Part shown: one piece after another, positions 1 through 37,403 of the stretch
How positions within the stretch are numbered: the first letter of the stretch is position 1
Layout of the letters: the number at the start of each line of letters is the position of its first letter
IMG/VR virus record: IMGVR_UViG_2529293140_000005
Span: 1-37,403 of that record
Source of the DNA: a virus
Lineage: Duplodnaviria; Heunggongvirae; Uroviricota; Caudoviricetes
Direction: 5' to 3' (one strand)
Length of the DNA stretch: 37,403 nt
Notes under the pieces: model-generated
Database searches by the model: none
Told to the model about the DNA's origin: nothing
The model's input: only the letters and a program-made list of their open reading frames with translations
Program-made: the position numbers and the translations under genes

Positions 1-230
<230 letters not shown>

Positions 231-240
231 ACGTTAAATC

Positions 241-306
241 TATCACCGCAAGGGATAAATATCTAACACCGTGCGTGTTGACTATTTTACCTCTAGCGGT
301 GATAAT
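241..306. promoter_or_regulatory. Right operator cluster oR3 (241..257), oR2 (264..280), oR1 (288..304) with PR promoter (-35 TTGACT 278..283, -10 GATAAT 301..306)
   Basis: Three 17-bp partially palindromic sites: TATCACCGCAAGGGATA, TAACACCGTGCGTGTTG, TACCTCTAGCGGTGATA. They lie between divergent cI and cro, with a 17-bp spacer sigma-70 promoter facing cro. Confidence 0.75.
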
Positions 307-321
307 GGTTGCATGTACTAA

Positions 322-531
<210 letters not shown>

Positions 532-538
532 GTAACAC

Positions 539-584
539 CGCTCTTTTCACAATGGACATTCGTCCTACGTCGCTGACAAAGCGA
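539..584 (+). promoter_or_regulatory. nutR-like site: boxA-like CGCTCTTTTCAC and boxB-like hairpin TCGCTGACAAAGCGA (570..584)
   Basis: Downstream of cro, as for lambda nutR. 5-bp stem with 5-nt loop. The N gene would lie outside the window. Confidence 0.4.
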
Positions 585-668
585 GCCCCAAGATATCTGA
601 CCAACTAAGGCCATATGCGTTTCCACGCATACCTTTCAACTAACTATTCACTATTGGAAAATTAACAA

Positions 669-965
669 ATGACACAAGCAAGTTACAGCAAGCCAACACA
701 GCGAGAAATTGATCGCGCAGAAACAGATTTACTCATCAACCTGTCAACGCTTACCCAGCGCGGTCTGGCAAAGATGATTGGCTGTCATGAATCGAAGATA
801 AGCAGAACGGACTGGCGGTTTATTGCTTCGGTCTTGTGTGCTTTCGGAATGGCATCAGACATCAGTCCGATTAGCAGGGCTTTTAAGTATGCGCTTGATG
901 AAATCACAAAGAAAAAATCCCCGGCCGCCACCGAGGATTTTAAGCAAATTGATATGCAATTCTGA
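669..965 (+). CDS. cII: CII-like transcriptional activator
   Basis: 98 aa, position after cro. C-terminus [17 protein letters not shown] resembles lambda CII KKRPAATERSEQIQMEF. HTH-like segment [15 protein letters not shown]. Confidence 0.6.
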
Positions 966-997
966 GGGAATTACTGGATCAATCCACAGGAGTAATT

Positions 998-1144
998 ATG
1001 ACAAAACAACTCAGTCCTTACCAGGACAAAATTCACAAACACATACTACGTGATCGCTTCCTGTCCAGCTTCAAGCAGCCTGGTCGATTCCGGGCTGAGT
1101 TGGAAAAAGTGAAGCTGATGCAGAAGGAGAAAGGTCATGAGTAA
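998..1144 (+). CDS. Small hypothetical protein (48 aa)
   Basis: ATG preceded by GGAG; the ORF ends inside the start of the O-like gene. No recognisable domain. Confidence 0.2.
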
Positions 1145-2036
1145 CATATCTAATCTAGCCGAAGCCAGAGAGGCCAGAAGGCTCCAGCAACCGCATCAAA
1201 GCAGCGGTAAGGGGTATGCCTTGCTGCACCGTAAAATTATGGATGTGCCGTTTTACAAGGACGCAGAAGCAGCGCATCTGTGGGTTCACTTAATCCTCAA
1301 AGCAAAGCATACGCCTGAGTATGTAATGACTAACGCAGGAGAAATTCTGGTAGGCAGAGGGAAGCTACTTGGCGGTAGAAACTCTCTGGCGTTTGAAACA
1401 GGACTCAAACCAGATCGCGTTCAGTACCTGCTTAGAAAGTTCAAAAAACTCGGCATGATTGACTGGGTTTCACACGGTAAATTCTCAGTTTTCTCGGTAG
1501 AGAAATATGACGATTATCAGTCAAATTTTGTACCAGCAGATTACCAGCAAATTACCACCTCAAAGCCAGAAATACCAATGCCTGCAAGCAATACTGTACC
1601 AGCAGATTACCAGCAAATTACCACAGATAAAGAATATAATAATATTATCTCTAATACTGACGTATTAGAGAGTACCGCAGCAGACAAAAAGTCTGACAAG
1701 AAAAAACCTTCCGTCAGCTGTCAGGATGTTGTCGATGCTTACCACGAAATCCTTCCTGAAGCGCCAAGAATCCGCGCACTGAATGACAAGCGTAAAAACC
1801 AGATCCGAACGTTCTGGCGCAAAGCCGGAGTGATAACCCGCCAGCTTGACGGACATGGGTTCACGATGCAGGACTGGAGAAATTATTTGAGCTACGTAGG
1901 CGAAAATTGCCGATGGATGTTCGAAGAGCGCCCAAACCATCAACGCGGAACCGTCTGGCACAAAAAGGGATTTGATTTCCTGCTTAACGATAATACCTAC
2001 CTGAAAGTTCGTGAGGGTGAACACGATGACCGATAA
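1137..2036 (+). CDS. Replication initiation protein (lambda O-position analogue)
   Basis: 299 aa directly upstream of the helicase gene. Contains internal iteron repeats and an adjacent AT-rich tract, the same arrangement as lambda ori inside O. Confidence 0.65.
1530..1624 (+). repeat. Putative origin iterons: two exact 29-bp direct repeats GTACCAGCAGATTACCAGCAAATTACCAC (1530..1558, 1596..1624)
   Basis: Exact duplicate seen in sequence (encodes [10 protein letters not shown] twice). Each copy contains ATTACCA sub-repeats. Followed by the AT-rich tract 1625..1660. Confidence 0.6.
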
Positions 2037-3462
2037 TTTTTATGCGCCGCCCCATAGCATCGAGGCAGAGCAGGCGGTGATTGGTGGATTGCTTCTGGAT
2101 GATGACAGCAGTGAGCGCGTCCAGAAAGTTCTGGCGATGCTGAAGCCCGATTCATTTTACAGCCGACCACACAAAATCCTTTTCGAAGAAATAACCAGAA
2201 TGCACCGGGAGCAAAAGCCAGTAGATGGCCTGACGCTTTTCGATGAACTGGAGCGTAAATCGTTAACGGTGTCTGTTGGCGGTTTTGCTTATATCGCTGA
2301 GATCGCAAAGAACACGCCAAGCGCAGCAAACATCGTTGCTTATGCAATGCAGGTTCGCGAAACCGCAATGGAACGCTACGCCATCAACCGCATGACTGAA
2401 GCGACGGAATTGCTCTATTCCCGCAACGGAATGACCGCAACACAGAAGTACGAAGCTATTCAGTCGATTTTCACGCAACTGACAGACCATGCAAAAACCG
2501 GATCGCGTCGCGGCCTTCGCTCATTTGGTGAGGTCATGGAAGACTGGGTTAGCGACCTTGAGAAGCGATTTGACCCGTCAGGCGAACAACGAGGAATGAG
2601 CACAGGGATCCCATCGCTGGACAGGATGCTGTCACCGAAAGGTCTGGTGAAAGGCTCTCTGTTTGTCATTGGCGCTCGCCCTAAGATGGGGAAAACGACG
2701 CTATACAGCCAGATGGCAATCAACTGCGCAGTGCATGAGAAAAAGCCCGCTCTGATGTTCAGCCTTGAAATGCCAGGTGACCAGATACTGGAAAAACTGG
2801 TAGGACAGAAGTCAGGTGTTAACCCGAATATTTTTTACCTTCCGGCGACAAATGACGCTGATGACGGCTATCAGGGTGATTACGATGGTGACTTCAACAG
2901 GGCGATCGAAACAGCAAATCGCTTGAGTGAAATCGACCTGCTTTACATCGACGACACGCCGGGATTATCTCTGGCTCAAATCGTCAGTGAAAGCCGTCGA
3001 ATCAAGCGAGAAAAAGGATGTGTTGGCATGATTCTGGTCGATTACCTGACACTAATGACCGCTGAGAAGGCCGATCGCAACGACCTTGCTTACGGCATGA
3101 TCACCAAAGGACTGAAGAACCTTGCCAAAGAGCTTGATTGCGTTGTTGTGCTTCTGACACAGCTTAACCGCGCATTGGAAAGCCGAACCAATAAACGCCC
3201 ATTACCAAGTGACTCGCGCGATACAGGGCAGATTGAACAGGATTGCGATTATTGGGTGGGGATCCATCGTGAAGGTGCTTTTGATGACAGTGTTCCACCT
3301 GGTGAAACCGAACTAATCCTTCGTCTCAATCGTCATGGCAATACCGGCACGGTGTATTGCATTCAGGCAAATGGCGCTATTTATGACACAGACCAACAGT
3401 CCGCTGAAATGCGCCGCCGTGAACGCGAGGAACCGCAATCCAAGAAGAAAGGAGGATTCTGA
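2026..3462 (+). CDS. DnaB-family replicative DNA helicase
   Basis: N-terminal SIEAEQAVIGGLLLD DnaB signature, Walker A GARPKMGKTT, Walker B ILVDYL. Start is ambiguous (2011 or 2026). Confidence 0.85.
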   Translation: MTDNFYAPPHSIEAEQAVIGGLLLDDDSSERVQKVLAMLKPDSFYSRPHKILFEEITRMHREQKPVDGLTLFDELERKSLTVSVGGFAYIAEIAKNTPSAANIVAYAMQVRETAMERYAINRMTEATELLYSRNGMTATQKYEAIQSIFTQLTDHAKTGSRRGLRSFGEVMEDWVSDLEKRFDPSGEQRGMSTGIPSLDRMLSPKGLVKGSLFVIGARPKMGKTTLYSQMAINCAVHEKKPALMFSLEMPGDQILEKLVGQKSGVNPNIFYLPATNDADDGYQGDYDGDFNRAIETANRLSEIDLLYIDDTPGLSLAQIVSESRRIKREKGCVGMILVDYLTLMTAEKADRNDLAYGMITKGLKNLAKELDCVVVLLTQLNRALESRTNKRPLPSDSRDTGQIEQDCDYWVGIHREGAFDDSVPPGETELILRLNRHGNTGTVYCIQANGAIYDTDQQSAEMRRREREEPQSKKKGGF

Positions 3463-3490
3463 TGACCATCTACATCACTGAGCTTGTAAC

Positions 3491-3519
3491 AGGCCTGCTG
3501 GTAATCGCAGGCCTTTTTA
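3491..3519 (+). terminator. Rho-independent terminator (tR2-position)
   Basis: AGGCCTGC / GCAGGCCT stem with 8-nt loop, followed by TTTTT. Lies between the helicase gene and ninB. Confidence 0.5.
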
Positions 3520-3538
3520 TTTGGGGGAGAGGGAAGTC

Positions 3539-3979
3539 ATGAAAAAACTAACCTTTGAAATTCGATCTCCAGCACATCAGCAAAACGCTATTCACGCAGT
3601 ACAGCAAATCCTTCCAGACCCAACCAAACCAATCGTAGTAACCATTCAGGAACGCAACCGCAGCTTAGACCAAAACAGGAAGCTATGGGCCTGCTTAGGT
3701 GACGTCTCTCGTCAGGTTGAATGGCATGGTCGCTGGCTGGATGCAGAAAGCTGGAAGTGTGTGTTTACCGCAGCATTAAAGCAGCAGGACGTTGTTCCTA
3801 ACCTTGCCGGGAATGGCTTTGTGGTAATAGGCCAGTCAACCAGCAGGATGCGTGTAAGAGAATTTGCGGAGCTATTAGAGCTTATACAGGCATTCGGTAC
3901 AGAGCGTGGCGTTAAGTGGTCAGACGAAGCGCGACTAGCTCTCGAATGGAAAGCGCGATGGGGAGATCGGGCTGCATGA
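3539..3979 (+). CDS. ninB: NinB recombination protein
   Basis: MKKLTFEIRSPAHQQNAIHAVQQILPDPTKPIVVTIQERNRSLDQNRKLW... matches lambda NinB as recalled. ATG at 3539 with a G-rich RBS. Confidence 0.85.
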   Translation: MKKLTFEIRSPAHQQNAIHAVQQILPDPTKPIVVTIQERNRSLDQNRKLWACLGDVSRQVEWHGRWLDAESWKCVFTAALKQQDVVPNLAGNGFVVIGQSTSRMRVREFAELLELIQAFGTERGVKWSDEARLALEWKARWGDRAA

Positions 3980-4503
3980 CTATCAAATCAAATACGCCAG
4001 CACACGACAAGGACTGCTGGCAAACGCCGCTTTGGCTTTTTGATGCACTGGATATTGAGTTTGGATTCTGGCTGGATTCGGCAGCGAGCGACAAAAATGC
4101 TCTGTGCGCTCACTGGTTAACTGAGGCCGACGACGCGCTAAATTCTGAGTGGATAAGCCACGGTGCAATCTGGAATAACCCACCGTACAGCAATATCAGG
4201 CCGTGGGTGGAAAAAGCCGCTGAGCAGTGCATACAACAGCGACAGACGGTAGTTATGCTTGTGCCAGAGGATATGTCAGTCGGATGGTTCAGCAAGGCTC
4301 TGGAGAGTGTCGACGAAGTTCGCATTATCACTGATGGGCGGATTAATTTTATCGAACCATCGACAGGGCTGGAGAAGAAGGGAAACAGCAAAGGCTCCAT
4401 GCTGCTGATTTGGCGACCGTTCATCAGTCCTCGACGAATGTTTACTACCGTATCCAAAGCGGCATTGATGGCGATCGGGCAGGGCGTCAGGAGGGCGGCA
4501 TGA
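3976..4503 (+). CDS. Phage DNA N6-adenine methyltransferase
   Basis: NPPY motif (WNNPPYSN); about 175 aa; nin-region position. Confidence 0.7.
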
Positions 4504-4682
4504 GGCGACAGCGACGAAGCATCACCGACATAATCTGCGAAAACTGCAAATACCTTCCAACGAAACGCTCCAGAAATAAACGCAAGCCAATCCCAAAAGA
4601 ATCTGACGTAAAAACCTTCAACTACACGGCTCACCTGTGGGATATCCGGTGGCTAAGACATCGTGCGAGGAAAACAAGGTGA
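4500..4682 (+). CDS. ninE: NinE
   Basis: [60 protein letters not shown], near-identical to lambda NinE as recalled. ATG overlaps the upstream stop. Confidence 0.8.
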
Positions 4683-4858
4683 TTGACCAAAATCGAAGTT
4701 ACGAACAAGAAAGCGTCGAGCGAGCTTTAACGTGCGCTAACTGCGGTCAGAAGCTGCATGTGCTGGAAGTTCACGTGTGTGAGCGTTGTATATATGAATG
4801 CTTAAATATGGTGGAACATAATGAGAAATATAAGCAACATAGACGAATTAAGAAATAA
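4679..4858 (+). CDS. ninF: NinF with a replaced C-terminus (disrupted by the downstream insertion)
   Basis: GTG start overlapping the ninE stop. (M)[34 protein letters not shown] matches lambda NinF; the sequence diverges after that point, at about nt 4785. Confidence 0.55.
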
Positions 4859-5327
4859 ATTATCATATGATGATGTTTTAGGTGTACTTAGATGGAAAGT
4901 GTCTCCTTCTAATAATGTTAAGGTTGGCAGTGTTGCTGGTTACATTAGGAGTGATGGTTATAGGATGTTAACTATCGATGGTGTAATTACTTATGCTCAC
5001 CACGTTATATGGATGATAAATAATGGTGAGATTCCATTAGGGTATAAAATTGATCATATAAATGGAGTAAGGTCAGATAATAGGCTATCTAATCTTCGAT
5101 TGGTTACACACCAACAGAATGCACAGAACCAAAAGAGAAAAATAACCAATTCGTCAGGAGTGACTGGAGTATATTTCAATAAAGAGAGATGTAAGTGGAT
5201 TGCGAATATATGCGTAGATGGGCGCACCAAATATCTTGGAATATTTGCTAGCATCATTGACGCTATTGCAGAAAGGAAGAGGGCAGAAAAAGAACTGGGT
5301 TTTCATGAAAACCATGGCAGACCATAA
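4821..5327 (+). CDS. HNH homing endonuclease with an AP2-like DNA-binding domain
   Basis: HNH motif region YKIDHINGVRSDNRLSNLRLVTHQQNAQN. C-terminal GVTGVYFNKERCKWIANICVDGRTKYLGIFASIIDAIAERKRAE resembles an AP2 domain. AT-rich relative to its flanks. Confidence 0.75.
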   Translation: MRNISNIDELRNKLSYDDVLGVLRWKVSPSNNVKVGSVAGYIRSDGYRMLTIDGVITYAHHVIWMINNGEIPLGYKIDHINGVRSDNRLSNLRLVTHQQNAQNQKRKITNSSGVTGVYFNKERCKWIANICVDGRTKYLGIFASIIDAIAERKRAEKELGFHENHGRP

Positions 5328-5388
5328 CTGCGCAGAACTGATGAGCGATCCGAATAGCTCGATGCACGAGGAAGAAGACGATGGCTAA
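5328..5388 (+). other. Displaced 3' remnant of ninF
   Basis: Reading 5329..5388 gives [19 protein letters not shown]-stop, the lambda NinF C-terminus as recalled. It is out of frame with, and separated from, the ninF 5' part. Confidence 0.5.
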
Positions 5389-5992
5389 ACCAGCGCGAAG
5401 ACGATGTAAAAACGATGAATGTCGGGAATGGTTTCACCCTGCATTCGCCAATCAGTGGTGGTGCTCTCCAGAGTGTGGAACCAGGATAGCACTCGAACGA
5501 CGAAGCAAAGAACGCGAAAAAGCGGAAAAGGCAGCAGAGAAGAAACGACGACGAGAGGAGCAGAAACAGAAAGATAAACTTAAGATTCGAAAACTCGCCT
5601 TAAAGCCCCGCAGTTACTGGATTAAACAAGCCCAACAAGCCGTAAACGCCTTCATCAGAGAAAGAGACCGCGACTTACCATGTATCTCGTGCGGAACGCT
5701 CACGTCTGCTCAGTGGGATGCCGGACATTACCGGACAACTGCTGCGGCACCTCAACTCCGATTTGATGAACGCAATATTCACAAGCAATGCGTGGTGTGC
5801 AACCAGCACAAAAGCGGAAATCTCGTTCCGTATCGCGTCGAACTGATTAACCGCATCGGGCAGGAAGCAGTAGACGAAATCGAATCAAACCATAACCGCC
5901 ATCGCTGGACTGTCGAAGAGTGCAGGACCATCAAGGCGGAGTATCAACAGAAACTTAAAAAACTGCGAAACAGCAGAAGTGAGGCTGCATGA
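5381..5992 (+). CDS. ninG: NinG (Rap) recombination protein
   Basis: [41 protein letters not shown]... matches lambda NinG as recalled. Confidence 0.85.
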
Positions 5993-6660
5993 ATATCTAC
6001 GAAAGAATTGATGGCAGCAAATACCGAAATATTTGGGTAGTTGGCGATCTGCACGGATGCTACACGAACCTGATGAACAAACTGGATACGATTGGATTCG
6101 ACAACAAAAAAGACCTGCTTATCTCGGTGGGCGATTTGGTTGATCGTGGTGCAGAGAACGTTGAATGCCTGGAATTAATCACATTCCCCTGGTTCAGAGC
6201 TGTACGTGGAAACCATGAGCAAATGATGATTGATGGCTTATCAGAGCGTGGAAACGTTAATCACTGGCTGCTTAATGGCGGTGGCTGGTTCTTCAATCTC
6301 GATTACGACAAAGAGATTCTGGCTAAAGCTCTTGCCCATAAAGCAGAAGAACTTCCGTTAATCATCGAACTGGTGAGCAAAGGTAAAAAATATGTCATTT
6401 GCCACGCCGATTATCCTTGTGATGAATACGAGTTTGGAAAGCCAGTTGATCATCAGCAGGTAATCTGGAACCGCGAACGAATCGGCAACTCACAAGACGG
6501 GATCGTGAAAGAAATCAAAGGCGCGGACACGTTCATCTTTGGTCATACGCCAGCAGTGAAACCACTCAAATTTGCCAACCAGATGTATATCGATACCGGC
6601 GCAGTGTTCTGCGGAAACCTCACATTGATTCAGGTACAGGGAGAAGGCGCGTGGGCATAA
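5989..6660 (+). CDS. ninI: Ser/Thr protein phosphatase (lambda PPase)
   Basis: Calcineurin-like metallophosphatase motifs GDLHG, GDLVDRG, GNHE; near-identical to lambda NinI as recalled. Confidence 0.85.
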
Positions 6661-7139
6661 GAGAACTAAACCTCACCAAAGAACAGCATGAGTGGCTGAA
6701 TGGCTGGCTTGAACTGTGGGGCGCATGGGTTTATTCAGGTCGTCTGGAAAAGCGCATGAGCAGCGTAATAGCGAAGTTCATGGAGAGCGTAGAGCCGGGA
6801 AGAGTTATGACAAGGCCAATGTGTAATGATGATGATGGAATGTTGATTTCTCAGGTCGTCGATTCCGTCATGTGCATTGACAAGAAAGCCTTTGGCATCC
6901 TCCTCAGCTACTACGCTCATGGCTCTTCCAAGCACGCCATTGCATCTTACTATCATTGCGTCGCAAGACCTCGCAAGATGTTATGCCGTGGCGGTGGGCG
7001 CATTCAAAAACCATCGCTCGCAACCTGTCGACGGGAAGTTGACGAAATCCTTAATGCCTCGTTGTTTATGATTTACCCGGTTCTGGATAGTGCGTTTAAA
7101 AATCGGAAACGTGTAGAGAAAATTAAACATGTAGCATAG
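6651..7139 (+). CDS. Putative late-gene antiterminator (Q-position protein)
   Basis: 162 aa immediately upstream of a promoter-like sequence, a short terminated leader and the lysis genes. Cys/His-rich C-terminal half. It is not lambda Q; the assignment is positional. Confidence 0.45.
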
Positions 7140-7145
7140 AACGTG

Positions 7146-7226
7146 TTGACATCATTGAGCAAATGAGCAACACTATTCGCATAAGCTGCCGTTAGTGACT
7201 CTTAAGTTGCAACGGTGGCTTTTTTT
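7146..7226 (+). promoter_or_regulatory. Candidate late promoter (PR'-like; consensus -35 TTGACA at 7146..7151) with a short leader ending at a terminator
   Basis: Perfect TTGACA 7 bp after the Q-position stop. The -10 is not clearly identifiable. The layout resembles lambdoid PR'/qut/tR'. Confidence 0.35.
7185..7226 (+). terminator. tR'-like rho-independent terminator
   Basis: GCTGCCGTT ... AACGGTGGC stem (two G-U pairs) followed by TTTTTTT at 7220..7226. Confidence 0.45.
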
Positions 7227-7676
7227 GTTTGCACAACAGGTAAGAGCATTGAACCAGCAGACCTCGCGGAATTGGTGAAAGGTGCCGCGCAGTGCTCTTA
7301 TCGTTGTGGTGAAGCTCAATGGCGAGCTAGCAGATAGGCGACAGTGAAAATACTAGTCATGTAGCTGACCGCCGCGCGTACTGCAATCGGCAGCGCACCG
7401 ATGGAAGCCGGTTCGATTCCGGCCGCCACAACCCAAACTGAGCCGTAGCCACTGGCTATCCTGAATTCATCAGTGATAGTTACGCTGCGGACTTCTACAC
7501 ATGACCTTCGTGAAAGCGGGTGGCAGGAGGTCGCGCTAACAACATCCTGCCGTTTTGCCCGTGCATATCGATCACGAACAAATCTGATTACTAAACACAG
7601 TAGCCTGGATTTGTTCTATCAGTAATCGACCTTATTCCTAATTAAATAGAGCAAATCCCCTTATTGGGGCTAAGAC

Positions 7677-8000
7677 ATGAAGATGCCAGAAAAACATGAC
7701 CTGTTAGCCGCCATTCTCGCGGCAAAGGAACAAGGCATCGGGGCAATCCTTGCGTTTGCAATGGCGTACCTTCGCGGCAGATATAATGGCGGTGCGTTTA
7801 CAAAAACAGTAATCGACGCAACGATGTGCGCCATTATCGCCTGGTTCATTCGTGACCTTCTCGACTTCGCCGGACTAAGTAGCAATCTCGCTTATATAAC
7901 GAGCGTGTTCATCGGCTACATCGGTACTGACTCGATTGGTTCGCTTATCAAACGCTTCGCTGCTAAAAAAGCCGGAATAGAAGATGGTGGAAATCAATAA
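7677..8000 (+). CDS. S: Holin S (class I), with Met1-Lys2-Met3 dual-start motif
   Basis: [68 protein letters not shown]... matches lambda S as recalled. Confidence 0.9.
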
Positions 8001-8460
8001 TCAACGTAAGGCGTTCCTCGATATGCTGGCGTGGTCAGAGGGAACTGATAACGGACGGCAGAAAACCAGAAATCATGGTTATGACGTCATTGTAGGAGGA
8101 GAGCTATTCACTGATTACTCCGATCACCCTCGCAAGTTTGTCACGCTAAACCCCAAACTCAAATCAACAGCCGCCGGACGCTACCAGCTTCTTTCCCGTT
8201 GGTGGGATGCCTATCGTAAGCAGCTTGGCCTGAAAGACTTCTCTCCGAAAAGCCAGGACGCTGTGGCACTGCAGCAGATTAAAGAGCGTGGCGCTTTGCC
8301 GATGATTGATCGCGGTGATATCCGTCAGGCAATCGACCGTTGCAGCAATATCTGGGCTTCACTGCCGGGGGCTGGTTATGGTCAGTTCGAGCATAAGGCT
8401 GACAGCCTGATTGCAAAATTCAAAGAAGCAGGCGGAACGGTCAGAGAGATTGAGGTATGA
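7984..8460 (+). CDS. R: Endolysin R (lytic transglycosylase)
   Basis: [51 protein letters not shown]... matches lambda R as recalled. Confidence 0.9.
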
Positions 8461-8924
8461 GCAGAGTAACCGCGATTATCTCCGCTCTGGTTATCTGCAT
8501 CATCGTCTGCCTGTCATTGGCTGTTAATCATTACCGTGATAACGCCGTCGCCTACAAAGAGCAGCGCGATAAAAAAGTCAGTGAGCTGAAGCAGGCGACC
8601 GCCACCATTACTGACATGCAGCAGCGCCAGCGTGATGCTGATGCGCTCGATGCTAAATACACGAAGGAGTTAGCGGATGCGAAAGCTGAAAATGATGCTC
8701 TGCAGCGCAAGCTTGATAATGGTGGTCGGGTGCTCGTCAAAGGCAAGTGTCCAGTGTCAGCCGCAACCCAAACCACCGGCGCCGCCAGCATGGGCAATGA
8801 TGCCACCGTCGAACTCTCTGCAGTTGCTGGACGAAACGTTCTCGGTATCCGATCCGGAATCCTCAGCGACCAAACAGCCCTGAGGGCGCTGCAGGAATAC
8901 ATCACCACGCAGTGCCTGAAATAA
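8457..8924 (+). CDS. Rz: Rz i-spanin
   Basis: N-terminal TM segment and first ~80 aa lambda Rz-like; the C-terminal half is divergent. Confidence 0.85.
8677..8883 (+). CDS. Rz1: Rz1 o-spanin lipoprotein, embedded in Rz in the +1 frame
   Basis: [19 protein letters not shown] with lipobox VVGC followed by a Pro-rich segment; fully nested in Rz. Confidence 0.8.
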
Positions 8925-8925
8925 C

Positions 8926-8950
8926 AGCCTCGCAATAGCGGGGCTTTTTA
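8926..8950 (+). terminator. Rho-independent terminator after the lysis cassette
   Basis: AGCCTCGC / GCGGGGCT stem (one G-U pair), 4-nt loop, TTTTT. Confidence 0.5.
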
Positions 8951-9075
8951 ATGCGTATCGTACACGCAAACCATCGAGAGTCTTTCAGTCGTGAGCCTGA
9001 GGAACGCCGTTAAAGGTGGCGACCTCTCTCGGGCGGCGTTCCTGTACGACAGGCTCACACCTAAAGGAAAACAGC

Positions 9076-9672
9076 ATGAAAGTTATCAAGTATTGGAAAG
9101 TTCAGCTTCTGCAGTTGTCTCAGCCCTCCAGCAATCTTTCCGGCATTATCAATGCCCGCACTCTGGTCGAAAGCCTGTTGTTTGAGGGGTACTCGAAAGA
9201 TAAACCGAAAATTAACCTCGATTCCGGAGTAAATATTGAGTTATTTACAGCACCCGATTCGCTGGAAACCCGTATCTTTCGTAACCACCTCGTTGACAGT
9301 GTGCGTTGCTTCCCGGTGTGTGAAGATGATGGCGACAAAAGTGAGGGGGTAGACATTGCCATCCACCTTGAGCCTCAGATTTCCAAATGCCGAGCCGTCA
9401 TTGGTGGCGCGGGCGCAGCAAAGGCGCCAGAAAAAATCCATGACCATGCCTGTATTAACTGCTTCCTTGGTCGCGGTCCGTGCCTTGGTGACTGCCACGT
9501 TGCCGACGTTAATAAGGCTCGCAGCTCCTCCTTCGAAGACGTGGTGAAGCCCGTAATCAAATGGCTTAACGAAAACGCCAACCCTCATACATCAGTGAAC
9601 ATCGACGCAACCAGTGCTCAGCTGCTTACTGGTGAAATCGGCATTCACACGGAAGAGTTCATTAAGGACTGA
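9076..9672 (+). CDS. Hypothetical Cys-rich protein (putative zinc-binding), unknown function
   Basis: 198 aa from the ATG at 9076 (RBS AAAGGAAA). Cys/His cluster HDHACINCFLGRGPCLGDCH. Sits at the lysis/packaging junction. Confidence 0.5.
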   Translation: MKVIKYWKVQLLQLSQPSSNLSGIINARTLVESLLFEGYSKDKPKINLDSGVNIELFTAPDSLETRIFRNHLVDSVRCFPVCEDDGDKSEGVDIAIHLEPQISKCRAVIGGAGAAKAPEKIHDHACINCFLGRGPCLGDCHVADVNKARSSSFEDVVKPVIKWLNENANPHTSVNIDATSAQLLTGEIGIHTEEFIKD

Positions 9673-9732
9673 TCGGGCATTACAGAGCCACTTCCAGAGG
9701 TGGCTCGATAATGTCACAACGAGGTAAGGACT

Positions 9733-10473
9733 ATGGCAAAACCGGACTGGGGAGCACTGCAACACCAGTTCCTCGCCGAGCATGCCAAAACAGGAATATC
9801 CCCGAAAGACTGGTGCGCAGCGCAGGGACTGAATTACTCATCTGCGAAACGCTATATCAAAGTAACGACTTACGGTGCGAATTCGCAAAAAAAAAGTGCG
9901 AACAAATCTGCGAATTCGCAGAAGGAGAAAGGCGGGGCCAATAAAAACGGGAAGGTGAAAAAAAACCAGCCCGACACAGGCGCCCGCTCAAAATCTCCAG
10001 AAACGAAACCGATACGCGGATCGCGCACCGCACCGCCGACGAACGCCTTCCAGCCTGGCAACCAGAACGCATTAAAGCATGGTGGCTATGGCCGCCGGAT
10101 GCTGCTCTCTGACGCCATCACCGAAGATGCCCAGATGCTCACGCTCGACGATGAGCTTTTCTGGCTGCGAGCGGCGAGCCTGACAGCGGCAGAGAATATC
10201 GGGCGCTGGCAGACAGAGCTGGAGACAGCCGCCAGCGAGCAGGCCAAAGATCTACACGACCTCATCTCTCAGGCGCAGAAAGCCATGCATCGCAACACTG
10301 CGCGCATTGAGTCGCTGGAGTACACCAAGGCGGCGATTATCAAGCAGCGCGTTGATGCCGCTTACCGCGAAGCCGCGACCGAAAAGGTTGAGCTCGAAAT
10401 TGATGTACTGAAAGACGGCGACAAGGATAACGCGATCGTCGTGCATAACTCGCTGCCAATACCGGGAAGATAA
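9733..10473 (+). CDS. Terminase small subunit
   Basis: Directly upstream of the large subunit; N-terminal HTH-like segment; basic low-complexity linker; internal palindromes. Confidence 0.65.
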   Translation: MAKPDWGALQHQFLAEHAKTGISPKDWCAAQGLNYSSAKRYIKVTTYGANSQKKSANKSANSQKEKGGANKNGKVKKNQPDTGARSKSPETKPIRGSRTAPPTNAFQPGNQNALKHGGYGRRMLLSDAITEDAQMLTLDDELFWLRAASLTAAENIGRWQTELETAASEQAKDLHDLISQAQKAMHRNTARIESLEYTKAAIIKQRVDAAYREAATEKVELEIDVLKDGDKDNAIVVHNSLPIPGR

Positions 10474-10476
10474 ATC

Positions 10477-11808
10477 ATGGCCGACATTTACCTACCCACG
10501 CTACACAACGGGCAGTTAACGGTCTGGTCTGATTCCTGGGATCACCAGTTGAATGCGGTTCGCTGTGGTCGACGCTGGGGGAAAACCTTCATGCTGTCGA
10601 GCGCCGCGGTGACCTACGCAACGTCGCAGTTTCGGCGCCCGGGCATGGACATCGAGCTGGGCGGCCGGGTCGGTATCTTCACTGCCGAGTATCGCCAGTA
10701 CCAGGAGATCTACGACAAGCTGGAAGAAATCCTGTTGCCGCTGAAAAAGAGTTTCAGCCGGCAGGAAAAGCGCCTGCTGCTGAAGAACGGCGGGAAGATT
10801 GACTTCTGGGTCACCAACGACAACAAACTGGCCGGTCGTGGTCGTGAGTACGAAATTATCCTGATCGATGAGGCGGCTTTTACCAAGTCGCCTGAAATGC
10901 TGAAGGAAATCTGGCCGAAGTCGATTAAGCCGACGCTACTGACGACAAAAGGCCGGGCCTACGTATTCTCAACGCCTGACGGTGTGGATGAAGAAAACTT
11001 CTTCTATGCCATCTGCCATAACAAAGACCTCGGCTTCCATGAGCATCACGCGCCGACGTCATCAAACCCCTTCGTTCCTCCCGAGGAGCTGGAGAAAGAG
11101 CGACAGAACAACGATCCTCGCGTTTTCCGGCAGGAGTTCCTGGCCGAGTTCGTCGACTGGTCCGCTGCGTCGCTGTTCGACGTCCGCAAATGGTTCGAGG
11201 GTGAAAACCAGGATCAGCCTGTCGATTACCCTGAGATGTGCCAGGCCGTTTTCGCTGTCATGGATACCGCCGTTAAGGGCGGTACTGATCACGACGGCAC
11301 GGCGGTGGTTTACTACGCCGTAGACACCCGGCCCGGAATTCAGCGCCTGACCATTCTTGACTGGGATGTGGTGCAGATCGACGGCGCGCTGCTGGAAGAG
11401 TGGATTCCGTCCGTTTTCACCCGGCTGAATGAGCTATCCGGCCAGTGCGTCGCTGTAAATGGCAGCCTCGGCGTTTTCATTGAAGACGCCAGTATGGGCA
11501 GCATCCTTCTGCAGAAAGGCGAGAGCCTGGGATGGCCGGTCAACAAAATTGAATCCGCCCTGACCAGCAAAGGGAAGGACGAGCGCGCCATTATGGCCTC
11601 TGGGTATCACTACCGCGGGCTGGCGAAAATATCCCGATACGCCTACGAGAAGACGGCAGTCTTCAAGGGCGAAACAGCAAACCATCTGCATAAGCAGGTA
11701 TCACGATTCCACCTTGCCGATAAGAACGCGCACAAGCGCGCCGACGATTTGCTGGATGATTACACCTACGGGCTGATCATCGCGTTCGGTAGCGGCGACG
11801 CACTCTAG
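10477..11808 (+). CDS. Terminase large subunit
   Basis: 443 aa; Walker A-like CGRRWGKTF; acidic motifs ILIDEAA and FAVMDTA consistent with ATPase and nuclease domains. Confidence 0.8.
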   Translation: MADIYLPTLHNGQLTVWSDSWDHQLNAVRCGRRWGKTFMLSSAAVTYATSQFRRPGMDIELGGRVGIFTAEYRQYQEIYDKLEEILLPLKKSFSRQEKRLLLKNGGKIDFWVTNDNKLAGRGREYEIILIDEAAFTKSPEMLKEIWPKSIKPTLLTTKGRAYVFSTPDGVDEENFFYAICHNKDLGFHEHHAPTSSNPFVPPEELEKERQNNDPRVFRQEFLAEFVDWSAASLFDVRKWFEGENQDQPVDYPEMCQAVFAVMDTAVKGGTDHDGTAVVYYAVDTRPGIQRLTILDWDVVQIDGALLEEWIPSVFTRLNELSGQCVAVNGSLGVFIEDASMGSILLQKGESLGWPVNKIESALTSKGKDERAIMASGYHYRGLAKISRYAYEKTAVFKGETANHLHKQVSRFHLADKNAHKRADDLLDDYTYGLIIAFGSGDAL

Positions 11809-11819
11809 CGAGAAAACCA

Positions 11820-13235
11820 ATGAACGAAGATGATATCGCAATCGGCAGTTGCTCGCCGGAGCTGATCACGCTCCTGGACAGCGATGACATTCAGCCGGGT
11901 ATGTCGGCTGGCTATCAGACCTGCAAAACGATTTACCTCTTCCACCCGTTGGGAGGGAAAATGGTAGATCGCCCGATCAAGATGGCGATGAACGAGTCGC
12001 GCACGGTTCACATTTCGCAGGCGTATGGCATTGAGCAGCGTCTCCGCGATGCATTTGAGCGGGAGTGGAAAGCACTGGGCGCCGATAAGCACATCGCTAA
12101 TGCGGCGCGCATCTCTCGCATTTACGGTGTTTCGGCGATCGCAATGCTGGTTGATAACCAGGAGCCGTCCTCTGCGGTGGACTACCGCACGCTGTATAAG
12201 CACAACGTGACATTCAACATTCTCGACCCGCTGAACACTGCCGGAAGCATCGTCCTGAACCAGGATCCGAACGCGCAGGACTTTCAGAAGGTCGACGGGA
12301 TCAGAGTGGCGGGCAAGCCGTATCACAAATCCCGCTGTGTTGTGCAACAGAACGAGGACCCGATTTATCTGGCCTATAACTCTGCGGCCTTTGGCTTTAC
12401 CGGTCGCAGCGTTTACCAGCGCGCTCTGTTCCCGCTGAAATCCTTCATCCAGACCATGCGCACCGATGACATGGTTTCCGTGAAGGGTGGCTTGCTGGTA
12501 ACGAAGATTCAGGGACCGAGCTCAGTCGTCAACAACATGATGCAAAAGCTCAGCGGCATCAAACGAATGATGCTGAAGCGAGGGAAGACAGGCGAGGTCC
12601 TGCAGATCGGCGCAAATGACAGCATCGAATCCATCGACCTGAGCAACCTGGAAAAGCCGCTCGACTCCTCCCGGAATCACATTCTGGAGAATATCGCTGC
12701 GGCAGCTGACATGCCGGCTATCATTCTGAACTCGGAAACATTCGCCCAGGGCTTCGGCGAGGGGACGGAAGACGCTCGATCTGTTGCAGTCTACATCGAC
12801 AACATCCGCGAGTGGCTTGAGCCGCTGTATGACTATTTCATCCGTATTTGCCAGTATCGCGCCTGGAGCATTGAGTTTTTCAATTCTCTGCGTGCTGACT
12901 TTCCGGAGCTGAAAAACACCTACAGCCTGTATTTCTCCTCATGGATTAACAACTTCGAATATCGCTGGCCGTCATCCCTGAAAGAGCCGGAAAGCGAAAA
13001 AGTGAAGGTCGACGAAATCCGCTTTAAGGCCATCGTCAGCATGCTGGAAGTCCTTCTCCCGCAGGTCAACACGGATGATGAGAACCGCGCGCTTCTTATC
13101 GAGTGGGCGCAGACCAACGCGAACGCTAACGAAAGCCTGTTCCCGCAGCGACTTGATCTCGATATCGACTCGTTAAAGGCTAACCGGCCTGAACAGCCAC
13201 GGGATGAAGAGCCCGGCGGCGGGATGATGCTATGA
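11820..13235 (+). CDS. Portal protein
   Basis: 471 aa immediately after the terminase; size and position. Confidence 0.7.
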   Translation: MNEDDIAIGSCSPELITLLDSDDIQPGMSAGYQTCKTIYLFHPLGGKMVDRPIKMAMNESRTVHISQAYGIEQRLRDAFEREWKALGADKHIANAARISRIYGVSAIAMLVDNQEPSSAVDYRTLYKHNVTFNILDPLNTAGSIVLNQDPNAQDFQKVDGIRVAGKPYHKSRCVVQQNEDPIYLAYNSAAFGFTGRSVYQRALFPLKSFIQTMRTDDMVSVKGGLLVTKIQGPSSVVNNMMQKLSGIKRMMLKRGKTGEVLQIGANDSIESIDLSNLEKPLDSSRNHILENIAAAADMPAIILNSETFAQGFGEGTEDARSVAVYIDNIREWLEPLYDYFIRICQYRAWSIEFFNSLRADFPELKNTYSLYFSSWINNFEYRWPSSLKEPESEKVKVDEIRFKAIVSMLEVLLPQVNTDDENRALLIEWAQTNANANESLFPQRLDLDIDSLKANRPEQPRDEEPGGGMML

Positions 13236-14053
13236 AGACTTTCACGCGCACCGTACGCGAGGCGGTGAAGTTCTTTCTGCGCAATGGCTACACCTCGCGG
13301 CAGGAGCTGGAGCAATGGCAGGCCATTATCCGGCAAGCGGCCGAAAGCGAAACTGATGACGACTACATGAGCATGGTGTCCGATCGGTTGCGTAAGACCT
13401 ATGACCTGCAGGTGAGCAAGGCTGGAGCGCTGGAGCGCCACAAGGGGCTTTCACGCTTCACGCTGAACTACATGGAGCCGAAGTTACGCAGCGAGCTGGA
13501 TCGCCGCATCCTGGCCAGCGCTGACCTGATAAAGCTGAATCGTAAGAAAGCCATCGACACTACTCTGTCGCGGTTTAGCGGATGGGCCAGCAGCATTCCC
13601 TCAGCAGATAGCATTGCGCGGACCGGCATTCAGGGAACGATGCGGGAGACGGCGGCGCACATTCAGAAGGCCGCCGAGAAGGTGGACTATGAAGCGCGCC
13701 GCGTGATGATTGACCAGAACCATAAGCTGATCGCCAATATCGACAACATCATCGCGACGGGCAACAACGCGATTGCTGCCGAGTGGCATAGCCACTGGCG
13801 CCAGCCAGGGTACGACTACCGGGAAGATCACAAGGAGAGGGACAAGCTGATCTATCTCATCCGCGGGAACTGGGCGCAGAAAAATGGCTATGTCAAAGCT
13901 GGCCCTGCCGGCTATCTCGACGAAATTACGCAGCCTGGCGAAGAGGTTTTCTGTCGGTGCTACGTCACCTATCTGTACAACCTCCGCAGCATTCCCGAGG
14001 ACATGCTGACCCAGAAGGGCCGCAAGTTCCTGGAGTCCATGAAAGCAGCATAG
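13232..14053 (+). CDS. Head morphogenesis protein (Mu F / SPP1 gp7-like)
   Basis: 273 aa after the portal; family assignment from memory of that family. Confidence 0.55.
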   Translation: MKTFTRTVREAVKFFLRNGYTSRQELEQWQAIIRQAAESETDDDYMSMVSDRLRKTYDLQVSKAGALERHKGLSRFTLNYMEPKLRSELDRRILASADLIKLNRKKAIDTTLSRFSGWASSIPSADSIARTGIQGTMRETAAHIQKAAEKVDYEARRVMIDQNHKLIANIDNIIATGNNAIAAEWHSHWRQPGYDYREDHKERDKLIYLIRGNWAQKNGYVKAGPAGYLDEITQPGEEVFCRCYVTYLYNLRSIPEDMLTQKGRKFLESMKAA

Positions 14054-14065
14054 GAGCATTAAAAC

Positions 14066-15679
14066 GTGGCTATTTTTGGCAGCGGGATAATGTTCCGTCA
14101 GGGGAAGTTCGTCTTCCTGATCCAGCGCTCGGATGATGGCACATGGTGCCAGCCGGGCGGGACGATAGAGCCGGGAGAGTTAGCCATAGACGCCGCACGG
14201 CGCGAGGTGCTGGAGGAAACAGGCTATCAGTACGATGGCCCGCTGACGCCGCACAGCGTACATGGTGACTACCTGACCTACCGCGCCGACGTGCCGGAGC
14301 AATTCGAAGCGAAGATAAACGACGAATCGCTGGCCGCCGGATGGTTCCATATTGACGATCTGCCAAAGCCGCTTCATCAGCCATTCGCTGAAATGCTGGC
14401 GCAGCAGGCGCTCAACGAAACCGACGTGGCCGCGCTCATCGCTGACGGAACGCTCAGCAGCCCGCAATATTTTTACAACATGTGGATGTTCGCCATCCGG
14501 GTGACCGGAACAGGGGTTGCCTGGCGATCTGCAGATCAGGAGATGACGTTCCGTAACCCGGACGACTATCTCACCCCTGAATTTCTCCAGCGGGTAGCTG
14601 GCGTACCACTTATCTGGCTTCACCCCGAAAAAAGAACACTTGATAGCGACGAGTTCTCAAAGCGCGTTATTGGCACCCTGACAAATGCCTGGGTTGCCGA
14701 TAAGGGCGAAGTGTGGGCCGTTGCGCGTGTGTACGACGCCGAAGCTGCTGAAATTATGGCAACAAGGCAATTAAGCACCTCGCCAACTGTGAAGTTCTCA
14801 GAGGTTGCTCAATCAATCATTGTCGACGGTCAGCCTCTACTGGTGGAGCCATCCCCCGAGCTGCTCGACCACGTTGCAATTTGTGAACAGGGCGTGTGGG
14901 ACAAGCTCCTTGCCCCTACCGGTGTTAAATCTGATTCCATTCCTGAAGAGGCTGAAAAGATGGACGAGGAAAAAATCGTAGCGCTGATTAATAAGGCGAT
15001 CGATGCGCGTTTGGCTAAGGCCGACGAAGAGAAGGAAGCGAAAGCCAAGGCTGACGCCGAAGAGGCCGCCAAGAAAGAAAAGGCTGACGCAGAAGACAAA
15101 GAAGCGGAAGAGGCGAAAGCTAAAGCCGACGCGGAAGAGAAAGCCGCGAAGGAAAAAGCTGATGCTGAAGCCAAAGAAAAGGCGGATGCCGAAGAGGCTG
15201 AGAAAATGGCAAAAGAAAAAGCCGACTCTCAAATCCTCCAGGAAATTGCTGAGCTTCGCTCCCGCATTCCTACCGAACTGAGCGACGAAGAGCGCAACGA
15301 AGTTGCAGAAGCGCAGGTGAAAGCCGATAGCGTCTTCTCCAGCTTTGGCAAACGCGCCCCGATCCCGCTGTCCGGTGAAAAACCGATGGCGTATCGCCGC
15401 CGTCTGATGATTCAACTGCAGGAGCATTCTCCGGACTACAAAGCCGTCGATCTCTCTGCCATCGCTGATTCTCAACTGCTGAGCACTGCCGAAAAGCATA
15501 TCTACGCTGATGCGCAGAAGGCGGCCAGCCTGTCAGTTGGTCCCGGTATGCTGCGCGAGATTAAGCGCGCCGATGCAACCGGTCGCCAGATCAGCACCTT
15601 TGAAGGCGATCCCGCCGTCACCTGGGCGCCGTTCCAGTCTGGCAAGCGTCAGGTCACCAGTTTTAACAACCAGGCTTAA
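14066..15679 (+). CDS. Head scaffold-position protein with an N-terminal Nudix hydrolase domain and a central K/E/A-rich coiled-coil repeat region
   Basis: Canonical Nudix box [24 protein letters not shown] (G-x5-E-x7-REUxEE-xGU) at about residues 30-52. Residues ~310-380 are KADAEE/KEKADAE repeats. GTG start with AGGAG RBS. Confidence 0.7.
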
Positions 15680-15694
15680 CGGGAGCTCTGAAGC

Positions 15695-16555
15695 ATGGCT
15701 AATTTATCTCTTAACCCGATGGCGACCACGAATGCCGCTGGTTCCTTCGGTGTGCAGTCTGATGGCTTCATTCAGGGCGTTGCTCTGGATGATCCGGCAA
15801 ATCGCTTTAACCTGGCGTCCGGCACTGTCGCCGCCACCGAAACCAAACCGCTGTGGGGTGGCCTGCCGGTTGCCGAGTTGCTGCCCGGCGTGAACTCCAG
15901 TCCTCGCGGGTCGACTATTCGTCGCGCTGTGTCACTGGCTGAACTCGAAGGCTTCACCGTCTTCAACCAGGCCCACAACGGCCTTACCACTCCGCAATCA
16001 CCGGTTCCGCTGTATGCGTCCGGCATGAGCGTTTCATTCTACCGCCTTGGATCCAACATGCGCGTTCCGCTGAAAGCTTCAGCGCAGGTGGTAGCGCTCG
16101 GAACCGCTGGAGCATCGGTGAAAACGCCGCTGGCGTGGGACTTCGTCAATAACCAGGTGACCACCGCAGCCGCGGCGGCTTTTGCCGGTGCTGACATTGA
16201 CACGACCGCTGTTACCTACTCGAACGGCGTGGCCACCGCCACCACTGCCTCTGCACATGGTCTGACTGCAGGCCAGTACGTGAAGATCAGCGGAGTAGCT
16301 CCGACTGCCTATAACGGCACCGTCGTTGTGCTGAGCGTGCCGAGTACGACAACCTTCACCTATGCGCCTGCCAGCGCGCCGGGCGGCTCCGCGACCACGC
16401 AGGGCACTATCGGCGCTGTTGCTCAGGCAGACATCACCCTGCCAGTGAAAGTCATCTCCATCGAGAGTGGGAACTCTAAAACTGTCAGCTATGACAGCGC
16501 TACGGGCTTCCTTACCTGGAACAACACCGACAGCTGCGCGCTGGTCTTACTTTAA
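15695..16555 (+). CDS. Head accessory/decoration-type protein with a C-terminal Ig-like domain
   Basis: 286 aa between the scaffold-position gene and the capsid gene. C-terminal domain shares a motif with the sheath and a baseplate protein. Confidence 0.45.
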   Translation: MANLSLNPMATTNAAGSFGVQSDGFIQGVALDDPANRFNLASGTVAATETKPLWGGLPVAELLPGVNSSPRGSTIRRAVSLAELEGFTVFNQAHNGLTTPQSPVPLYASGMSVSFYRLGSNMRVPLKASAQVVALGTAGASVKTPLAWDFVNNQVTTAAAAAFAGADIDTTAVTYSNGVATATTASAHGLTAGQYVKISGVAPTAYNGTVVVLSVPSTTTFTYAPASAPGGSATTQGTIGAVAQADITLPVKVISIESGNSKTVSYDSATGFLTWNNTDSCALVLL

Positions 16556-16568
16556 TCGGGAGCTTTAA

Positions 16569-17600
16569 ATGGCTGCAATTACCCCCAGCTACACCATCGT
16601 CAACCCGTCGTATATTGCGCCGGAGTTGATCATTGGTTACCAGCAGGCGTCCGGTGCGTTCGAAACCATCGCCAGCGGTAACCCGCAGGTCCGCCTTGGC
16701 GTAGGCGACCAGTACGTTTATATGCGCCGCCTGGATATTCGTACCCAGGTAACCTCCAGCCAGTCCGGCAACGCCAACCAGCTGCCGAGCGTGGCGCTCG
16801 AGGCGCGCATGATCTCCACTCCAACCTACCTGTTCCGCTGCCGTGGTATCTACGATCACCACGACACCGCGGCGGCCGGTAACTGGAACGTGGCTCTGCC
16901 AGAAGCTCAGCGTCTCGGCATGCGTCAGGGCATCTTCCAGCAGTTGCGTTCTGCGCTGCTGTACGGCATGAACCCGGCAGGCGGCGAAGGTCTGCTGAAC
17001 ACCGCAGGCGCGACCACCGAAACCCTGCCGCCGGACAGCAACAGCAACACCACTGTGCTGACCTACGACCATGGACAGATGGCTGTCTATCTGCTGGGCC
17101 ATGTACAGGCCGCGCTGACCCGCACCATGCAACTGGGTCGCCAGCAGCGTGTTGTTATCCTCGGTCCGCAGCGAGTGCTGGGCGCGATGGAGATTCAGCA
17201 GATCGTTCAGCTGACATCTTATCAGCGTCCTGGCGGCGGTACTGATACCGTCGGCGGCACCGTGAAAGAGGTTCTCCGTGGCGCGAATGTTCAGGTTGAC
17301 TGGGTGTACGACGACACGCTGATCGGCGCCGGTGCCGGCGGTACTGACGCGGTGGTTATCACCGTCCCGGAAGTGGAAGTGCCGATGGCCAACTCCACCG
17401 TGAACACCAACGAATTCGCCAAACTGAGCCCGTCTCTGGCGGCGAACGCCCTGATGTTCACCGACATGGCGGCACCGATGGAAATCCCGACGCCAATCCC
17501 CGGGGGCGCTATCGACGTGCTGTCAGAAATGCGCTCTACGGCTGGCTGGGCAGTCCGTCCGGAAGCTATCACCATCCTGTCGATGAAATACAGCGACTAA
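16569..17600 (+). CDS. Major capsid protein
   Basis: 343 aa, strong RBS, followed by a strong terminator; position in the head module. Confidence 0.6.
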   Translation: MAAITPSYTIVNPSYIAPELIIGYQQASGAFETIASGNPQVRLGVGDQYVYMRRLDIRTQVTSSQSGNANQLPSVALEARMISTPTYLFRCRGIYDHHDTAAAGNWNVALPEAQRLGMRQGIFQQLRSALLYGMNPAGGEGLLNTAGATTETLPPDSNSNTTVLTYDHGQMAVYLLGHVQAALTRTMQLGRQQRVVILGPQRVLGAMEIQQIVQLTSYQRPGGGTDTVGGTVKEVLRGANVQVDWVYDDTLIGAGAGGTDAVVITVPEVEVPMANSTVNTNEFAKLSPSLAANALMFTDMAAPMEIPTPIPGGAIDVLSEMRSTAGWAVRPEAITILSMKYSD

Positions 17601-17624
17601 AACTCGAAATTGAGAAGTGCTTAA

Positions 17625-17658
17625 GCCTCTGCATGGTTCGCTGTGCAGGGGCTTTTTT
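17625..17658 (+). terminator. Rho-independent terminator after the capsid gene
   Basis: GCCTCTGCA / TGCAGGGGC 9-bp stem followed by TTTTTT. Confidence 0.6.
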
Positions 17659-17672
17659 ACGAAGGGTAAACA

Positions 17673-18155
17673 ATGAAACTGTACATCGCCAACACTACCA
17701 AGCAGCGCCACATCTTCACTTTCCGCCAGCTGGAAACCGGGCGCCTTCGCCAGATCCCCATTGAGCACGGCTCACAGATGCTGGTTCTGGATGGCTCGAC
17801 CGAAGAAGTCGAAGCGGTTATTCAGCATCATCAGGTTTACGGTCTGGTTGACTCAACCAAAATCGACCAGAGCCAGGCATTTGTCGGCCTGTGCTACAGC
17901 ATCAACAAACCCGTTTCCGCCAGCGTTATTGAGAAAACCATTCGCGATAACGATGGTCATCTGACCCGCGGGGCTCATAACCGCCGGCAGGCATCCGTCG
18001 CCGCGCTGGATAACACACTGCGCGAAAGCGGTATCGGCTACGAAGGTGACATGGAATTCAGCGCAGAGCAGGCCAAGGGGCGCGATGACCATTCAGACGA
18101 CCCGACCATCAACGAAAAAATTGTCACGCCGAAAGCCGGGAGCAAGAAGAAATGA
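17673..18155 (+). CDS. Hypothetical protein (head/neck module)
   Basis: 160 aa ORF; acidic/basic C-terminus; no recognised motif. Confidence 0.45.
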   Translation: MKLYIANTTKQRHIFTFRQLETGRLRQIPIEHGSQMLVLDGSTEEVEAVIQHHQVYGLVDSTKIDQSQAFVGLCYSINKPVSASVIEKTIRDNDGHLTRGAHNRRQASVAALDNTLRESGIGYEGDMEFSAEQAKGRDDHSDDPTINEKIVTPKAGSKKK

Positions 18156-18580
18156 CCACCAGTCTGTCGGGATTCATCGAATTCGTTCGATCTGATATGG
18201 GCATCACCCCCGACCAGGTTCCCGACGACTCGCCGTCTTTTTCTCTCGCCTATGGCGGCGCCGTTGAATGGGTAAACCCTGACATCGCGTGCGTTATGCC
18301 GAACATGTACAGCATCGCGGTTTATAACCTTGGGGCGTCGTTTCTCATCAATTACGGGACAGAGACCGTGTTCGCCAATTTCCGTAGCCAGTATGGGCTG
18401 AATGACTTCAAGGCCGGGGTTATTACGGGGGCCGGGGATAACTCTACCAGCGCCCAACGCCTGGTTCCGGACTTCTTCAAAGACCTGTCGCTGGCAGACC
18501 TGCAGATGCTGCAGGACCCGTGGGGGCGTCGCTATCTGATGATCGCTCAGCAGTTCGGGAGCCTGTGGGGCTTGTCATGA
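18152..18580 (+). CDS. Putative head-tail connector/head completion protein
   Basis: Overlapping start/stop in the operon; size; position. Confidence 0.4.
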   Translation: MTTSLSGFIEFVRSDMGITPDQVPDDSPSFSLAYGGAVEWVNPDIACVMPNMYSIAVYNLGASFLINYGTETVFANFRSQYGLNDFKAGVITGAGDNSTSAQRLVPDFFKDLSLADLQMLQDPWGRRYLMIAQQFGSLWGLS

Positions 18581-19011
18581 TCACCTTTCATCTGGGCGTT
18601 ATCGATATCCCCTACGAGGGCGAGAACACCACGACGGGGAGCGTAGCGGAAGAGCTGGAAGCAAGGTATCAGATTATGCAGACGTTCTTTGACCGCTACG
18701 GGAACGACATCGCTGAGCTGATGAGCAAAGACCTCGCCGCAGCGCTTGAAAACATGTTCGCTGGCGCGCCGCCGGCAAAAGACCCGCTCGCTGAGTCAAT
18801 GTCCAAAGTTCACGATCTCTTTGTCGGCTTCCTCGATAACACCGAGATGAACGGCCTCCCTGGCGTACCAACGCGCCGCGCGCTTGAGGGAATATCGAAG
18901 CGCTTTAAAGGCAAAAAGGGGCCGCCACGCCCTTCGTTCATTGACACAGGAACCTATCAGGCAGCTATGCGAGCCTGGGTAAGCGGGGTGCTGAATGCCT
19001 TCCCTGAGTGA
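18577..19011 (+). CDS. Putative head-tail joining protein
   Basis: ATG at 18577 overlapping the upstream stop; position. Confidence 0.4.
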   Translation: MITFHLGVIDIPYEGENTTTGSVAEELEARYQIMQTFFDRYGNDIAELMSKDLAAALENMFAGAPPAKDPLAESMSKVHDLFVGFLDNTEMNGLPGVPTRRALEGISKRFKGKKGPPRPSFIDTGTYQAAMRAWVSGVLNAFPE

Positions 19012-19933
19012 GTTACAGAACGCCAAAACCGAGCTTAACGCTACCCTGACACAGGGGCTGGATGATCTGAGCCGGTTCCAGGTGGTGACGTTCACGAAGT
19101 ACATCAGAAAGGTACTTCCGCTCGATGGCTTCGTGTTCTGGGTGAAAGCCTCGGTCCTGTCAGACGATCCGAACAATGAGCCGGATACGGTAGATGTGAA
19201 AGGTTATTTGCACCTGACGACCGAAACCATTCAGGACGACGAGCAACTGTACGATCGCAACGTGGTGACGTTCACCGCGCAGGCGGACATCGACCCGTTT
19301 AACGACATCGGGTCAGAGGTGCTGTACATCGGCGAGTTTTTTGGCGTTCAGTTCTCGTTCTCCCGGCGTACCGGGCTGAATGAGCCGGCGAACCTGTACC
19401 ACTACACCGGAGAGGCAATTTTCCCGCACATGCGGTCGCAGATCATCAACTCTGCGGATGACATAGACCTCTCTGACGTAGTGGTGTCGAGCTCGTTGCC
19501 GATCTGGCTGGCCCTGAATCAGTACATGCCGATGTTCCCGGCGATGCTCTCAACGCAGAACCTTTCGCCGCCCTATGCGACAGTGAAATGCAGTAACACG
19601 TCACCGATCGCCGGCGCGTTCTATCTGGACGAGAAGCAAAACCAGTATCAGCTGGTATCGGAAGATGTCACGCTTTCGGTCACCGGCCTGCGTAACGCCA
19701 GCATTGAAGACTTCGTGCGGTATGTGCAGGACTATACGACCGGAGATGCCCCGGAGATGGGGATCATGAATATTCCCGTCGTGCAGGATGAGCGAGTCAC
19801 TCAGAACGAGCTCAACATCATCGCCATGCGTAAGACCATCAAATTCAAAATCAATTACTACCAGCAACGGATGCGTAATTTAGCGCGCCAGTTGATCACG
19901 TCTGCAATTCCGTCCATTGACCCGGAGAAATAA
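18995..19933 (+). CDS. Putative neck/tail completion protein
   Basis: 312 aa immediately upstream of the sheath gene. Confidence 0.4.
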   Translation: MPSLSELQNAKTELNATLTQGLDDLSRFQVVTFTKYIRKVLPLDGFVFWVKASVLSDDPNNEPDTVDVKGYLHLTTETIQDDEQLYDRNVVTFTAQADIDPFNDIGSEVLYIGEFFGVQFSFSRRTGLNEPANLYHYTGEAIFPHMRSQIINSADDIDLSDVVVSSSLPIWLALNQYMPMFPAMLSTQNLSPPYATVKCSNTSPIAGAFYLDEKQNQYQLVSEDVTLSVTGLRNASIEDFVRYVQDYTTGDAPEMGIMNIPVVQDERVTQNELNIIAMRKTIKFKINYYQQRMRNLARQLITSAIPSIDPEK

Positions 19934-19937
19934 GTAA

Positions 19938-21332
19938 ATGGCAATTGTTAATATTAACGTGTCGGTGACGAATCCGCCGAAGCCCTCGCAGTTGTTAAAG
20001 TCCGGGGCGATGATTTCTATGGGCGGCACGACGCTGAATGCCGGTGAATATCAGCTGCTGACCAGTGAAACCGACCTGGCCGACATCCTTGCACCGGCGA
20101 AAACCATCTCGACGCTCGCCTGGGCTACTGGCGTGGTAACGGTCACGTTGGCTGCCGCTCATGGATGGACTAACGGATCACAGGTCCCGGTGATCATCTC
20201 CGGAGCGACTCCAGCGGGGTACAATGGCGCCTATACCGCTACGGTGACAGGTGCCAACACCTTCACCTATCCGCTGACGGCCAACCCCGGCAGCGCAACG
20301 GCAATGGGGACGGTAAAAACGGTAGTTCAGAACGAAATTTCCCAGATGAATACCTCGTTCTGGGCCCAGGGGAAAACGCGGGCAGTTTATGTGCTGGAAC
20401 TTGGCGATGTGTCCATGGAGGCAGCTGTCGCAGCGCTGACAACCTTCATCGCTGAAGACGTCGCCCTGGGCAACACCTACCAGAAGTTTTTCTCCTATCT
20501 GGTGCCGCGCGAATGGGATTCGGTCGATGAATTTAAAACCCTGACCGGGCTTTATACCTCGCCGGGCAGCCTGGTTTACTTCTTTGTCACCACAACGATC
20601 GCGACCTATCAGGATTGGGTCGCGACGAAAAACAAAACTGTCTTTGCCGGCGTCGAGGCTCCGGATATTCCGGCGAGCGAGTTTTCCATGGCCGGCCCGT
20701 TCCAGTCGTCCCTGGCAAACGACCCGGGGTCGAGCAACATGGTGCCGCCGATGTCGTACCGCTTTATGTACGGCCTGACTGAGTACCCGCTGGAAGGCAA
20801 CAGCGCACTGCTGAAATCGCTTCAGGACAGCAACATCAACTACATCGGCACCGGCGCCGAAGGTGGACTCAGCAATAAAGTGCTGTTCACCGGCCGCATG
20901 CTCGATGGTAACCCGTTCAACTACTGGTATTCGGTGGCGTGGACGGCGATCAACCTTGAGCTCGACCTGGCGAATGAAATCATCAACGGCTCCAACACGA
21001 CCGTTAACCCGCTGTACTACGAGCAGAAGGGCATTGACCGCCTGCAGCGTCGTGCTCTGAAAACCTTGCGTAATGGCATCAGCTACGGGCTGATCCTCGG
21101 TCGCGTCATCGACACGCAACTGACGCAGGAAGATTTCAACACCGAGTATGACAAAGGCACTTACGCCGGCAACGCCGTGATCAACGCCGTGCCGTTCAGT
21201 AACTACAACAGCCTGAACCCCTCCGATTATCAGGAAGGCAAATATAACGGGCTGAGCGCCGTCATGACGCCGCGCCGCGGCTTCGAATCCATCACGTTTA
21301 ACGTGAACGTAACGAACTTTGTAGGGGCGTAA
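19938..21332 (+). CDS. Tail sheath protein with an N-terminal Ig-like insertion
   Basis: 464 aa followed by a ~145-aa tube-sized gene, chaperone and tape measure. Confidence 0.55.
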   Translation: MAIVNINVSVTNPPKPSQLLKSGAMISMGGTTLNAGEYQLLTSETDLADILAPAKTISTLAWATGVVTVTLAAAHGWTNGSQVPVIISGATPAGYNGAYTATVTGANTFTYPLTANPGSATAMGTVKTVVQNEISQMNTSFWAQGKTRAVYVLELGDVSMEAAVAALTTFIAEDVALGNTYQKFFSYLVPREWDSVDEFKTLTGLYTSPGSLVYFFVTTTIATYQDWVATKNKTVFAGVEAPDIPASEFSMAGPFQSSLANDPGSSNMVPPMSYRFMYGLTEYPLEGNSALLKSLQDSNINYIGTGAEGGLSNKVLFTGRMLDGNPFNYWYSVAWTAINLELDLANEIINGSNTTVNPLYYEQKGIDRLQRRALKTLRNGISYGLILGRVIDTQLTQEDFNTEYDKGTYAGNAVINAVPFSNYNSLNPSDYQEGKYNGLSAVMTPRRGFESITFNVNVTNFVGA

Positions 21333-21335
21333 AAA

Positions 21336-21773
21336 ATGGCGAACCCATTAGTACCGCAGGGCTTTCTTAACCGCGTACGCGGGGCCCTTTCCGTCACGGA
21401 TACACCGGCGCTGAACGTTTCGGCGTCGTACCTGGCAAAGGACGGCATTAGCCTGCGTCCTGACGGCCCGGCAACCGACATCATCCCTACGATGACCGGC
21501 ACCGTCGGCAGCCAGGCACCGTATCAGCAGGTAACGCTGACCGTGCATCTTCTGAAAACTCAGGGGTTGGGTGAAAGCTACCGACAGCGCTTTTTAACCG
21601 ACACGTCGCTGGGTGAAATCGTGGTGACGCCGGATGCAACGACGTTCGGTAATATCACGCTGCTCAACTGCTACCTGGTCAACTTCAACGAGCTGGCTTT
21701 CAGCGGGATGGACCCGGCTTTTGTGGTAACCATCAGCGGCTACATGGTCACTAACGACAACATGTGGGTGTAA
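21336..21773 (+). CDS. Tail tube protein
   Basis: 145 aa; position after the sheath. Confidence 0.5.
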   Translation: MANPLVPQGFLNRVRGALSVTDTPALNVSASYLAKDGISLRPDGPATDIIPTMTGTVGSQAPYQQVTLTVHLLKTQGLGESYRQRFLTDTSLGEIVVTPDATTFGNITLLNCYLVNFNELAFSGMDPAFVVTISGYMVTNDNMWV

Positions 21774-21776
21774 TGC

Positions 21777-22349
21777 ATGAAAATTGACAAGAAACTGAAT
21801 CTGGTCACCAGCGTTACCCGCGAAGACGGCTCGATCGTATACCTGCACGTGACGCCTTTTCCCTATGAGGTGGTGGAAGAACACTGCATCCTGCTGGGAA
21901 ATCTGTTCACCAAATTCATCTCGCAGGTTGGTGGTCTTGGTGCCGCCAGAATCGCAGCGATGATGCTGCGTCAAAGCCTGAAAGCGGAAATCGATAACGG
22001 CCGGACAGGCCCGAACATCGTTGATGAAATTCAGCGACTGACGGTCGTTATCCATAACGTCGGCGGCCAGTGGAAAACCACGCCTCTTGAGGTGGCATTC
22101 AAGCAGGGGATTATCGACCCTGATGAGTATCGCGAGGTCGAAGGCGAAGTGGTTTTTTTTATGGTTTCCTCTGCTATTCAGAAGGCAAACCTGATCGCGC
22201 CGACCGTGGGAACGGTGATCAAAATGTACGATGGGCAACTAACCTCATCGAGCGGTACGGCGTTCCGCGATTCGTTGCAGACGTCGAAGCCGGATACCGA
22301 TATCCCGACCCAGAATGCCCAGCCGGAAACGTCATTTATACCCTCTTAG
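21777..22349 (+). CDS. Tail assembly chaperone (frame-0 product)
   Basis: Position between tube and tape measure; contains an internal slippery heptamer. Confidence 0.55.
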   Translation: MKIDKKLNLVTSVTREDGSIVYLHVTPFPYEVVEEHCILLGNLFTKFISQVGGLGAARIAAMMLRQSLKAEIDNGRTGPNIVDEIQRLTVVIHNVGGQWKTTPLEVAFKQGIIDPDEYREVEGEVVFFMVSSAIQKANLIAPTVGTVIKMYDGQLTSSSGTAFRDSLQTSKPDTDIPTQNAQPETSFIPS

Positions 22350-22483
22350 ACTGGGCGTCTAATGAGGGTTTCTGGCAGGTGATAAGGGAGATCACCGGCG
22401 AGGAGTATGCAAGCCCGGCGCAGTACCGGCAGCGCTACCTACTCGCCGCGCTCAAAGAAAGAGGTTTCTTCAATGGTAGCTAA
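22154..22483 (+). CDS. -1 frameshift extension of the tail assembly chaperone (slippery site T_TTT_TTT 22154..22160; -1 frame open 22127..22483)
   Basis: A U-UUU-UUU heptamer sits in the zero frame (codons GTT TTT TTT). The -1 frame is open from the heptamer to a TAA at 22481..22483, just inside the tape-measure start. Confidence 0.55.
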   Translation, partial: FFYGFLCYSEGKPDRADRGNGDQNVRWATNLIERYGVPRFVADVEAGYRYPDPECPAGNVIYTLLDWASNEGFWQVIREITGEEYASPAQYRQRYLLAALKERGFFNGS

Positions 22484-24290
22484 GTCGATCGTCGACATTG
22501 ACGTAAATGACGACAAGTTTGTCGCGTTTATGGAAAGGTTTCGCGAGTACCAGAGCGCGCTGGATGATTTACCGGAAGCATGGCGGGTAGCTGCCGTTGG
22601 TATTGGAGAAAGCAGCAAGCAGACCGAAAAGGCCAAAGGTGAGACGAAGGAGTTAGGCGCGGAGTTTAATGCCGTGGCCGAGGCCATTCTGACTATCAAC
22701 AGTGGTATCGATCGGCTCAATGCCAACCTGGAAGACTCGAAGAAAAAGCAGGACGAATTCAACAAAAGCACTCGCTCTGCGAAGGGCTTCCTTAGCGATG
22801 CGACGAAAGACGCTAAATCGCTGGCAGGGCACATCAAGGAAGCGACGGCCAGCCTTCTGTCCTGGGGTGGTATTGTCGGGATATTTACCGGCGTCCTGGG
22901 CGTTGGCGGCCTGTTTGGCATCAACCGGCTGGCGGCCACCACCGGCGCCCAGCGGTTTACTTCTCTCGGGCTCGGGACGAGCATCGGCGCGCTGGATTCC
23001 ACCGCCATAAACTACCAGAAAGCGCTGGGTAATCCGGCGGGGACGCTGGGCGCTATCCGCGATTCCCAGATGGACCTGTCGAAGCGCTGGACGTTTCAGG
23101 CTATGGGGATTAACAATCCCGACCAGGACCCGGCCAAACTGCTCCCGCAGATGATCCGTAATGCGCGCGATATTTTCGTGCAGAACGGCAGCACGCTGCA
23201 GGGCGCACAGGCGCACGGCCTGACAAACTTCTTTACGCTGGACGACCTGAACCGCTTCAAAAACATGAGCGATGAGGAGATCACCGCCATGGAGAAGCGC
23301 GCGCAGCAGGATGCGCGCATGTTGCAAATTACCGACCAGCAGGCGCGCCAGTGGCAGGATTTTAACGTCCAGCTCGACTACAGCAGCCAGAGCATCAGGA
23401 ATACGTTTGTGCGCGGCCTGGGTCCTCTCACACCTCAACTGAGAAAACTGTCTGATGCGCTGTCAGGCGCGATCGATACCGTCCTGAAATCCCCCGAACT
23501 CGGCAAGTGGATTGATGCGCTTGCCGGCGGCATTGAGCGATTCGGTAATTACCTCGCTTCTCCTGAATTTTCCACAGATGTAAGCAACTTTATGGACAAA
23601 GTAGAGAAAATGGGAAATCTAATTGGCAAGGTTATTGATTGGGTAACAGGGAAAGCGAGTATCTCTACTGCGGATATATCATCCGGGTCAACGATGTTGA
23701 GCCCAAGCACCATCATCGATCCGAAAACGGGAAAATCCTATACTCCTGGAAGCAATGATGACCCGCATGTATGGGGCTGGCTCAAGGGTGTTAGGCGCTT
23801 CTTTGAAGATGGAACCGTTAAAGCTGTTGATCCCACACCTGCAAATACTTCCGACAGAAACAGGACTATTGCAGATCGATTTAATAATCCGGGAAATCTG
23901 CGGTGGGCTGAAGGATATAGCAGCGAGAATACGAGAAGCGGTAAATTTGCCGTCTTCCCAACGCTGGATGAAGGCGTACTGGCGGCGACAAAGCAACTTC
24001 AAATGTATGGCGCTAAAGGAATAAATACGGTAGGAGATATTGCAAGAAAATGGGCTCCTCCTAAGGAAAATAATACCGCTGAGTATATTCGGCATGTGGT
24101 TAAAACTACTGGATTTAATGAGAATCAGAAACTGAATCTCAATGATCCTCAGGTTATCGCGAAACTCATTTCTGCTATATCTCAAAAAGAAGGGGCTGGT
24201 AGCAGAGTTTCTGAGAGCACAGTCATTCAGATCTATAACAATACCGGTGGGAATGCAGTGGTAACTTCAGCGCAATTGGGGGCGAGGTAA
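22473..24290 (+). CDS. Tail tape measure protein
   Basis: 606 aa from the ATG at 22473 (RBS AAGAAAGAGG). Helical low-complexity N-terminus, central hydrophobic Gly-rich segment, AT-rich C-terminal domain. Confidence 0.6.
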   Translation: MVAKSIVDIDVNDDKFVAFMERFREYQSALDDLPEAWRVAAVGIGESSKQTEKAKGETKELGAEFNAVAEAILTINSGIDRLNANLEDSKKKQDEFNKSTRSAKGFLSDATKDAKSLAGHIKEATASLLSWGGIVGIFTGVLGVGGLFGINRLAATTGAQRFTSLGLGTSIGALDSTAINYQKALGNPAGTLGAIRDSQMDLSKRWTFQAMGINNPDQDPAKLLPQMIRNARDIFVQNGSTLQGAQAHGLTNFFTLDDLNRFKNMSDEEITAMEKRAQQDARMLQITDQQARQWQDFNVQLDYSSQSIRNTFVRGLGPLTPQLRKLSDALSGAIDTVLKSPELGKWIDALAGGIERFGNYLASPEFSTDVSNFMDKVEKMGNLIGKVIDWVTGKASISTADISSGSTMLSPSTIIDPKTGKSYTPGSNDDPHVWGWLKGVRRFFEDGTVKAVDPTPANTSDRNRTIADRFNNPGNLRWAEGYSSENTRSGKFAVFPTLDEGVLAATKQLQMYGAKGINTVGDIARKWAPPKENNTAEYIRHVVKTTGFNENQKLNLNDPQVIAKLISAISQKEGAGSRVSESTVIQIYNNTGGNAVVTSAQLGAR

Positions 24291-25000
24291 TGGGATTCAC
24301 ACGTGAAATGTATAAGCTGGGTTTTGAAATATCCCCAGTAATACTTTGCGGAGGGATAGCGCAGGCCATTCCTGGAGGAATGCTCCCGATCGTCGCTTTG
24401 ACGCAGAGCGCGAGCTTTGTCACGGGACTGCTTGGAGGAGCCATAAACCTAACCGATCTGGATAAATATTTCTGCCACTGGCGCCCGGTTCAGGGCGCCA
24501 CAATGGTTGATTATGAAATTGCCAGATACCCTTTCGCCAACCAGGTTGTAGCTGCGAACGCTTTGCTTGCTCAGCCTTTGCGCGTTTCGTTGGTGATGGA
24601 GGCTCCGGTCAATGAAAACACCGGGGCGATGACAAAGCTCGTCACTATGAGTGCTTTGCAGTCTGTCCTTCAGGCGCATTCTAACTTAGGGGGCACGTTT
24701 ATCGTCGCCACCCCATCCGTTATCTATAGCAACTGCATTTTGCGTGTCGTTAGGGACATCACTTCAGGTAACGATCCATTACCACAGCGTTCATGGATAT
24801 GGGATTTCGAGCAGCCACTGATAACCGATAATGGTGCAGAGCAGTCTGTGAACAATTTTTTAAACAAGATTGGCGCCGGGGATATGGTAACCGACCCATC
24901 CTGGACTAATACCGCCAATGCTCTTGGCAACACGCCTCTCGGGAGCTCTGTATCGGAAGCAATAACCGGCCTATTGGGTAAGTTGGGGGTAGGGCCATGA
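24290..25000 (+). CDS. Tail/baseplate protein
   Basis: Translationally coupled ORF in the baseplate block. Confidence 0.4.
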   Translation: MGFTREMYKLGFEISPVILCGGIAQAIPGGMLPIVALTQSASFVTGLLGGAINLTDLDKYFCHWRPVQGATMVDYEIARYPFANQVVAANALLAQPLRVSLVMEAPVNENTGAMTKLVTMSALQSVLQAHSNLGGTFIVATPSVIYSNCILRVVRDITSGNDPLPQRSWIWDFEQPLITDNGAEQSVNNFLNKIGAGDMVTDPSWTNTANALGNTPLGSSVSEAITGLLGKLGVGP

Positions 25001-25275
25001 CAACCCAGAATTATCCGTTTACCGGCAATGATCGTCAAAGCATGACTTTTACACCGATCCTTGATGGCACCGTCTATAACTGCCAGGTCAAATGGAACAT
25101 TGCCGGGCTGAGGTGGTATGTCCTCATAACCGATGGCTCTGGGAATACCATTCTAAATACCCCGCTCGTTGGCTCCGTGCTTAACGGTGGAATAAATATT
25201 ATCTCCGGAGTGTTTAATTCGTCCTCCATGTACTGGCGAGAGCAGAATGGACTGATTGAGGTAAACAGCTCATGA
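24997..25275 (+). CDS. Small tail/baseplate protein
   Basis: 92 aa, overlapping starts and stops. Confidence 0.35.
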   Translation: MTTQNYPFTGNDRQSMTFTPILDGTVYNCQVKWNIAGLRWYVLITDGSGNTILNTPLVGSVLNGGINIISGVFNSSSMYWREQNGLIEVNSS

Positions 25276-26309
25276 GATATTATGATATTGAGATAACCAT
25301 TCCTGCTGAAGGCGCTTCTCCGGAAAGAACGATAAAATACAGTAGCCATAAGAACGGAGTTTACAACCCAGGCGCCCTGATGATTGAGTTTGATATCCTA
25401 AGGTACGGTGAATCGACTCCCCAGGGCGAAACTCACCTGACCATCTGGGGTATTGGCCCAAAAGAAATGCAGCAGGCTCGCCAGAATTTTTTTGGCAAAA
25501 AAATTAAAATATCCCTTGGGATGAAAGACGGGCTGCCATTGGCTGGAAAGGTTACCGCGCCAAAACTGGTATTGGATGGCGTGATAAATCAGGTCTTTGG
25601 TAACTGGCAGGGTATTGAGCTACGACTTGACTTCATAATCGTGGTTGGCCCTGTCCAGAACGTGCCAAATAACAAACCCGTACCCCTTCCTTTAACCTTT
25701 GACTGGAAGGAGGGGCAGAAGCTTTCTGTAGCCCTCACGCAGTGCTTTATGAACATCAGAGGGTATACGTTCAATATCAACATAAGTGACCGGCTAATTC
25801 TTAATCATTACCGGGGGCTGTTTTGTGATGATATTGTCACACTGGCCAAGGACCTTAATGCTTTTTCACGTTCCAGAATTCGCGATAGTGGATACTCAGG
25901 TGTAGAGATCGCAATAGTGAATGGTAATGAGATCCGGGTATGGGATAACGATTATGATAACCACCCGGATAAGACTTCTGTTTCCAGCGCCGTAGCCAGA
26001 AGCAACAGCCCAACCCAAATAGATTTCAAGGATTTGATAGGGCAGCCGACATGGGTGGCATTTAACACAATCAGCATGGCGTGCGTAATGCGCGGTGATA
26101 TTCAGGTTGGCGATCACATCCTGATGCCTAAAAAAAGCACTCCGTTGATACAGGCCTCTTCGTACTCTCAGTATCGAGAAGACTCTGCCTTTACTGGCGA
26201 CTTTATTGTGAACTCCGTTCGCCTGTTAGGGAATAGCAGGCAACCAACGGCAGAGGCATGGGTAACAATTATTGAGGCTTCCCCTTTCATTAAGGCAGGT
26301 AGTGCATGA
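25272..26309 (+). CDS. Baseplate hub-type protein
   Basis: 345 aa in the baseplate block; assignment by position. Confidence 0.35.
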   Translation: MRYYDIEITIPAEGASPERTIKYSSHKNGVYNPGALMIEFDILRYGESTPQGETHLTIWGIGPKEMQQARQNFFGKKIKISLGMKDGLPLAGKVTAPKLVLDGVINQVFGNWQGIELRLDFIIVVGPVQNVPNNKPVPLPLTFDWKEGQKLSVALTQCFMNIRGYTFNINISDRLILNHYRGLFCDDIVTLAKDLNAFSRSRIRDSGYSGVEIAIVNGNEIRVWDNDYDNHPDKTSVSSAVARSNSPTQIDFKDLIGQPTWVAFNTISMACVMRGDIQVGDHILMPKKSTPLIQASSYSQYREDSAFTGDFIVNSVRLLGNSRQPTAEAWVTIIEASPFIKAGSA

Positions 26310-27022
26310 GCATCGACAACAAGCTTAATTTTGCCTCAAGCATGAACAGGTTTACTGAAAGAAAGATTGAAAATGCGCTTCAAAAATCAGGGAAGGTTCT
26401 TCCGGCGAGCGTGGTCAAGCAAACAGGGAATATGATCACCGTCTCCTTTGAGCTAAGGGATATCCCATATGTTTTGCCGCAAGTGACTATCCCCTTATTT
26501 GGCCCTCAATATATTCGTTACCCTATGCAGCCGGGAGATAAGGGGATTGTTATCCCCGCAGATACTTACATTGGCGGCGTTAGCGGTCAGGGTGGCGGCA
26601 TTGCAGATATGACACCGCCAGCAAACTTAAGCGCCCTCGTTTTTTTGCCGATCAGTAATACCGAGTGGCAGGGTGTCGACGGACAGGTGGTGACGGTATA
26701 CGGTCCGGAGGGTGTAACGCTGCGTGACAGCGGCAGCAACACCACATTTCTCCTGAAGCCTGACAGCATCGCTATTTCCACACCTGACAGCTTCACCGTC
26801 ACCGTTGGCGGGACAGTTTTCTCACTGACGGGTAGCAAATGGAGCCTTTCAGGACAGGCTGGTCACCTGCAGGATTCAGTGGCCAGTACCAGCCCGGCAA
26901 TCATGCACGCCGGATGGCAGTCGCTTCTGGCCTGGCTTAACAGCCATGAGCATTCAAACGGCAACGATGGAAATGATACCGGGGGGCCGACTTCAACGTA
27001 TAACGGGAGTATCACCGAGTGA
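26306..27022 (+). CDS. Baseplate spike/assembly protein (gpV-like)
   Basis: 238 aa; position two genes upstream of the J-like protein. Confidence 0.4.
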   Translation: MSIDNKLNFASSMNRFTERKIENALQKSGKVLPASVVKQTGNMITVSFELRDIPYVLPQVTIPLFGPQYIRYPMQPGDKGIVIPADTYIGGVSGQGGGIADMTPPANLSALVFLPISNTEWQGVDGQVVTVYGPEGVTLRDSGSNTTFLLKPDSIAISTPDSFTVTVGGTVFSLTGSKWSLSGQAGHLQDSVASTSPAIMHAGWQSLLAWLNSHEHSNGNDGNDTGGPTSTYNGSITE

Positions 27023-27351
27023 GAACCTATGGCCGAAACTCTGAGGGGAAGTGGGTCCTGGTGGAAACCGACGAATATGGGTTTAATGACTCGGTGTATT
27101 TGACGACCCTGATCCAGAATCTGAAACTGGCGCCGCAGGAGTCGCCATTTTATGCGAACAACGGAATCCCGGCCGCCGGGTCGGTGATCCAGCAAATCCT
27201 GCCGACGTATTACGTAAACCGTATTCAGAAACAGTTCAGCCAGTATTTTTCCTCGCTGCAGATTGCGCTGATCAGCGACGACCCGCCTGTTTATAACATC
27301 TCGGCAATCACAAACGCAGGTTCAAAAATAATTACACAGGTGGCCGTATGA
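27019..27351 (+). CDS. Baseplate wedge protein (gpW/gp25-size)
   Basis: 110 aa immediately upstream of the J-like gene. Confidence 0.4.
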   Translation: MRTYGRNSEGKWVLVETDEYGFNDSVYLTTLIQNLKLAPQESPFYANNGIPAAGSVIQQILPTYYVNRIQKQFSQYFSSLQIALISDDPPVYNISAITNAGSKIITQVAV

Positions 27352-28766
27352 GCGATTTACCAGTCAGCTATACGTCAGCAGGCCCGGTTCCTCTGACGCC
27401 GGAAGAGCTAAGAGCACAGCTCGTTTCACAGGCAATTGCGTTATCTCCGGGACTCACCACGGATTTGCCTGGCTCTCTGATTGAAGACGTGGCCAGCACT
27501 GATGTCGGCGCACTTATCGTCTGCGATCAGGCGAGGGTTGACCTGATTAACTCGGTGGGGCCACTAAAGGCTAACCTGGCCATGCTGGAGCTTCTCGCAC
27601 AGCAGGCTGGTATCCCTGGGCAGAAAACGGCTGGCACAACAACAGTTCCGGTTCAGTTTTCCGGCCCCGCGGGATTTGTTATCCCACAGGGGTTTATTGT
27701 TTCTGATGGGACCTATACCTATTCAGTCAGTGATGCGACGATAATCTCGTCGTCAGGAGTGTCTGCCAGCGTATCATGCGAGGGAACGGAGACCGGGACC
27801 TGGGCGGTGCCGGTAAATACGGTTAACCAGATAATCACTAGCCTACCGTCTGATGTCACCATTTCCTGCACCAACCCGATCGCCGGCACTCCTGGTGCTG
27901 ACCCGGAAACGAATTATCAGTTTCGTGATCGAGTATGGCAGGCTCAGATGGCCACAGTTCAGGGATATCCTGGATTTATCAGACAACATCTTACCAGCCT
28001 TGATAACGTGCAGGCGCGCCTGGTTTCTGTCATTCAGGACGGGGATAAGTGGATAGTCATGTGCGCCGGCGGTGATATTTACGATATTGCTGGCGCGCTC
28101 TATAAGTCTGCGGGGGATATCAGCCGGCTGAAAGGGTGTTCACTGAATGTAACTGGGATCACGAATGCAAATCCTGGCGTCGTCAGCACAGACCTGACTC
28201 ATGGTTACACTGATGGCCAGGTTATCCGGATCACTGGCGTTACCGGGATGACAGGCATTAATGACGTTCCTCTGACCGTGACGGTACTGTCTCCTCACAC
28301 TTTTTCCATCGGAATTGACACCACTTCATCCGGGACCTGGGGAGGCGGCGGCGAGGTGACGCCGAACGTCAGAAACAATACCGTGACGGTGAATGACTGG
28401 CCTGATAACTACGTGATCCCGTTCGTGACACCATTGCTGCAGCGGGTCACAGTGACGTATCAGTGGGGGACCGAAAGTGTTAACTACCTGACAGATGCCA
28501 CGGTCGCCTCTCTGGTCTCGGCTCCTACGATTCAGTATGTGAACGGCATATTCGCCGGGAAACCGCTGAACGTTAACAACCTGAAAGACGCATTCTTACA
28601 GGCGATTAACTCGACAATCGACATGGGGCTGATCAGCACTTTAAACGTCGTGGTCACCATCAATGGTGTGATTACGCCACCGGATGCCGGGACGAATATT
28701 ATCAGCGGCGATAAGTTCAGTTATTTTTATATCGCGTCGGATGGCGTGATCGTAACAGGGGCGTAG
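27348..28766 (+). CDS. Baseplate J-like protein with an internal Ig-like domain
   Basis: 472 aa; position; contains the shared ~70-aa motif. Confidence 0.55.
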   Translation: MSDLPVSYTSAGPVPLTPEELRAQLVSQAIALSPGLTTDLPGSLIEDVASTDVGALIVCDQARVDLINSVGPLKANLAMLELLAQQAGIPGQKTAGTTTVPVQFSGPAGFVIPQGFIVSDGTYTYSVSDATIISSSGVSASVSCEGTETGTWAVPVNTVNQIITSLPSDVTISCTNPIAGTPGADPETNYQFRDRVWQAQMATVQGYPGFIRQHLTSLDNVQARLVSVIQDGDKWIVMCAGGDIYDIAGALYKSAGDISRLKGCSLNVTGITNANPGVVSTDLTHGYTDGQVIRITGVTGMTGINDVPLTVTVLSPHTFSIGIDTTSSGTWGGGGEVTPNVRNNTVTVNDWPDNYVIPFVTPLLQRVTVTYQWGTESVNYLTDATVASLVSAPTIQYVNGIFAGKPLNVNNLKDAFLQAINSTIDMGLISTLNVVVTINGVITPPDAGTNIISGDKFSYFYIASDGVIVTGA

Positions 28767-28767
28767 C

Positions 28768-29472
28768 ATGCTGGACGATATCATCCGGTCGTATATGTAT
28801 ACGCAATACAACGACGATGACAATCTGCGGGCATTTTTTACTGCGTATAACTCGATGGCGCAGGGCATTTATGACTGGATGGTTAATGCCAACCTGCCGA
28901 TTTTCATCGGTGACTACAACACCGGAGACCAGCTCAGGTGGATTGCCCATGGCATCTATGGCGTTTTACCGCCGGTTATTTCCAGCAGCGATCAGCAGGA
29001 GATAGGCCCATATAACACCTTCGAATTTAACCAACTGGCATTCAATGAGTACCGGGTGATTGACCAGTCGAACCAGGTTGTTGTCTCTGATGACCTTTTT
29101 AAGCGGATCATGACCTGGAATTTTTACAAGGGGGATGGCTTCTATTTCTCCATCCCATGGATAAAGCGGCGTGTTCTGCGGTTCCTGTTGGGAGTAAATG
29201 GCACAGACATCCTCAACGACCAGCGATGGAGTATCTCGATCCAGTTTGTGGATGGCGGTATCGTGATATCCATCTATAAGGGGCGCCGCAGGTTCACGCG
29301 GAGCGCTATCTACAACGCATCGGCCTATAACTCTAGGAAGTACAACCAGAAGGACACGGCCTTTGTGATCACCGAGGATTTCGAGTTCGCCATTTTCTTC
29401 AAGCAGGCCATGGATAGCGGCCTGCTGCACATGCCGTTTTATCAGTCAATTAGCGTTGAAATAATTGATTGA
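28768..29472 (+). CDS. Baseplate/tail-fibre attachment protein
   Basis: 234 aa following the J-like gene. Confidence 0.4.
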   Translation: MLDDIIRSYMYTQYNDDDNLRAFFTAYNSMAQGIYDWMVNANLPIFIGDYNTGDQLRWIAHGIYGVLPPVISSSDQQEIGPYNTFEFNQLAFNEYRVIDQSNQVVVSDDLFKRIMTWNFYKGDGFYFSIPWIKRRVLRFLLGVNGTDILNDQRWSISIQFVDGGIVISIYKGRRRFTRSAIYNASAYNSRKYNQKDTAFVITEDFEFAIFFKQAMDSGLLHMPFYQSISVEIID

Positions 29473-29520
29473 TTTTTTATCCCACTACTAATAAATTTAT
29501 TTGAATTTATTTGATGGGAC

Positions 29521-30045
29521 ATGGCTATGAAATTATTTCCTGTAGTGCTATTTTTATGTTTTCTTTCATCTGGTTGCATGACTTCATCCGAGTATCATAA
29601 ATACTTAATTGATAGGATTGATGAAGGAGAAAACCAAAAGGTCGCCAAAATATTAAAAGAAAATGAGGAACACCAAGGTGGTGAATTCTTATGTAAAACA
29701 TTTGGCTCAGAATTTAAAGGCCTGAAACCAAATTCGGCAGTTAAAGTAATTGATGAAGTTGTTAGATTTAAAGTGTATGAACAAAACAACCTCATTTTTA
29801 CAAGCCCTGAACTTTCCATAAGTTCAAGAACCAAAGATAGGACGGCATCATTAGATGATGAAAATATTACTGCTAGTGTTTTCGCCGGTTACAGGGAGGA
29901 TGGCGTAGGGTACCGGTATGAAGTTAAGTTTGAAAGCAAAATAAAAGACGGTTCATTATATAAAGTTGTTTACGGAACGGCACATCAAATATTAACCCCA
30001 GTTTATGCAGGTAACATCACTATAAGTGAATGTAGAAAAATATAG
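29521..30045 (+). CDS. Lipoprotein moron (signal peptide, lipobox LSSGC), unknown function
   Basis: MAMKLFPVVLFLCFLSSGCMTSSEY. AT-rich. Own terminator downstream; the flanks are structural genes. Confidence 0.65.
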   Translation: MAMKLFPVVLFLCFLSSGCMTSSEYHKYLIDRIDEGENQKVAKILKENEEHQGGEFLCKTFGSEFKGLKPNSAVKVIDEVVRFKVYEQNNLIFTSPELSISSRTKDRTASLDDENITASVFAGYREDGVGYRYEVKFESKIKDGSLYKVVYGTAHQILTPVYAGNITISECRKI

Positions 30046-30063
30046 AGCCTTTAATTTCACACT

Positions 30064-30086
30064 AACCCGCTTCGGCGGGTTTTTTA
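30064..30086 (+). terminator. Rho-independent terminator after the lipoprotein gene
   Basis: AACCCGC TTCG GCGGGTT hairpin followed by TTTTT. Confidence 0.65.
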
Positions 30087-30106
30087 TGCCTAAATCCGGA
30101 GGAGAC

Positions 30107-32254
30107 ATGGCACTAACCCTTTTGGCTACAAACAACGCAGAAAGCACGCTGGCTTCTGCTATCAGCGCAACCGACACGTCGCTGATCGTTAGCGCTGGAA
30201 CTGGTGCCGAGTTCCCTGATGCTGTGGCAGGCGAGAGTTATTTTAAGCTCACTCTCACTGATGCCGCCACCGGTTCACAGGTTGAGATCGTGAACGTGAC
30301 AGCTAAGGCTGGGGACATCTTCACGATTGAACGTGCGCAAGAAGGAACGCTGGCGCGTGCTTGGGCGGCCAATGATATGGTTGCCAACATGATGACGGCG
30401 GACACGCTGAACATTATCGCTCAATATTCCCAGCAGGCAGCTGCATCAGCAGCACTGGCTGAAGAGTATGCAGATAACGCTTCTGACTACGCACAGAATA
30501 AGTTCACGTTCTATAAGACTGCCAGCGATCCTGATGGCACCATCGCAGGGCTGGCAGCAACTACTGACGGCCAGTCTTTCTGGGTAGCCCAGGGTCCGGA
30601 TGCGCTTTCTTCTGCATGGCAGTATCAAAACAAAGCAGGCGTGGCCGTATTGCAGGCGAAGCAGCCGGGTACAGCGGCCATAACAGGGACAACCCGCGAG
30701 TTTCCGACGCTGGCTGCGGCACAGGCTGATGCTGACGCAGGGAATATACAACCAGGAGCGAAATGCTGGGTGACAAGCGCGGATGATAGCTCTCTTGCAA
30801 ATGAATATATAAACAACTCCGGAACTTTGCAGCCTACAGGAGTAATCTCTCCTTCTTCAAAAACAATCGATAATAAAATTAATGAACGCCTCGTCCCAGG
30901 TGAATACAGGCCTGGTTATTTCCCGGCCTTCTTTGACAGGAATGGTATGGTGCCAGCATGGTTTGATGGCGGCAAATTTGATGTGGCAGGACTGGGGCCA
31001 AATGTTACACAGGTTGTTTCTGAAATTCCAAACGAATGGGCCCAGAAGTTTATCCCGCAAGGAGACTTTTCACCTTATTACTTTCCTTTTTTATATGACC
31101 AACAAGGGAACGTATATGCTTGGTTTAATGGTGGGCTATTCGATGCTCCAGGTCTTGGCCCGGTATTGCAGGAATATGTCAAAAACCTGGTGTCTGGTGG
31201 GGAAGTTGATGCGGTACGTTCCTTCATCGAAGGAGATCAGTACAAGTTCCTTTTCAAAAATAGCCGTATTTTTGCTGGCCAGTCTACCAGCCTAAACATT
31301 GCTTTTACCGGCGATTCGTGGACAGAGAAAAACACCATTCCTCAGTCTTTAATTAATATTCTTGGTGGTACATACAAAGACCCTGGCTGGATTAGTTGTT
31401 CAAACAGAACAGATGGTGTCATGTCTGGAATATCACCAGTAACCGCAACAAACTTTACGAAATATGACGGTGGCAGCAATAACACGAACATTCCGCCGTA
31501 TGGCTGTGGCCCTGATGGCAACGGATACTACAACAACAACACTGTTGGTTCGCTCGTATGGACGGGCGTGACCGTAACAAATCTTTCGGTATTTTACTAT
31601 GATGGGTCTGGAACGTTCACCATCACCATCGACAGCAATGCACCTGTAACAATCACGGGAGGGAATACAGGGACTGCCAAGAAGTATGATTTCAGCGGAC
31701 TTAGCGCTACTGCACATACGGTGACAATCCAAAGCACCGGTACTGGTGTTGTTTCCATTCTTGGTATGTATGGTAAAAATAACTCAATATCATCAGGGGT
31801 GACTGTATCCAGGATGGGTAATGGAGGAGCATTTGCAAGTGACTATTTCAACTTTTCATCATGGATAAAGCCAGTAGCTCAATACCTTGATATAGACCTC
31901 CTTTTTATTATTCTTGGAACGAATGACTTCCGGATGAGTCAGGGGCTAGCTGAGTACAAATCTGGGATTATTGAAATAATTACTAAATATAGAAGCGCAA
32001 CTCCTGATATTTGCATTTGCCTTATGTCCCCTGCACAGTGTAACGCCACAGGAACACCCGCACTGTCAGAATACGATAAAGCAATGAGGGAAATAGCGGT
32101 TGAATATAATGTAAATTTCATTAGTGGTTATCAATTATTCCCCAAAGTGTATAGCAGTTCAGGAGGTGCGTGGGAAGATGCCTTGCATCTTAGCGCCTTG
32201 GGCGCATATGTACTAACGAGAAAGATCAAAAAAGAATTTTTCCTGGGAGCTTAA
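30107..32254 (+). CDS. Tail fibre/spike protein with a C-terminal SGNH/GDSL hydrolase (esterase) domain
   Basis: ATG at 30107 with GGAGGAG RBS. N-terminus homologous to the second fibre gene. GDSL block IAFTGDSWTE, later ILGTNDF and DALHLS. Confidence 0.7.
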   Translation: MALTLLATNNAESTLASAISATDTSLIVSAGTGAEFPDAVAGESYFKLTLTDAATGSQVEIVNVTAKAGDIFTIERAQEGTLARAWAANDMVANMMTADTLNIIAQYSQQAAASAALAEEYADNASDYAQNKFTFYKTASDPDGTIAGLAATTDGQSFWVAQGPDALSSAWQYQNKAGVAVLQAKQPGTAAITGTTREFPTLAAAQADADAGNIQPGAKCWVTSADDSSLANEYINNSGTLQPTGVISPSSKTIDNKINERLVPGEYRPGYFPAFFDRNGMVPAWFDGGKFDVAGLGPNVTQVVSEIPNEWAQKFIPQGDFSPYYFPFLYDQQGNVYAWFNGGLFDAPGLGPVLQEYVKNLVSGGEVDAVRSFIEGDQYKFLFKNSRIFAGQSTSLNIAFTGDSWTEKNTIPQSLINILGGTYKDPGWISCSNRTDGVMSGISPVTATNFTKYDGGSNNTNIPPYGCGPDGNGYYNNNTVGSLVWTGVTVTNLSVFYYDGSGTFTITIDSNAPVTITGGNTGTAKKYDFSGLSATAHTVTIQSTGTGVVSILGMYGKNNSISSGVTVSRMGNGGAFASDYFNFSSWIKPVAQYLDIDLLFIILGTNDFRMSQGLAEYKSGIIEIITKYRSATPDICICLMSPAQCNATGTPALSEYDKAMREIAVEYNVNFISGYQLFPKVYSSSGGAWEDALHLSALGAYVLTRKIKKEFFLGA

Positions 32255-32256
32255 TA

Positions 32257-33015
32257 ATGCCGATATCAGCTATTTATATAGACGCCACTCTTCCAGTTAT
32301 CTCTGGAATGAAAACTTTATCTGACTTTGATGTGTCAAACTGGTTTATTGGCCTGCCAACCACAGGTGCAACACCTTATGCTGGTTTCTATTTTGGGGAC
32401 CCCGTAACCGACATAACCTACAACTCTTATAATAAAGATTCTCCGGCAGTCATTCATGGAAATGTAAACAATTCTCCTGGATATATATCTGTAAATACAA
32501 CAGATTACATGGATACTAATCAGAAGGCTACTCTGTCATTATCTGTTTGTGGGGTTGCCAAGCGCAATCCAGCAGGCGCATCACTTAACGCCCATATGAT
32601 TGCAGATTTTGCTGGCAGTGGGTCTGCTGCAAGTGGTTTTTCGGTAGGGTTTACAAACGGCACAGGAAGTCTTTTTTGTGTTGGACAAAATAACGGACAA
32701 TCTTCAGCTGGTTATGCTTACGCTACATTCCCAACCGCAATCGCAGTCGGAGATATATTTGCATTTTGCGCATCGATAACTCAAGGCTCCGTTACAGTAG
32801 ATATATTTAATCCTGAAACTGGAACTCTTATTTCCGGGAGTGAAACATTTCCCGGGACCAGGGTGGCAGGTACTAATAATGTACTGCTTGGTAGAAAAAC
32901 TGATAACAACAGCGAAACAAGTACCAAGTACATTAAGTCTTGTCTGTTGATGAACGGCATTCTTACCTCAGCAGAAAAAATATCTGTCTCTCAGTTTTTA
33001 CTGGCGATGCAATAA
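32257..33015 (+). CDS. Hypothetical protein downstream of fibre 1 (possible fibre accessory or receptor-binding partner)
   Basis: 252 aa, AT-rich, start adjacent to the fibre stop. Confidence 0.4.
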   Translation: MPISAIYIDATLPVISGMKTLSDFDVSNWFIGLPTTGATPYAGFYFGDPVTDITYNSYNKDSPAVIHGNVNNSPGYISVNTTDYMDTNQKATLSLSVCGVAKRNPAGASLNAHMIADFAGSGSAASGFSVGFTNGTGSLFCVGQNNGQSSAGYAYATFPTAIAVGDIFAFCASITQGSVTVDIFNPETGTLISGSETFPGTRVAGTNNVLLGRKTDNNSETSTKYIKSCLLMNGILTSAEKISVSQFLLAMQ

Positions 33016-33019
33016 CGAG

Positions 33020-33259
33020 TTATGCGCTCAGATGTTTGACACATGAGAAGAATTGCAATTTACCGCCATCAGTAAGCTCCACCATTATCGTGTTAGTGCC
33101 ATCTGAAGTTTCAGCCCAACCATGTGACTGTAGGGCCTCGTAGTCAACCCCATTTTTGCTGAGCTTGAGGCCCAGGTCATCGGATTTACGTAGTATTCTG
33201 CGAACAAGAGTGTCACTTTTTGTACTCATTTTGGTGGCGGAGTGTCTTGGATAAAACAT
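33020..33259 (-). CDS. Small hypothetical protein (69-79 aa), divergent from the LexA-box operon
   Basis: Minus-strand ORF; alternative start at 33229; no recognisable motif. Confidence 0.3.
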   Translation of the reverse strand: MFYPRHSATKMSTKSDTLVRRILRKSDDLGLKLSKNGVDYEALQSHGWAETSDGTNTIMVELTDGGKLQFFSCVKHLSA

Positions 33260-33357
33260 GTATTGATATCAATTAGTTGTGTGAAAAGCAATTTAAGAGG
33301 CTACCGGAAGATAAAACAAAGTCATCATCAAGTATTGATCCGACTCTTTGATGAAAC

Positions 33358-33377
33358 TACTGTATATAAAAACAGTA
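33358..33377. promoter_or_regulatory. LexA (SOS) box TACTGTATATAAAAACAGTA
   Basis: Perfect CTGT-N8-ACAG palindrome with an AT-rich spacer, 18 bp upstream of the ATG at 33395; RBS GGAGG at 33384..33388. Confidence 0.75.
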
Positions 33378-33394
33378 TCAATCGGAGGCAGATC

Positions 33395-33634
33395 ATGCAC
33401 CGTCAGTCAGACATCGCCGCGGCTTTCCGCGAGTCCATTTTGCGCAGTTCCAAGGGGTTCCAGTACCTTCACACCCGAGACTTCGTTACCGCACTGCTCC
33501 TGCGCGGCATCCACTTATCCGAGGTGGAGGCGAACTCCTGGATCGCACGCGAGCAGACGTATTTCGTCGATAAGACGCCGGACCATAGCGAAAACAGGCT
33601 GTGGATGATGGTCAACATGGGGAGGGTGATCTAA
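33395..33634 (+). CDS. Small SOS-regulated protein (79 aa), unknown function
   Basis: First gene after the LexA box; its stop overlaps the next start (TAATG). Confidence 0.5.
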   Translation: MHRQSDIAAAFRESILRSSKGFQYLHTRDFVTALLLRGIHLSEVEANSWIAREQTYFVDKTPDHSENRLWMMVNMGRVI

Positions 33635-33951
33635 TGGGATTCCCTTCACCCGCGACGGACTACGTAGAACAGCGCCTGTCCGTTAACTCGATATGCAATG
33701 TCGGGCCGAACACCCGCGTTTTCGAAAGGGATGGCGGTTATGTTGTGCTGGATATCTCCCTGAAGCCAAAGCAGGGAAGCCAGGTTCTTATCCAGCACGG
33801 CGGCGGGACCGAACTTGCCACGTTGAGAGGGCGTTCGCTGATTACTGAAGACGGCGAAGCGATTGAAGGTGAGGTCCTGGACGATGTTACTGTCATCGGG
33901 GTCGTGACGTTTACTATCTGCGATGTTCGTTCTGATAATTCTATTATTTAA
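33634..33951 (+). CDS. UmuD'-like protein (S24 fold, pre-truncated, lacking Ser/Lys catalytic residues)
   Basis: N-terminus MGFPSPATDYVEQR matches the UmuD region just after the Cys24-Gly25 cleavage site (GFPSPAADYVEQR). The core aligns with UmuD', but the GDSM Ser segment is absent and the Lys position is not conserved. Confidence 0.6.
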   Translation: MGFPSPATDYVEQRLSVNSICNVGPNTRVFERDGGYVVLDISLKPKQGSQVLIQHGGGTELATLRGRSLITEDGEAIEGEVLDDVTVIGVVTFTICDVRSDNSII

Positions 33952-33962
33952 CTGGGGTATAT

Positions 33963-34994
33963 ATGGCGCTTAAGCTATTAGCCAATAATAACGCAAAGAG
34001 TGTTCTCGCTGCGGGTATTAGCGCGTCCGCTACCGTTATTACCGTGGGTGCTGGGGCGGGGGCTTTATTCCCTTCCCCAGTATCTGGGCAGAGTTATTTC
34101 AAGTTAACGATAACCGACGCGGCCACGAAAACAATTTCTGAAATTATGCACGTTACGTCTGTATCCGGTGACGTGATGACAGTAATTCGTGGTCAGGAAG
34201 GAACTACGGCGCGCGTATGGTCAACGAATGACATTGTCGCGAATTTAATGACCGCCGGGTCATTATTATCTTTCCTGCAGATCGGTAATAACCTGTCAGA
34301 AATTAAAGATGCCGGTGAGGATGCGATAAATGAAGCCCGTTATAACCTCGGAATATCTGATTCCTCTGGTTTTGTCGGGCGTTCACTTGGCGCTCCAAAA
34401 GCTTTCTATGCAAACGGAACCTATACGCGATCTCCTCTGGCCCGTTATGCAAAAGTAACGTTGACCGGTGCCGGTGGCGGCGGTGGCGGCTGCCAGGCCT
34501 CCAACAATACAGAAACCTTCTCCGGTGCTGGCGGCGGCGCGGGCGCGACCATTATCGTATGGGTTGACCTGTCTGCTGCCAGTTCTTACGCGATTACTGT
34601 CGGCAAGGGTGGTAAGGGCGGAGTTGGCGCAGTAAGTGGTGCGGATGGTGGTGCTACCTCGTTTGCCAGCCTGTTCTCAGCTCCTGGCGGGAAAGGCGGC
34701 GTGAAGTCAGGCGTGTCCAATACCGCCGGCGGCGCCGGAGGTACGGCGGCGACCGGAGATATCAGGATCAACGGTGGTACCGGCTCAGATGGACAGACAG
34801 GGTCAAGCCTTCTGACAGGCAACGGTGGGGCGTCGTATTTTGGCGGCGGTGGCCGGGCGGGTTCTCAGGCCGGTATTGCTGGCGCAGCTCCCGGATCCGG
34901 TGGTGGTGGCGCGTATGACCTTGGGTTTACCGGTACGGCATTTACCGGTGGTGATGGTGCTACTGGCATGGCGATCGTGGAAGAATTCGCGTAA
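33963..34994 (+). CDS. Second tail-fibre protein with a Gly-rich C-terminal domain
   Basis: First ~100 aa homologous to the N-terminus of fibre 1 (MALKLLANNNAKSVLAAGISA... vs MALTLLATNNAESTLASAISA...). C-terminus is Gly-rich repeats. Confidence 0.6.
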   Translation: MALKLLANNNAKSVLAAGISASATVITVGAGAGALFPSPVSGQSYFKLTITDAATKTISEIMHVTSVSGDVMTVIRGQEGTTARVWSTNDIVANLMTAGSLLSFLQIGNNLSEIKDAGEDAINEARYNLGISDSSGFVGRSLGAPKAFYANGTYTRSPLARYAKVTLTGAGGGGGGCQASNNTETFSGAGGGAGATIIVWVDLSAASSYAITVGKGGKGGVGAVSGADGGATSFASLFSAPGGKGGVKSGVSNTAGGAGGTAATGDIRINGGTGSDGQTGSSLLTGNGGASYFGGGGRAGSQAGIAGAAPGSGGGGAYDLGFTGTAFTGGDGATGMAIVEEFA

Positions 34995-34998
34995 TGGC

Positions 34999-36195
34999 TT
35001 ACTCGCCTGCGCGACCATCAATGTAATCAGCCCACCACTGCATCATTTCTCTGCGCTTATCGAGATACTGAGCATGGTTGTAAATCCCGCGCACAGAACC
35101 GCCGTTGGCATGTGCCAGTTGCACTTCAATAGCATCAGCAGGCCATTCGTTCTCGTTCATAATCGTGCTGAATTCATGCCTGAATCCGTGACCGCTTTCC
35201 AGACCCTCATAGCCGATTTGTTTGATCACAAGTAGCACCGCGTTCTCGCAGATTGGCTTCTTCTTATCGTTGCGCCCGGCAAAAACAAACTCTGATACTG
35301 GTTTGGTGATTGAGCTTAGCGTAGTGAGAAGTTCAACCACCTGGTCTGACATCGGTACTACATGGATCCTTCGTCCTTTCATCACACTGGCGTCGATGGT
35401 GATAATCCTGTTTTCAAAATCGACGTTCTTCCATAGCATGGAACGAAGCTCTTTCGTTCTTAGGGCAGTGTAGCGTAAAATCTTGGTGGCAATGAGCGAT
35501 ACGATACTTCCTGAAAATGTTGCCAGTGCTTTGTTGAATGCCGGGATCTGGTCTGCAGGAAGAAACGGGAAGTTCTTCTTGCGGTATCCCTTCATGGCGT
35601 CAGCAAGGTCAGGTGCCGGGTTATATTTAGCCCTACCGGTGACAATAGCGTAACGGAAAACCTCGCCGCATCTTCTGCGTGCTTTGTTGGCTCGCTCCAT
35701 TGCACCGCGATCTTCAAATCTGCGGATTACTTCCAGCAGTTGCATCGGCTCAATATCCTGAATCTCAAGACCGCCGATGATGGGTAAAATGTCGTCATCA
35801 AACATTTTTGCAAGTTCAGTTGCATAGCCTACAGACCAGACTTGCTTCTTGTGCTCGTACCATTCCTTGTAAATCGCACTAAAGGAATTGTTGTTAGACG
35901 AAGCCTTTTTCGCCTTTACCGGATCGATACCAACCGAGATGTCTTTCCTCGCAGTCCATGCTTTATCCCTTGCCTCCTGCAAAGTCATAAGCGGATATTT
36001 TCCGACAGTCAGGATTTTCTCCTTACCGTCAATCTTGTAGCGAAGCTGCCATACCTTTTTCCCGGATACAGGGACATAAAGGTACAGGCCATTACCATCG
36101 AGAAGGCGATATGGTTTTTCTTTCGGCTTTGCTGCTTCAATCTGCTTAACGGTGAGCATGGGTAAAAATCCGGTGGGTAAAATTATTTTATCCAC
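34999..36195 (-). CDS. intS: Tyrosine site-specific integrase (P4-type)
   Basis: 398 aa; C-terminal catalytic motifs (HGFRHEF..., final Y region); adjacent to a tRNA 3' end. Symbol assigned from the argW/yfdC context as recalled for E. coli. Confidence 0.85.
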   Translation of the reverse strand: MDKIILPTGFLPMLTVKQIEAAKPKEKPYRLLDGNGLYLYVPVSGKKVWQLRYKIDGKEKILTVGKYPLMTLQEARDKAWTARKDISVGIDPVKAKKASSNNNSFSAIYKEWYEHKKQVWSVGYATELAKMFDDDILPIIGGLEIQDIEPMQLLEVIRRFEDRGAMERANKARRRCGEVFRYAIVTGRAKYNPAPDLADAMKGYRKKNFPFLPADQIPAFNKALATFSGSIVSLIATKILRYTALRTKELRSMLWKNVDFENRIITIDASVMKGRRIHVVPMSDQVVELLTTLSSITKPVSEFVFAGRNDKKKPICENAVLLVIKQIGYEGLESGHGFRHEFSTIMNENEWPADAIEVQLAHANGGSVRGIYNHAQYLDKRREMMQWWADYIDGRAGE

Positions 36196-36320
36196 TTTTT
36201 ACCCGTCATGGAGTGCGGCTGTCAACGATCTGACGCGAACCATGACGAACTGCGAATCTACGGAAGGCTTGATATTCAGGGGATTTTGCGGACTGGTACG
36301 GATGGGCGCGAACTGATAAA

Positions 36321-36395
36321 TGGTGTCCCCTGCAGGAATCGAACCTGCAATTAGCCCTTAGGAGGGGCTCGTTATATCCATTTAACTAAGAGGAC
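36321..36395 (-). tRNA. argW: tRNA-Arg (anticodon CCU)
   Basis: Reverse complement reads GTCCTCTTAGTTAAATGGATATAACGAGCCCCTCCTAAGGGCTAATTGCAGGTTCGATTCCTGCAGGGGACACCA: cloverleaf with GGTTCGATTCC T-loop, CCT anticodon, 3' CCA. Confidence 0.85.
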
Positions 36396-36470
36396 AATGC
36401 GGCATGAGTATACCCGCTAATGGAGTGCGGGGTAAGTACGCTGCCGCTCGATTGCTTAAACCCTCGCCAT

Positions 36471-37403
36471 TTATGCCGGGTTTTTATAATTTTTCTTAAT
36501 GTTTTCCGCACGTTCTGCTTTTTGGCGTGCTTCTGCTTTACGCTTATTGCTCATGTCGTTACGAATCTGTGCATGACTCATTAACGCGAAGATAAAGGTG
36601 CCGCCGCAGATGTTCCCCGCTAAAGTAGGTAGTGCGAAGGGCCAGATGAAATCGCTCCAGTGCAGCGTACCGTTAAACACCAGATAGAGGATTTCAACAG
36701 AACCGACCACGATATGGGTGGTGTCACCCAGGGCAATAAGCCAGGTCATCAATATAATCACCACAATCTTTGCCGCACCCGCTGCAGGAAACATCCAAAC
36801 CATAGTGGCGATCAGCCAGCCGGAAATGATCGCGTTGGCAAACATCTCGCTGGGGGTGTTCTTCATCACATCCATGCCGATTTTGACAAATGCATCGCGA
36901 GTTTCTTCATTGAAGATAGGCATATATTCAAATGCCCACGCCGCAATACCTGTCCCGAGAATATTACCCAGCAGCACGACGCCCCATAACCGTATAAGTA
37001 AGCCGACGTTGCTCATTGTCGGTTTTTGCATGACGGGTAGTACCGCAGTCACGGTATTTTCGGTAAATAATTGCTGGCGGGCCATAATGACGATAATAAA
37101 ACCAAAGGTATAACCGAGATTCTCCAGCAAGAAGCTGCCCGGCACACCTTCCAGTTCGACTTGAAATATCCCTTTTGCCAGTAACGAAGCGCCCATCGAC
37201 AGACCCGCCGCAATGGCTGACCACAGTAGCGCCATTGCGTCGCGTTCCAGCTCTTTTTCACCATCCTGGCGGATATGCTCATGAATTGCCATCGCCCGGG
37301 AGGGGAGTCGGTCTTCATCTATTTCTATTTTTTTGCCGCGCTCTTTTTCTTCGCTCTCAACTTCAATTTCGTCGCTGTGTTGATCAATTTTGTCGTTGTC
37401 CAT
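36471..37403 (-). CDS. yfdC: Host inner-membrane protein, formate/nitrite transporter family (YfdC-like)
   Basis: 310 aa with multiple hydrophobic helices; ATG at the window edge. E. coli argW context recalled from memory. Confidence 0.65.
   Translation of the reverse strand: MDNDKIDQHSDEIEVESEEKERGKKIEIDEDRLPSRAMAIHEHIRQDGEKELERDAMALLWSAIAAGLSMGASLLAKGIFQVELEGVPGSFLLENLGYTFGFIIVIMARQQLFTENTVTAVLPVMQKPTMSNVGLLIRLWGVVLLGNILGTGIAAWAFEYMPIFNEETRDAFVKIGMDVMKNTPSEMFANAIISGWLIATMVWMFPAAGAAKIVVIILMTWLIALGDTTHIVVGSVEILYLVFNGTLHWSDFIWPFALPTLAGNICGGTFIFALMSHAQIRNDMSNKRKAEARQKAERAENIKKNYKNPA

Follow-up and report, generated by a model that had tools for sequence, protein, structure and literature searches.

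A free-standing homing-endonuclease gene, which encodes an I-HmuI-like HNH_3 domain followed by a C-terminal AP2-type domain, has probably colonised the ninF gene of lambdoid prophages; the nuclease activity and the homing are what we infer. The insertion interrupts an otherwise conserved gene and is strictly site-specific, the inserted segment is compositionally foreign, and its open reading frame (ORF) is under purifying selection.

The window (the whole stretch of 37,403 nt that was analysed) includes the early-right region of a lambdoid prophage, with cII, an O-like gene, a DnaB-type helicase, NinB, a Dam methylase, NinE, NinF and NinG. Beyond NinG lie a Ser/Thr phosphatase, Q and the lysis genes, then the head and tail genes, and then an integrase adjoining tRNA-Arg. 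The features around ninF are as follows.

4679..4784, + strand: 5′ part of ninF, comprising the GTG start, codons 1-35 and the first base of codon 36, from the lambda alignment
4679..4858, + strand: truncated, chimeric NinF′ ORF of 59 aa, consisting of NinF residues 1-35, then R36, C37 and a 22-aa insert-encoded tail
4785..5327, + strand: inserted element of 543 nt with a GC content of 0.35, standing in place of 4 nt (ACTG) of the empty site, from the lambda alignment
4810..4814, + strand: predicted ribosome-binding site (RBS) GGTGG, read from the sequence, 6 nt upstream of the endonuclease ATG
4821..5327, + strand: endonuclease ORF of 168 aa, overlapping the end of NinF′ by 38 nt
4992..5126, + strand: HNH_3 nuclease domain (Pfam PF13392), residues 58-102, with D78-H79...N87...N100/N103
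5154..5300, + strand: AP2-like DNA-binding domain, residues ~112-160, three strands and then a helix, as judged from AlphaFold2, Foldseek and homologues
5305..5388, + strand: small ORF of 27 aa in the old ninF frame, with a longer version from 5218, called a second 'protein NinF' by PGAP
5328..5388, + strand: displaced 3′ end of ninF, codons 38-56 and the stop, out of frame with the 5′ part, from the lambda alignment
5368..5372, + strand: predicted ninG Shine-Dalgarno motif GAGGA, likewise read from the sequence, inside the ninF remnant and 8 nt before the ATG at 5381
5381..5992, + strand: ninG (rap), Pfam NinG at 1.3e-90, its start overlapping the old ninF stop as in lambda

We aligned the region with lambda ninF (NC_001416, 42269-42439), which translates into a NinF of 56 aa. 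From the GTG start at 4679 through 4784 (...GTGTGTGAGC), the window was base-for-base the same as lambda, and the sequence-only reading was thus right that the frame follows lambda NinF up to VHVCE and then diverges. Beyond 4784, the window continued with GTTGTATATATG..., and the ninF frame ended at a stop at 4856-4858. Directly 3′ of the endonuclease TAA (5325-5327) came C-TGC GCA GAA CTG ... GGC TAA, which codes for 19 residues (5329-5388). This stretch was the exact lambda sequence for C38-G56, in a frame that differs from that of the 5′ part. Lambda NinF does end with the out-of-frame peptide that had been taken for the remainder of NinF, and the interval 4785-5388 that had been proposed for the event is accurate, extending from the first base of the insert to the former ninF stop. 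The 106-nt 5′ part and the 61-nt remnant were identical or near-identical to hundreds of ninF alleles, indicating that the match of both parts with lambda ninF is not due to chance.

The GC content was 0.33-0.35 across the insert, as opposed to 0.48-0.50 in the flanks, and the non-coding part of the insert amounted to 36 nt only. The earlier description of an AT-rich segment of ~540 bp that is nearly all ORF was therefore accurate. The 543 nt are the maximal non-homologous segment, within which bases 4787-4788 (TG) still agree with the lambda Cys37 codon, and the insert is followed by TGC; the boundary is ambiguous by 5 nt. Equally valid is a description in which 539 nt (4790-5328) are inserted between codons 37 and 38 and the bases at 4785, 4786 and 4789 are substituted. 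Considering the TG match at 4787-4788 and the TGC after the insert, this second description is the most economical one, and the junction is probably best read in this way. The three substitutions directly to the left of the 539-nt insert change CAC TGC to CGT TGT, giving H36R. In 121 empty sites from IMG/VR, these six bases were CACTGC (111 sites), TACTGC (6 sites) or CACTGT (4 sites), and CGTTGT occurred in none of the 121, indicating that the three junction changes are linked to the insert.

An insertion between Cys37 and Cys38 leaves the truncated NinF with all four cysteines of its two CxxC pairs (C19, C22, C34 and C37). NinF′ indeed matched Pfam NinF (PF05810) above the gathering threshold, with 45.7 bits against a cut-off of 27.5 and with residues 18-42 covering model positions 1-25 of 25. 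The product was also found in other E. coli (P0002 and P0007). Its tail had been described as short and unrelated; it does diverge after the junction but is not wholly unrelated, since the fourth zinc-ligand cysteine is kept. A natural ninF allele as the source of this tail was rejected, because no uninterrupted NinF has it. We know of no function for NinF.

The old ninF frame opens within the 3′ end of the endonuclease gene, with ATGs at 5218, 5305 and 5314, and ends at the ninF stop. The remnant carries the predicted RBS of ninG and would thus be needed by the downstream gene, whatever becomes of NinF. The insert also explains a recurrent annotation oddity, namely two 'NinF' CDSs around an HNH gene to which some records give a pseudogene flag. 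We considered these PGAP 'pseudogene' flags as signs of decay and rejected them, as direct translation gave an intact ORF and the flags are annotation artefacts.

The nuclease domain was identified by several searches. HNH_3 (PF13392) matched above threshold with 70.1 bits against a cut-off of 24.8 (1.2e-19) over model positions 2-46 of 46, and the PHROG family phrog_99, 'HNH endonuclease', matched at 3e-70. When 61 full-length homologues were aligned, D78, N91, R93 and N103 were invariant, and H79, N87 and N100 were at least 90% conserved; the catalytic Asp-His pair and the metal-binding Asn positions of the ββα-metal site are thus preserved. The sole sequence match in the PDB was I-HmuI (1u3e; E of 0.07), with the ...VDHKDGNKDNN...N motif aligned. 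An AlphaFold2 model built from the homologue alignment had a mean pLDDT of 90.9, and I-HmuI (1u3e) was also the top hit of this model against the PDB in Foldseek (E of 1.4e-3).

The C-terminal part of the model formed strands at residues 117-120, 125-132 and 135-142 and a helix at 145-159, with a pLDDT of 90-97 in this block. Foldseek matched it to the AP2 domains of TEM1 (7et4 and 7et5; RMSD of 1.6-1.8 Å over 49 columns) and AtERF1 (1gcc; 2.9 Å over 57 columns), with probabilities of 0.99-1.0, yet E-values of just 0.08-0.5, and also to a Plasmodium AP2 protein (3igm). Pfam AP2 (PF00847) gave the whole protein 15.4 bits and its C-terminus, taken by itself, 17.3 bits, both below the cut-off of 33.3. 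The same model matched 20 of the 61 full-length homologues at E ≤ 1e-3, the best of them at 3.2e-8. Judged by its modelled fold and by transitive homology rather than by the Pfam threshold, the C-terminus is AP2-like. The HNH-AP2 assignment of the sequence-only reading therefore stands for the HNH_3 domain and for the C-terminal fold, whereas AP2 stays below the Pfam gathering score. No protein encoded by deposited phages was more than 60% identical to the endonuclease.

No sigma-70-like promoter or terminator of the insert's own was found beyond chance. The sole terminator-like hairpin lay at 4769-4784, at the junction, and was within shuffled expectation. Since the insert has no sigma-70-like promoter, its expression presumably comes from the nin operon transcript.

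Uninterrupted ninF is by far the common state. The insert was present in none of the 421 phage records that matched the ninF flanks, all of which, including lambda, 434, 21 and SfI, aligned in two pieces; deposited free phages carrying it were not found. The ninF region was matched in ~1,700 of 5,426 complete E. coli genomes, at ~2,644 places, and the insert was found in 45 of the 5,426, at 47 places, none of them on a plasmid and every one under NinF annotation. Occupancy is thus ~2% of ninF copies, and the earlier proposal of an insertion into a conserved nin gene was borne out. Some genomes have, next to an occupied copy, several further ninF-matching places, which are most likely empty. 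The insert is present in well-known strains such as E2348/69, and in the literature on ninF with HNH or homing endonucleases we found no description of an insertion into ninF.

We examined the DNA of 36 copies: the one in the window, 4 from E. coli genomes, 27 from IMG/VR and 4 from metagenomes. All 36 had identical junctions. The flanks, on the other hand, represented 8 upstream and 8 downstream module types and both variants of the ninF N-terminus, with modules changing exactly at the start of ninF and at the ATG of the next gene. When upstream module, ninF N-terminal type, 5361/5365 haplotype and downstream module were considered together, the 36 copies fell into 20 combinations. Nucleotide diversity (π) was 0.005 in the insert, with the window copy equal to the consensus, compared with 0.033 and 0.018 in the ninF segments on its two sides. 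Flank diversity was similar in occupied and empty alleles (0.039 versus 0.040 on the left and 0.024 versus 0.023 on the right), with common SNPs shared, and the occupied alleles covered most of the surrounding ninF polymorphism. A uniform insert between flanks as diverse as those of empty alleles indicates that the insert is younger than the ninF polymorphism around it. Linkage disequilibrium (LD) over ~100 nt of ninF was low, with an r² of 0.10-0.14 in empty alleles and 0.00-0.05 in occupied ones. As LD is already low in empty alleles, the shuffling of the insert against flanking SNPs needs no nuclease, and for the same reason a co-conversion tract could not be resolved from the population data.

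The ORF was intact in 35 of the 36 copies, the exception being L033 with a +1 frameshift, and one further E. coli copy was split by an IS3 element. Within the population, SNPs were synonymous in 14 cases and non-synonymous in 9. A Logan contig, L156, contained a diverged copy with 81% identity in DNA and 85% in protein; compared with the ORF of the window, dS was 1.18 and dN/dS was 0.07. L156 sits in a diverged ninF (...IHVCEKC followed by IYVLLN...) with the same left junction (TGT/ATATATG) and with the fourth cysteine kept, and has AGGAG at the position of the GGTGG in the window. Its right side is the window arrangement minus 27 nt. With these 27 nt fewer, the endonuclease frame continues across the ninF remnant (old frame ...ADPNGQMLEKDDG and stop) and ends in an ATGA that overlaps ybcO. 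This ybcO neighbour was nearest to that of Klebsiella aerogenes (92%), and a related prophage, L168, has the empty arrangement, in which ninF is directly followed by ybcO. Together with the dN/dS value, L156 and L168 indicate that the tie of the endonuclease lineage to this ninF position is old, extends across diverged hosts and is strongly constrained. No further L156-type copies were found in GTDB species representatives, nor in E. coli genomes and phages searched in distant mode. The corresponding search of JGI metagenomes gave only four more E. coli-type copies and distant paralogues, and relatives of the L156 ybcO neighbour showed only empty or unrelated arrangements.

We propose the following course for homing. 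Having no promoter of its own, the endonuclease gene would be transcribed with the nin (delayed-early, pR) operon upon induction or infection and translated from its own RBS within the end of the truncated ninF. The protein would then bind intact ninF around codons 34-40, with the junction between ...GTGTGTGAGCACTGC and TGCGCAGAACTG..., in a lambdoid genome that shares the cell and has no insert. The ββα-metal site of the HNH domain would nick or cut the bound empty ninF, and recombinational repair off the insert-bearing genome would copy the gene in. The carrier allele would be immune because its site is split by the insert and three adjacent bases differ. The cost to the host may be low, as ninF is a small gene of the nin region, the insertion lies just past the fourth cysteine of the CxxC...CxxC core of NinF, and the 3′ remnant would still provide the RBS and the overlapping start of ninG.

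The main competitor of this proposal is a passive passenger, that is, a single illegitimate insertion long ago that was spread by ordinary homologous recombination, with the nuclease kept for another role such as phage exclusion, defence or DNA processing. We regard it as unlikely, although several observations agree with it. One ancient insertion followed by ordinary recombination would yield the single junction common to all copies, and mosaic breakpoints that coincide exactly with the start and the stop of ninF are like those of ordinary lambdoid modules. The low LD over ~100 nt even in empty alleles and an occupancy of merely ~2% are also in line with it, and purifying selection indicates some function, which need not be homing. 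Against it, the insert is strictly confined to a single site in a single gene, in E. coli as well as in a diverged lineage, as a site-specific element predicts. Furthermore, the protein falls into a known family of homing endonucleases (PMC10448857), and its paralogues are isolated inserts at other nin positions, as is typical for mobile endonuclease genes.

Two other readings are effectively excluded. If the element spliced itself out, as a group I intron or as an intein, NinF would be restored at the RNA or protein level, and the position inside a coding gene with the old 3′ end intact would suit this. However, Rfam gave no match at E ≤ 1 over 4300-5800 and none at the gathering score in the whole window, and the 36 nt outside the ORF leave little room for an intron, as the sequence-only reading had argued. 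An in-frame intein does not fit either, since the ninF frame runs into a stop at 4856 and the remnant lies in another frame; moreover, there was no Pfam intein domain. It is just as improbable that there was no insertion and that the layout is an alternative ancestral arrangement conserved in a lambdoid sub-lineage. The diverged copy in L156, with the same layout, speaks for such an arrangement. Against it, the empty site is overwhelmingly prevalent and is found in the diverged lineage too (L168), the segment has a foreign base composition, and occupied and empty alleles share their ninF haplotypes and modules.

Conceivably, the insertion may have done more than truncate NinF and may have turned it into a working two-piece or re-tailed gene, which we consider a long shot. 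The idea starts from the position of the element directly after the fourth zinc-ligand cysteine, where it gives NinF a new basic C-terminal tail. In addition, the old ninF frame could be entered at the ATG at 5305 or 5314, giving an acidic C-terminal peptide that ends at the ninG start as in lambda. L156, the sole diverged copy found, likewise keeps the fourth cysteine, and its old ninF frame, too, runs open across the junction. Should this reading hold, ninF would be a temperate-phage case of 'genes in pieces' and would offer a handle on the function of NinF.

Homing-endonuclease genes are well studied in the virulent phages T4, T5 and ICP1 and much less in temperate lambdoid phages, whose mosaicism is usually ascribed to general or Red-mediated recombination. 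The ninF insert is a fairly ordinary example of such a gene in a temperate phage, and its pieces were already annotated by the NCBI pipeline. Its interest lies in the setting: lambda ninF is an empty site and thus a clear target candidate in lambda itself, and the insert adjoins the phage's own recombination genes ninB/orf and ninG/rap. It therefore offers a tractable lambda-based system for asking whether nuclease-induced breaks feed module exchange among prophages.

The ninF insert resembles the free-standing endonucleases of T4 type (Seg and Mob, e.g. MobE; PMC2790892, PMC2988022) in standing alone, as neither intron nor intein, and in being present or absent between otherwise homologous phage genomes. 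In both cases, spread is expected via break-induced gene conversion, with the carrier protected by sequence differences. However, the T4-type hosts are virulent and their endonuclease genes lie between genes, whereas the ninF insert lies within a coding gene of a temperate lambdoid prophage, where its homing is a prediction. Seg proteins are of the GIY-YIG type, in contrast to the HNH_3 and AP2 domains of the protein described here. The comparison with T4 Seg/Mob that had been suggested thus holds for lifestyle but not for sequence family.

In domain order, the counterpart is the HNH-AP2 homing-endonuclease family, which occurs in phages, cyanobacteria and protists and includes the 'IPA-HNH' genes in ICP1 (PMC10448857, citing the original report). 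[quoted passage not shown] The ICP1 IPA-HNH genes are too divergent for the HNH_3 model, whereas the ninF-insert protein matches canonical HNH_3; its closest phage relatives are only ~50% identical. I-HmuI (1u3e) from Bacillus phage SPO1, which nicks one strand, has the D-H...N...N motif in common with the ninF-insert protein at an identity of 21%. I-HmuI, however, is intron-encoded and has a C-terminal helix-turn-helix, as opposed to the AP2-like domain and free-standing gene found here.

Insertion within a coding gene has close parallels in two other phage systems. The 'ShiLan' HNH gene in an actinophage DNA methylase gene (PMC11855218) likewise lies within a coding gene in another frame, and in both cases the stop falls in the last bases of the insert (TAAC). 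ShiLan, however, is open in the host frame and the methylase reads through it, whereas the ninF frame meets a stop after 74 nt of the insert and what lies downstream is in another frame. The ninF arrangement also resembles nrdA of Aeromonas phage Aeh1, which is split by mobE (PMC3045599) and likewise consists of a 5′ ORF ending in element-derived sequence and a separate 3′ ORF. Both halves of the Aeh1 enzyme are made and assemble into an active enzyme (PMC3045599). In ninF, the counterpart of the second half would be a putative 3′ peptide of 19-27 aa.

In several genomes, the HNH gene carries a partial-pseudogene flag in the RefSeq annotation produced by the NCBI pipeline (PGAP), at the following positions of the compared loci:
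4121-4366, locus L002 (strain J6)
4266-4415, locus L004
4259-4408, locus L005
The 168-codon reading frame was nevertheless intact in all three, and the endonuclease ORF of L002 was identical to that of the window. The same annotation splits NinF in the flagged genomes into two separate CDSs, each named "protein NinF". Both the pseudogene flag and the double NinF entry are annotation artefacts of PGAP, arising because the small ORFs overlap. Decayed copies of the endonuclease gene were observed twice: the ORF at locus L033 (3001-3505) carried a +1 frameshift, and the gene at locus L170 (1263-2900; E. coli Eco_70239) was interrupted by an IS3-family element.

In strain J6, ninF had lost 1 nt from its 5' part, ~26 nt before the junction (corresponding to ~4758 in the window), and was annotated as frameshifted, while the endonuclease there was intact. 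This combination suggests that NinF', the truncated chimeric product, is itself dispensable. Several NinF variants (P0009, P0010, P0022 and P0052) had unrelated C-terminal sequence fused after ...CAELM or ...EEDDE, and in one of them the CxxC...CxxC core was internally duplicated. From these sequences, recombination joints in lambdoid mosaics evidently often fall at the 3' end of ninF.

The diverged endonuclease copy in a Logan contig (L156, 1-600) lacked 27 nt at its right junction, comprising the endonuclease stop and ninF codons 38-44. The endonuclease ORF therefore continues across what is left of ninF and terminates where it overlaps ybcO (ATGA). L156 represents a second solution at this ninF site, one with translational coupling. 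At the left junction in the window, a short hairpin (GTTCAC-GTGT-GTGAGC, 4769-4784) has its last base exactly at the junction and is directly followed by the T-rich beginning of the insert. The hairpin had a terminator-like score, yet no more than shuffled sequence predicts.

The ninF copy is the sole endonuclease gene of this kind in the window. Related prophages had further HNH_3-type genes in their nin regions, with 27-49% identity to the window endonuclease:
2731-3177 and 5721-6209, locus L003
4747-5151, locus L005
4083-4571, locus L017
5694-5987, locus L018
1737-2087, locus L009
1095-1679, locus L169
They occurred as isolated genes at varied sites, including the helicase gene/ninB gap, the ninF/ninG gap and a position upstream of rusA. 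Several distinct lineages of endonuclease seem to share the nin region as a hotspot.

Three other features were noted in the window:
3976-4503, Dam-type N6-adenine methyltransferase gene, between ninB and ninE
34999-36195, minus strand, tyrosine integrase gene
36321-36395, minus strand, tRNA-Arg(CCT), adjoining the integrase gene
The integrase and tRNA region (34999-36395) marks one prophage end, with the tRNA being the probable attachment site. The methyltransferase gene, which also adjoins the occupied ninF at several other loci, is one among alternative nin modules; lambda carries ninC and ninD in its place.

Follow-up and report, generated by a model that had tools for sequence, protein, structure and literature searches.

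Accessory genes of lambdoid phages are found at the junction between the lysis and packaging modules, where named examples include Rha in P22- and phi80-like phages and bor in lambda. Genes 65–68 of phage Sf6 and the Rha gene occupy the position after Rz/Rz1 and before the small terminase gene (terS), and their presence is patchy. Classic morons carry a promoter and a terminator of their own. Other phage features that invite comparison are the terminase-associated HNH proteins, which occur in HK97-like phages, and the hairpins at which RNase III processes polycistronic phage transcripts, such as T7 R1.1. In Pseudomonas phage JBD26, the small accessory genes for Tab and anti-Tab (gp30) lie beside the terminase genes, in a slot between terS and terL, and gp30 is a same-strand, operon-embedded counter-defence gene whose product is made with those of the late genes (PMC10884400).

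The locus described here belongs to a lambdoid E. coli prophage, and the window is the whole stretch of 37,403 nucleotides that was analysed. The initial annotation had described an ORF of 198 aa between the Rz terminator and terS, and all three are present where it placed them, the ORF at 9076–9672 on the plus strand. The features of the locus are as follows.

8926–8950, plus strand: intrinsic terminator after Rz (8926–8945 followed by T5), with stem AGCCTCGC/GCGGGGCT and loop AATA
8981–9068, plus strand: structured 5′ leader, a long hairpin with its core at 8991–9058
9076–9672, plus strand: ORF of 198 aa plus a TGA stop, encoding a mosaic accessory protein (phrog_16206 core)
9076–9330, plus strand: N-terminal beta domain, aa 1–85 (MKxIKYWxVxLF ... 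TPVYE), five strands, AF2 pLDDT >90 in most blocks
9331–9432, plus strand: linker or optional module A, aa 86–119, GDKSEGVDIAIHLEPQISKCRAVIGGAGAAKAP, predicted to be disordered (pLDDT 31–53)
9433–9507, plus strand: candidate optional Cys4(+His2) knuckle, aa 120–144, K-I-H-D-H-x-C-x-N-C-F-x3-G-x-C-x-G-x-C-(H/N)-V-x-D
9523–9669, plus strand: C-terminal domain, aa 150–198, a long helix plus a beta-hairpin (pLDDT 88–96)
9676–9715, plus strand: junction hairpin, GGCAUUA / CA / GAGCCACUU - CCAG - AGGUGGCUC / GA / UAAUGUC
9721–10473, plus strand: Shine-Dalgarno (GAGG, AAGGA) and small terminase gene, ATG 9733, 246 aa

The gene thus shares its position and patchy presence with the lambdoid accessory genes, but its product is unrelated in sequence to Rha and Sf6 gp66. 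The likeness to Tab and anti-Tab, which are also small accessory proteins without known homologues beside terminase genes, is an analogy of layout, and the host, the phage type and the slot all differ.

Coding status and domain architecture of the protein

The longest ORF reported by program extends from 9016 to 9672, with a GTG start and 218 aa. The true start is the ATG at 9076, which follows a Shine-Dalgarno sequence (AAAGGA) at 9063–9068 and opens a frame ending with TGA at 9670–9672, so that the product has 198 aa. The same 597-nt CDS is given by the PGAP annotation of a 99.4% identical E. coli prophage, and MK(V/L/I)IKYW opens the protein of every relative; the GTG at 9016 was rejected as a start because the stretch 5′ of ATG 9076 is a shared leader that also stands ahead of other cargo. 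The dN/dS values of 0.04–0.22, obtained for both end domains at dS of 0.1–1.4, reject a spurious ORF, and the gene is genuine and under purifying selection. Close relatives (n = 278) are found in prophages of E. coli, Klebsiella, Citrobacter, and Raoultella. Inspection of the 198-aa sequence revealed neither a signal peptide nor a membrane segment.

The protein had no match in Pfam, NCBIfam, PADLOC, or the PDB at the sequence level, and a Pfam search with 150 relatives returned isolated single matches only. Two profile searches of the PDB, one based on the C-domain alignment and the other on the full alignment, yielded noise, and the literature search returned no paper describing the family. 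The initial statement that no family could be recognized therefore holds for Pfam, NCBIfam, and the PDB, but two PHROG families, both annotated “unknown function”, do match: phrog_16206 (E = 9e-59, 198.1 bits, residues 1–198 against profile positions 3–137 of 137) and phrog_4621 (E = 8e-07, residues 146–197). Compared with these, the window protein has about 60 extra residues, comprising the linker and the Cys/His knuckle, between the conserved domains. A first structural model, with 34 close relatives in the alignment, was unusable (pLDDT 41.8), while a second, AF2 model built with 150 diverse relatives in the alignment showed two confident domains. Foldseek found no fold match for the AF2 model in the PDB, and the BFVD matches were small uncharacterized phage proteins only, with TM scores of 0.74–0.82 for the C-terminal domain. 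No homology to a terminase-associated HNH or structural protein emerged from these profile and structure searches.

The protein consists of an N-terminal beta domain and a widespread C-domain of about 50 aa, with the linker and the Cys4(+His2) knuckle inserted between them. The beta domain occupies the extreme N-terminus in every case, contains invariant W7, L11, G38, Y39, and P80, and recombines with differing middle and C-terminal modules; module A (aa 86–119) is present in some relatives and missing in others. The C-domain (consensus sFExxvKPlIKWLNENxNPHxxviIDxtsAELxxGExxxxTxEFxKD) is nearly always the last element of the protein, ending in -KD, and the window protein carries at its C-terminus the WLNENxNPH ... 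AEL ... EFxKD signature of phrog_4621 and the stand-alone C-domain proteins. An exhaustive HMMER search placed the C-domain in 533 clusters, either standing alone or fused to shuffled small modules; the C-domain profile covers 204 proteins, mostly stand-alone, among which forms of 50–82 aa are common. Minimal forms of 130–140 aa with only the N- and C-domains were recovered by the N-domain profile search, and relative P0145 contains a module of the Sf6 gene 66/N4 gp49 family (PF13876). In comparison with locus L107, dS is 1.17 in the N-domain and 0.15 in the C-domain; such discordant histories of the two domains, together with whole-module differences among relatives, imply intragenic recombination.

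The Cys and His residues lie where they had been described (H122, H124, C126, C129, C136, C140, and H141), with the spacing H122-x-H124-x-C126-x2-C129-x6-C136-x3-C140, which includes the four-Cys CxxC ... CxxxC arrangement of a zinc knuckle. The knuckle is carried by 85 of 268 family proteins. Among its 51 distinct versions, C126 and C136 are found in all 51, C129 in 50, C140 in 49, and H122 and H124 in 48, while H141 is found in only 34. It is missing from relatives P0042, P0045, P0083, P0085, and P0096 and from the minimal 130–140-aa forms, and it is modelled with low confidence (pLDDT 57–63), as is its putative zinc site. Judged by its sequence, the stretch is a candidate zinc-binding module of about 25 aa and an optional insert between the two domains. 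The Cys/His cluster, to which the initial annotation had drawn attention, is not the centre of the protein, since it is absent from many close relatives; H141 is not conserved. The zinc-binding nuclease that the initial annotation had named first among its suggestions likewise finds no support, because many relatives lack the knuckle and no nuclease family or fold matches.

The cargo slot and its two edges

The edges of the slot are the terminator and the leader hairpin on the left and the 40-nt junction hairpin on the right. The Rz terminator, whose stem has eight pairs (six of them G–C), forms the left edge of a conserved cargo cassette; Klebsiella phages with other cargo have retained both the terminator and the leader. 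The leader folds with a dG of −49.7 kcal/mol (z −3.8), a stability reached by none of 200 shuffles, and in its MFE fold the base of the hairpin pairs UCUUU with the AAAGG of the Shine-Dalgarno sequence. In the 23 fetched loci that have it, the leader precedes cargo of four unrelated types, namely the family of ORF 9076–9672, a 142-aa membrane protein, a 70-aa AlpA-like HTH protein, and a 172-aa Rha; in the Rha-linked variant L121, the inner stem shows two double compensatory changes. An Rfam search with the leader and the junction hairpin returned only noise, located on the terminator stretch (E ≥ 1, 13–16 bits against gathering thresholds of 47–70).

The junction hairpin is a 40-nt element with an interrupted stem of 16 bp (dG −23.1 kcal/mol, z −3.5). 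A perfect 7-bp hairpin without a T-run had been pointed out here, and it is exact, GAGCCAC (9685–9691) being separated by 8 nt from GTGGCTC (9700–9706), but it is merely the core of the larger stem at 9676–9715. By itself, such a perfect 7-bp stem could be a chance occurrence, the window containing 40 of them with loops of 3–10 nt against 18 ± 4 in dinucleotide shuffles. The junction hairpin is nevertheless real, because it is conserved with compensatory changes. It is invariant in seven phages with different upstream genes, and it is near-invariant, whatever lies upstream, in more than 100 IMG/VR contigs, which were fetched like the leader loci with patterns that fix one stem at a time and yielded 45 variants. 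In these variants, 97.3% of cells are paired, and four pairs are altered on both sides in one variant, a number reached in none of 500 shuffles; single changes in the stem are mostly G–U compatible on the plus strand. This 40-nt block is also found after unrelated cargo or immediately behind the stop codon of Rz1, and the hairpin therefore belongs to the slot and not to the ORF.

Three other identities of the junction hairpin were considered and rejected. It is not the terminator of the ORF, as it has no U-run (the tail 3′ of 9685–9706 is GATAATGTCACAACG, and the terminator scan does not report the hairpin) and also occurs where the ORF is missing. Nor does it fit a pac or cos site tied to terS, since terS is the next gene in about 68 loci, while in about 49 a different region follows, with a short ORF, next a metallopeptidase, and after it a DUF2280-type small terminase, and since the G–U pairs favour RNA over DNA. 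An integron-like attC cassette is rejected by the lack of an integrase beside the slot and by conservation of the element in sequence and not in shape alone. In the window, the first gene past the slot is terS (9733–10473; phrog_370, E = 1.4e-84), and the CGAGG...ATG stretch shares the conservation of the hairpin. Like RNase III hairpins such as T7 R1.1, the junction hairpin is intergenic, has a stem of about 16–18 bp with a small internal loop and no U-tract, and would separate blocks of functionally related genes in a long late transcript, but it has no Rfam match, and cleavage by RNase III is putative. It may act as an RNA element of the late transcript, in processing, in stability, or as the translation start context of the next gene.

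The contents of the slot vary widely. Among 94 viral contigs with the junction hairpin, Rz/Rz1 lies directly upstream in about 35, leaving the slot empty; the family of ORF 9076–9672 fills it in 10, a GrlR-like protein in 9, and Rha, found in this same Rz–terS slot, in 4, and further contents include small membrane proteins and many singletons. These counts bear out the earlier suggestion that the Rz–terS junction is a hot spot for cargo. Phages GZ7 and Mulock have the same terS/terL module and carry no gene of the family, and the ORF is dispensable, because closely related phages that share its terS carry other cargo or nothing in the slot.

Proposed late expression and possible roles

The reading favoured here, which is a tentative one, is that the gene is an exchangeable, Q-dependent cargo in the late operon of this lambdoid prophage of E. 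coli, and that its soluble product is a binding protein in phage conflict. The Q antiterminator, holin, endolysin, and Rz genes lie upstream of the ORF, and a consensus scan of the plus strand from 8400 to 10000, which could miss a weak or non-sigma-70 promoter, found no sigma-70-like site. The gene would have no promoter of its own and would be reached by polymerase that starts at the Q-dependent late promoter and reads through the Rz terminator, so that the protein would be made late, alongside the lysis and packaging proteins. In relatives P0145, P0284, and P0135, the gene follows the spanin gene by 4–10 nt or overlaps it, in one case by 11 nt, and the position stays the same where holins, endolysins, and terminase types differ (GpA, Terminase_3, Terminase_6, and types without a Pfam match).

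The term moron, used of this junction in the initial annotation, is apt for the gene insofar as the gene is present or absent at the same site, but the consensus scan found no promoter of its own and no downstream terminator of its own was found, both of which classic morons have; a moron in the strict sense is contradicted by the relatives packed into the late operon. Some C-domain relatives are encoded on the opposite strand, in Salmonella between the terL and portal genes and in Vibrio phages between the portal gene and a head gene, and some small ones lie near replication genes, so that the family is not restricted to a single mode of expression.

Homologous recombination within the conserved flanking elements would exchange the cargo. 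The protein would probably act by binding rather than catalysis, with the constant C-terminal domain serving for docking or oligomerization, while the exchangeable N-terminal and middle modules, the zinc knuckle among them, would tune specificity; its most likely role would be in conflict during the lytic cycle, either counter-defence or competition with other phages, for which the late-operon anti-Tab protein of JBD26 offers a precedent. We infer binding and conflict from the modularity of the family, its patchy distribution, and analogy.

A bolder and rather unlikely proposal is that the ~50-aa C-domain is the universal docking module of a large modular family for counter-defence or competition. 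The C-domain would grip one conserved late-stage target, candidates being a sensor by which the host detects terminase, portal, or capsid proteins and the packaging machinery of a competitor, while the N-terminal and middle modules would be shuffled in an arms race and the bracketing hairpins would provide processing or insulation signals for any cargo.

The family adjoins packaging genes in unrelated layouts (the Rz–terS slot, terL–portal, and portal–head-morphogenesis gene), and the terminase large subunit lies within about 2.6 kb in some 52 of 61 IMG/VR loci, which would suit an accessory factor for the late functions of the phage itself, either in DNA packaging, as a helper of terminase or portal, or in lysis timing. 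Such a factor is nevertheless improbable: GZ7 and Mulock do without the gene, the neighbouring terminases are of at least four unrelated types, which a single conserved C-domain would hardly all fit, replication genes are the neighbours of some relatives, and the sample consists mostly of lambdoid prophages that are related to one another and invariably have their lysis genes ahead of the packaging genes.

There is also only a small chance that the gene is a moron for lysogenic conversion or defence, with its own promoter in the leader and a product that protects the lysogen, for example by superinfection exclusion. The presence/absence polymorphism of the hot spot and the terminator directly 5′ of the gene, as expected of a separately transcribed unit, would fit, as would some C-domain relatives that are found within packaging clusters but on the opposite strand, like true morons and Tab. 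However, the consensus scan detected no promoter-like site on the plus strand, the leader is a stable hairpin common to Rha and other cargo, relatives abutting or overlapping the spanin gene leave no space for a promoter, and the protein sequence has no signal peptide or membrane segment.

The CxxC-x6-CxxxC knuckle with its conserved His residues, and the two conserved hairpins flanking the gene, could suggest a zinc-knuckle regulator that binds nucleic acid and controls terS or its own gene through a flanking RNA hairpin or DNA, but this is very unlikely, as both hairpins also occur without the gene, many family members have no knuckle, and no nucleic-acid-binding family or fold was matched. 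A zinc-dependent HNH-like nuclease associated with terminase is hardly credible: clustered His and Cys residues next to terS do recall the terminase-associated HNH endonucleases of HK97-like phages, but no HNH or other nuclease family was matched at E up to 10, nor in any of the 150 relatives, no nuclease fold was found in the structure searches, and the motif is only about 25 aa long, has an order (HxH, CxNC, CxxxC) that differs from HNH, and is dispensable within the family rather than conserved in all its members.

The favoured reading, that of a late-expressed binding protein carried as exchangeable cargo, concerns a class of genes of wide interest, as the accessory genes of temperate phages are a source of many defence and counter-defence functions. 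The family recurs at the lysis–packaging boundary and comprises hundreds of sequence clusters without a known fold or function, and the two conserved RNA hairpins mark the edges of its slot precisely, so that the cassette can readily be recognized in other prophages and lends itself to testing. If none of the proposed roles holds, the gene would be one more dispensable prophage gene of unknown function; if the protein is indeed a modular binder in late-stage conflicts, the family would represent a new protein class that comes with ready natural domain swaps.

The gene and its prophage

The window, a lambdoid E. coli prophage, has a 99.4% identical copy in the E. coli chromosome NZ_CP185938, whose annotated order runs NinG, phosphatase, antiterminator Q, lambda-family holin, GH24 endolysin and lysis protein (Rz), followed by two hypothetical proteins, the second a match to the small-terminase family phrog_370, and then by the large terminase and portal. 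The initial annotation had placed a 198-aa ORF between the Rz terminator and the small terminase gene (terS), and the ORF is found there, among the following features.

Features between Rz and terS
8924: end of the Rz gene, directly before the intrinsic terminator
8926-8945 plus T5: intrinsic terminator (terminator scan)
8981-9068: structured leader
9076-9672 (+): the ORF, 198 aa, from an ATG behind an AAAGGA Shine–Dalgarno sequence
9676-9715: junction hairpin
9685-9691 and 9700-9706: its 7-bp stem, GAGCCAC/GTGGCTC
9733: start of terS (phrog_370, E=1.4e-84)

The mechanical ORF (9016-9672) opens with GTG; the true start is ATG 9076, and the PGAP call in the near-identical prophage agrees with it, also giving 198 aa. 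At E ≤ 0.001, the ORF has 278 relatives, every one annotated as hypothetical, in genomes of E. coli, Klebsiella, Citrobacter and Raoultella. Comparison with diverged copies gives a dN/dS of 0.11-0.16 for the N-terminal part (at dS 0.65-1.4) and 0.04-0.21 for the C-terminal part, which marks the ORF as a genuine gene. It is uncommon in E. coli: 67 of 5,426 complete genomes show any match to the region, and in 10 most of it is present.

Elsewhere in the prophage, the large terminase is followed by a 471-aa gene (11820-13235; 6921-8336 in the related locus L001), which the near-identical E. coli copy labels “anti-CBASS protein Acb1 family protein”; its equivalent in Klebsiella relatives matches Pfam Phage_portal_3, and the gene is probably a portal under a misleading Acb1 name. 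In relatives, a pair of tRNA genes (Asn with either Thr or Arg) separates Q from the holin gene (L001 2380-2535; L002 723-879), and Rfam finds no tRNA in the corresponding window stretch, 7139-7677. The only tRNA that Rfam finds in the window (36324-36395, minus strand) adjoins an ORF (34999-36195, minus strand) that is presumably the integrase, and the prophage's attachment end probably lies here.

A cargo slot between two structured elements

In a near-identity search of a phage collection, 18 Klebsiella phages match the flanks of the ORF (8918-9081 and 9675-9751) and nothing matches its body. The slot between these flanks holds a 142-aa membrane protein in GZ7, Rha in an E. coli prophage and a GrlR-like gene with its own terminator in ST405-OXA48phi1.2; it is empty in Mulock, RAH1 and 2 LV-2017, where the right flank directly adjoins the stop codon of Rz1. 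Across 94 IMG/VR contigs carrying the right-flank element, the gene directly upstream is Rz/Rz1 itself, leaving the slot empty, in about 35, a member of the ORF's family in 10, GrlR-like in nine and Rha in four, with small membrane proteins and singletons making up the remainder. The same flanks thus enclose nothing or different genes, as the earlier description of the junction as a hot spot had anticipated.

On the left, the leader folds into a long hairpin (dG −49.7, z −3.8) whose base extends to the Shine–Dalgarno sequence in the MFE fold, with which it may pair; it matches no Rfam family. In GZ7, conservation runs through the terminator, leader and ATG AAA and stops only where the cargo sequences part. 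The leader core is present in 23 fetched loci, directly ahead of a cargo gene in 20 of them, and the four types of cargo behind it are mutually unrelated: members of the ORF's family (151-243 aa), the membrane protein (142 aa), an AlpA-like HTH protein (70 aa) and Rha (172 aa). A Rha-linked leader variant (L121) carries two double compensatory changes in its inner stem.

On the right, the perfect stem without a T-run reported earlier is present, and RNA folding of 9670-9740 extends it to 16 bp, interrupted by a 2x2 internal loop and capped by a CCAG tetraloop (dG −23.1, z −3.5). The window contains 40 perfect 7-bp stems versus 18 expected, so that such a stem is common by chance, and the case for the hairpin rests on comparative evidence. 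The 40-nt block is unchanged in seven phages that differ on both sides. Two pattern scans, each with just one of the two stems fixed, recovered more than 100 contigs with 45 variants among them; most single changes remain G-U compatible when read on the plus strand, and one variant, AAGCTCATC-TGCG-GGTGGGCTT, keeps all nine inner pairs via four double changes. Among 23 distinct sequences, 97.3% of cells pair, and four pairs change on both sides, a count reached by none of 500 shuffles; as the search patterns bias the sample and a single sequence supplies the compensatory changes, this evidence is suggestive, short of proof. The hairpin is followed by the window-type terS family (phrog_370) in about 68 loci, and by a short ORF, a metallopeptidase and a DUF2280-type small terminase in about 49, which places it at the end of the lysis/cargo block and ties it to no single terminase. 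It has no U-run in the terminator scan and no Rfam match; read as an RNA element of the late transcript, it could serve in transcript processing or stability, or provide the start context for the gene that follows.

An alternative-frame ORF (9711-9944, 77 aa) has its ATG within the 3' arm of this hairpin (GATAATGTC) and overlaps the terS start; RAH1-like loci have a 40-aa ORF from the same ATG, and the window ORF is probably not a gene. Within terS, two copies of the perfect palindrome TGCGAATTCGCA (9876-9887 and 9909-9920) lie 33 nt apart. Both are present in 33 fetched loci, at +163 and +196 nt from the hairpin in the 29 listed (+195 in one), and the pair is a candidate pac or TerS recognition site.

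A two-domain core with exchangeable modules

The initial annotation recognised no family, and searches of Pfam, NCBIfam, PADLOC and PDB sequences likewise returned no match to the protein; two PHROGs of unknown function do match, phrog_16206 along the whole protein and phrog_4621 at residues 146-197. The phrog_16206 profile has only 137 positions, a mismatch explained by the alignment of relatives, in which the ~85 N-terminal and ~50 C-terminal residues are conserved and the middle is a patchwork of modules present or missing as whole blocks. A profile search with the N-domain (residues 1-85) finds minimal proteins of 130-140 aa, in Salmonella, Serratia and Citrobacter, that join it directly to the C-domain (about 150-198). 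By sequence, this minimal form corresponds to the phrog_16206 architecture, and the window protein to such a core with ~60 inserted residues.

HMMER, run exhaustively against 1.8 billion cluster representatives, yields 533 clusters. The C-domain is widespread, either alone as 50-80-aa proteins or at the C-terminus of many longer mosaic proteins, and nearly always terminates in -KD; the N-domain is also joined to other partners, and family proteins also exchange at least four other small modules, one being the N4 gp49/Sf6 gp66 family (PF13876). One 169-aa relative (P0148) joins the N-domain to a C-terminal stretch that resembles a bacterial Ig-like domain by eye, which Pfam did not confirm. Synonymous divergence of the two domains is discordant against three relatives, L107 (dS 1.17 in the N-domain versus 0.15 in the C-domain), L096 (0.94 versus 0.10) and L141, and together with the block-wise modules this points to recombination inside the gene.

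The clustered Cys/His motif noted earlier (H122, H124, C126, C129, C136, C140 and H141) has the consensus K-I-H-D-H-x-C-x-N-C-F-x3-G-x-C-x-G-x-C. All 51 distinct versions retain C126 and C136, while one or two depart from the consensus at C129 and likewise at C140; the first two histidines are kept in 48, and H141 in only 34; the module reads as a Cys4 zinc knuckle, with histidine possibly involved. It is absent from several close relatives (e.g., P0042, P0045, P0083, P0085 and P0096) and from the minimal forms, which argues that it cannot be the shared functional centre of the family. A structure model built from 34 close relatives was unusable (pLDDT 41.8); with 150 diverse relatives the mean pLDDT reached 78.3, with residues 1-85 modelled as a five-stranded beta domain (block means mostly >90), residues 142-198 as a long helix and beta-hairpin (88-96), and residues 86-150, including the knuckle, poorly defined.

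Expression, position and possible role

A consensus scan of 8400-10000 found no sigma-70-like site on the plus strand, and relatives are packed into the operon: the gene of P0145 begins 4 nt and that of Yersinia P0284 10 nt past the spanin gene, and that of Salmonella P0135 shares 11 nt with it and stops 60 nt short of terS. Most simply, then, the ORF would be transcribed from the Q-dependent late promoter by polymerase passing the Rz terminator, and a moron expressed from the prophage is unlikely.

In Klebsiella, a 61-aa stand-alone C-domain (P0274) sits in a window-type slot ahead of the same 246-aa terS. Among 61 IMG/VR loci found by a C-domain pattern, the large terminase and portal pair begins 0.8-2.6 kb downstream on the same strand in about 48, and four more show a Salmonella layout, with the C-domain gene on the opposite strand between terL and portal. 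The neighbouring terminases are of GpA, Terminase_3 and Terminase_6 types and types without a Pfam match, and the nearby holins and endolysins differ too. Vibrio phages carry a C-domain gene between the portal and head-morphogenesis genes, again on the opposite strand, and some small forms adjoin helicase, primase or methylase genes. The stand-alone opposite-strand genes of Salmonella prophages and Vibrio crassostreae phages (L173 3501-3749; L180 4389-4544; L181 3887-4144) lie in small-gene islands of the terL-portal-head cluster. A helper of packaging or lysis is a similarly doubtful reading; since related lambdoid prophages dominate the sample, closeness to packaging genes may merely reflect where cargo is tolerated.

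The ORF product is a selected, soluble, modular protein, encoded by dispensable cargo in a defined late-operon slot, and its putative zinc knuckle is optional. A nucleic-acid-binding regulator is improbable. The nuclease idea raised with the motif can be set aside as very improbable, as neither the protein nor any of 150 relatives matches an HNH or other nuclease profile and the motif is optional. The favoured, still tentative, reading is accessory cargo of the late operon that would be expressed late and act by binding rather than catalysis in a lytic-cycle conflict, the constant C-domain serving as a docking or oligomerising part and specificity depending on the exchangeable modules. The closest parallel in gene layout lies among the terminase genes of Pseudomonas phage JBD26, where the defence Tab is on the opposite strand with its own promoter and the counter-defence gp30 is on the same strand, overlapping terS (PMC10884400).

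These findings overturn no expectations: the slot is an already known kind of place, and the gene belongs to existing unnamed PHROG families. What is new is descriptive, namely a core of two domains that carries a knuckle insert, the breadth, modularity and persistent position of the C-domain family, and the pair of conserved structured elements on either side of the slot.

Follow-up and report, generated by a model that had tools for sequence, protein, structure and literature searches.

The stretch of DNA analysed here (the window) covers positions 1-37,403 of IMG/VR virus record IMGVR_UViG_2529293140_000005, and its source is a temperate Klebsiella myophage of the Chronis/RothD lineage ('Felixviridae'). 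The head genes run in the order TerS, TerL, portal, head-morphogenesis protein, a 537-amino-acid protein, a 286-amino-acid protein and major capsid protein, the last being annotated as such in its Pantoea phage PdC23 counterpart. This order confirms an earlier placing of the 537-residue gene between head-morphogenesis and capsid genes; it sits in the head module with the portal and MuF genes on one side and the capsid gene on the other (Table 1). The gene has 99.4% nucleotide identity to that for Klebsiella phage Chronis gp4, which is annotated with the same start, and PHROG 6216 covers the protein end to end (E 6.6e-246). The portal belongs to a family whose Bcep781 member carries a Nudix domain at its C terminus. 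Minus-strand ORFs overlapping the gene (e.g., 14837-15499) lie in the repeat-rich coil without support and were set aside as spurious, and we disregarded sub-threshold matches to TolA (NCBIfam) and to CDC45, HAM1, CCDC47 and Presenilin (Pfam), all of which hit the K/E/A-rich low-complexity coil.

Table 1. Features of the Nudix-protease-scaffold gene and its neighbors (window coordinates)
Feature	Coordinates	Strand	Basis or detail
Portal gene (context)	11820..13235	+	Phage_portal_3
Head-morphogenesis gene, MuF/SPP1 gp7-like (upstream context)	13232..14053	+	phrog_324, E 4.7e-29
Shine-Dalgarno AGGAG of the full-length protein	14052..14056	+	9 nt upstream of GTG; read from sequence
Full-length gene, Nudix + prohead protease + scaffold polyprotein	14066..15679	+	537 aa, GTG start; ORF list
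Nudix hydrolase domain, residues 1-117	14066..14416	+	Pfam NUDIX, AF2/Foldseek, dN/dS
Nudix box, metal-binding catalytic helix	14159..14227	+	G32-TIEPG-E38-LAIDAAR-R46EVLEETGY54
Predicted prohead maturation serine protease, residues 118-298	14417..14959	+	DUF2213/COG3566; assemblin/T4 gp21 fold
His186 codon CAC, predicted catalytic histidine	14621..14623	+	Invariant
Ser237 codon AGC, LSTSP motif, predicted nucleophile	14774..14776	+	Invariant
His269 codon CAC, LDHxA motif, predicted third triad residue	14870..14872	+	Conservation
Internal Shine-Dalgarno-like GAGG	14948..14951	+	8 nt upstream of ATG 14960; sequence
Predicted nested in-frame scaffold gene from Met299, 239 aa	14960..15679	+	Conserved start column, BcepB1A alignment
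K/E/A-rich helical, partly disordered scaffold spacer, residues 299-400	14960..15265	+	TRF, AF2
Conserved C-terminal scaffold domain, residues 401-537, presumed capsid-binding	15266..15676	+	pLDDT >90
Major capsid protein gene (context)	16569..17600	+	phrog_6671 and phrog_264 matches

The preliminary description had read a textbook Nudix box at the N terminus of this ORF, and a domain search of the whole protein agrees. Residues 9-112 match Pfam NUDIX (PF00293) far beyond chance, with an E value of 2.9e-16 and 60.1 bits (cut-off 21.1), and the box fits the consensus GX5EX7REUXEEXGU perfectly. In an alignment of 139 homologues, whose members are at most ~50% identical to one another, G32, E38, R46, E47, E50, E51, E87, and H104 all reach at least 90% conservation; E87 and H104 lie beyond the box. 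The AF2 model of the full-length protein has a pLDDT of 88, rising above 95 over residues 11-120, and Foldseek aligns it to Nudix hydrolases of solved structure (target-normalised TM-scores, 0.6-0.67). The dN/dS of the Nudix domain is ~0.035-0.12, like that of the protease and C-terminal domains, values that are approximate as dS is saturated. Judging from the alignment and this ratio, purifying selection acts on the catalytic motif, which is intact, and since the catalytic residues are conserved in the 139 homologues and dN/dS is low, the enzyme looks active.

We also sought clues to the substrate. The closest solved structures are an Ap4A hydrolase, NUDX1, NudC, MutT1, and RppH, and PDB neighbors by sequence and fold together are spread over those families and the ADPRases; with the structural neighbors so scattered, and NCBIfam hits only sub-threshold and generic, we did not assign a substrate from neighbors or motifs. 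Downstream specificity-motif positions vary across the family, and specificity motifs from the literature were therefore not relied on. Membership of a T4 NudE clade was likewise rejected as a route to substrates, the support being too weak: BLASTP aligns the domain with T4 NudE over just 34 amino acids, overall identity is 23%, and the two fall in different PHROGs, the window domain scoring 1.1e-17 against phrog_1198 versus 9.5e-8 against phrog_1185, to which T4 NudE belongs.

Between the Nudix domain and the coil lies a prohead protease (DUF2213/COG3566). Its beta-barrel fold was recognized from a separate model of residues 118-298, the full-length model giving Nudix matches only in Foldseek. 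His186 and Ser237 are invariant in the 139 homologues, in seven phage orthologues, and in a 20-sequence alignment of protease domains that includes BcepB1A and Bcep781; for His269, conservation is at least 90% in the 139 homologues and complete in the other two alignments. From the fold and the alignments, we predict that residues 118-298 form a serine protease of the assemblin/T4-gp21 fold with a His186/Ser237/His269 triad, which would mature the prohead. The predicted His-Ser-His order is also that of the herpesvirus assemblin triad. Identity to T4 gp21 and assemblin is just 9-18%, and here, unlike there, the protease is fused to a scaffold and a Nudix domain. The preliminary description had called the partner of the Nudix domain a scaffold or prohead protein; the scaffold part probably stands for residues 299-537, but the partner is not a scaffold only, being better described as a protease-scaffold with a predicted nested scaffold gene.

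The K/E/A-rich coiled-coil repeat reported earlier is present as a helical repeat over approximately residues 300-390, encoded in part by DNA tandem repeats with periods of 33 and 75 at 15025-15178 (TRF); AF2 predicts a long helix at 301-336 and gives low pLDDT at 339-370. The domain that follows contains the motifs ADAQxKADSV, YRRR, and IYADA, conserved in the 7-orthologue and 139-homologue alignments, and by analogy is presumed to bind the capsid interior. Its identity as a scaffold is indirectly supported by a homologue bound inside the capsid, gp24 of Pseudomonas phage Pa193 (PDB 9B40), whose N-terminal DUF2213 domain is homologous (E 6.8e-10) and precedes a helical scaffold. C-terminal to its protease domain, gp24 has a helix-turn-helix attached to the inside of the capsid at the five-fold vertices, and gp24 was found by LC-MS in mature virions (PMC11456595). 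It differs in being without a Nudix domain, and its protease domain was not remarked on by its authors (PMC11456595).

We predict that the scaffold is also encoded separately. The Met299 column is Met or Val in 137 of the 139 homologues within an otherwise variable linker, a GAGG lies at the matching place in Yersinia and Pantoea orthologues, and in the alignment Met299 coincides with the annotated start of gp25, the nested scaffold gene of Burkholderia phage BcepB1A. Together with the GAGG upstream of the window's own ATG, these support a nested start, and residues 299-537 are probably also made alone, as a scaffold in excess. Protease and scaffold likewise share one reading frame in lambda C/Nu3, Mu I/Z, and P2 gpO, where the scaffold is also made from an internal start and the shared C-terminal scaffold part carries the protease into the prohead. 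Lambda C, however, is a ClpP/S49-type protease and not of the assemblin fold, and to our knowledge none of these systems has an N-terminal enzymatic cargo domain.

The closest described parallel in architecture is BcepB1A gp26, which follows a head-morphogenesis gene and has a Nudix domain, then a DUF2213 protease, then a scaffold. Its record names gp26 'head maturation protease, COG3566' and the nested in-frame gp25 'scaffold protein', and gives no role for the Nudix domain. BcepB1A is a virulent soil phage, and its gp26 differs from the window protein in having ~24% overall identity, in belonging to PHROG 3778 rather than 6216, and in an extra ~40-amino-acid N-terminal peptide (phrog_2423 motif). 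The Nudix-protease fusion has already been described in print: Iyer, Burroughs, Anantharaman, and Aravind (2022, Viruses 14:1977) described Nudix fusions to MuF, portal, and capsid-processing serine peptidase, and predicted head packaging and injection that counters NAD+/ADPr-based immunity. The architecture class is the same as here, and their prediction, made independently, agrees with ours; their coverage consists of one sentence and a figure, with no nested scaffold, loss pattern, or experimental data. They assign the Nudix domains to a 'T4 NudE-like' clade, which the comparisons above support weakly.

The preliminary description had also supposed that a Nudix domain is not a usual part of a capsid assembly protein, and this is not supported, given BcepB1A gp26, the end-to-end PHROG 6216 match, and the frequency of the fusion, the norm throughout a large family. 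An identical Nudix-protease-scaffold architecture is found in Chronis, RothC/D, five Yersinia phages, Pantoea PdC23, and a Shewanella phage. Among the matches listed, the near-identical Klebsiella clusters (n=120) all encode proteins of 537-541 amino acids, and a precomputed column gives both Pfam domains for all of these but one (119 of 120), P0074 having NUDIX only. At E<=1e-30 there are 566 matching 50%-identity clusters, and of the 150 best of them at least 136 have the Nudix domain, as counted by regular-expression match and targeted Pfam scans: 133 have the core box G-x5-[ED]-x7-R[ED]xx[EQD][ED], and three more match Pfam NUDIX, keeping RExxEE with a 1-2-residue indel in the box.

About 14 lineages (~10%) are Nudix-less and otherwise intact; they keep deletion remnants, and their nearest relatives carry the domain. 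The Nudix-less protein of E. coli phage Rac-SA53 begins exactly at the domain boundary. These losses and the Rac-SA53 start indicate that the Nudix domain is an accessory rather than a structural part of the protein.

The same Nudix subfamily appears in several settings, its members sharing 36-42% identity and the motifs LNDEH and LPxPLH. It is found at the N terminus of the protease (the window protein and BcepB1A gp26), at the C terminus of the portal (the Bcep781 group, phrog_15528), and as standalone proteins in late structural operons (e.g., PQ43W and P0313). Many of the standalone members are 135-210 amino acids long with no evident capsid-targeting element, which implies that the enzyme can work unfused. 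In two relatives of the window protein, a further domain of a recognized injected-effector type stands at the N terminus ahead of the Nudix domain: an Alt/VIP2-type ADP-ribosyltransferase (ART) in P0231, at the orthologous position after a head-morphogenesis gene, and PBECR1 in P0239. In L010, the ART-Nudix-protease gene is preceded by a head-morphogenesis orthologue, 47% identical to the window's. Iyer et al. class ART and PBECR domains as virion-delivered effectors. In the window, the Nudix domain is covalently linked to a capsid-interior protein encoded among the late head genes, and the comparative evidence favors the view that the fusion places the enzyme inside proheads.

We propose that the gene encodes a three-part head-assembly polyprotein whose Nudix domain is head-packaged cargo, probably injected, that would cleave a host NDP-X compound; drawn from sequence comparison and analogy, this account as a whole has in our judgment a little better than an even chance of being right. 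The C-terminal scaffold domain would co-assemble with free scaffold and capsid protein, so that a few full-length copies bring the protease and the Nudix domain into the procapsid interior. At maturation the protease would cut the polyprotein and the helical scaffold pieces would exit or be degraded, leaving the folded Nudix domain (~13 kDa) trapped with the DNA. It would then be expelled with the genome into the next host, as are T4 Alt and the internal proteins, and hydrolyze its substrate at the very start of infection. That substrate would most likely be ADP-ribose or a molecule derived from NAD+, whether free ADPr, an immune signal built on ADPr, or an NAD cap; a dinucleoside polyphosphate is the other likely candidate. 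That the domain enters proheads, is cut free, stays inside, and is ejected, and what it acts on, are all points that we infer. T4 Alt and IPI-III are packed into the core of the prohead, undergo processing by the prohead protease, and leave the head together with the DNA, and the proposed Nudix route follows the same logic, P0231 even having an Alt-type ART beside its Nudix domain. In T4, however, a short capsid-targeting sequence is carried on separate proteins, whereas in the window protein the cargo and the protease-scaffold form one covalent chain, and delivery is putative. Against packaging, the Pa193 protein seen in virions is without a Nudix domain, and the Nudix domain could instead be degraded or leave with the scaffold. 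We searched the literature for virion proteomics, and for experiments on head proteins that carry a Nudix domain, and found nothing relevant for any member.

The Nudix domain could instead act late in the cytoplasm of the producer cell and not be delivered by virions, the fusion merely ensuring co-expression with head proteins. In one version, ADPr-type immune signals or toxic NAD+ breakdown products would be destroyed when defenses sense the capsid, portal, or prohead protease. According to one review, CBASS and TIR-based systems are triggered by prohead protease and by capsid proteins, so a late counter-measure is conceivable; the full-length protein is cytoplasmic prior to assembly, and the unfused homologues of the subfamily in late operons are numerous. 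Operon membership would nonetheless suffice for co-expression with no covalent link, yet such a link arose on at least two head-interior proteins (at the protease N terminus and the portal C terminus), in the former case at a position common to the ART and PBECR effectors. Nudix enzymes cut pyrophosphate bonds, and CBASS cyclic oligonucleotides would thus not be substrates. We regard late cytoplasmic action as possible, if rather unlikely. Generic house-cleaning of nucleotide pools or alarmones by a MutT-, Ap4A-, or ADP-ribose-type enzyme, its place on a head protein being accidental, would suit the Ap4A hydrolases and MutT1/MTH1 among the closest solved structures, and the T4 record gives NudE activity on FAD, ApnA, ADP-ribose, and NADH. 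Late expression is poor timing for sanitizing replication precursors, however, and an accidental placement is hard to square with a fusion kept across so many divergent clusters, with recurrence on a portal, or with co-occurrence with conflict-type effector domains; we find this role quite improbable.

The position of the Nudix domain directly N-terminal to the protease, and the single confident AF2 model that contains both, would also fit a non-catalytic pro-domain or nucleotide-sensing regulator that holds the protease inactive or aids assembly. It had been anticipated that orthologues might reveal a standard architecture with a non-catalytic Nudix-like fold; the architecture is indeed standard, but at least 90% of homologues keep the full catalytic box (E38, R46, E47, E50, and E51). 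As natural Nudix-less orthologues are otherwise intact and the same domain occurs on portals and standalone, we rate a pro-domain or regulator as very improbable. That the fusion is a sequencing or assembly artefact joining two genes, a concern of the preliminary description, is already refuted by comparative data, and we give it next to no credence. The only split copy found, in Logan assembly L012, has a 159-amino-acid ORF and a second ORF, the split being a 1-nt deletion in a GGGG run within the protease domain, away from the domain boundary. Three sequenced phage isolates and complete Klebsiella chromosomes have the ORF intact, as do hundreds of independently assembled contigs and divergent clusters, one 90%-identity cluster alone having been seen on 514 contigs. 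On this comparison, the fusion is real and ancestral.

If the Nudix domain is packaged and injected as we propose, virion-delivered effectors would extend from modifiers of proteins and nucleic acids (T4 Alt, IPI, and N4 vRNAP) to a small-molecule hydrolase, acting ahead of any phage gene expression as a pre-emptive answer to NAD+/ADPr-based immunity. We speculate further that the protease-scaffold N terminus could be a modular 'cargo dock' of temperate and virulent myophages, accepting Nudix, Alt-type ADP-ribosyltransferase, or PBECR RNase domains, and that the Nudix domain, injected with the DNA, might act within seconds of entry, destroying an ADPr species or an NAD+-derived immune signal that contains a pyrophosphate, such as Thoeris-type gcADPR or His-ADPR. 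This extended version is doubtful; were it true, the Nudix domain would become the first enzyme demonstrated to be delivered by virions to break down a nucleotide immune signal. The protein is encoded by very common Klebsiella prophages and hundreds of divergent phage lineages, and an activity of this kind would be common among hosts of clinical relevance. The idea stands in the literature as a computational prediction, and RothD, a cultivable Klebsiella phage that lysogenizes, would be a ready experimental system.

Names given to the gene in public records are inconsistent ('NUDIX hydrolase', 'glycosyl transferase', 'TolA protein', and 'hypothetical protein'). We suggest annotating it as a polyprotein of Nudix, prohead protease, and scaffold that contains a nested scaffold gene.

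The gene under study encodes a polyprotein that opens with a Nudix hydrolase domain (Pfam NUDIX, residues 9–112, E 2.9e-16) containing a perfect Nudix box, G32-x5-E38-x7-R46EVLEETGY54, and continues into a DUF2213 domain (residues 159–276, exceeding the Pfam threshold) and a K/E/A-rich segment at about residues 300–390, with imperfect tandem repeats in the DNA. The gene order is TerS (phrog_370), TerL, portal (Phage_portal_3), head-morphogenesis protein (phrog_324), the Nudix fusion, a 286-aa protein, and the major capsid protein. The Pfam match, the perfect box, the K/E/A-rich stretch, and this order together bear out the preliminary description, which had noted the Nudix N terminus, the K/E/A-rich coil, and the position between head-morphogenesis and capsid genes. 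The 286-aa protein matches phrog_6268 end to end while exceeding that profile in length (286 versus 211 aa), and its residues 165–242 resemble segments of tail-fibre and virion-structural PHROGs; its sequence suggests a decoration protein bearing an inserted domain. The counterpart in Pantoea phage PdC23 is labelled 'endosialidase', which looks doubtful.

Features of the window, with coordinates and strand
Feature	Coordinates	Strand	Remarks
DnaB-type helicase	2011-3462		early/middle region
Dam-type N6-adenine methyltransferase	3916-4503		early/middle region
HNH endonuclease	4821-5327		early/middle region
NinG	5381-5992		early/middle region
Calcineurin-like metallophosphoesterase	5989-6660		early/middle region
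AGGAG	14052-14056	+	immediately past the stop codon that ends the head-morphogenesis gene upstream
Full-length gene	14066-15679	+	ORF of 537 aa, GTG start
Candidate nested scaffold gene	14960-15679	+	ATG at 14960 (Met299), GAGG 8 nt upstream
Imperfect tandem repeats	15025-15178		K/E/A-rich segment
286-aa protein	15695-16555		between scaffold and capsid genes
Tyrosine integrase	34999-36195	-	right end of window, prophage-host junction (34999-37403)
tRNA-Arg(CCT)	36321-36395	-	right end of window
Host formate/nitrite-transporter gene	36471-37403	-	right end of window

The middle domain, DUF2213, is the prohead protease, with a predicted triad of His186, Ser237, and His269. His186 is invariant in alignments, as is Ser237 within its LSTSP motif. 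His269 (LDHxA motif) shows conservation of 90% or more overall and does not vary among the phage orthologues. Herpesvirus assemblin has its catalytic triad in the same His-Ser-His order. PHROGs 530, 2229, 12864, and 3778 ('head maturation protease') match the protease region of the window protein, Burkholderia phage BcepB1A gp26, or Bcep781 gp14.

The C-terminal part is the predicted scaffold, and comparison with homologues indicates that it is probably also synthesized separately from Met299. In a 139-sequence alignment, 121 sequences have Met in this column and 16 have Val, which is how a GTG start codon reads when translated internally; the surrounding linker is variable. Met299 aligns exactly with the first residue of BcepB1A gp25, an annotated scaffold protein nested in frame in gp26 ('head maturation protease, COG3566'); in-frame nesting of protease and scaffold is the arrangement of lambda C/Nu3 and Mu I/Z. 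The nested start is unannotated in any record of the Klebsiella, Yersinia, and Pantoea phages. A DUF2213-domain profile also matches Pseudomonas phage Pa193 gp24 (PDB 9B40_G) at E 6.8e-10. In Pa193, gp24 was detected by LC-MS, and a helix-turn-helix of this protein is bound inside the capsid of mature virions, at the five-fold vertices (PMC11456595). This capsid-bound element sits C-terminal to the DUF2213-matching domain, and by analogy Pa193 gp24 would provide experimental support for a scaffold role of the C-terminal part.

The preliminary description regarded the fusion as an unusual architecture, and the comparison with orthologues that it proposed does not bear this out: the fusion is genuine and old, with Nudix as the default state. 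Fused orthologues occur in Yersinia (83% amino acid identity), Pantoea (74%), and Shewanella (42%) phages, and a single PHROG, 6216, models the whole Nudix-protease-scaffold architecture. An exhaustive HMMER search over 1.84 billion 50%-identity representatives yielded 566 clusters at E<=1e-30. Nudix is present in at least 136 of the best 150 of these: 133 have the core motif G-x5-[ED]-x7-R[ED]xx[EQD][ED], and three more have the Pfam NUDIX domain with RExxEE retained and a box indel of 1–2 residues. The ~14 clusters without Nudix nonetheless carry remnants of the domain, such as a 'PLHPG' tail (protein clusters P0251 and P0268) or an internal deletion (P0194). Because of these remnants, and because the closest relatives of the Nudix-less proteins bear Nudix, we infer that the fused state is ancestral and that Nudix was lost repeatedly. 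The Nudix-less orthologue in E. coli phage Rac-SA53 begins precisely at the domain boundary.

An assembly artefact as the source of the fusion is ruled out, the sole split copy found being a 1-nt deletion in one assembly. This deletion, in a GGGG run of a Logan assembly contig (L012:5001-6019, ~window 14513), breaks the gene within the protease domain into ORFs of 159 aa and 181+ aa; a homopolymer error or pseudogenization is the probable cause. At the Nudix/protease boundary, the column of Leu116 (window 14411-14413) is Met in 64/139 homologues, and Nudix-less orthologues start at this column. In some lineages this Met could be a second internal start giving a Nudix-free protease isoform; the window codon is CTC (Leu), so this does not apply to the window protein.

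Where present, the Nudix domain looks like a working enzyme. Conservation is 90% or higher at each of G32, E38, R46, E47, E50, E51, E87, and H104 among the 139 homologues, which are mutually no more than about 50% identical. The Nudix dN/dS of 0.035 versus Yersinia and 0.12 versus Pantoea resembles that of the protease and C-terminal domains; these values are approximate because dS is saturated. An AF2 model (mean pLDDT 88; >95 across Nudix) resembles solved Nudix hydrolases of mixed specificity (Ap4A hydrolase, NUDX1, NudC, MutT1, and RppH). Likeness to the characterised T4 NudE is weak, with 23% identity, a BLASTP stretch of 34 aa, and a separate PHROG.

The same Nudix subfamily, with 36–42% identity and common LNDEH and LPxPLH motifs, recurs in several head-related contexts. 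It forms the N terminus of the protease-scaffold in the window gene, the Shewanella phage, and BcepB1A gp26, and the C terminus of the portal (phrog_15528; also Phage_portal_3) in Bcep781, Bcep43, Bcep1, and BcepNY3; portal C termini and protease-scaffold N termini both face the capsid interior. It is also standalone in late structural operons, lying downstream of genes named only 'hypothetical protein' and 'virion structural protein' in Ralstonia phage PQ43W, and directly after E217_gp31_N and E217_Gp32 domain genes, which we take to be sheath and tube, in E217/PB1-like contigs with cluster P0313. At L013:8001-8555, L014, L015, and L006:4989-5519 the late operon ends in a standalone Nudix protein, about 184 aa long and extended by ~60 aa at its C terminus; the PQ43W extension matches phrog_2423, a short motif also at the BcepB1A gp26 N terminus. 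Longer relatives carry, ahead of Nudix, an Alt/VIP2-type ADP-ribosyltransferase (P0231, L010:896-3469) or a PBECR1 nuclease (P0239, L011:4716-7301), and the P0231 gene directly follows a 47%-identical orthologue of the window head-morphogenesis gene. Both domains were classed as virion-delivered effectors by Iyer et al. Other relatives, P0133 and P0191 among the extended ones, have a DUF5710 or RNR-like segment in this position; the RNR-like polyprotein totals 1567 aa and could be a gene-calling merge. Short conserved leaders precede Nudix in ~40 of the 133 Nudix-bearing homologues (P0132, P0146, P0144, P0151; Shewanella L007:4857-4990), such as '[32 protein letters not shown]', 'MPLEAGSSxAVxSxNIAxExKAGKxPKQAEAIAY', and 'MPLTxKGEEILxxLxxxYG...'; the window protein has none.

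The Nudix domain is best read as head cargo. Its natural losses indicate that assembly can do without it, but the lineages that retain it conserve it strongly. A few full-length molecules would join assembly via the scaffold part, the protease would cut the polyprotein, and the folded Nudix (~13 kDa) would stay trapped with the DNA, to be ejected into the next host and hydrolyse an NDP-X molecule. The ADP-ribosyltransferase next to Nudix in relatives, and what Iyer et al. concluded, make ADP-ribose or an NAD+-derived compound the foremost candidate substrate.

Alternatively, the action of Nudix may be confined to the cytoplasm during late infection, consistent with standalone homologues, which show that fusion is not required, and with the known sensing of capsid and prohead protease by defence systems. 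A generic house-cleaning role is a second alternative. A third, a regulatory pro-domain, is unlikely in view of the intact catalytic box and the portal-borne and standalone versions. Repeated covalent attachment to head-interior proteins is better accounted for by head cargo than by any of these three. Literature searches found no proteomics or biochemistry on any Nudix-bearing member.

At the DNA level, the fusion gene is 99.4% identical to its counterpart in Klebsiella phage vB_Kpn_Chronis (gp4, 'putative NUDIX hydrolase') and 98.8% identical to those in RothC and RothD. A temperate family, Felixviridae, has been proposed with RothD as its type (PMC12629751). The window is an integrated copy, with the integrase, tRNA-Arg(CCT), and host transporter gene at its right end. 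According to the KlebPhaCol paper, RothD integrates inside a hypothetical ORF, so the window prophage may use a different att site. The window combines a lambdoid-style replication/nin region with a PB1/E217-like structural module. Klebsiella genomes carry the protein extremely often, with one 90%-identity cluster alone on 514 contigs. All of the best 120 such clusters are 537–541 aa, and a precomputed column gives both Pfam domains in 119, P0074 listing NUDIX only.

The finding is real and biologically attractive, and it is not new in kind: Iyer, Burroughs, Anantharaman, and Aravind (2022) had published this class of architecture and the hypothesis that Nudix is packaged and injected, BcepB1A gp26 is built in the same way and its record, which includes the nested scaffold gene, calls it a head maturation protease, and the window protein is already in GenBank and PHROGs. 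Added here are proof from the modelled fold that the DUF2213 domain is the protease, together with predicted triad residues; an apparently near-universal internal start; the count showing that fusion is the default state and losses are secondary; the putative ADP-ribosyltransferase and PBECR co-cargo; and the connection with the scaffold structure of Pa193. Orthologue names in GenBank (OM046621 and others, KU052037, PP934563/4) are inconsistent or misleading: those of Yersinia phages are 'glycosyl transferase', those of RothC and RothD 'hypothetical protein', and that of Rac-SA53 is 'TolA protein' with the note 'nudix', although it lacks the Nudix domain.

What the first reader, a model, noticed from the sequence alone, without database searches (positions are those of the whole stretch)
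22127..22483. Programmed -1 ribosomal frameshift in the tail assembly chaperone at a U_UUU_UUU site
A zero-frame T_TTT_TTT heptamer (22154..22160) lies inside the chaperone gene. The -1 frame is open from just upstream of it to a stop that overlaps the tape-measure start, and it encodes a plausible ~108-aa extension (...LIERYGVPRFVADVEAGYRYPDPECPAGNVIYTLLDWASNEGFWQVIREITGEEY...). This is the conserved G/GT-type mechanism. The shift site sits unusually far (~190 nt) before the end of the zero-frame ORF, so the two products differ over a long C-terminal region.
Basis: seen in the sequence. Interest (0 to 1): 0.4.

Follow-up and report, generated by a model that had tools for sequence, protein, structure and literature searches.

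The report
Conserved frameshift in tail chaperone gene
A run of T's inside a prophage tail-assembly gene most likely lets a minority of ribosomes slip back one base and make a second, longer protein; this is the well-known lambda G/GT mechanism, seen here in a large phage family where it has never been annotated.

Summary
Gene 21777..22349 (190 aa) lies between the tail-tube gene and the tape-measure gene. It contains an in-phase T_TTT_TTT at 22154..22160. The -1 frame is closed upstream (9 stops in 125 codons). It opens at 22127 and stays open to TAA 22481..22483, which overlaps the tape-measure ATG at 22473.

Comparative evidence is strong. Of 150 distinct homologous genes (27-100% protein identity), 149 keep the heptamer in phase. 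The codon supplying its first T varies (GTT, ATT, TGT, ACT, GCT, AGT) but always ends in T. All 149 have a -1 ORF after the heptamer (94-125 codons where the contig allows), and in the annotated relatives checked it ends at the tape-measure start. Codon-position diversity shows the dominant constraint passing from the zero frame to the -1 frame about 27 codons after the heptamer.

The best reading is a G/GT-type -1 ribosomal frameshift giving a 235-aa fusion. The family matches no known chaperone model, and no record or paper I checked annotates the shift. The site lies 189 nt before the G stop, against 19-21 nt in lambda and P2, so G and GT have alternative C-termini. No conserved stimulatory RNA was found. 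Transcriptional slippage is not excluded. This is a new member of a known kind, of moderate interest.

The parts
19938..21332 (+). Tail sheath gene (464 aa); sets the gene-order context
   Evidence: phrog_205 'tail sheath', E 3e-51. The related Yersinia phages are myoviruses by electron microscopy (PMC9224151).
21336..21773 (+). Probable tail tube gene (145 aa)
   Evidence: Assigned by its position directly after the sheath gene and by its size. phrog_6566 has no assigned function and there is no Pfam, NCBIfam or PDB match. This is an inference.
21777..22349 (+). Zero-frame gene 'G' (190 aa), the proposed tail assembly chaperone
   Evidence: The ORF is. It matches phrog_11810 over its full length, E 4e-87. 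There are 683 homologues, all named 'hypothetical', and 777 clusters at 50% identity.
22154..22160 (+). Slippery heptamer T_TTT_TTT (P site TTT 22155..22157, A site TTT 22158..22160); the T run is 22153..22160
   Evidence: Read. It is in phase in 149 of 150 distinct homologous genes. The codon carrying its first T is GTT, ATT, TGT, ACT, GCT or AGT, always ending in T. The next base is always A.
22127..22483 (+). Open window of the -1 frame (118 codons plus stop); translated after the slip from 22160
   Evidence: No -1 ORF of 40 aa or more with an ATG, GTG or TTG start is listed here.
22160..22483 (+). 'T' extension: 107 codons plus TAA. The fusion GT = join(21777..22160, 22160..22483) = 235 aa
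   Evidence: It matches phrog_14324, E 4e-6. tblastn shows conservation at 73-75% (Yersinia phages) and 40% (PdC23). Only 5 database proteins, mostly partial, match it among 5.8 billion.
22161..22241 (+). First 27 codons of the overlap: the zero frame dominates (G-specific segment MVSSAIQKANLIAPTVGTVIKMYDGQL) and the -1 frame reads as a poorly conserved G/D/E/R-rich linker
   Evidence: Site diversity by zero-frame position 1/2/3 is 0.11/0.09/0.29.
22242..22349 (+). Rest of the overlap: the -1 frame dominates (conserved LIERYGVPRFVADVEAG core) and the zero frame is a weakly constrained S/T/P/Q-rich tail
   Evidence: Diversity is highest at -1-frame position 3 (0.23). The zero-frame invariant residue S166, and largely L167, follow from -1-frame codons (my reading of A1 and A2). 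Tail length varies from 41 to 86 codons in relatives.
22134..22144 (+). Candidate Shine-Dalgarno-like 5' stimulator (GAGG 22134..22137 and AAGG 22141..22144); not established
   Evidence: The duplex energy with the anti-SD sequence is -7.1 kcal/mol (9th percentile of the gene's own background). Distant lineages carry GGAGGTG 13-15 nt upstream. A synonymous-codon permutation test is not significant (Fisher p = 0.077).
22163..22191 (+). Local hairpin starting 2 nt after the heptamer; probably not a stimulator
   Evidence: z-scores are -0.8 and -1.06 against shuffles. RNAalifold over 10 lineages gives a consensus of only -1.8 kcal/mol.
22473..24290 (+). Tape-measure gene (605 aa) with a C-terminal transglycosylase-like part. 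Its ATG overlaps the stop of the -1 ORF, and AGAGG lies at 22460..22464
   Evidence: It matches phrog_7694, and phrog_2276 'tail length tape measure protein', E 2e-28. RothC and PdC23 annotate it as tape measure.

Best explanation
Gene 21777..22349 and the start-less -1 ORF that follows it form a G/GT-type pair of tail assembly chaperones in a temperate myovirus prophage, related to Klebsiella phages RothC/RothD and Chronis; RothD represents the proposed family Felixviridae.

Most ribosomes read the zero frame and make G (190 aa). A minority pause with tRNA-Phe on UUU (22155..22157, P site) and UUU (22158..22160, A site). Both tRNAs slip back one base onto identical UUU codons. Translation then continues with UAU at 22160 through 107 more codons to UAA at 22481..22483, beside the tape-measure start. 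This gives GT (235 aa): G residues 1-128, a loosely conserved linker of about 25 residues, and a conserved domain of about 80 residues that is probably helical.

Because the site lies 189 nt before the G stop, GT lacks the last 62 residues of G. The two products therefore have alternative C-termini, and about 190 nt are read in two frames.

Shown here: the sequence anatomy, the conservation of the in-phase heptamer, the coding signature of both frames, and the absence of an independent start. Inferred: that slippage is ribosomal, that it is low-level, and that, by analogy with lambda, the shared G part binds the tape measure while the T part recruits the tube protein.
For: (1) Anatomy.
(2) Gene order is sheath, tube, G, -1 ORF, tape measure. 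The -1 stop overlaps the tape-measure ATG, as lambda T overlaps H.
(3) The heptamer is in phase in 149 of 150 distinct homologous genes across 180 loci, including high-GC hosts. FF is always TTT TTT. The preceding codon is GTT 137, ATT 4, TGT 3, ACT 2, GCT 2, AGT 1, so six amino acids are used and the third base is always T.
(4) In 40 diverse representatives the -1 frame has 239 stops in 5379 codons upstream of the heptamer and none in the 96-125 codons after it.
(5) The -1 product is conserved and its third codon positions are the most variable from about codon 28 after the heptamer onward.
(6) The window's -1 ORF has no listed start-codon ORF of 40 aa or more. It is essentially absent from a database of 5.8 billion proteins: 5 hits, mostly partial, against 683 for G.
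(7) Annotated genomes leave a gap of about 120 nt between G and the tape-measure gene in an otherwise tightly packed operon.
(8) P2 uses the near-identical site T_TTT_TTG for E/E+E'.
Against: There are no experimental data. No conserved downstream hairpin or pseudoknot was found and there is no Rfam match. The upstream SD-like sequence is no more than the conserved amino acids would produce. U_UUU_UUU is a comparatively weak shifter in E. coli (review PMC5009743), although a low level is what G/GT systems use.

The chaperone identity is positional only. No Pfam, NCBIfam or PDB similarity was found, hhalign against P2 E and E' is not significant, and the AlphaFold models are poor (pLDDT 38.6 and 53.8).

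One distant member (L176) has ATA TAT TTT ACT in place of the heptamer yet keeps the -1 ORF. RNA-polymerase slippage on the T8 run would give exactly the same protein.
Confidence: 0.78

Rival explanations
1. Transcriptional slippage. RNA polymerase occasionally adds one U (or drops two) while copying the T8 run 22153..22160. Ordinary translation of those mRNAs then gives the same G-T fusion.
For: The window has 8 consecutive T's. Productive polymerase slippage on homopolymer runs is known in bacteria (9 A's or T's; PMC5009743). The predicted protein is identical, so no sequence analysis can fully exclude it. A database protein, P0252, has the fusion written in the DNA with a T6 run, which shows that the run length does vary, at least in assemblies.
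Against: The eighth T is simply the second base of a Val codon. In the lineages where that residue is Thr, Ala, Ser or Cys, the run is exactly 7 and still fills the in-phase X_XXY_YYZ positions. No lineage has lengthened the run to 9 or more, the length cited for slippage.
Confidence: 0.12
2. The shift is real but occurs further downstream in the overlap (22161..22349), near the point about 27 codons after the T run where constraint passes from the zero frame to the -1 frame.
For: For the first 27 codons after the heptamer the zero frame carries the stronger constraint and the -1 reading looks like low-complexity linker.
Against: No other in-phase X_XXY_YYZ heptamer lies downstream of the T run in the first 93 loci, and only 2 of the next 80 carry one (L144, L148). 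The window's AAAATG there is not conserved (GGCATG in the Yersinia phages). In many lineages the -1 frame has a stop only 2 codons before the T run and none after it, which a downstream site would not require.
Confidence: 0.04
3. There is no recoding. The -1 ORF is either an independently initiated small gene or a non-expressed by-product of constraints on the G gene.
For: In the Rac-SA53 group an ATG lies one codon after the T run in the -1 frame (YMRLVDK...). A PHROG family (phrog_14324) exists for such ORFs.
Against: The window and most lineages have no start codon in the first two-thirds of the -1 ORF. About 45 codons of the -1 ORF lie beyond the G stop, where only that frame shows a coding pattern (position-3 diversity 0.34 against 0.11 and 0.07). 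Amino-acid constraints on G cannot explain the synonymous conservation of GTT TTT TTT.
Confidence: 0.04

Closest known systems
Phage lambda G / G-T tail assembly chaperones (-1 frameshift at G_GGA_AAG)
   Same: The gene pair sits directly upstream of the tape-measure gene. The second ORF has no start of its own, is in the -1 frame, and ends overlapping the tape-measure ATG (lambda T 10115..10549 against H 10542). Both have an in-phase slippery heptamer. The expected outcome is a major short product and a minor fusion (PMC5009743).
   Different: Lambda is a siphovirus, so its pair follows the major tail gene V rather than a tube gene. Lambda's overlap is 19 nt, so GT contains nearly all of G. 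Here the site is 189 nt before the G stop and GT lacks G's last 62 residues. The heptamer differs (U7 against G_GGA_AAG). No sequence similarity was detected.
Phage P2 E / E+E' (-1 frameshift at T_TTT_TTG), Pfam Phage_TAC_7 and Phage_P2_GpE
   Same: Both are contractile-tail phages with the order sheath, tube, chaperone pair, tape measure. The slippery sequences are nearly identical U-rich heptamers decoded by tRNA-Phe, giving ...FF... at the junction.
   Different: The P2 site is 21 nt from the E stop. E is 91 aa and E' about 59 aa, against 190 and 107 here. The Pfam models that recognise P2 E, P2 E' and Mu gp41 do not recognise this family. hhalign is not significant (E about 0.15), although its best local match pairs FVADVE with LMADVA.
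Phage Mu gp41 (Pfam Gp41_Mu / Phage_TAC_7)
   Same: It occupies the same position, between the tube gene M and the tape measure gp42, in a temperate myovirus. A gap of about 145 nt before the tape-measure gene is covered by an alternative-frame ORF.
   Different: In Mu the ORF that reaches the tape-measure start is in the +1 frame, not the -1 frame. No sequence similarity to this family was found.
E. coli dnaX -1 frameshift (A_AAA_AAG with an upstream SD-like sequence and a downstream hairpin)
   Same: It is a bacterial -1 tandem slippage on a homopolymeric heptamer. An SD-like purine tract lies a comparable distance upstream here and in many relatives.
   Different: dnaX has a demonstrated downstream hairpin and SD stimulator and shifts at high efficiency (my own knowledge). 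Here no downstream structure is conserved and the SD-like tract is not separable from the protein constraint.

Membership tests
G/GT-type tail assembly chaperone frameshift (lambda paradigm; Xu, Hendrix and Duda 2004, as summarised in PMC5009743) | The gene pair lies between the major tail or tube gene and the tape-measure gene | tested here: met
   Sheath 19938..21332 (phrog_205), tube-sized gene 21336..21773, G 21777..22349, -1 ORF, tape measure 22473..24290 (phrog_2276). The order is the same in all annotated relatives.
G/GT-type tail assembly chaperone frameshift (lambda paradigm; Xu, Hendrix and Duda 2004, as summarised in PMC5009743) | The second ORF overlaps the 3' part of the first in another frame, lacks its own initiation site, and ends near the tape-measure start | tested here: met
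   The -1 frame is open 22127..22483. No start-codon ORF of 40 aa or more is listed. The stop overlaps the ATG at 22473. The arrangement is the same in the annotated relatives whose tape-measure start is known; a -1 ORF of comparable length follows the heptamer in the other loci.
G/GT-type tail assembly chaperone frameshift (lambda paradigm; Xu, Hendrix and Duda 2004, as summarised in PMC5009743) | A slippery sequence in the correct phase lies inside the overlap and is conserved among relatives | tested here: met
   T_TTT_TTT at 22154..22160 is in phase in 149 of 150 distinct genes. The third base of the preceding codon is always T across six different codons.
G/GT-type tail assembly chaperone frameshift (lambda paradigm; Xu, Hendrix and Duda 2004, as summarised in PMC5009743) | Both reading frames show protein-coding conservation | tested here: met
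   Codon-position diversity, alignments A1 and A2, and per-column conservation over 40 representatives.
G/GT-type tail assembly chaperone frameshift (lambda paradigm; Xu, Hendrix and Duda 2004, as summarised in PMC5009743) | Two products, G and the fusion GT, are made in a fixed ratio, with GT the minor one | not testable with these tools
   This needs a western blot, mass spectrometry or a reporter assay.
G/GT-type tail assembly chaperone frameshift (lambda paradigm; Xu, Hendrix and Duda 2004, as summarised in PMC5009743) | Both products are needed for tail assembly and are absent from virions; the G part binds the tape measure and the T part binds the tube protein | not testable with these tools
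   This needs genetics and biochemistry. The structure models were too poor for any inference.
Known chaperone sequence families (Pfam Phage_TAC_7, Phage_P2_GpE, Gp41_Mu and other Phage_TAC models; NCBIfam) | A significant match to the family profile | tested here: not met
   The window's G and T have no Pfam hit better than E about 0.03, all to unrelated families, and 8 relatives of each have none either. NCBIfam gives nothing. The positive controls P2 E, P2 E' and Mu gp41 are recognised. hhalign against P2 gives E about 0.15.
Canonical bacterial -1 programmed ribosomal frameshift signal | An X_XXY_YYZ heptamer in the zero frame | tested here: met
   U_UUU_UUU.
Canonical bacterial -1 programmed ribosomal frameshift signal | A stimulatory structure 5-9 nt downstream | tested here: not met
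   The window hairpin 22163..22191 starts 2 nt after the site and has z of -0.8 to -1.06. The RNAalifold consensus is -1.8 kcal/mol. Downstream minimum free energy equals the gene background in 36 lineages (mean z +0.23). There is no Rfam hit.
Canonical bacterial -1 programmed ribosomal frameshift signal | An upstream Shine-Dalgarno-like stimulator roughly 10-14 nt 5' of the site | tested here: inconclusive
   SD-like tracts sit 12-16 nt upstream in most lineages, but the synonymous-codon permutation test is not significant (Fisher p = 0.077). Several close relatives have GAA in place of GAG.
Programmed transcriptional slippage | A homopolymer run long enough for productive RNA-polymerase realignment (about 9 or more A/T in bacteria, per PMC5009743) | tested here: not met
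   The run is 8 here and exactly 7 in eight distinct homologues; it is never 9 or more. Low-level slippage on 7-8 T cannot be excluded.

The most novel reading that the evidence does not exclude
The early slip site is functional rather than accidental. It makes G and GT mutually exclusive isoforms. G carries a conserved C-terminal segment (residues 129-155, under purifying selection in the zero frame) that GT must lack. The frameshift therefore swaps one C-terminal module for another instead of merely extending G. Maintaining this requires about 190 nt of true dual coding, in which the structured part of each frame overlies a weakly conserved, low-complexity (presumably disordered) part of the other. 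The arrangement is conserved across the sampled relatives of a family of 777 clusters at 50% identity.
Probability: 0.35. Interest if true: 0.45.

Novelty: new member of a known kind. Interest (0 to 1): 0.3.

Why it matters
Three practical consequences follow.

1. Annotation. This tail module is labelled 'hypothetical' throughout RefSeq and GenBank, including prophages in 44 of 5426 complete E. coli genomes. The 107-aa T domain is effectively missing from protein databases: 5 hits, mostly partial, among 5.8 billion proteins. The G family spans 777 clusters at 50% identity. A join(21777..22160, 22160..22483) feature would recover the T domain in this record.

2. Phage biology. The relatives include RothD, representative of the recently proposed gut-associated family Felixviridae. 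The paper describing that family does not mention a frameshift (PMC12629751).

3. A test case for recoding. The first T of the heptamer is kept across six different codons. This is a clean natural example of selection on RNA sequence rather than on protein. The 41-86-codon overlaps make a good test case for frameshift predictors, which favour slip sites close to the stop codon (PMC10885494).

None of this changes the understanding of the mechanism.

Tried and rejected
- **Structure of G.** AlphaFold2 on a 23-sequence alignment gave pLDDT 38.6. Foldseek against BFVD returned only an uncharacterised sequence homologue.
- **Structure of the T domain.** AlphaFold2 on 4 sequences gave pLDDT 53.8 and five helices. 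Foldseek against BFVD found nothing with E below 1.
- **Sequence homology to known chaperones.** Pfam, NCBIfam and PDB profile searches were all negative. hhalign against P2 E and E' was not significant.
- **Downstream stimulatory RNA.** I tried single-sequence folds, RNAalifold on 10 lineages, minimum free energy against the gene background in 36 lineages and Rfam. No conserved element emerged.
- **Upstream SD-like stimulator.** It looked promising, but a synonymous-codon permutation test shows it is what the conserved D-W-x-E-V-E motif would give anyway.
- **Alternative slip site near the frame-constraint switch.** Rejected: no conserved slippery sequence lies there.
- **Promoters and terminators.** None were found inside 21300..22700.
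- **Literature.** The papers on Chronis/Roth (Felixviridae) and on the Yersinia phages do not mention a frameshift or a tail chaperone.
Full report
**What is in the sequence**

The window reads ...GAA GTG GTT TTT TTT ATG GTT... in the frame of the 190-codon ORF 21777..22349. The T run is 22153..22160. The in-phase X_XXY_YYZ heptamer T_TTT_TTT is 22154..22160.

The -1 frame has two stops at 22121..22126. It is then open from 22127 to TAA 22481..22483. That stop overlaps the ATG at 22473 of the 605-aa tape-measure gene, which has AGAGG eight bases upstream.

After tandem -1 slippage the next codon is TAT at 22160. It is followed by 106 more sense codons. The fusion would therefore be join(21777..22160, 22160..22483), or 235 aa. 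The zero-frame stop is 189 nt after the heptamer.

A T7 run as such is not unusual in this window: 15 matches on both strands against 8.7 expected. The case therefore rests on phase, position and conservation.

**Context**

All genes in this stretch are on the + strand. The 464-aa product of 19938..21332 matches the PHROG tail-sheath family (E 3e-51). The 605-aa product of 22473..24290 matches tape-measure PHROGs and carries a transglycosylase-like C-terminus. The 145-aa gene between sheath and G is tube-sized but matches nothing that has a name.

The region is 95-96% identical to Klebsiella phages vB_Kpn_Chronis, RothC and RothD. Positions 21777..22600 are 100% identical to prophages in clinical E. 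coli genomes.

RothD is the representative of the recently proposed temperate, gut-associated family Felixviridae (PMC12629751). The related Yersinia phages are myoviruses by electron microscopy (PMC9224151).

No record I examined annotates a frameshift, a joined CDS or a chaperone here. NCBI's pipeline calls sheath, tube, G and tape measure all 'hypothetical protein' and leaves 123 nt unannotated between G and the tape-measure gene.

**Comparative test of the slip site**

I collected 180 loci, counting the window itself. They came from annotated phages, IMG/VR (two scans, one seeded with a distant homologue), GTDB genomes, complete E. coli genomes and metagenome contigs. They contain 150 distinct G-gene sequences, ranging from 100% down to about 27% protein identity and from about 43% to 71% G+C.

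- 149 of the 150 have T_TTT_TTT in phase at the homologous position.
- The two Phe codons are always TTT, never TTC, even in high-GC genomes.
- The codon supplying the first T encodes six different amino acids, yet always ends in T: GTT 137, ATT 4, TGT 3, ACT 2, GCT 2, AGT 1.
- Where that codon's second base is not T, the run is exactly seven. The conserved unit is therefore the in-phase heptamer. The eighth T in this window is simply the middle base of a Val codon.
- The base after the heptamer is always A. This makes the first -1 codon always TAY (Tyr).

One caveat applies. One of the two peptide patterns used to find the IMG/VR loci contained 'FF'. This biases the sample toward the dipeptide but not toward its codons. 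The genome scan used an N-terminal pattern only, and the six metagenome contigs were reached from a profile search over the whole protein.

The single exception is L176. It has ATA TAT TTT ACT but still has the -1 ORF and the F-Y junction. Perhaps it uses single-tRNA slippage on U_UUU.

**Comparative test of the -1 ORF**

In 40 diverse representatives the -1 frame has 239 stops in 5379 codons upstream of the heptamer, often one only two codons before it. It has none for the next 96-125 codons. In the annotated relatives the ORF ends at the tape-measure start.

The translation is conserved: 73-75% identity in Yersinia phages, 40% in Pantoea phage PdC23, and clear motifs beyond that (...YG[IV]xRF[LIV]ADV[ED]...EGF...SA.[EQ][FY]RQR...).

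In the window this frame has no ATG, GTG or TTG start that would give an ORF of 40 aa or more. Gene callers almost never report it: 5 hits, mostly partial, in 5.8 billion proteins, against 683 for G.

**Dual coding**

I measured per-site diversity in 70 distinct enterobacterial sequences that share the same ORF lengths after the heptamer, and so were compared without gaps.

| Region | Most variable position | Values | Dominant frame |
|---|---|---|---|
| Upstream of the heptamer | zero-frame position 3 | 0.50 vs 0.19, 0.13 | zero |
| First 27 codons after it | zero-frame position 3 | 0.29 vs 0.11, 0.09 | zero |
| Codons 28-62 after it | -1-frame position 3 | 0.23 | -1 |
| Beyond the G stop | -1-frame position 3 | 0.34 | -1 |

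Column-wise conservation over 40 lineages agrees. G has a conserved post-site segment (FFMVSSAIQK..., then YDGQLTSS..FRDSL) and a variable S/T/P/Q-rich tail. GT has a conserved junction, a poorly conserved G/D/E/R-rich linker of about 25 residues, and then the conserved domain.

One zero-frame 'invariant' in the tail is forced by a -1-frame codon: TTC for Phe forces TCN, which is Ser. A second, L167, is largely forced in the same way. This is my reading of alignments A1 and A2.

The zero-frame stop lies 41-86 codons after the heptamer in the relatives. Across 136 cluster representatives the median tail is 59 residues. The long overlap is thus a family trait. In lambda the overlap is 19 nt. In P2 the annotated site is 21 nt from the E stop.

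**Mechanism**

On U_UUU_UUU both tRNA-Phe molecules re-pair with identical UUU codons after a -1 shift, so slippage carries no pairing penalty. This is the same logic as P2's T_TTT_TTG. The heptamer is reported to be less shift-prone in E. coli than A_AAA_AAG (PMC5009743). That fits a system in which the fusion should be the minor product, as in lambda, where the ratio is about 30:1 (same review).

I found no conserved stimulator.
- The window's hairpin 22163..22191 starts only 2 nt after the site and is no better than shuffles.
- RNAalifold finds essentially nothing over 10 lineages.
- Downstream folding energy equals the gene background.
- Rfam is silent.
- SD-like tracts (GAGG here, GGAGGTG in many relatives) lie 12-16 nt upstream. 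A permutation of synonymous codons shows the conserved D-W-x-E-V-E residues would produce them anyway (p = 0.077).

**Rivals**

RNA-polymerase slippage on the T run would give the same protein. Mass spectrometry therefore cannot separate the two mechanisms. Retention of exactly seven in-phase T's in eight distinct homologues, and the absence of any run of nine or more, argue against slippage as the selected mechanism. They do not exclude a contribution.

A shift site further downstream is unlikely. No other in-phase X_XXY_YYZ heptamer is conserved downstream of the T run. The -1 frame also opens at the T run rather than later.

Independent initiation of the -1 ORF is possible only in the Rac-SA53 group, which has an ATG one codon after the run. 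It is not a family feature.

**Relation to known families**

Functionally and architecturally this meets every testable criterion of the G/GT paradigm. By sequence it belongs to none of the described chaperone families. The Pfam models that recognise P2 E, P2 E' and Mu gp41 do not hit it. Neither do NCBIfam or PDB profiles. hhalign against P2 is not significant, although its best local matches are suggestive: PRIAxxML against PRMTAPML, and FVADVE against LMADVA.

The structure predictions were too poor to use. 'Tail assembly chaperone' is therefore an inference from position and architecture.

**Verdict**

This is a real, strongly conserved, unannotated G/GT-type recoding site, and a new member of a well-known kind. 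Its distinctive features are the very early slip site, the resulting alternative C-termini, and about 190 nt of true dual coding. Interest is moderate to low for the mechanism and higher for annotation.

Noticed in passing
window 25487..25503: A second in-phase T_TTT_TTT (AAT TTT TTT) lies in the 345-aa gene 25272..26309. It is followed by GGC and then A7, so the sequence TTTTTTTGGCAAAAAAA is a perfect 7-bp inverted repeat with a 3-nt loop. A -1 shift here would end after 6 codons (FFWQKN*). It is probably incidental.
   Followed up: partly
window 22407 vs 22473: The tape-measure start is annotated inconsistently among close relatives. Chronis uses the upstream in-frame ATG (equivalent to 22407), which lies inside the -1 ORF. 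RothC, the Yersinia phages, PdC23 and E. coli RefSeq use the ATG equivalent to 22473, which has an AGAGG ribosome-binding site and overlaps the -1 stop. RothC also annotates a 34-aa 'gene' that is just the tail end of the -1 ORF.
   Followed up: partly
L176 (ENA ERZ27229601 k141_215437), 479..793: A distant family member has ATA TAT TTT ACT in place of the heptamer, so only four T's. It still has a 104-codon -1 ORF that opens just upstream and ends at the start of the next called gene. Several other cluster representatives show 'YF[TI]' at this position. How they reach the -1 frame is open.
   Followed up: partly
protein P0252: This database protein of 232 aa is a G-T fusion written directly in the DNA (...EVVF-YGFLCHSE...), as if the T run were two bases shorter. 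A further frame change occurs near its end. It is most likely a homopolymer error in an assembly, but it could be a natural run-length variant.
   Followed up: no
L094 (phage Mu NC_000929) 4950..5117: In Mu, the ORF that bridges gp41 to the tape-measure start is in the +1 frame, not the -1 frame. No in-phase X_XXY_YYZ heptamer occurs in gp41.
   Followed up: no
window 19938..27022 and L175 (E. coli NZ_CP157327): RefSeq labels every gene shown in L175 (sheath, tube, chaperone, tape measure and their immediate neighbours) 'hypothetical protein'. Sheath, tube and chaperone have no Pfam or NCBIfam match (the tape measure has only negligible ones), and sheath and tube have no PDB sequence match. 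The top three E. coli hits each contain two matching places, which suggests two related prophages per genome.
   Followed up: partly
L092 (MAG labelled Thaumarchaeota, JAGWHB010000021.1): A homologous locus with the same heptamer and -1 ORF sits on a 4.4-kb contig binned as an archaeon. Its G protein is 59% identical to that of a Shewanella phage, so the contig is probably a mis-binned bacterial phage fragment.
   Followed up: no

Follow-up and report, generated by a model that had tools for sequence, protein, structure and literature searches.

What is a small lipoprotein gene doing between the baseplate and tail-fibre genes of a temperate phage? The question arises from a sharply AT-rich segment in the 37,403-nucleotide stretch of DNA analysed here, which we call the window. 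The first-pass annotation described the gene as a stand-alone lipoprotein moron with its own terminator and suggested a role in lysogenic conversion or superinfection exclusion. The window holds most of a temperate myovirus prophage. It begins with replication genes and a Nin-like region, followed by a lysis cassette (7677..8924) of holin, endolysin and Rz with an embedded Rz1. Genes for terminase, portal, capsid, sheath, tape measure, baseplate hub, a Baseplate_J-like protein, a 234-aa protein and the lipoprotein follow in that order, and the prophage ends with a 715-aa tail fibre, a 252-aa gene, a second fibre gene and the integrase. Four features outside the tail module are needed below:

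8457..8924: Rz-like spanin gene, which contains the embedded Rz1
8677..8883: Rz1, in the +1 frame within Rz, a typical 68-aa Pro-rich lipoprotein ORF
34999..36195, minus strand: integrase gene, adjoining tRNA-Arg(CCT)
36321..36395: tRNA-Arg(CCT), beside the integrase gene

The position of the integrase gene next to tRNA-Arg(CCT) suggests that the prophage integrated at this tRNA, with host DNA at 36471-37403. E. coli strain F5 matches the region around the lipoprotein gene at 100% identity, and the Klebsiella phages vB_Kpn_Chronis and RothC/D are relatives of the prophage. These phages have been put in a proposed family of gut-associated temperate phages, Felixviridae, whose prophages, mostly those of Klebsiella, are reported to occur commonly in the gut; the text of that preprint makes no mention of lipoproteins or morons (10.1101/2024.12.02.626457).

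The surroundings of the lipoprotein gene are as follows:

28768..29472, plus strand: conserved gene of the baseplate module, 234 aa (Chronis gp21-like, phrog_8212), which bounds the slot on the left
29473..30063, plus strand: low-GC cargo cassette of 591 bp, missing or exchanged in related phages
30064..30087, plus strand: intrinsic-terminator-like hairpin and T-run, a resident element and the right border of the slot
30098..30104, plus strand: RBS GGAGGAG before the tail-fibre gene
30107..32254, plus strand: tail-fibre gene, encoding a 715-aa protein that ends in an SGNH/GDSL esterase domain

The location given by the first-pass annotation was correct, with the Baseplate_J-like gene (27348..28766) and then the 234-aa gene on one side of the cassette and the tail-fibre gene on the other. 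So was the composition: the cassette has a GC content of 0.335 against a mean of 0.514 (sd 0.054) over 591-nt windows of the whole stretch, only 0.1% of which are as low, and it lies at about the GC minimum. Elsewhere, the 3' half of the tail-fibre gene together with the next gene (about 30800-33350) is also GC-poor (0.39-0.46). Away from the tail-fibre region, only one further stretch, 4498-5457, falls below 0.40. It includes the HNH endonuclease gene of the Nin-like region (4821-5327) and probably also arose by insertion of mobile or accessory DNA.

To place the cassette among relatives, about 100 related loci were compared, 92 further loci being retrieved via the 234-aa protein, and slot length was taken as the distance from the stop codon of the 234-aa gene to the tail-fibre ATG. 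Against Chronis and RothC, homology ends with the stop codon of the 234-aa gene, which is itself 94-100% identical among close relatives, and restarts at the hairpin. Slot length ranges from -4 bp to 3340 bp. Distant relatives have slots of -4 to 7 bp, with the flanking genes abutting in L089, L090, L094 and L096, and in five loci (L080, L082, L084-L086) a slot of 67-69 bp consists of hairpin and RBS only. Most loci have a slot of 300-1058 bp with one gene, and some reach 2.3-3.3 kb. The GC content of the slot is 0.30-0.40 where it holds a single gene (0.3-1.1 kb) and 0.39-0.44 in the larger inserts, compared to 0.45-0.53 for the flanks. When the ORFs in the slots were clustered, at least seven unrelated families of small, low-GC cargo emerged, encoded on both strands:

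Sec230: 230-aa secreted protein
TM100: two-helix membrane protein of about 100 aa, minus strand
The window lipoprotein, plus strand
Sec153: 153-aa secreted protein
Sec133: 133-aa secreted protein, minus strand
LipoB: a second, modular lipoprotein
A 138-aa secreted protein, minus strand

Signal peptides, lipoboxes or membrane helices are present in nearly all of the other small cargoes. The slot of Chronis encodes the 230-aa secreted protein, and that of RothC encodes, on the minus strand, a protein of 133 aa with a signal peptide. Individual cargo families turn up again in backbone clades that share only ~65% identity, and divergence is greater among the cargo proteins than in the backbone. 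Among 5426 complete E. coli genomes, 43 have the backbone gene, and only nine of these 43 also have the lipoprotein. We are nearly certain that the lipoprotein gene belongs to the accessory cargo of a hypervariable slot and is, broadly speaking, a moron.

Several slots hold content of interest in its own right. The 133-aa ORF of RothC (L002, PP934563; 3985-4386, minus strand), which has a clear signal peptide, is unannotated in GenBank, where the slot is instead given three minus-strand ORFs of 31-43 aa; homologues of the 133-aa ORF fill the slot in five other loci. In two loci with a 3340-bp slot (L079 and L081), the minus strand encodes an Acyl_transf_3 membrane acyltransferase of 340 aa, a classical surface-modifying conversion function, and an extra tail-fibre gene is present as well. 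Bro-N/antirepressor-like genes occupy the slot in L067, L069, L072, L074 and L077. LipoB proteins (L050, L051, L054, L057, L058, L074) share N- or C-terminal halves in varying combinations.

With the slot defined, the claim that the gene brings its own terminator could be examined. A hairpin with a T-run does close the segment at 30064..30087, as had been noted; the stem-loop AACCCGC-TTCG-GCGGGTT (30064..30081) has seven pairs, five of them G-C, and a centroid energy of -11.8 kcal/mol. In nearly all of about 70 aligned slot variants, the 75 nt before the tail-fibre ATG contain a GC hairpin, a T-run, ATTGCC and the RBS, and a recognisable hairpin is missing from only a few diverged loci in that alignment (e.g. 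L006/L053, L007, L008 and L010). The hairpin is also found in the empty slots L080, L082 and L084-L086. Each sequence was folded separately, as RNAalifold on a MAFFT alignment mis-registered the stems and was uninformative; the hairpin formed in 23 of 23 diverse sequences, at -6 to -16 kcal/mol, with compensatory stem changes (CCCGC/GCGGG, CCTCGC/GCGGGG, CCCAC/GTGGG, ACCGCC/GGCGGT and CAGC/GCTG). Since hairpin, T-tract and RBS are common to the different cargo types and to the empty 67-69-bp slots, and the stems stay complementary, we conclude that this is a backbone terminator and not the moron's own. Its conservation, empty slots included, further indicates that cargo enters upstream of a resident terminator-like element. 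Certain cargoes do appear to bring such an element along: in Chronis (L001) the cargo gene gp22 is followed by a short hairpin, CCCACGCCAGTGGG and ATTTTAT, at 4717-4730, about 30 nt before the resident hairpin, unlike the window cassette. The resident hairpin sits inside the late structural operon, just before the tail-fibre RBS, and tail-fibre expression past it might occur by read-through, by antitermination or as attenuation that sets stoichiometry.

The upstream end of the cassette has a structure of its own:

29473..29525, plus strand: lipoprotein-gene leader, which duplicates the tail-fibre leader in degenerate form
29494..29513, plus strand: tandem duplication AATTTATTTG x2 (10-nt unit), within the leader

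Both leader copies contain a T-run, ATxCC, TAAAT, GAxGxGAC and ATGGC. Local alignment of the pair (29473-29525 against 30080-30111) scored 15.8, a value matched by none of 2000 shuffles, while other cassette windows scored at most 10.45. Among 49 slot variants tested, the duplicated leader is confined to lipoprotein cassettes, and it is probably a scar of the cassette's recombination into the slot. As the copy includes ATGGC, it accounts for the two in-frame ATGs and the additional "MA" of the 174-aa ORF. The short tandem repeats reported upstream of the gene are present; they are kept in close alleles and degenerate in L098, and nothing in the window, the close alleles or L098 marks AATTTATTTG x2 as more than a slippage duplication.

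How the gene is transcribed bears on the description of it as stand-alone. A consensus scan, which is insensitive in AT-rich DNA, found no plus-strand sigma-70-like site upstream of the lipoprotein gene, and the best candidate by eye was only TTGATT-16-ACTAAT. Scans of the window, Chronis, RothC and L050 likewise gave no convincing cargo promoter on either strand. Nothing terminator-like lies between the 234-aa gene, the upstream late gene, and the lipoprotein gene. Because the gene stands downstream of the late tail genes with no terminator between, and has a copy of the tail-fibre leader, we predict at least late co-transcription. The textbook moron has its own promoter and terminator; here the scan found no promoter and the terminator is resident, common to the slot contents and the empty slots. 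The label of moron therefore has strong support for an accessory gene between conserved neighbours, in a slot of -4 bp to 3.3 kb with at least seven cargoes, but lacks support for a stand-alone unit, given the shared hairpin, the scan that found no promoter-like site, the lack of a terminator after the upstream late gene and the leader copied from the tail fibre.

The product of the gene was then considered from its sequence:

29521..30045, plus strand: lipoprotein ORF, longest form, 174 aa, N-terminus MAMKLFPVVLFLCFLSSGC
29527..30045, plus strand: lipoprotein gene from the second ATG, 172 aa
29527..29577, plus strand: predicted signal peptide MKLFPVVLFLCFLSSG and lipid-modified Cys, with Met as residue +2
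29692..29694, plus strand: conserved Cys56 (172-aa numbering), candidate disulfide partner, invariant including the most distant homologue, P0014
30031..30033, plus strand: conserved Cys169 (172-aa numbering), candidate disulfide partner, likewise invariant including P0014

The second ATG (29527, 172 aa) is the start in 12 of the 13 database homologues. Lipoproteins were recognised by a positive n-region, a hydrophobic h-region and a lipobox Cys at residue 15-35, using a PROSITE-PS51257-style pattern, {DERK}6-[LIVMFWSTAG]2-[LIVMFYSTAGCQ]-[AGS]-C, with K/R near the N-terminus. The 174-aa lipoprotein with lipobox LSSGC that had been proposed is upheld by this test: the pattern fits the window protein (VLFLCFLSSGC; Cys17 and K2 in the 172-aa form) and all 14 family sequences, that is, the window protein and its 13 homologues. 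Residue +2 is Met in the window protein and Ser in P0014, which by the Lol avoidance rule (+2 not Asp) predicts sorting to the outer membrane. The signal peptide is the sole hydrophobic segment, the KD19 maximum being 1.74 at the N-terminus against 0.63 in the mature part, and the profile revealed no hydrophobic segment in the mature part or at the C-terminus. By sequence and the Lol rule, a rule-based prediction, the product is very probably an outer-membrane lipoprotein, and its mature form would have 156 aa and a mass of 17.7 kDa.

The family to which this protein belongs comprises 13 clusters, all in this slot. Twelve of them, from Klebsiella and E. coli, are 81-96% identical. The thirteenth member, P0014, is a 186-aa lipoprotein with 30% identity that came from an exhaustive HMMER search of 1.84 billion representatives; its gene lies in the same slot on a 47-kb phage contig, beside a flanking gene with 58% identity. 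All other alleles checked sit in the same slot. Four other HMMER matches were rejected as artefacts, being long tandem-repeat proteins whose scores were summed over many repeats. Searches of Pfam, PHROGs, NCBIfam and PADLOC returned no usable match, the sole NCBIfam line scoring 12.7 bits against a cut-off of 50, and a sequence-profile search of the PDB gave chance matches only (E>0.5). No lipoprotein match was detected by tblastn against 50,697 phage records, so that no cultured phage record there encodes the protein. Within the slot itself, the beta-rich C-terminal half of LipoB has FxCK and a C-terminal Cys in common with the window lipoprotein and marginal profile similarity to it (hhalign probability 68%, E 4.7e-5), in part driven by the signal peptide.

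Despite its narrow distribution the family behaves as a gene under selection. In pairwise Nei-Gojobori comparisons, dN/dS is 0.21 for the lipoprotein and 0.02 for its 234-aa neighbour, both with a dS of ~0.17, which indicates that the lipoprotein gene is functional and that its protein-level evolution is about ten times faster. The ORF is intact in all alleles. The lipoprotein gene is thus a real gene under selection. We regard it as true accessory cargo of a well-defined slot, encoding a lipoprotein of an orphan family, and as an ordinary kind of prophage moron.

Structure prediction, one of the checks proposed for this protein, gave a divided result. With the signal peptide and 13 near-identical sequences, AlphaFold reached a pLDDT of 36.7. 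When the mature sequence was used and P0014 was included, one of five models was confident (pLDDT 86, pTM 0.72), the others having pLDDT values of 40-64. The confident model has a 29-residue helix followed by about ten strands that are predicted to form a small up-and-down beta-barrel, and we consider this helix and beta-barrel fold a prediction of moderate reliability. Fold matches to that model were generic. Foldseek found nothing in the PDB below E 1e-3, and a viral fold library gave weak matches (E ~1e-3, TM 0.4-0.5) of the predicted structure to uncharacterised lipoproteins of Erwinia and Pectobacterium phages. A calycin-like protein (lipocalin, fatty-acid-binding protein, avidin or nitrobindin) would have an 8-10-stranded up-and-down barrel and family motifs; about ten strands were modelled. 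Compared to the lipocalin Blc, MliC/PliC-type inhibitors and Neisseria fHbp/TbpB, the modelled small barrel scores generically, de novo designed barrels scoring equally, and the one confident model of five comes with no family-level sequence match to any of these barrels.

The constant neighbour of the lipoprotein gene is the tail-fibre gene, which lies directly downstream of it in every locus examined. Tail fibres of this group have a conserved N-terminus of ~130-260 aa and a highly exchangeable C-terminus, with 44 C-terminal clusters among 70 complete proteins. If the lipoprotein were matched to the receptor of the adjacent fibre, cargo and fibre should travel together. Cross-tabulation showed instead that the lipoprotein co-occurs with six tail-fibre C-terminal clusters, and the cluster of the window's own tail fibre is also found with Sec230 cargo. 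We rejected receptor matching, since cargo type reassorts freely with the fibre C-terminus, and this absence of co-variation leaves a receptor-matched blocker of the T5 pb5/Llp kind unsupported.

Phage-encoded lipoproteins that act in the periplasm offer the closest comparison. Llp, Cor and Rtp45 are periplasm-facing outer-membrane lipoproteins (PMC9586334; PMC12685063). Llp has 61 residues (PMC9586334) and Rtp45 about 6 kDa (PMC12685063); Llp has an internal disulfide, as does Cor, and its gene adjoins that of its receptor-binding protein (PMC9586334; PMC12685063). Like T5 Llp, T1/phi80 Cor and Rtp45, the window protein is phage-encoded, with a lipoprotein signal peptide and a predicted periplasm-facing location at the outer membrane. 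Like Llp, it is encoded next to a receptor-binding gene, here the tail fibre, and, like Llp and Cor, it has a conserved Cys pair compatible with a predicted internal disulfide. The differences are as clear. There is no detectable sequence or fold similarity to Llp, Cor or Rtp45; at 17.7 kDa the mature protein is about three times larger than these proteins of ~6-7 kDa; it has a predicted helix and beta-barrel domain and belongs to a temperate myovirus; and its occurrence shows no co-variation with the type of the adjacent tail fibre. Homology, the other check that had been put forward, revealed no similarity to Llp, Cor, Rtp45, Bor or TraT.

Other prophage systems resemble the locus more in arrangement than in product. 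Lambda Bor is an outer-membrane lipoprotein. As with lambda bor/lom and the P2 moron region, the gene here is an AT-rich, deviant addition amid conserved late genes close to those for the tail fibres; unlike the lambda morons, the lipoprotein has no homology to Bor or Lom. In a P2-like prophage, a "second moron region" between gpH and gpFI has been used (PMC13622650). Ltp of Streptococcus thermophilus phage TP-J34 is described as a prophage lipoprotein acting in superinfection exclusion (PMC3952083). The window lipoprotein is likewise prophage-encoded, whereas Ltp is surface-exposed on a Gram-positive host, has no detectable similarity to it and differs in genomic position.

Our overall interpretation is tentative, and we put it a little below an even chance: the gene would be accessory cargo of a temperate myovirus of the proposed Felixviridae, encoding an outer-membrane lipoprotein that acts on the envelope against phage adsorption or entry. 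The gene, which brings no terminator, relies on the resident one of the backbone, and the arrangement described above implies at least late co-transcription with the tail genes. Anchored in the outer membrane, the lipoprotein would present to the periplasm a disulfide-braced domain of ~17.7 kDa, made up of an N-terminal helix and a small beta-barrel. From there it may hinder, at the level of the envelope, the adsorption of phages or the entry of their DNA, for the purpose of superinfection exclusion or of shielding progeny from dead-end adsorption. It would most likely do so in the manner of Llp, Cor and Rtp45, by binding an outer-membrane component from the periplasmic side. Taken by itself, a phage-exclusion function, by which we mean envelope-level exclusion or progeny protection, ranks first by analogy; given the parallels to Llp, Cor and Rtp45, yet a threefold greater size, an unrelated sequence and no fibre co-variation, we would call it possible rather than probable. 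No sequence or profile similarity to a known exclusion, conversion or defence protein was found in Pfam, PHROGs, NCBIfam, PADLOC or the PDB.

A benefit to the host is the next reading to be weighed, and we think it somewhat unlikely. The lipoprotein would then be a conversion factor that confers tolerance of serum, lysozyme or antimicrobial peptides, binds a ligand, or protects the lysogen from envelope stress, and lambda Bor/Iss, MliC/PliC and the bacterial lipocalin Blc are precedents for lipoproteins that benefit the host. However, Pfam gave no match at E<=0.1 to Bor, MliC, LprI or the lipocalins, the structural matches are all low and generic, and the scan found no upstream promoter from which a lysogen would express the gene.

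The lipoprotein might alternatively found a new class of envelope effector, an ~18-kDa beta-barrel lipoprotein tethered to the outer membrane that would block adsorption or entry of phages by a target or mechanism unlike those of Llp, Cor and Rtp45; the slot would then be a multi-allelic envelope-effector locus. We consider this unlikely. If it were true, the recurrence of cargo families across backbone clades of only ~65% identity would be kept up by frequency-dependent selection among competing gut phages.

The gene could also be purely a helper of the lytic cycle, expressed by late read-through only, with no role in the lysogen, its product masking receptors on debris and vesicles or modulating envelope breakdown. 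Its orientation with the late operon, the lack of a terminator after the gp21-like gene, the leader copied from the late tail-fibre gene and the want of a sigma-70-like promoter upstream all favour this idea. T5 Llp, termed a "lytic conversion" protein (PMC9586334), is likewise made during infection, and its production is reported to start soon after infection. Set against this, the opposite-strand cargoes of the slot cannot be late-operon passengers, which suggests that the slot generally hosts independently expressed genes, and a simple promoter scan is insensitive in AT-rich DNA; a purely lytic helper is, in our view, quite unlikely.

To a functionless passenger or a decaying gene we give only a slim chance. 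An orphan family with a narrow distribution might be expected of such a gene, but the ORF is intact in all alleles at a dN/dS of 0.21, the lipobox and two Cys persist even in the homologue with 30% identity, and the diverged phage has its gene in the same slot. A spanin was rejected: the phage has its own Rz and Rz1 in the lysis cassette, so the lipoprotein is not the o-spanin, and the C-terminal hydrophobic segment that a u-spanin reading would call for is missing. A virion or tail-assembly component, such as a baseplate or fibre accessory, has the gene's location within the tail module in its favour, but the gene is atypical in composition, and phages that are near-identical apart from it lack it or have another in its place, among them Chronis and RothC/D, isolates that form plaques; and, as a Sec/Lsp-processed lipoprotein exits the cytoplasm where tails are assembled, export and dispensability together make this role very unlikely, the least probable of all.

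A moron lipoprotein beside a tail-fibre gene is expected in temperate phages. What the comparison adds is a precise cargo slot of the Felixviridae type, running from the stop codon of the gp21-like gene to the resident hairpin and filled by a small repertoire of uncharacterised proteins predicted to be targeted to the envelope. The slot is a natural, well-delimited site for marker insertion in these phages. Should some of its cargoes exclude other phages, this would influence which hosts therapeutic phages of Klebsiella and E. coli can infect and would add new mechanisms of receptor masking.

Follow-up and report, generated by a model that had tools for sequence, protein, structure and literature searches.

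Background

The cyanophage Pam3 (PDB 7ypx) carries twelve fibres of a single type, gp24, which point up and down and so occupy two kinds of site on the baseplate (PMC9942802, PMC9608196). The Anabaena myophage A-1(L) has a simple myovirus baseplate with six long and six short fibres, likewise at two kinds of site; one of the two fibre types is attached to a domain inserted in the J-like wedge protein (PMC10966104). Esterase-bearing tailspikes and fibres also belong to the systems closest to the locus described here, namely gp63.1 of E. coli phage G7C (PDB 4qnl), gp09 of SFP21A (9lna) and the tailspike esterases of Klebsiella prophages (PMC12115436).

The window, that is, the whole stretch of 37,403 nt analysed here, contains a two-fibre region that serves as the module for host recognition in a temperate Chronis/RothC-like myovirus (Felixviridae, a recently proposed group) integrated at argW in E. 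coli. With moderate confidence, the whole is best explained by two genuine fibres with paralogous anchors on a Pam3-type baseplate, acting in two-step adsorption.

Genomic context and baseplate

Both fibre genes are present as open reading frames on the plus strand where the preliminary description had placed them: fibre 1 (715 aa) at 30107-32254 and fibre 2 (343 aa) at 33963-34994. Convergent with fibre 2, with the stop codons 4 nt apart, is an IntS-type integrase gene (34999-36195, minus strand; Pfam Phage_integrase, Phage_int_M and Arm-DNA-bind_3), annotated as intS in RefSeq. The integration site, and thereby the right prophage end, is tRNA-Arg(CCT), argW (36321-36395, minus strand; ARAGORN), with the RefSeq gene context yfdC-argW-intS.

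The phage encodes a tail sheath and a Baseplate_J wedge protein (27348-28766, plus strand; Pfam E 5e-12), in which aa 275-338 form an E1_FCCH-like insertion (E 4e-14). A second wedge protein, DUF2612 by its UniRef name (28768-29472, plus strand), marks the 3' end of the conserved structural core; it is conserved at 94-100% in all Chronis-like loci and at 62-65% in sister lineages, and in relatives the fibres come directly after it. Between this gene and fibre 1, the window has an AT-rich (GC 0.345) lipoprotein-like moron (ORF at 29521-30090, plus strand) with its own intrinsic terminator (30064-30090); only some relatives have it, and others carry an LprI-family gene at that place. The seven genes separating the tape measure from fibre 1 follow the order that was reported for gp17-gp23 of Pam3. 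The second of them weakly matches the Pam3 plug gp18, the only sequence match of the baseplate proteins to Pam3 or other solved baseplates, and no sequence relationship of the window proteins to A-1(L) was detected. By analogy with Pam3 gp22 and with A-1(L) gp31, the Baseplate_J protein may be the docking partner of the fibres, both of which would sit on a minimal baseplate of the Pam3 type.

The common N-terminal anchor

The N-termini of the two fibres had been judged clearly homologous, with about half of the positions identical by eye, and pairwise alignment bore this out. Residues 1-101 of each align without a gap (BLASTP, E = 1e-33), with 60 of 101 identical (59%) and 77% positives; outside this stretch BLASTP found no significant similarity between the two fibres. 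At the DNA level the 303 nt coding for the anchors are only 59% identical, and the longest common exact word is 10 nt, so the homology is old and of protein level rather than the result of a recent duplication. The domain was N-terminal in all of the 150 best of 10,144 matched cluster representatives. It also aligns with the N-terminus of PDB 8jov, a 'putative tail fiber protein' of 18 chains (E 7e-10 for the ~100 residues of fibre 1 and 3e-7 for those of fibre 2). The 8jov fibre probably comes from the Ralstonia podophage GP4, since the neighbouring entry 8jou is fibre I of that phage; it is thus probably of podoviral origin, unlike the myoviral fibres described here, with which it has no relationship in its distal parts. 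Structures of the anchors were predicted at low confidence only (pLDDT 30-55).

The first ~100 residues of the fibres are diverged paralogues of one widespread fibre-anchor domain, class T1 in fibre 1 (30107-30409, plus strand) and class T2 in fibre 2 (33963-34265, plus strand). Each class is separately conserved among relatives, T1 at 79-100% across Chronis-like loci. In the favoured reading, T1 and T2 fibres would both be incorporated into the virion, probably each at its own, non-equivalent kind of wedge site (e.g., six T1 and six T2). A less probable arrangement is that both anchors compete for the identical six baseplate positions, whereby virions would be mixed or carry either fibre as a form of bet-hedging rather than a fixed 6+6. 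This would suit homologous anchors in which 51 of 101 positions are conserved and identical in both classes, as well as the sufficiency of a single fibre type in sister lineages, and no computed result points to two platforms in this baseplate. However, the two classes stay discrete across all relatives, with 19 fixed differences among the 101 positions, which is easier to understand with two docking surfaces or with avoidance of mixed trimers. The related minimal myoviruses solved to date, Pam3 and A-1(L), also speak against shared positions, as their twelve fibres are divided between two kinds of site.

Fibre 1 and its predicted esterase cassette

The T1 anchor is followed by a conserved neck of a helical region and a small beta domain (aa 102-245; 30410-30841, plus strand), delimited by PHROG matches, relatives and GC content. 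The PHROG tail-fibre families match aa 83-260, and a recombination breakpoint near TLQPTG closes the neck. Among relatives, fibre 1 is common over its first 34-37% only, and the distal part is swapped at about aa 245. The GC content falls from 0.543 in aa 1-245 to 0.435 in aa 246-715, and is 0.416 in the gene that follows, which encodes a 252-aa product. The AT-rich distal half and this gene are an exchangeable cassette, the drop in GC and the exchange among relatives both agreeing with the horizontal acquisition proposed at the outset.

Local alignment revealed two tandem repeats of ~48 aa at aa 260-307 and 313-361 (30884-31189, plus strand), with a score of 120 as compared to 24.6 +/- 4.9 for shuffles. 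The remainder of the fibre (aa 370-715; 31214-32251, plus strand) is a predicted Ape1-type SGNH O-acetylesterase with an inserted beta-sandwich. The GDSL/SGNH domain originally recognized from its GDSW and DxxH motifs was confirmed: GDSW is found at residues 402-405 and DALH at 691-694, Pfam Lipase_GDSL_2 matches residues 589-700 above the gathering cut-off, and 48 homologues show conservation of each of the four SGNH blocks. The conserved residues of the SGNH fold include those of the oxyanion hole and the catalytic Ser404 (31316-31318), Asp691 (32177-32179) and His694 (32186-32188). In the structural comparison with SGNH esterases, the C-terminus matched the peptidoglycan O-acetylesterase Ape1 (PDB 4k3u, 8gld) over 320-326 residues, with an identical pattern of catalytic residues at 14-18% identity; Ape1 likewise has a beta-sandwich between SGNH blocks I and II. 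Ape1 is periplasmic and acts on peptidoglycan, whereas the fibre 1 module is fused into a tail fibre and would encounter surface polysaccharide on the outside of the cell. Fibre 1 may bind a surface polysaccharide that carries O-acetyl groups (O-antigen or capsule) and deacetylate it.

Fibre 2 and its glycine-rich tip

The start at 34176 given by PGAP for fibre 2 was rejected in favour of 33963, as the upstream codons 1-71 are under strong purifying selection, with 38 synonymous versus 8-10 non-synonymous changed codons against divergent alleles. The protein consists of the anchor, short helices and a TNF-like and polyglycine-lattice tip, a layout also seen in the Pam3 fibre gp24. Its predicted distal receptor-binding module covers aa 140-343 (34380-34991, plus strand), and Pfam Gly_rich_2 matches residues 153-340 above the gathering cut-off. 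Of the earlier label, a Gly-rich repeat protein, the Gly-rich distal domain stands; the domain is of the gp24-like TNF-like/polyglycine kind, however, and not a simple repeat. Pam3 gp24 needs the downstream chaperone gp25, whereas no chaperone gene follows fibre 2 in the window. In the proposed two-step adsorption, fibre 2 would bind a second receptor, nearer the membrane.

Genes between the fibres

Of the ~1.7 kb separating the fibres, 380 nt are an AT-rich gap; a possible antisense ORF and a promoter region under LexA control are also located there. Fibre 2 may be transcribed differently from the late genes. Next to fibre 1 is the gene for the 252-aa accessory protein accompanying the esterase cassette (32257-33015, plus strand). 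Its sole match is phrog_34046 (unknown function), with none in Pfam, NCBIfam or PADLOC, and it is limited to loci in which fibre 1 is 93-100% identical over the full length. Also within the AT-rich cassette lies a candidate 79-aa ORF of uncertain gene status (33020-33259, minus strand; from the ORF list), 84-96% conserved only where the 252-aa gene is present and devoid of family matches in Pfam, PHROG, NCBIfam and PADLOC.

The LexA (SOS) box TACTGTATATAAAAACAGTA (33358-33377, plus strand), an exact CTGT-N8-ACAG with 18/20 agreement to the consensus, lies 18 nt upstream of a plus-strand 79-aa gene and is kept at the same offset in nearly all cassette-bearing loci, across phage backgrounds. The moron behind it (33395-33951, plus strand; phrog_3893 and phrog_3469 'UmuD-like') encodes this 79-aa protein (33395-33634) and a 105-aa HumD/UmuD'-like protein (33634-33951). 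The latter scores 46 bits with NCBIfam HumD, under the cut-off of 120, and aligns to UmuD from Gly25, thus starting at the equivalent of the first residue of processed UmuD' (PDB 1umu, 8gmt). It differs from UmuD' and P1 HumD in being shorter and in having Val in place of the catalytic Ser (Ser60 position), and no UmuC partner is encoded nearby. The genes described as accessory do separate the two fibre genes, but they are mostly unrelated morons; neither the 252-aa protein nor the LexA-box moron is a fibre part.

Conservation of the fibre pair

One T1 and one T2 fibre were found in all 25 informative loci, i.e., the Chronis-like related loci reaching far enough, which include the cultured plaque-forming phages Chronis and RothC. 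In STEC346 the pair is present without an adjoining integrase, and in PdC23, a virulent relative, the DUF2612 wedge gene is immediately followed by genes for a short Gly-rich and a long fibre, each with the anchor, and no integrase is annotated in the 4.4 kb downstream of them. This constancy favours dual receptor specificity, one of the two explanations offered in the preliminary description. In remoter relatives, fibres with the anchor occur two or three in a row. In the sister lineages (Pantoea, Enterobacter, Scandinavium and Kluyvera), the wedge gene is followed by a single short fibre, whose anchor is intermediate between T1 and T2 and which is Gly-rich in two of the four (Pantoea and Scandinavium). 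A small ORF lies 3' of the Gly-rich fibre in these two lineages. Since sister lineages have the short fibre only, and in the position of fibre 2, fibre 2 is more likely the ancestral core fibre of the lineage than a relic. The second explanation, retention from an earlier prophage, is disfavoured for this lineage by the short fibre and by the selection on codons 1-71, although it may fit prophages with unrelated tails.

In such prophages, fibre 2 homologues occur at the integrase/att end, with or without the SOS moron but with neither a T1 partner nor a DUF2612 homologue (22 IMG/VR loci and a lambdoid E. coli prophage). The end comprising fibre 2 and intS is 98-99% identical on these unrelated tails, including the lambdoid prophage, which retains an integrase fragment only. 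Thus, the T2 anchor is not specific to this baseplate alone or is sometimes carried as cargo. Furthermore, fibre 2 was found in 73 of 5,426 E. coli genomes and the whole region in only 25. Together with the lack of an adjacent chaperone gene and the SOS moron upstream, this could mean that fibre 2 is a passenger or relic, unassembled in this phage, in an integrase-proximal mosaic end moved among att-sharing prophages. We consider this unlikely, given the invariant pair in the Chronis-like loci, its presence in STEC346 with no adjoining integrase, the two fibre kinds of the virulent PdC23 with none annotated in those 4.4 kb, the short fibre kept by sister lineages and the purifying selection on the N-terminal codons. 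A non-virion role, e.g., as a decoy or exclusion factor expressed from the LexA promoter together with the genes for the 79-aa and HumD-like proteins during lysogeny or on induction, would fit the near-consensus box and the 11 nt from the HumD-like stop to the fibre 2 ATG with no terminator between, but is highly improbable, as fibre 2 occurs in many loci that lack the SOS cassette (L010, L019, L023, L024, L026, L034), phage RCIP0114 carries the cassette but no fibre 2, and the fibre 2 protein combines a fibre anchor with a fibre-tip fold and has no non-tail match in Pfam, PHROG and NCBIfam.

Comparison with known systems

With two genuine fibres as the preferred reading, the module resembles the Mu G-segment and P1 C-segment in offering two alternative distal specificities behind a common N-terminal part in one phage. 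Those segments are invertible, whereas the window has neither inverted repeats flanking the fibre genes nor an invertase gene, and its two fibre genes are both complete, equally oriented and each equipped with an anchor of its own; an inversion of the Mu type had been excluded from orientation already. As in A-1(L), the J-like protein has an inserted domain, but the two A-1(L) fibres, as far as described, dock by different N-terminal domains, one a shoulder domain and the other a beta-ring, in contrast to the common anchor here. Pam3, in turn, has a single fibre type docked through an N-terminal helical domain and disulfides, while the window phage has two fibres with a different ~100-aa anchor. 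Two fibres with related anchors, one tipped by a predicted sugar-deacetylating esterase and the other by a Gly-rich adhesin, are real, yet an ordinary sort of phage host-recognition kit.

Two tail fibres with a paralogous N-terminal anchor

The two fibre genes lie on the plus strand and encode proteins of 715 aa (fibre 1, 30107-32254, preceded by a strong GGAGGAG ribosome site) and 343 aa (fibre 2, 33963-34994). By BLASTP, residues 1-101 of the two proteins align ungapped, with 59% of the positions identical and 77% positive (E = 1e-33), and there is no other significant similarity between them outside this N-terminal domain, hereafter the anchor. The homology which the preliminary description had put by eye at about half of the positions is, thus, real. 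The anchor-coding DNA of both genes is also 59% identical, with a longest common word of 10 nt; the similarity is therefore old and kept at the protein level, and the DNA offers no substrate for homologous recombination, which rules out a recent duplication.

The matching sequence sits at the extreme N-terminus of both proteins, where residues 1-110 are hit by the same tail-fibre PHROGs (6427, 8469, 30299, 25419, 19311). Both N-termini also match that of PDB 8jov, a "putative tail fiber protein" of 18 chains, which probably comes from Ralstonia podophage GP4 since 8jou, the entry next to it, contains fibre I of this phage. A full HMMER scan found 10,144 cluster representatives with the anchor domain; in the best 150 of these it was N-terminal, on proteins of widely differing length. 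Neither fibre N-terminus was matched by any Pfam model, and the AlphaFold monomer models of both anchors were of low confidence. From its position and the solved fibre, we infer that the anchor binds the baseplate or the tail.

The view that two genes in the same orientation do not form a Mu G-segment-type inversion also held. Both genes are complete on the plus strand, inverted-repeat arms flanking the fibre region are absent (the best inverted pairs have 70-86% complementarity and look like chance matches), and the only recombinase in the window detected with Pfam is a tyrosine integrase, with no Gin/Cin-type invertase, so that an invertible fibre segment is ruled out. In Mu G, P1 C and e14 P, by contrast, inverted repeats flank alternative distal exons accompanied by an invertase, and the fibres here lack both. 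A T4 gp10-like branching domain, as in the CBA120 TSPs and G7C gp66/gp63.1, was not matched in either fibre by Pfam and PHROG profiles.

Fibre 1 carries a putative SGNH esterase

Behind the anchor (aa 1-101), fibre 1 consists of a conserved neck (aa 102-245), two tandem repeats of ~48 aa each (30884-31189; aa 260-307 and 313-361; consensus YFP-F-D--G-V-AWF-GG-FD--GLGP), modelled with low confidence, and a distal part with the alpha/beta/alpha SGNH fold. Pfam recovers the C-terminal half of the GDSL domain only, because an inserted beta-sandwich of ~165 residues separates block I from blocks II/III; insertion between blocks I and II is typical of two-domain O-acetylesterases of the Ape1 type. 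Across 48 homologues, D403, S404 and W405 of block I (GDSW, 402-405), G571 and N572 of block II, G604, N606 and D607 of block III (GTND, 604-607; oxyanion hole) and H694 of block V (DALH, 691-694) are invariant, and D691 is kept in at least 90%. The nucleophilic Ser (S404), the oxyanion residues and the Asp/His of the triad are thus all present, and the SGNH/GDSL domain proposed for fibre 1 from its GDSW and DxxH motifs is supported by the presence and conservation of blocks I, II, III and V. The AT-richness ascribed to its distal half and to the next gene was likewise found: GC is 0.41-0.44 in the part encoding aa 246-715, in the following 252-aa gene and in the gap behind it, vs 0.54 in the conserved N-terminal part. 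The breakpoint for swaps of the distal cassette lies at ~aa 245.

Fibre 2 has a polyglycine tip and a mis-annotated start

The description of fibre 2 as a Gly-rich repeat protein was half right. It is Gly-rich, as Pfam Gly_rich_2 (PF21722) matches residues 153-340 with 52.5 bits (cut-off 24.3), but it is not a loose repeat protein, having instead a fold of a TNF-like domain with a polyglycine lattice. The same architecture is known from gp24 of Pam3, a cyanophage with a minimal baseplate. This trimeric fibre combines a helical domain for docking with a TNF-like domain and with a polyglycine lattice resembling the S16 gp38 adhesin (PMC9942802, PMC9608196); the short fibre 2 thus ends in a tip of a known adhesin type. 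Pam3 needs the chaperone gp25, a trait of this phage and not of the whole Gly_rich_2 family; no Tfa-like chaperone gene adjoins fibre 2, and the stop side of the integrase gene lies 4 nt away on the opposite strand.

In E. coli F5, strain 1283 and STEC346, i.e., in all genomes inspected, the RefSeq/PGAP start of fibre 2 is Met72 (34176), which drops 71 residues, most of the anchor. Compared with divergent alleles, 38 of the changed codons within 1-71 are synonymous and only 8-10 non-synonymous. These counts show that codons 1-71 are translated; therefore, 33963 is the real start and the annotation hides the anchor.

A fixed fibre pair in the Chronis/RothC lineage

The window matches E. coli F5 at 100% identity, and the prophage occupies argW there, beside intS and yfdC. 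Among its genes are those for a tail sheath and for a Baseplate_J protein. The cultured phages closest to it are Chronis, RothC and RothD of Klebsiella, placed in the proposed family Felixviridae by the preprint describing them. Chronis/RothC-like phages are temperate and common in Klebsiella and E. coli from the gut. The preprint names a single candidate receptor-binding protein and describes everything beyond the structural core as poorly conserved.

Seven small baseplate genes extend from the tape measure to fibre 1 (24290-29472), agreeing in number and order with gp17-gp23 as reported for Pam3. The second (92-aa ORF, 24997-25275) has a weak, sub-threshold Pfam match to the gp18 plug of Pam3 (E 2.5e-4), and the wedge proteins showed no sequence link to any solved baseplate. 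The Baseplate_J wedge protein (27348-28766) contains an insert at aa 275-338 matching the FCCH domain of ubiquitin E1 (E 4e-14), after which RefSeq names the whole protein; in Anabaena myophage A-1(L), the long fibre is held by an insertion domain of the equivalent wedge protein (PMC10966104).

The anchor was found in 73 IMG/VR loci, 33 of which carry the window's baseplate genes and, together with the phage records Chronis and RothC, make up 35 related loci; 10 of them end less than 1 kb from fibre 1 and were left out as uninformative. All 25 informative loci have one fibre of the fibre 1 class (T1; 640-1252 aa, variable past ~aa 245) and one short fibre of the fibre 2 class (T2; 279-352 aa), with a gap of 0.3 to ~2 kb between the genes; in Chronis, the long fibre is gp23 and the short Gly-rich one gp26. 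Anchor identity is 79-100% among T1 and 80-100% among T2 fibres vs 55-62% between the classes, which are discrete, with 19 fixed differences and 51 common conserved positions. A competition of T1 and T2 fibres for the same sites would suit the common positions, whereas the fixed differences are easier to explain by separate ones or by avoidance of mixed trimers.

Other arrangements are found outside this group. The virulent phage PdC23 has a short Gly-rich fibre followed by a long one, both bearing the anchor, directly past the DUF2612 wedge gene (28768-29472 in the window), and in distant relatives two or three fibres, each with the anchor, follow one another. In four sister lineages (baseplate 62-84% identical), a single short fibre follows the wedge gene, with a Gly-rich tip in Pantoea and Scandinavium and other tips in Enterobacter and Kluyvera, and with a small ORF behind it in three of the four. 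Their anchor is intermediate, being 58-69% identical to T1 and 65-73% to T2. Based on PdC23, the distant relatives and the sister lineages, the short fibre thus seems to be ancestral, and the long enzymatic one seems to have been added as a paralogue; the profile search of genome contigs gave five loci, and the sister-lineage part of this argument is drawn from four genomes and PdC23.

The T2 fibre on unrelated tails

In 22 IMG/VR loci and many E. coli genomes, a T2 fibre lies at the integrase/att end of prophages with unrelated tails, namely another myovirus type, a siphovirus type and lambdoid prophages. These loci have no T1 partner and no DUF2612 gene within 10 kb upstream. Either the T2 anchor docks on several kinds of tail, or recombination exchanges the prophage end with the fibre as cargo. 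The fibre is mostly intact in L037-L058 and L078, usually together with the integrase end. The fibre gene of L050 is interrupted by ~1 kb of inserted DNA, and that of the lambdoid prophage L078 adjoins what is only a fragment of an integrase gene. A reading of fibre 2 as a passenger or relic would agree with its occurrence away from T1 and DUF2612, and less well with its retention in every informative Chronis/RothC-like locus.

Accessory genes between and beside the fibres

Fibre 1 is followed by the gene for a 252-aa protein without a family match (32257-33015), present only in loci also carrying the same esterase cassette. On the strand opposite to the fibre operon, a 79-aa ORF (33020-33259, minus strand; absent from the RefSeq annotation) is 84-96% conserved and confined to loci with both this cassette and the 252-aa gene. 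Next comes an SOS cassette (33358-33951), in which a near-consensus LexA box (TACTGTATATAAAAACAGTA, 33358-33377; 18/20) lies 18 nt 5' of a gene for another 79-aa protein, abutted by a 105-aa HumD/UmuD'-like gene (33634-33951). The first residue of the latter product is equivalent to the start of processed UmuD', and Val occupies the position of the catalytic Ser60; NCBIfam HumD scores 46 bits (cut-off 120), and the UmuD alignment covers residues 2-43 only.

The LexA box keeps a constant offset in nearly all loci with the cassette. Moreover, box and genes are found in this position in prophages with tails of several unrelated types, often in those carrying a T2 fibre. Among the loci, the cassette without fibre 2 and fibre 2 without the cassette both occur, so the cassette is an SOS-regulated moron and not part of the fibre. 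A non-virion, SOS-expressed role of fibre 2 would fit its ATG 11 nt past the HumD-like stop codon, with no terminator between them in a scan of 29300-36400, but not the separability of the two.

Promoter-like sites in the same interval were no more frequent than in shuffled sequence, and of its terminator-like sites, only one before fibre 1 was relied on. An AT-rich, lipoprotein-like ORF with its own intrinsic terminator (29521-30090; GC 0.345) separates the last wedge gene from fibre 1; some relatives have an LprI-family (lysozyme inhibitor) gene in this position. The 252-aa, both 79-aa and the lipoprotein-like ORFs gave no Pfam/NCBIfam family and, in the source annotations, no name more specific than 'hypothetical'. 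A defence-system identity of the genes between the fibres was rejected, as PADLOC returned no hits. In Klebsiella phage ST15-VIM1phi2.1 (MK448228.1), a retron-type reverse transcriptase lies under the match to the inter-fibre region, which suggests that this slot collects defence and moron genes.

Proposed arrangement and comparison with known systems

On balance, both proteins are probably functional virion fibres. They would be mounted on a minimal baseplate via their paralogous anchors, whereby fibre 1 would recognise a polysaccharide on the cell surface and remove its acetyl groups, and fibre 2 would bind a second receptor. More tentatively, and with the odds rather against it, T1 and T2 may be specialised paralogues, each for one of two non-equivalent Pam3-type wedge platforms, giving six exchangeable enzymatic and six ancestral polyglycine fibres per virion, with T2 and the integrase end portable to unrelated tails. 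In the minimal myoviruses solved so far, two kinds of site on the wedge accommodate twelve fibres in all: Pam3 uses one fibre type pointing up and down (PMC9942802, PMC9608196), and A-1(L) six long and six short fibres (PMC10966104). By analogy, a six-plus-six arrangement would be plausible here and would explain the lasting distinctness of the two anchor classes.

Overall, the Chronis/RothC lineage has a fixed design, in which an exchangeable enzymatic fibre is combined with a conserved short polyglycine fibre through paralogous anchors. This design, the inferred ancestral fibre and the breakpoint at ~aa 245 can help host-range prediction and fibre engineering. The concept of several receptor-binding proteins per phage, drawn from swappable fibre modules, is familiar, and esterase tailspikes and Pam3-like polyglycine fibres are likewise already known; to these systems, the present analysis makes three modest additions, namely the fixed two-fibre design of the lineage, its probable ancestral fibre and the recurrent mis-annotation of fibre 2.

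Follow-up and report, generated by a model that had tools for sequence, protein, structure and literature searches.

The window, that is, the whole stretch of 37,403 nucleotides that was analyzed, is a lambdoid prophage adjoining a tRNA-Arg gene, and its integrase is of the IntS type. E. coli strain F5 carries an identical stretch of 1.2 kb around the two-gene module described here, and the early region of the window is not colinear with the strain F5 record. The coordinates and sequences given in the original prediction check out. The module and its surroundings comprise the following features:

33335 to 33340, plus strand: -35 hexamer TTGATC of the SOS promoter, its role assigned by homology
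33358 to 33377, plus strand: LexA box TACTGTATATAAAAACAGTA, whose left end TACTGT (33358-33363) is also the -10 hexamer
33395 to 33634, plus strand: ORF1, 79 aa, predicted winged-helix protein (PHROG 3893)
33634 to 33951, plus strand: ORF2, 105 aa, "mini-HumD", with the UmuD' N-terminal arm and an S24-type β-domain lacking the catalytic loop
33963 to 34994, plus strand: tail-fiber gene with a Gly_rich_2 domain (PHROG tail-fiber families and Pfam PF21722)
33023 to 33229, minus strand: divergent 69-codon ORF of uncertain status, outside the conserved module

Each gene of the module has a GGAGG Shine-Dalgarno sequence, located at 33384-33388 for ORF1 and at 33621-33625 for ORF2, and the ORF1 stop codon overlaps the ORF2 start codon in the pentamer TAATG. 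The box at 33358-33377 and this overlap bear out the original prediction of an SOS-box-controlled pair of coupled genes. Two alternative starts were dropped. A GTG at 33242 would extend ORF1 to 130 residues and a GTG at 33601 would extend ORF2 to 116 residues, but the homologues of both begin at the ATG with its own Shine-Dalgarno sequence, and the upstream sequence is promoter in the first case and part of ORF1 in the second.

The next gene encodes a tail fiber (33963-34994), as had been predicted. It begins 11 nt past the end of ORF2, and a search for a terminator-like site between the two genes found none; it is probably co-transcribed with the module. The same gene stands behind the module in RothC and is absent from this place in other lineages. 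The gene preceding the module is a member of a tail-fiber cluster. The G+C content of the module is 55–57%, compared with 39–45% in the flanks as measured on the left side. The module has the same end-of-prophage position in elements of the siphovirus, myovirus, and podovirus types. Of the traits of a phage moron, it has its own promoter, a G+C shift, and a position near the prophage end, and a terminator after ORF2 was not found. The locus is best explained as a horizontally mobile, LexA-repressed cassette ("moron") at the tail-fiber/integrase end of a lambdoid prophage; for this reading taken as a whole, our confidence stops a little short of even.

Several observations concern the prophage around the module. 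The tail-fiber genes at 30026-32254 and 33963-34994, which flank the module, have an N-terminal anchor domain of ~100 aa in common and differ in their distal parts, which contain an SGNH/GDSL hydrolase and a glycine-rich domain, respectively. Given the shared anchor and the different distal parts, the SOS module would have an alternative receptor-binding protein on either side. For the second tail-fiber gene, the PGAP annotation of strain F5 shows only a shortened form. The record NZ_CP141750.1 (47,948 bp) of E. coli 2023CK-01482, typed as a plasmid, carries the same module as the chromosomal copy in that strain. It is probably an excised circular phage genome, which would mean an active phage type. 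At the left end, the window starts inside a lambda-like cI gene (1-233, minus strand), and a lambda-like Cro is encoded at 331-531. The cI frame shifts in an A-run after about codon 26, which leaves a 57-codon ORF, and the lambda CI sequence goes on in another frame. The frameshift is either a pseudogene mutation or a homopolymer sequencing error.

The small divergent gene had been drawn at 33020-33259, sharing the intergenic region. Related prophages keep only its 69-codon core (33023-33229) intact, and the 10-codon upstream extension has a stop codon in one of them (L020). In three related E. coli prophages the core has no disruption, and its dN/dS, calculated from few changes, is 0.27-0.45. 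It has no family matches, no clear Shine-Dalgarno sequence, and no PGAP call; some Klebsiella annotations do call it as a gene. The ORF is also missing from the Klebsiella-phage versions of the module. It does not belong to the conserved unit, and its extent as originally drawn is doubtful. The equivalent divergent position is occupied by a DinI-like gene sharing the LexA box in HK225 and Eeyore, and by lxr in P1.

LexA box and SOS promoter

The core CTGT-N8-ACAG occurs three times in the window, where 0.44 occurrences are expected. The other two sites are intragenic and have G+C-rich spacers, so the site at 33358-33377 is the only box with an A+T spacer. Its 20-mer, TACTGTATATAAAAACAGTA, is identical to the umuD operator of E. 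coli K-12, and the same 20-mer has been given upstream of umuD and sbmC (PMC3009722, Table 4). It differs at two spacer positions from the idealized TACTG(TA)5CAGTA. The word "perfect", which the original prediction had used for this box, is thus to be taken on sequence grounds as "identical to a strong natural operator". The site follows the LexA-regulon pattern TACTG-N10-CAGTA and overlaps the -10 hexamer.

The surrounding promoter is homologous to that of umuDC. It reads GTATTGATC, a 17-nt spacer, and ACTACTGTATATAAAAACAGTAT, followed by GGCAGAT ahead of the start codon. The -35 hexamer and the 17-nt spacer are kept in the window, in the E. coli K-12 umuDC promoter, and in six phage loci, and the homology with umuDC extends to the Shine-Dalgarno region. 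Judged by this similarity, the promoter and operator evidently share ancestry with those of umuDC, a relation that we count as new. A box lies at the same offset 5' of the homologues in all seven hand-checked loci; it precedes the ORF1 homologues of RothC, Eeyore, HK225, Midgardsormr38, phiES15, and LAU1 at this offset despite diverged flanks. Among the IMG/VR loci, 70 of 80 have the box at the expected place, a further seven have it upstream of an inserted group II intron (77/80 together), and in one it is cut by an IS element. Since the box is retained at a fixed offset across diverged loci, LexA control appears to be a conserved property of the module.

Structure and conservation of ORF2

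ORF2 starts MGFPSPATDYVEQR. The sequence after the initiator methionine (M-GFPSPATDYVEQR) is the N-terminus of UmuD' (M-GFPSPA...), with neither leader nor cleavage site. When the protein is aligned with UmuD, a gap of 11–12 residues takes out UmuD residues ~57-67, including the Ser60 loop. A second, smaller deletion of 3–6 residues, depending on the reference, follows UmuD residue 102. The columns of UmuD Glu93, Thr95, and Lys97 hold Gly, Glu, and Ala, respectively. Hence the Ser-Lys dyad is absent, as the original prediction had claimed, with the Ser60 loop deleted and Lys97 replaced by Ala. ORF2 has neither this dyad nor the Ala/Cys-Gly cleavage site that characterize the S24 (LexA/UmuD) autopeptidases, and it does have the S24 β-domain fold.

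ORF2 matches PHROG 3469 ("UmuD-like protein") with E = 3e-46. Against the NCBIfam HumD equivalog model NF051876, it reaches 46 bits, below the cut-off of 120 bits, and five other mini-type proteins score 25–39 bits; the controls, P1 HumD (221 bits) and a 127-aa protein of IncX plasmids (168 bits), both pass. Against the NCBIfam UmuD model NF007621, it scores 31 bits with a cut-off of 110, and the match is confined to arm residues 2-22. Pfam S24 (PF00717) gives no match at E <= 1 for ORF2 and five relatives, and is passed by UmuD, HumD, and the IncX protein. In a phmmer search of the PDB, ORF2 matches UmuD/UmuD' in the arm alone. A profile–profile comparison between the ORF2 family and a UmuD/HumD alignment gives a probability of 99.5% over the full length. 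ORF2 is an S24/UmuD'-fold protein, and its start at the arm agrees with the earlier claim that this UmuD'-like product is synthesized in the "cleaved" form from the outset.

The ORF2 family forms 207 clusters at 50% identity, mostly of 104–109 aa. The motif MGFPSPAxDYxE is near-invariant, and the arm, GFPSPAxDYxE, is the best-conserved region of the family. A motif I-T-x-D-G-E-x-I-E-G is specific to the family, and an acidic tail ending in P-V-I, present in most members, is common to HumD. The family is found in thousands of Klebsiella and E. coli prophages. One cluster at 90% identity has 3207 members, mostly from Klebsiella, and the locus is matched in 133 of 5426 complete E. coli genomes. 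The mini-HumD subfamily is far commoner than HumD itself.

The loss of catalytic residues, the deletion of ~20 residues, and the frequency with which mobile elements insert at the promoter could be taken to indicate a decaying umuD/humD remnant without present function. Comparison of the window with two related E. coli prophages gives ORF2 a dN/dS of 0.07-0.09 at a dS of 0.5-0.65. Moreover, protein length is conserved over the 207 clusters, and so are the start, the Shine-Dalgarno sequence, the operator, and the arm. A remnant is thus extremely unlikely, and by these substitution patterns ORF2 is a working gene under strong purifying selection, not a relic.

One representative protein, P0167 (141 aa), has a UmuD-like 24-residue leader with a Cys-Gly cleavage site joined to a mini-type core without the Ser loop. 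It may have arisen by recombination of a host umuD with a prophage mini-HumD gene within the stretch that encodes the arm in both, or it may be a chimera of the assembly.

Comparison with HumD and related operons

The closest known system is P1 HumD, together with N15 gp26 and phiKO2 gp23. Like ORF2, these are phage-borne, LexA-box-controlled UmuD' homologues that start MGFPSPA, lack a cognate umuC, and finish in an acidic C-terminal tail whose last residues are P-V-I or similar. HumD is the subject of McLenigan (1999). The P1 record annotates humD as LexA-regulated, as lacking umuC, and as functionally complementing UmuD'. Dimerization and binding to UmuC and to RecA filaments have been reported for HumD. 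It has 129 aa to the 105 aa of ORF2; it clears both the NCBIfam HumD and the Pfam S24 models and keeps Lys97 and a Ser alignable with Ser60, none of which holds for ORF2. Because ORF2 fails the HumD, UmuD, and S24 models, the tested activity of HumD is not simply transferable to it. In P1, humD is paired with the divergent lxr; ORF2 is paired with ORF1. E. coli UmuD' arises from RecA-processed UmuD, whereas ORF2 is made directly, without the 24-residue leader or the cleavage site, and also lacks the catalytic dyad, an adjacent umuC, and the cleft residues modeled to bind the UmuC tail.

IncX plasmids (such as pAD-19R and pYUHAP1) have ORF1-HumD pairs in the same gene order, with an ORF1 homologue of 39% identity, a LexA box remnant, and no umuC. 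They differ in that the second gene encodes a full 127-aa HumD (168 bits, passing Pfam S24) and in that the promoter is broken by ISKox3. The impCAB, mucAB, and umuDC operons are likewise under SOS-box control and include a gene of the UmuD type; in impCAB, too, a small gene comes first. The module has no polymerase gene, and its UmuD-type protein is pre-truncated and non-cleavable. The YqjX/YolD-type small subunits of Gram-positive Y-family polymerases illustrate that accessory subunits can be related by an N-terminal arm alone, which is inserted into the polymerase (PMC12926913). Their logic of a conserved arm on a variable scaffold resembles that of ORF2; they are unrelated in sequence and encoded beside their own polymerase, and the comparison is conceptual only.

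Taken by its sequence relationships, ORF2 is a derived "mini-HumD" branch of the HumD lineage. The locus, which the original prediction had called the least explained in the window, belongs to a family catalogued already as PHROG 3469, and a catalytically dead, pre-cleaved, SOS-controlled phage UmuD' without UmuC is the known HumD paradigm (1999), not a new category. What appears new from the model scores and alignments is a 105-aa subfamily that fails the curated HumD, UmuD, and S24 models, and the loss of the catalytic loop and the predicted UmuC-tail contacts with retention of the arm. New, too, is a winged-helix partner common to the module and to plasmid HumD genes. In the literature searched, neither the 105-aa family nor ORF1 was the subject of any study, and experiments on a 105-aa member did not turn up; a paper on Gifsy-1 STM14_3218-3220 proved unrelated to the module.

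Predicted winged-helix partner

ORF1 has no sequence match in Pfam, NCBIfam, or the PDB. Its predicted structure has the winged-helix order H1-S1-H2-H3-S2-S3, and we consider it a predicted winged-helix protein. A search of a viral fold library with ORF1 returned only the HK225 orthologue. The ORF1 family has a median net charge of +1 and a pI of 8.0, which give no strong hint for or against DNA binding.

ORF1 lies directly 5' of ORF2 in 66 of the 80 viral loci. It is missing in the other 14, where the same promoter and Shine-Dalgarno sequence drive ORF2 alone. ORF1 homologues of 39% identity precede the 127-aa HumD gene on IncX3 and IncX1 plasmids, and ORF1 occurs without ORF2 in HK225 and in a Pantoea plasmid. 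By gene content, it is a frequent yet dispensable partner of HumD-type genes.

Two other identities were considered for ORF1 and rejected. The likeness to impC-impA-impB drawn in the original prediction does not hold for the first gene, as ORF1 matches no Pfam family (DinI included) and is predicted to be a winged-helix protein; ImpC, in contrast, is presumably DinI-like. Its true counterparts are the genes preceding the IncX HumD genes. The P1 protein Lxr was ruled out as well, because tblastn finds no ORF1 match in P1 and lxr is a divergent gene of 190 aa. Some NCBI records name ORF1 "DNA polymerase V", a name for which we found no support.

A winged-helix protein next to an S24-type protein could also form a split LexA/CI-like regulator or antirepressor, with ORF1 as the DNA-binding half and ORF2 as the dimerization half; in a variant, the C-terminal domain of CI or LexA would be the partner of ORF2, with a change in repression or cleavage. 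An antirepressor had been among the earlier suggestions. The module accompanies many unrelated immunity regions, three tail morphotypes, and plasmids; ORF1 is optional, and the prophage has a lambda-type region with Cro and a RecA-cleavable CI. These facts make both forms of the regulator very unlikely.

HK225 (L006:3001-3300) has an ORF1 homologue of 99 aa, extended at the C-terminus, and the gene behind it encodes a DNA invertase instead of a mini-HumD. Several "ORF1" proteins in the databases carry resolvase or HTH_7 Pfam fragments. The HK225 invertase and these fragments suggest that ORF2 has repeatedly been swapped for an invertase cassette.

Possible action on host Pol V

A tblastn search of the window with E. 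coli UmuC turned up no homologue (best E = 1.3), and in none of the 80 viral loci is there a umuC within ~6 kb of the gene, so the absence of a UmuC partner asserted in the original prediction stands. Of 5426 complete E. coli genomes, 5423 carry umuC, and a host partner is thus always at hand. Since no module-bearing element encodes UmuC, ORF2 would have to act on that of the host.

We propose that ORF2 stands in for UmuD' as a ready-made surrogate and engages the UmuC of the host at late SOS, a role to which we give nearly an even chance. Because host umuDC has a homologous promoter and operator, the latter with the same 20-mer, binding of LexA would keep the cassette silent in the lysogen and it would switch on together with umuDC, late in strong SOS; read-through from the phage late operon is also expected. 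Methionine aminopeptidase removes an initiator methionine before glycine. Its action on ORF2 would leave the same N-terminal Gly that RecA-stimulated cleavage gives in UmuD'. With this Gly exposed, ORF2 would be ready for use without RecA-dependent processing, which it could not carry out, and the slow UmuD step would be bypassed. In AlphaFold-based models of Pol V, the UmuD' arm inserts in the UmuC palm/little-finger cleft beside the active site, and armless UmuD' dimerizes but fails to support mutagenesis (PMC11791011, PMC12926913). The near-invariant arm of ORF2 would take the same place in host UmuC. The outcome we infer, as for P1 HumD, is that Pol V-type lesion bypass would be given or sped up on damaged phage and host DNA at induction, which probably helps the replication of damaged phage DNA. 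ORF1 would act as a co-translated, optional winged-helix accessory factor.

The same models place UmuC's C-terminal tail in the former active-site cleft of the other UmuD', touching Ser60, Glu93, Thr95, and Lys97 (PMC11791011, PMC12926913). With Ser60 deleted and the other three replaced by Gly, Glu, and Ala, binding of the normal UmuD'2C type would be doubtful, and ORF2 could be inert or inhibitory towards UmuC. The lost tail-binding cleft, as modeled, is the main argument against a simple surrogate and leaves room for a blocker or re-programmer. As a dominant-negative decoy, ORF2 would plug the UmuC cleft with its arm or heterodimerize through its core with host UmuD or UmuD'. For want of the tail cleft, no productive mutasome would form, and the phage would limit error-prone synthesis or the UmuD2C checkpoint while replicating. 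Such a Pol V blocker fits the retention of the arm alongside the deletion or replacement of the modeled contacts, and it fits the strongly constrained mini form having supplanted full HumD in most phage lineages. However, without its main anchor the protein would be a poor competitor of UmuD'2, and HumD, the nearest tested relative, promotes mutagenesis. We regard the blocker as unlikely.

ORF2 could instead act on another partner of UmuD/UmuD', such as RecA*, DinB, or the α, β, or ε subunit of Pol III, and, much as DinI or PsiB do, adjust how long SOS lasts, recombination, or the restart of replication; ORF1 would then be its co-factor. The products of umuD have been described as "polymerase manager" proteins that have many partners. 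In HK225 and Eeyore, DinI-like genes diverge from the same LexA box, which suggests that the locus collects SOS/RecA modulators. Full-length UmuD mostly uses its N-terminal 24 residues to contact its partners; these residues are absent in ORF2, and the strongest constraint falls on the UmuD'-specific arm, which makes this modulator distinctly unlikely. PADLOC, searched for a defense or anti-defense role, gave no matches for ORF1, ORF2, the divergent ORF, or the neighboring genes.

A further reading, bold and rather doubtful, is that ORF2 is a natural "arm-only" ligand of UmuC on a dimeric scaffold from which the cleft for the UmuC tail has been lost. Rather than just substituting for UmuD', the module would then be a phage and plasmid switch by which the Pol V of the host is reprogrammed or turned off at late SOS, and ORF1 a previously unrecognized accessory of the Pol V/RecA network. 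If this holds, ORF1 on IncX3 plasmids could influence mutagenesis under SOS and thereby how resistance evolves.

To our knowledge, explanations for the presence of orphan, pre-processed UmuD' genes on temperate phages and plasmids have been speculative since HumD (1999). ORF2 is in effect a natural deletion experiment, as the arm modeled at the UmuC active site is kept and the UmuC-tail cleft discarded, and tests of mini-HumD would thereby probe the Pol V models directly. They would also bear on whether SOS mutagenesis in Enterobacterales of clinical importance is sped up, redirected, or suppressed by mobile elements. ORF1 is a conserved, uncharacterized protein, predicted to be SOS-regulated, that lies beside HumD on IncX3 plasmids, some of which have NDM in their names.

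Insertions at the LexA box

Two kinds of mobile element insert at the operator. The first is a ~1.9-kb group II intron (Rfam RF02005, 186.6 bits), inserted right after ...TATAAAAACAGT, the 3' edge of the LexA box. It was located at L024:3814-5742 and L097:about 1100-3014, and also in L037, L042, L056, L068, and L076, as well as in L101 and L102. The intron is present in 7 of the 80 viral loci. The sequences downstream differ among the loci, which suggests independent insertions. The same intron occurs in 217 of 5426 E. coli genomes, where it is mostly plasmid-borne, and the box is in its 5' flank in 215 records. In pOXA-48, it abuts the SOS box of the plasmid umuDC-like operon in the opposite orientation. 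The intron thus appears to home to umuDC-type SOS operators, and no earlier description of such homing was found in the literature searched.

The second element is ISKox3 of the ISL3 family. On IncX3 and IncX1 plasmids and on one viral contig (L011:about 2900-3000, L012:about 2900-3000, and L062 upstream of 6001), the LexA box of the ORF1-HumD module is interrupted by the end of this element, ...GGGAAGACCCAT. The box is reduced in these places to its right half, so that LexA control has probably been lost.
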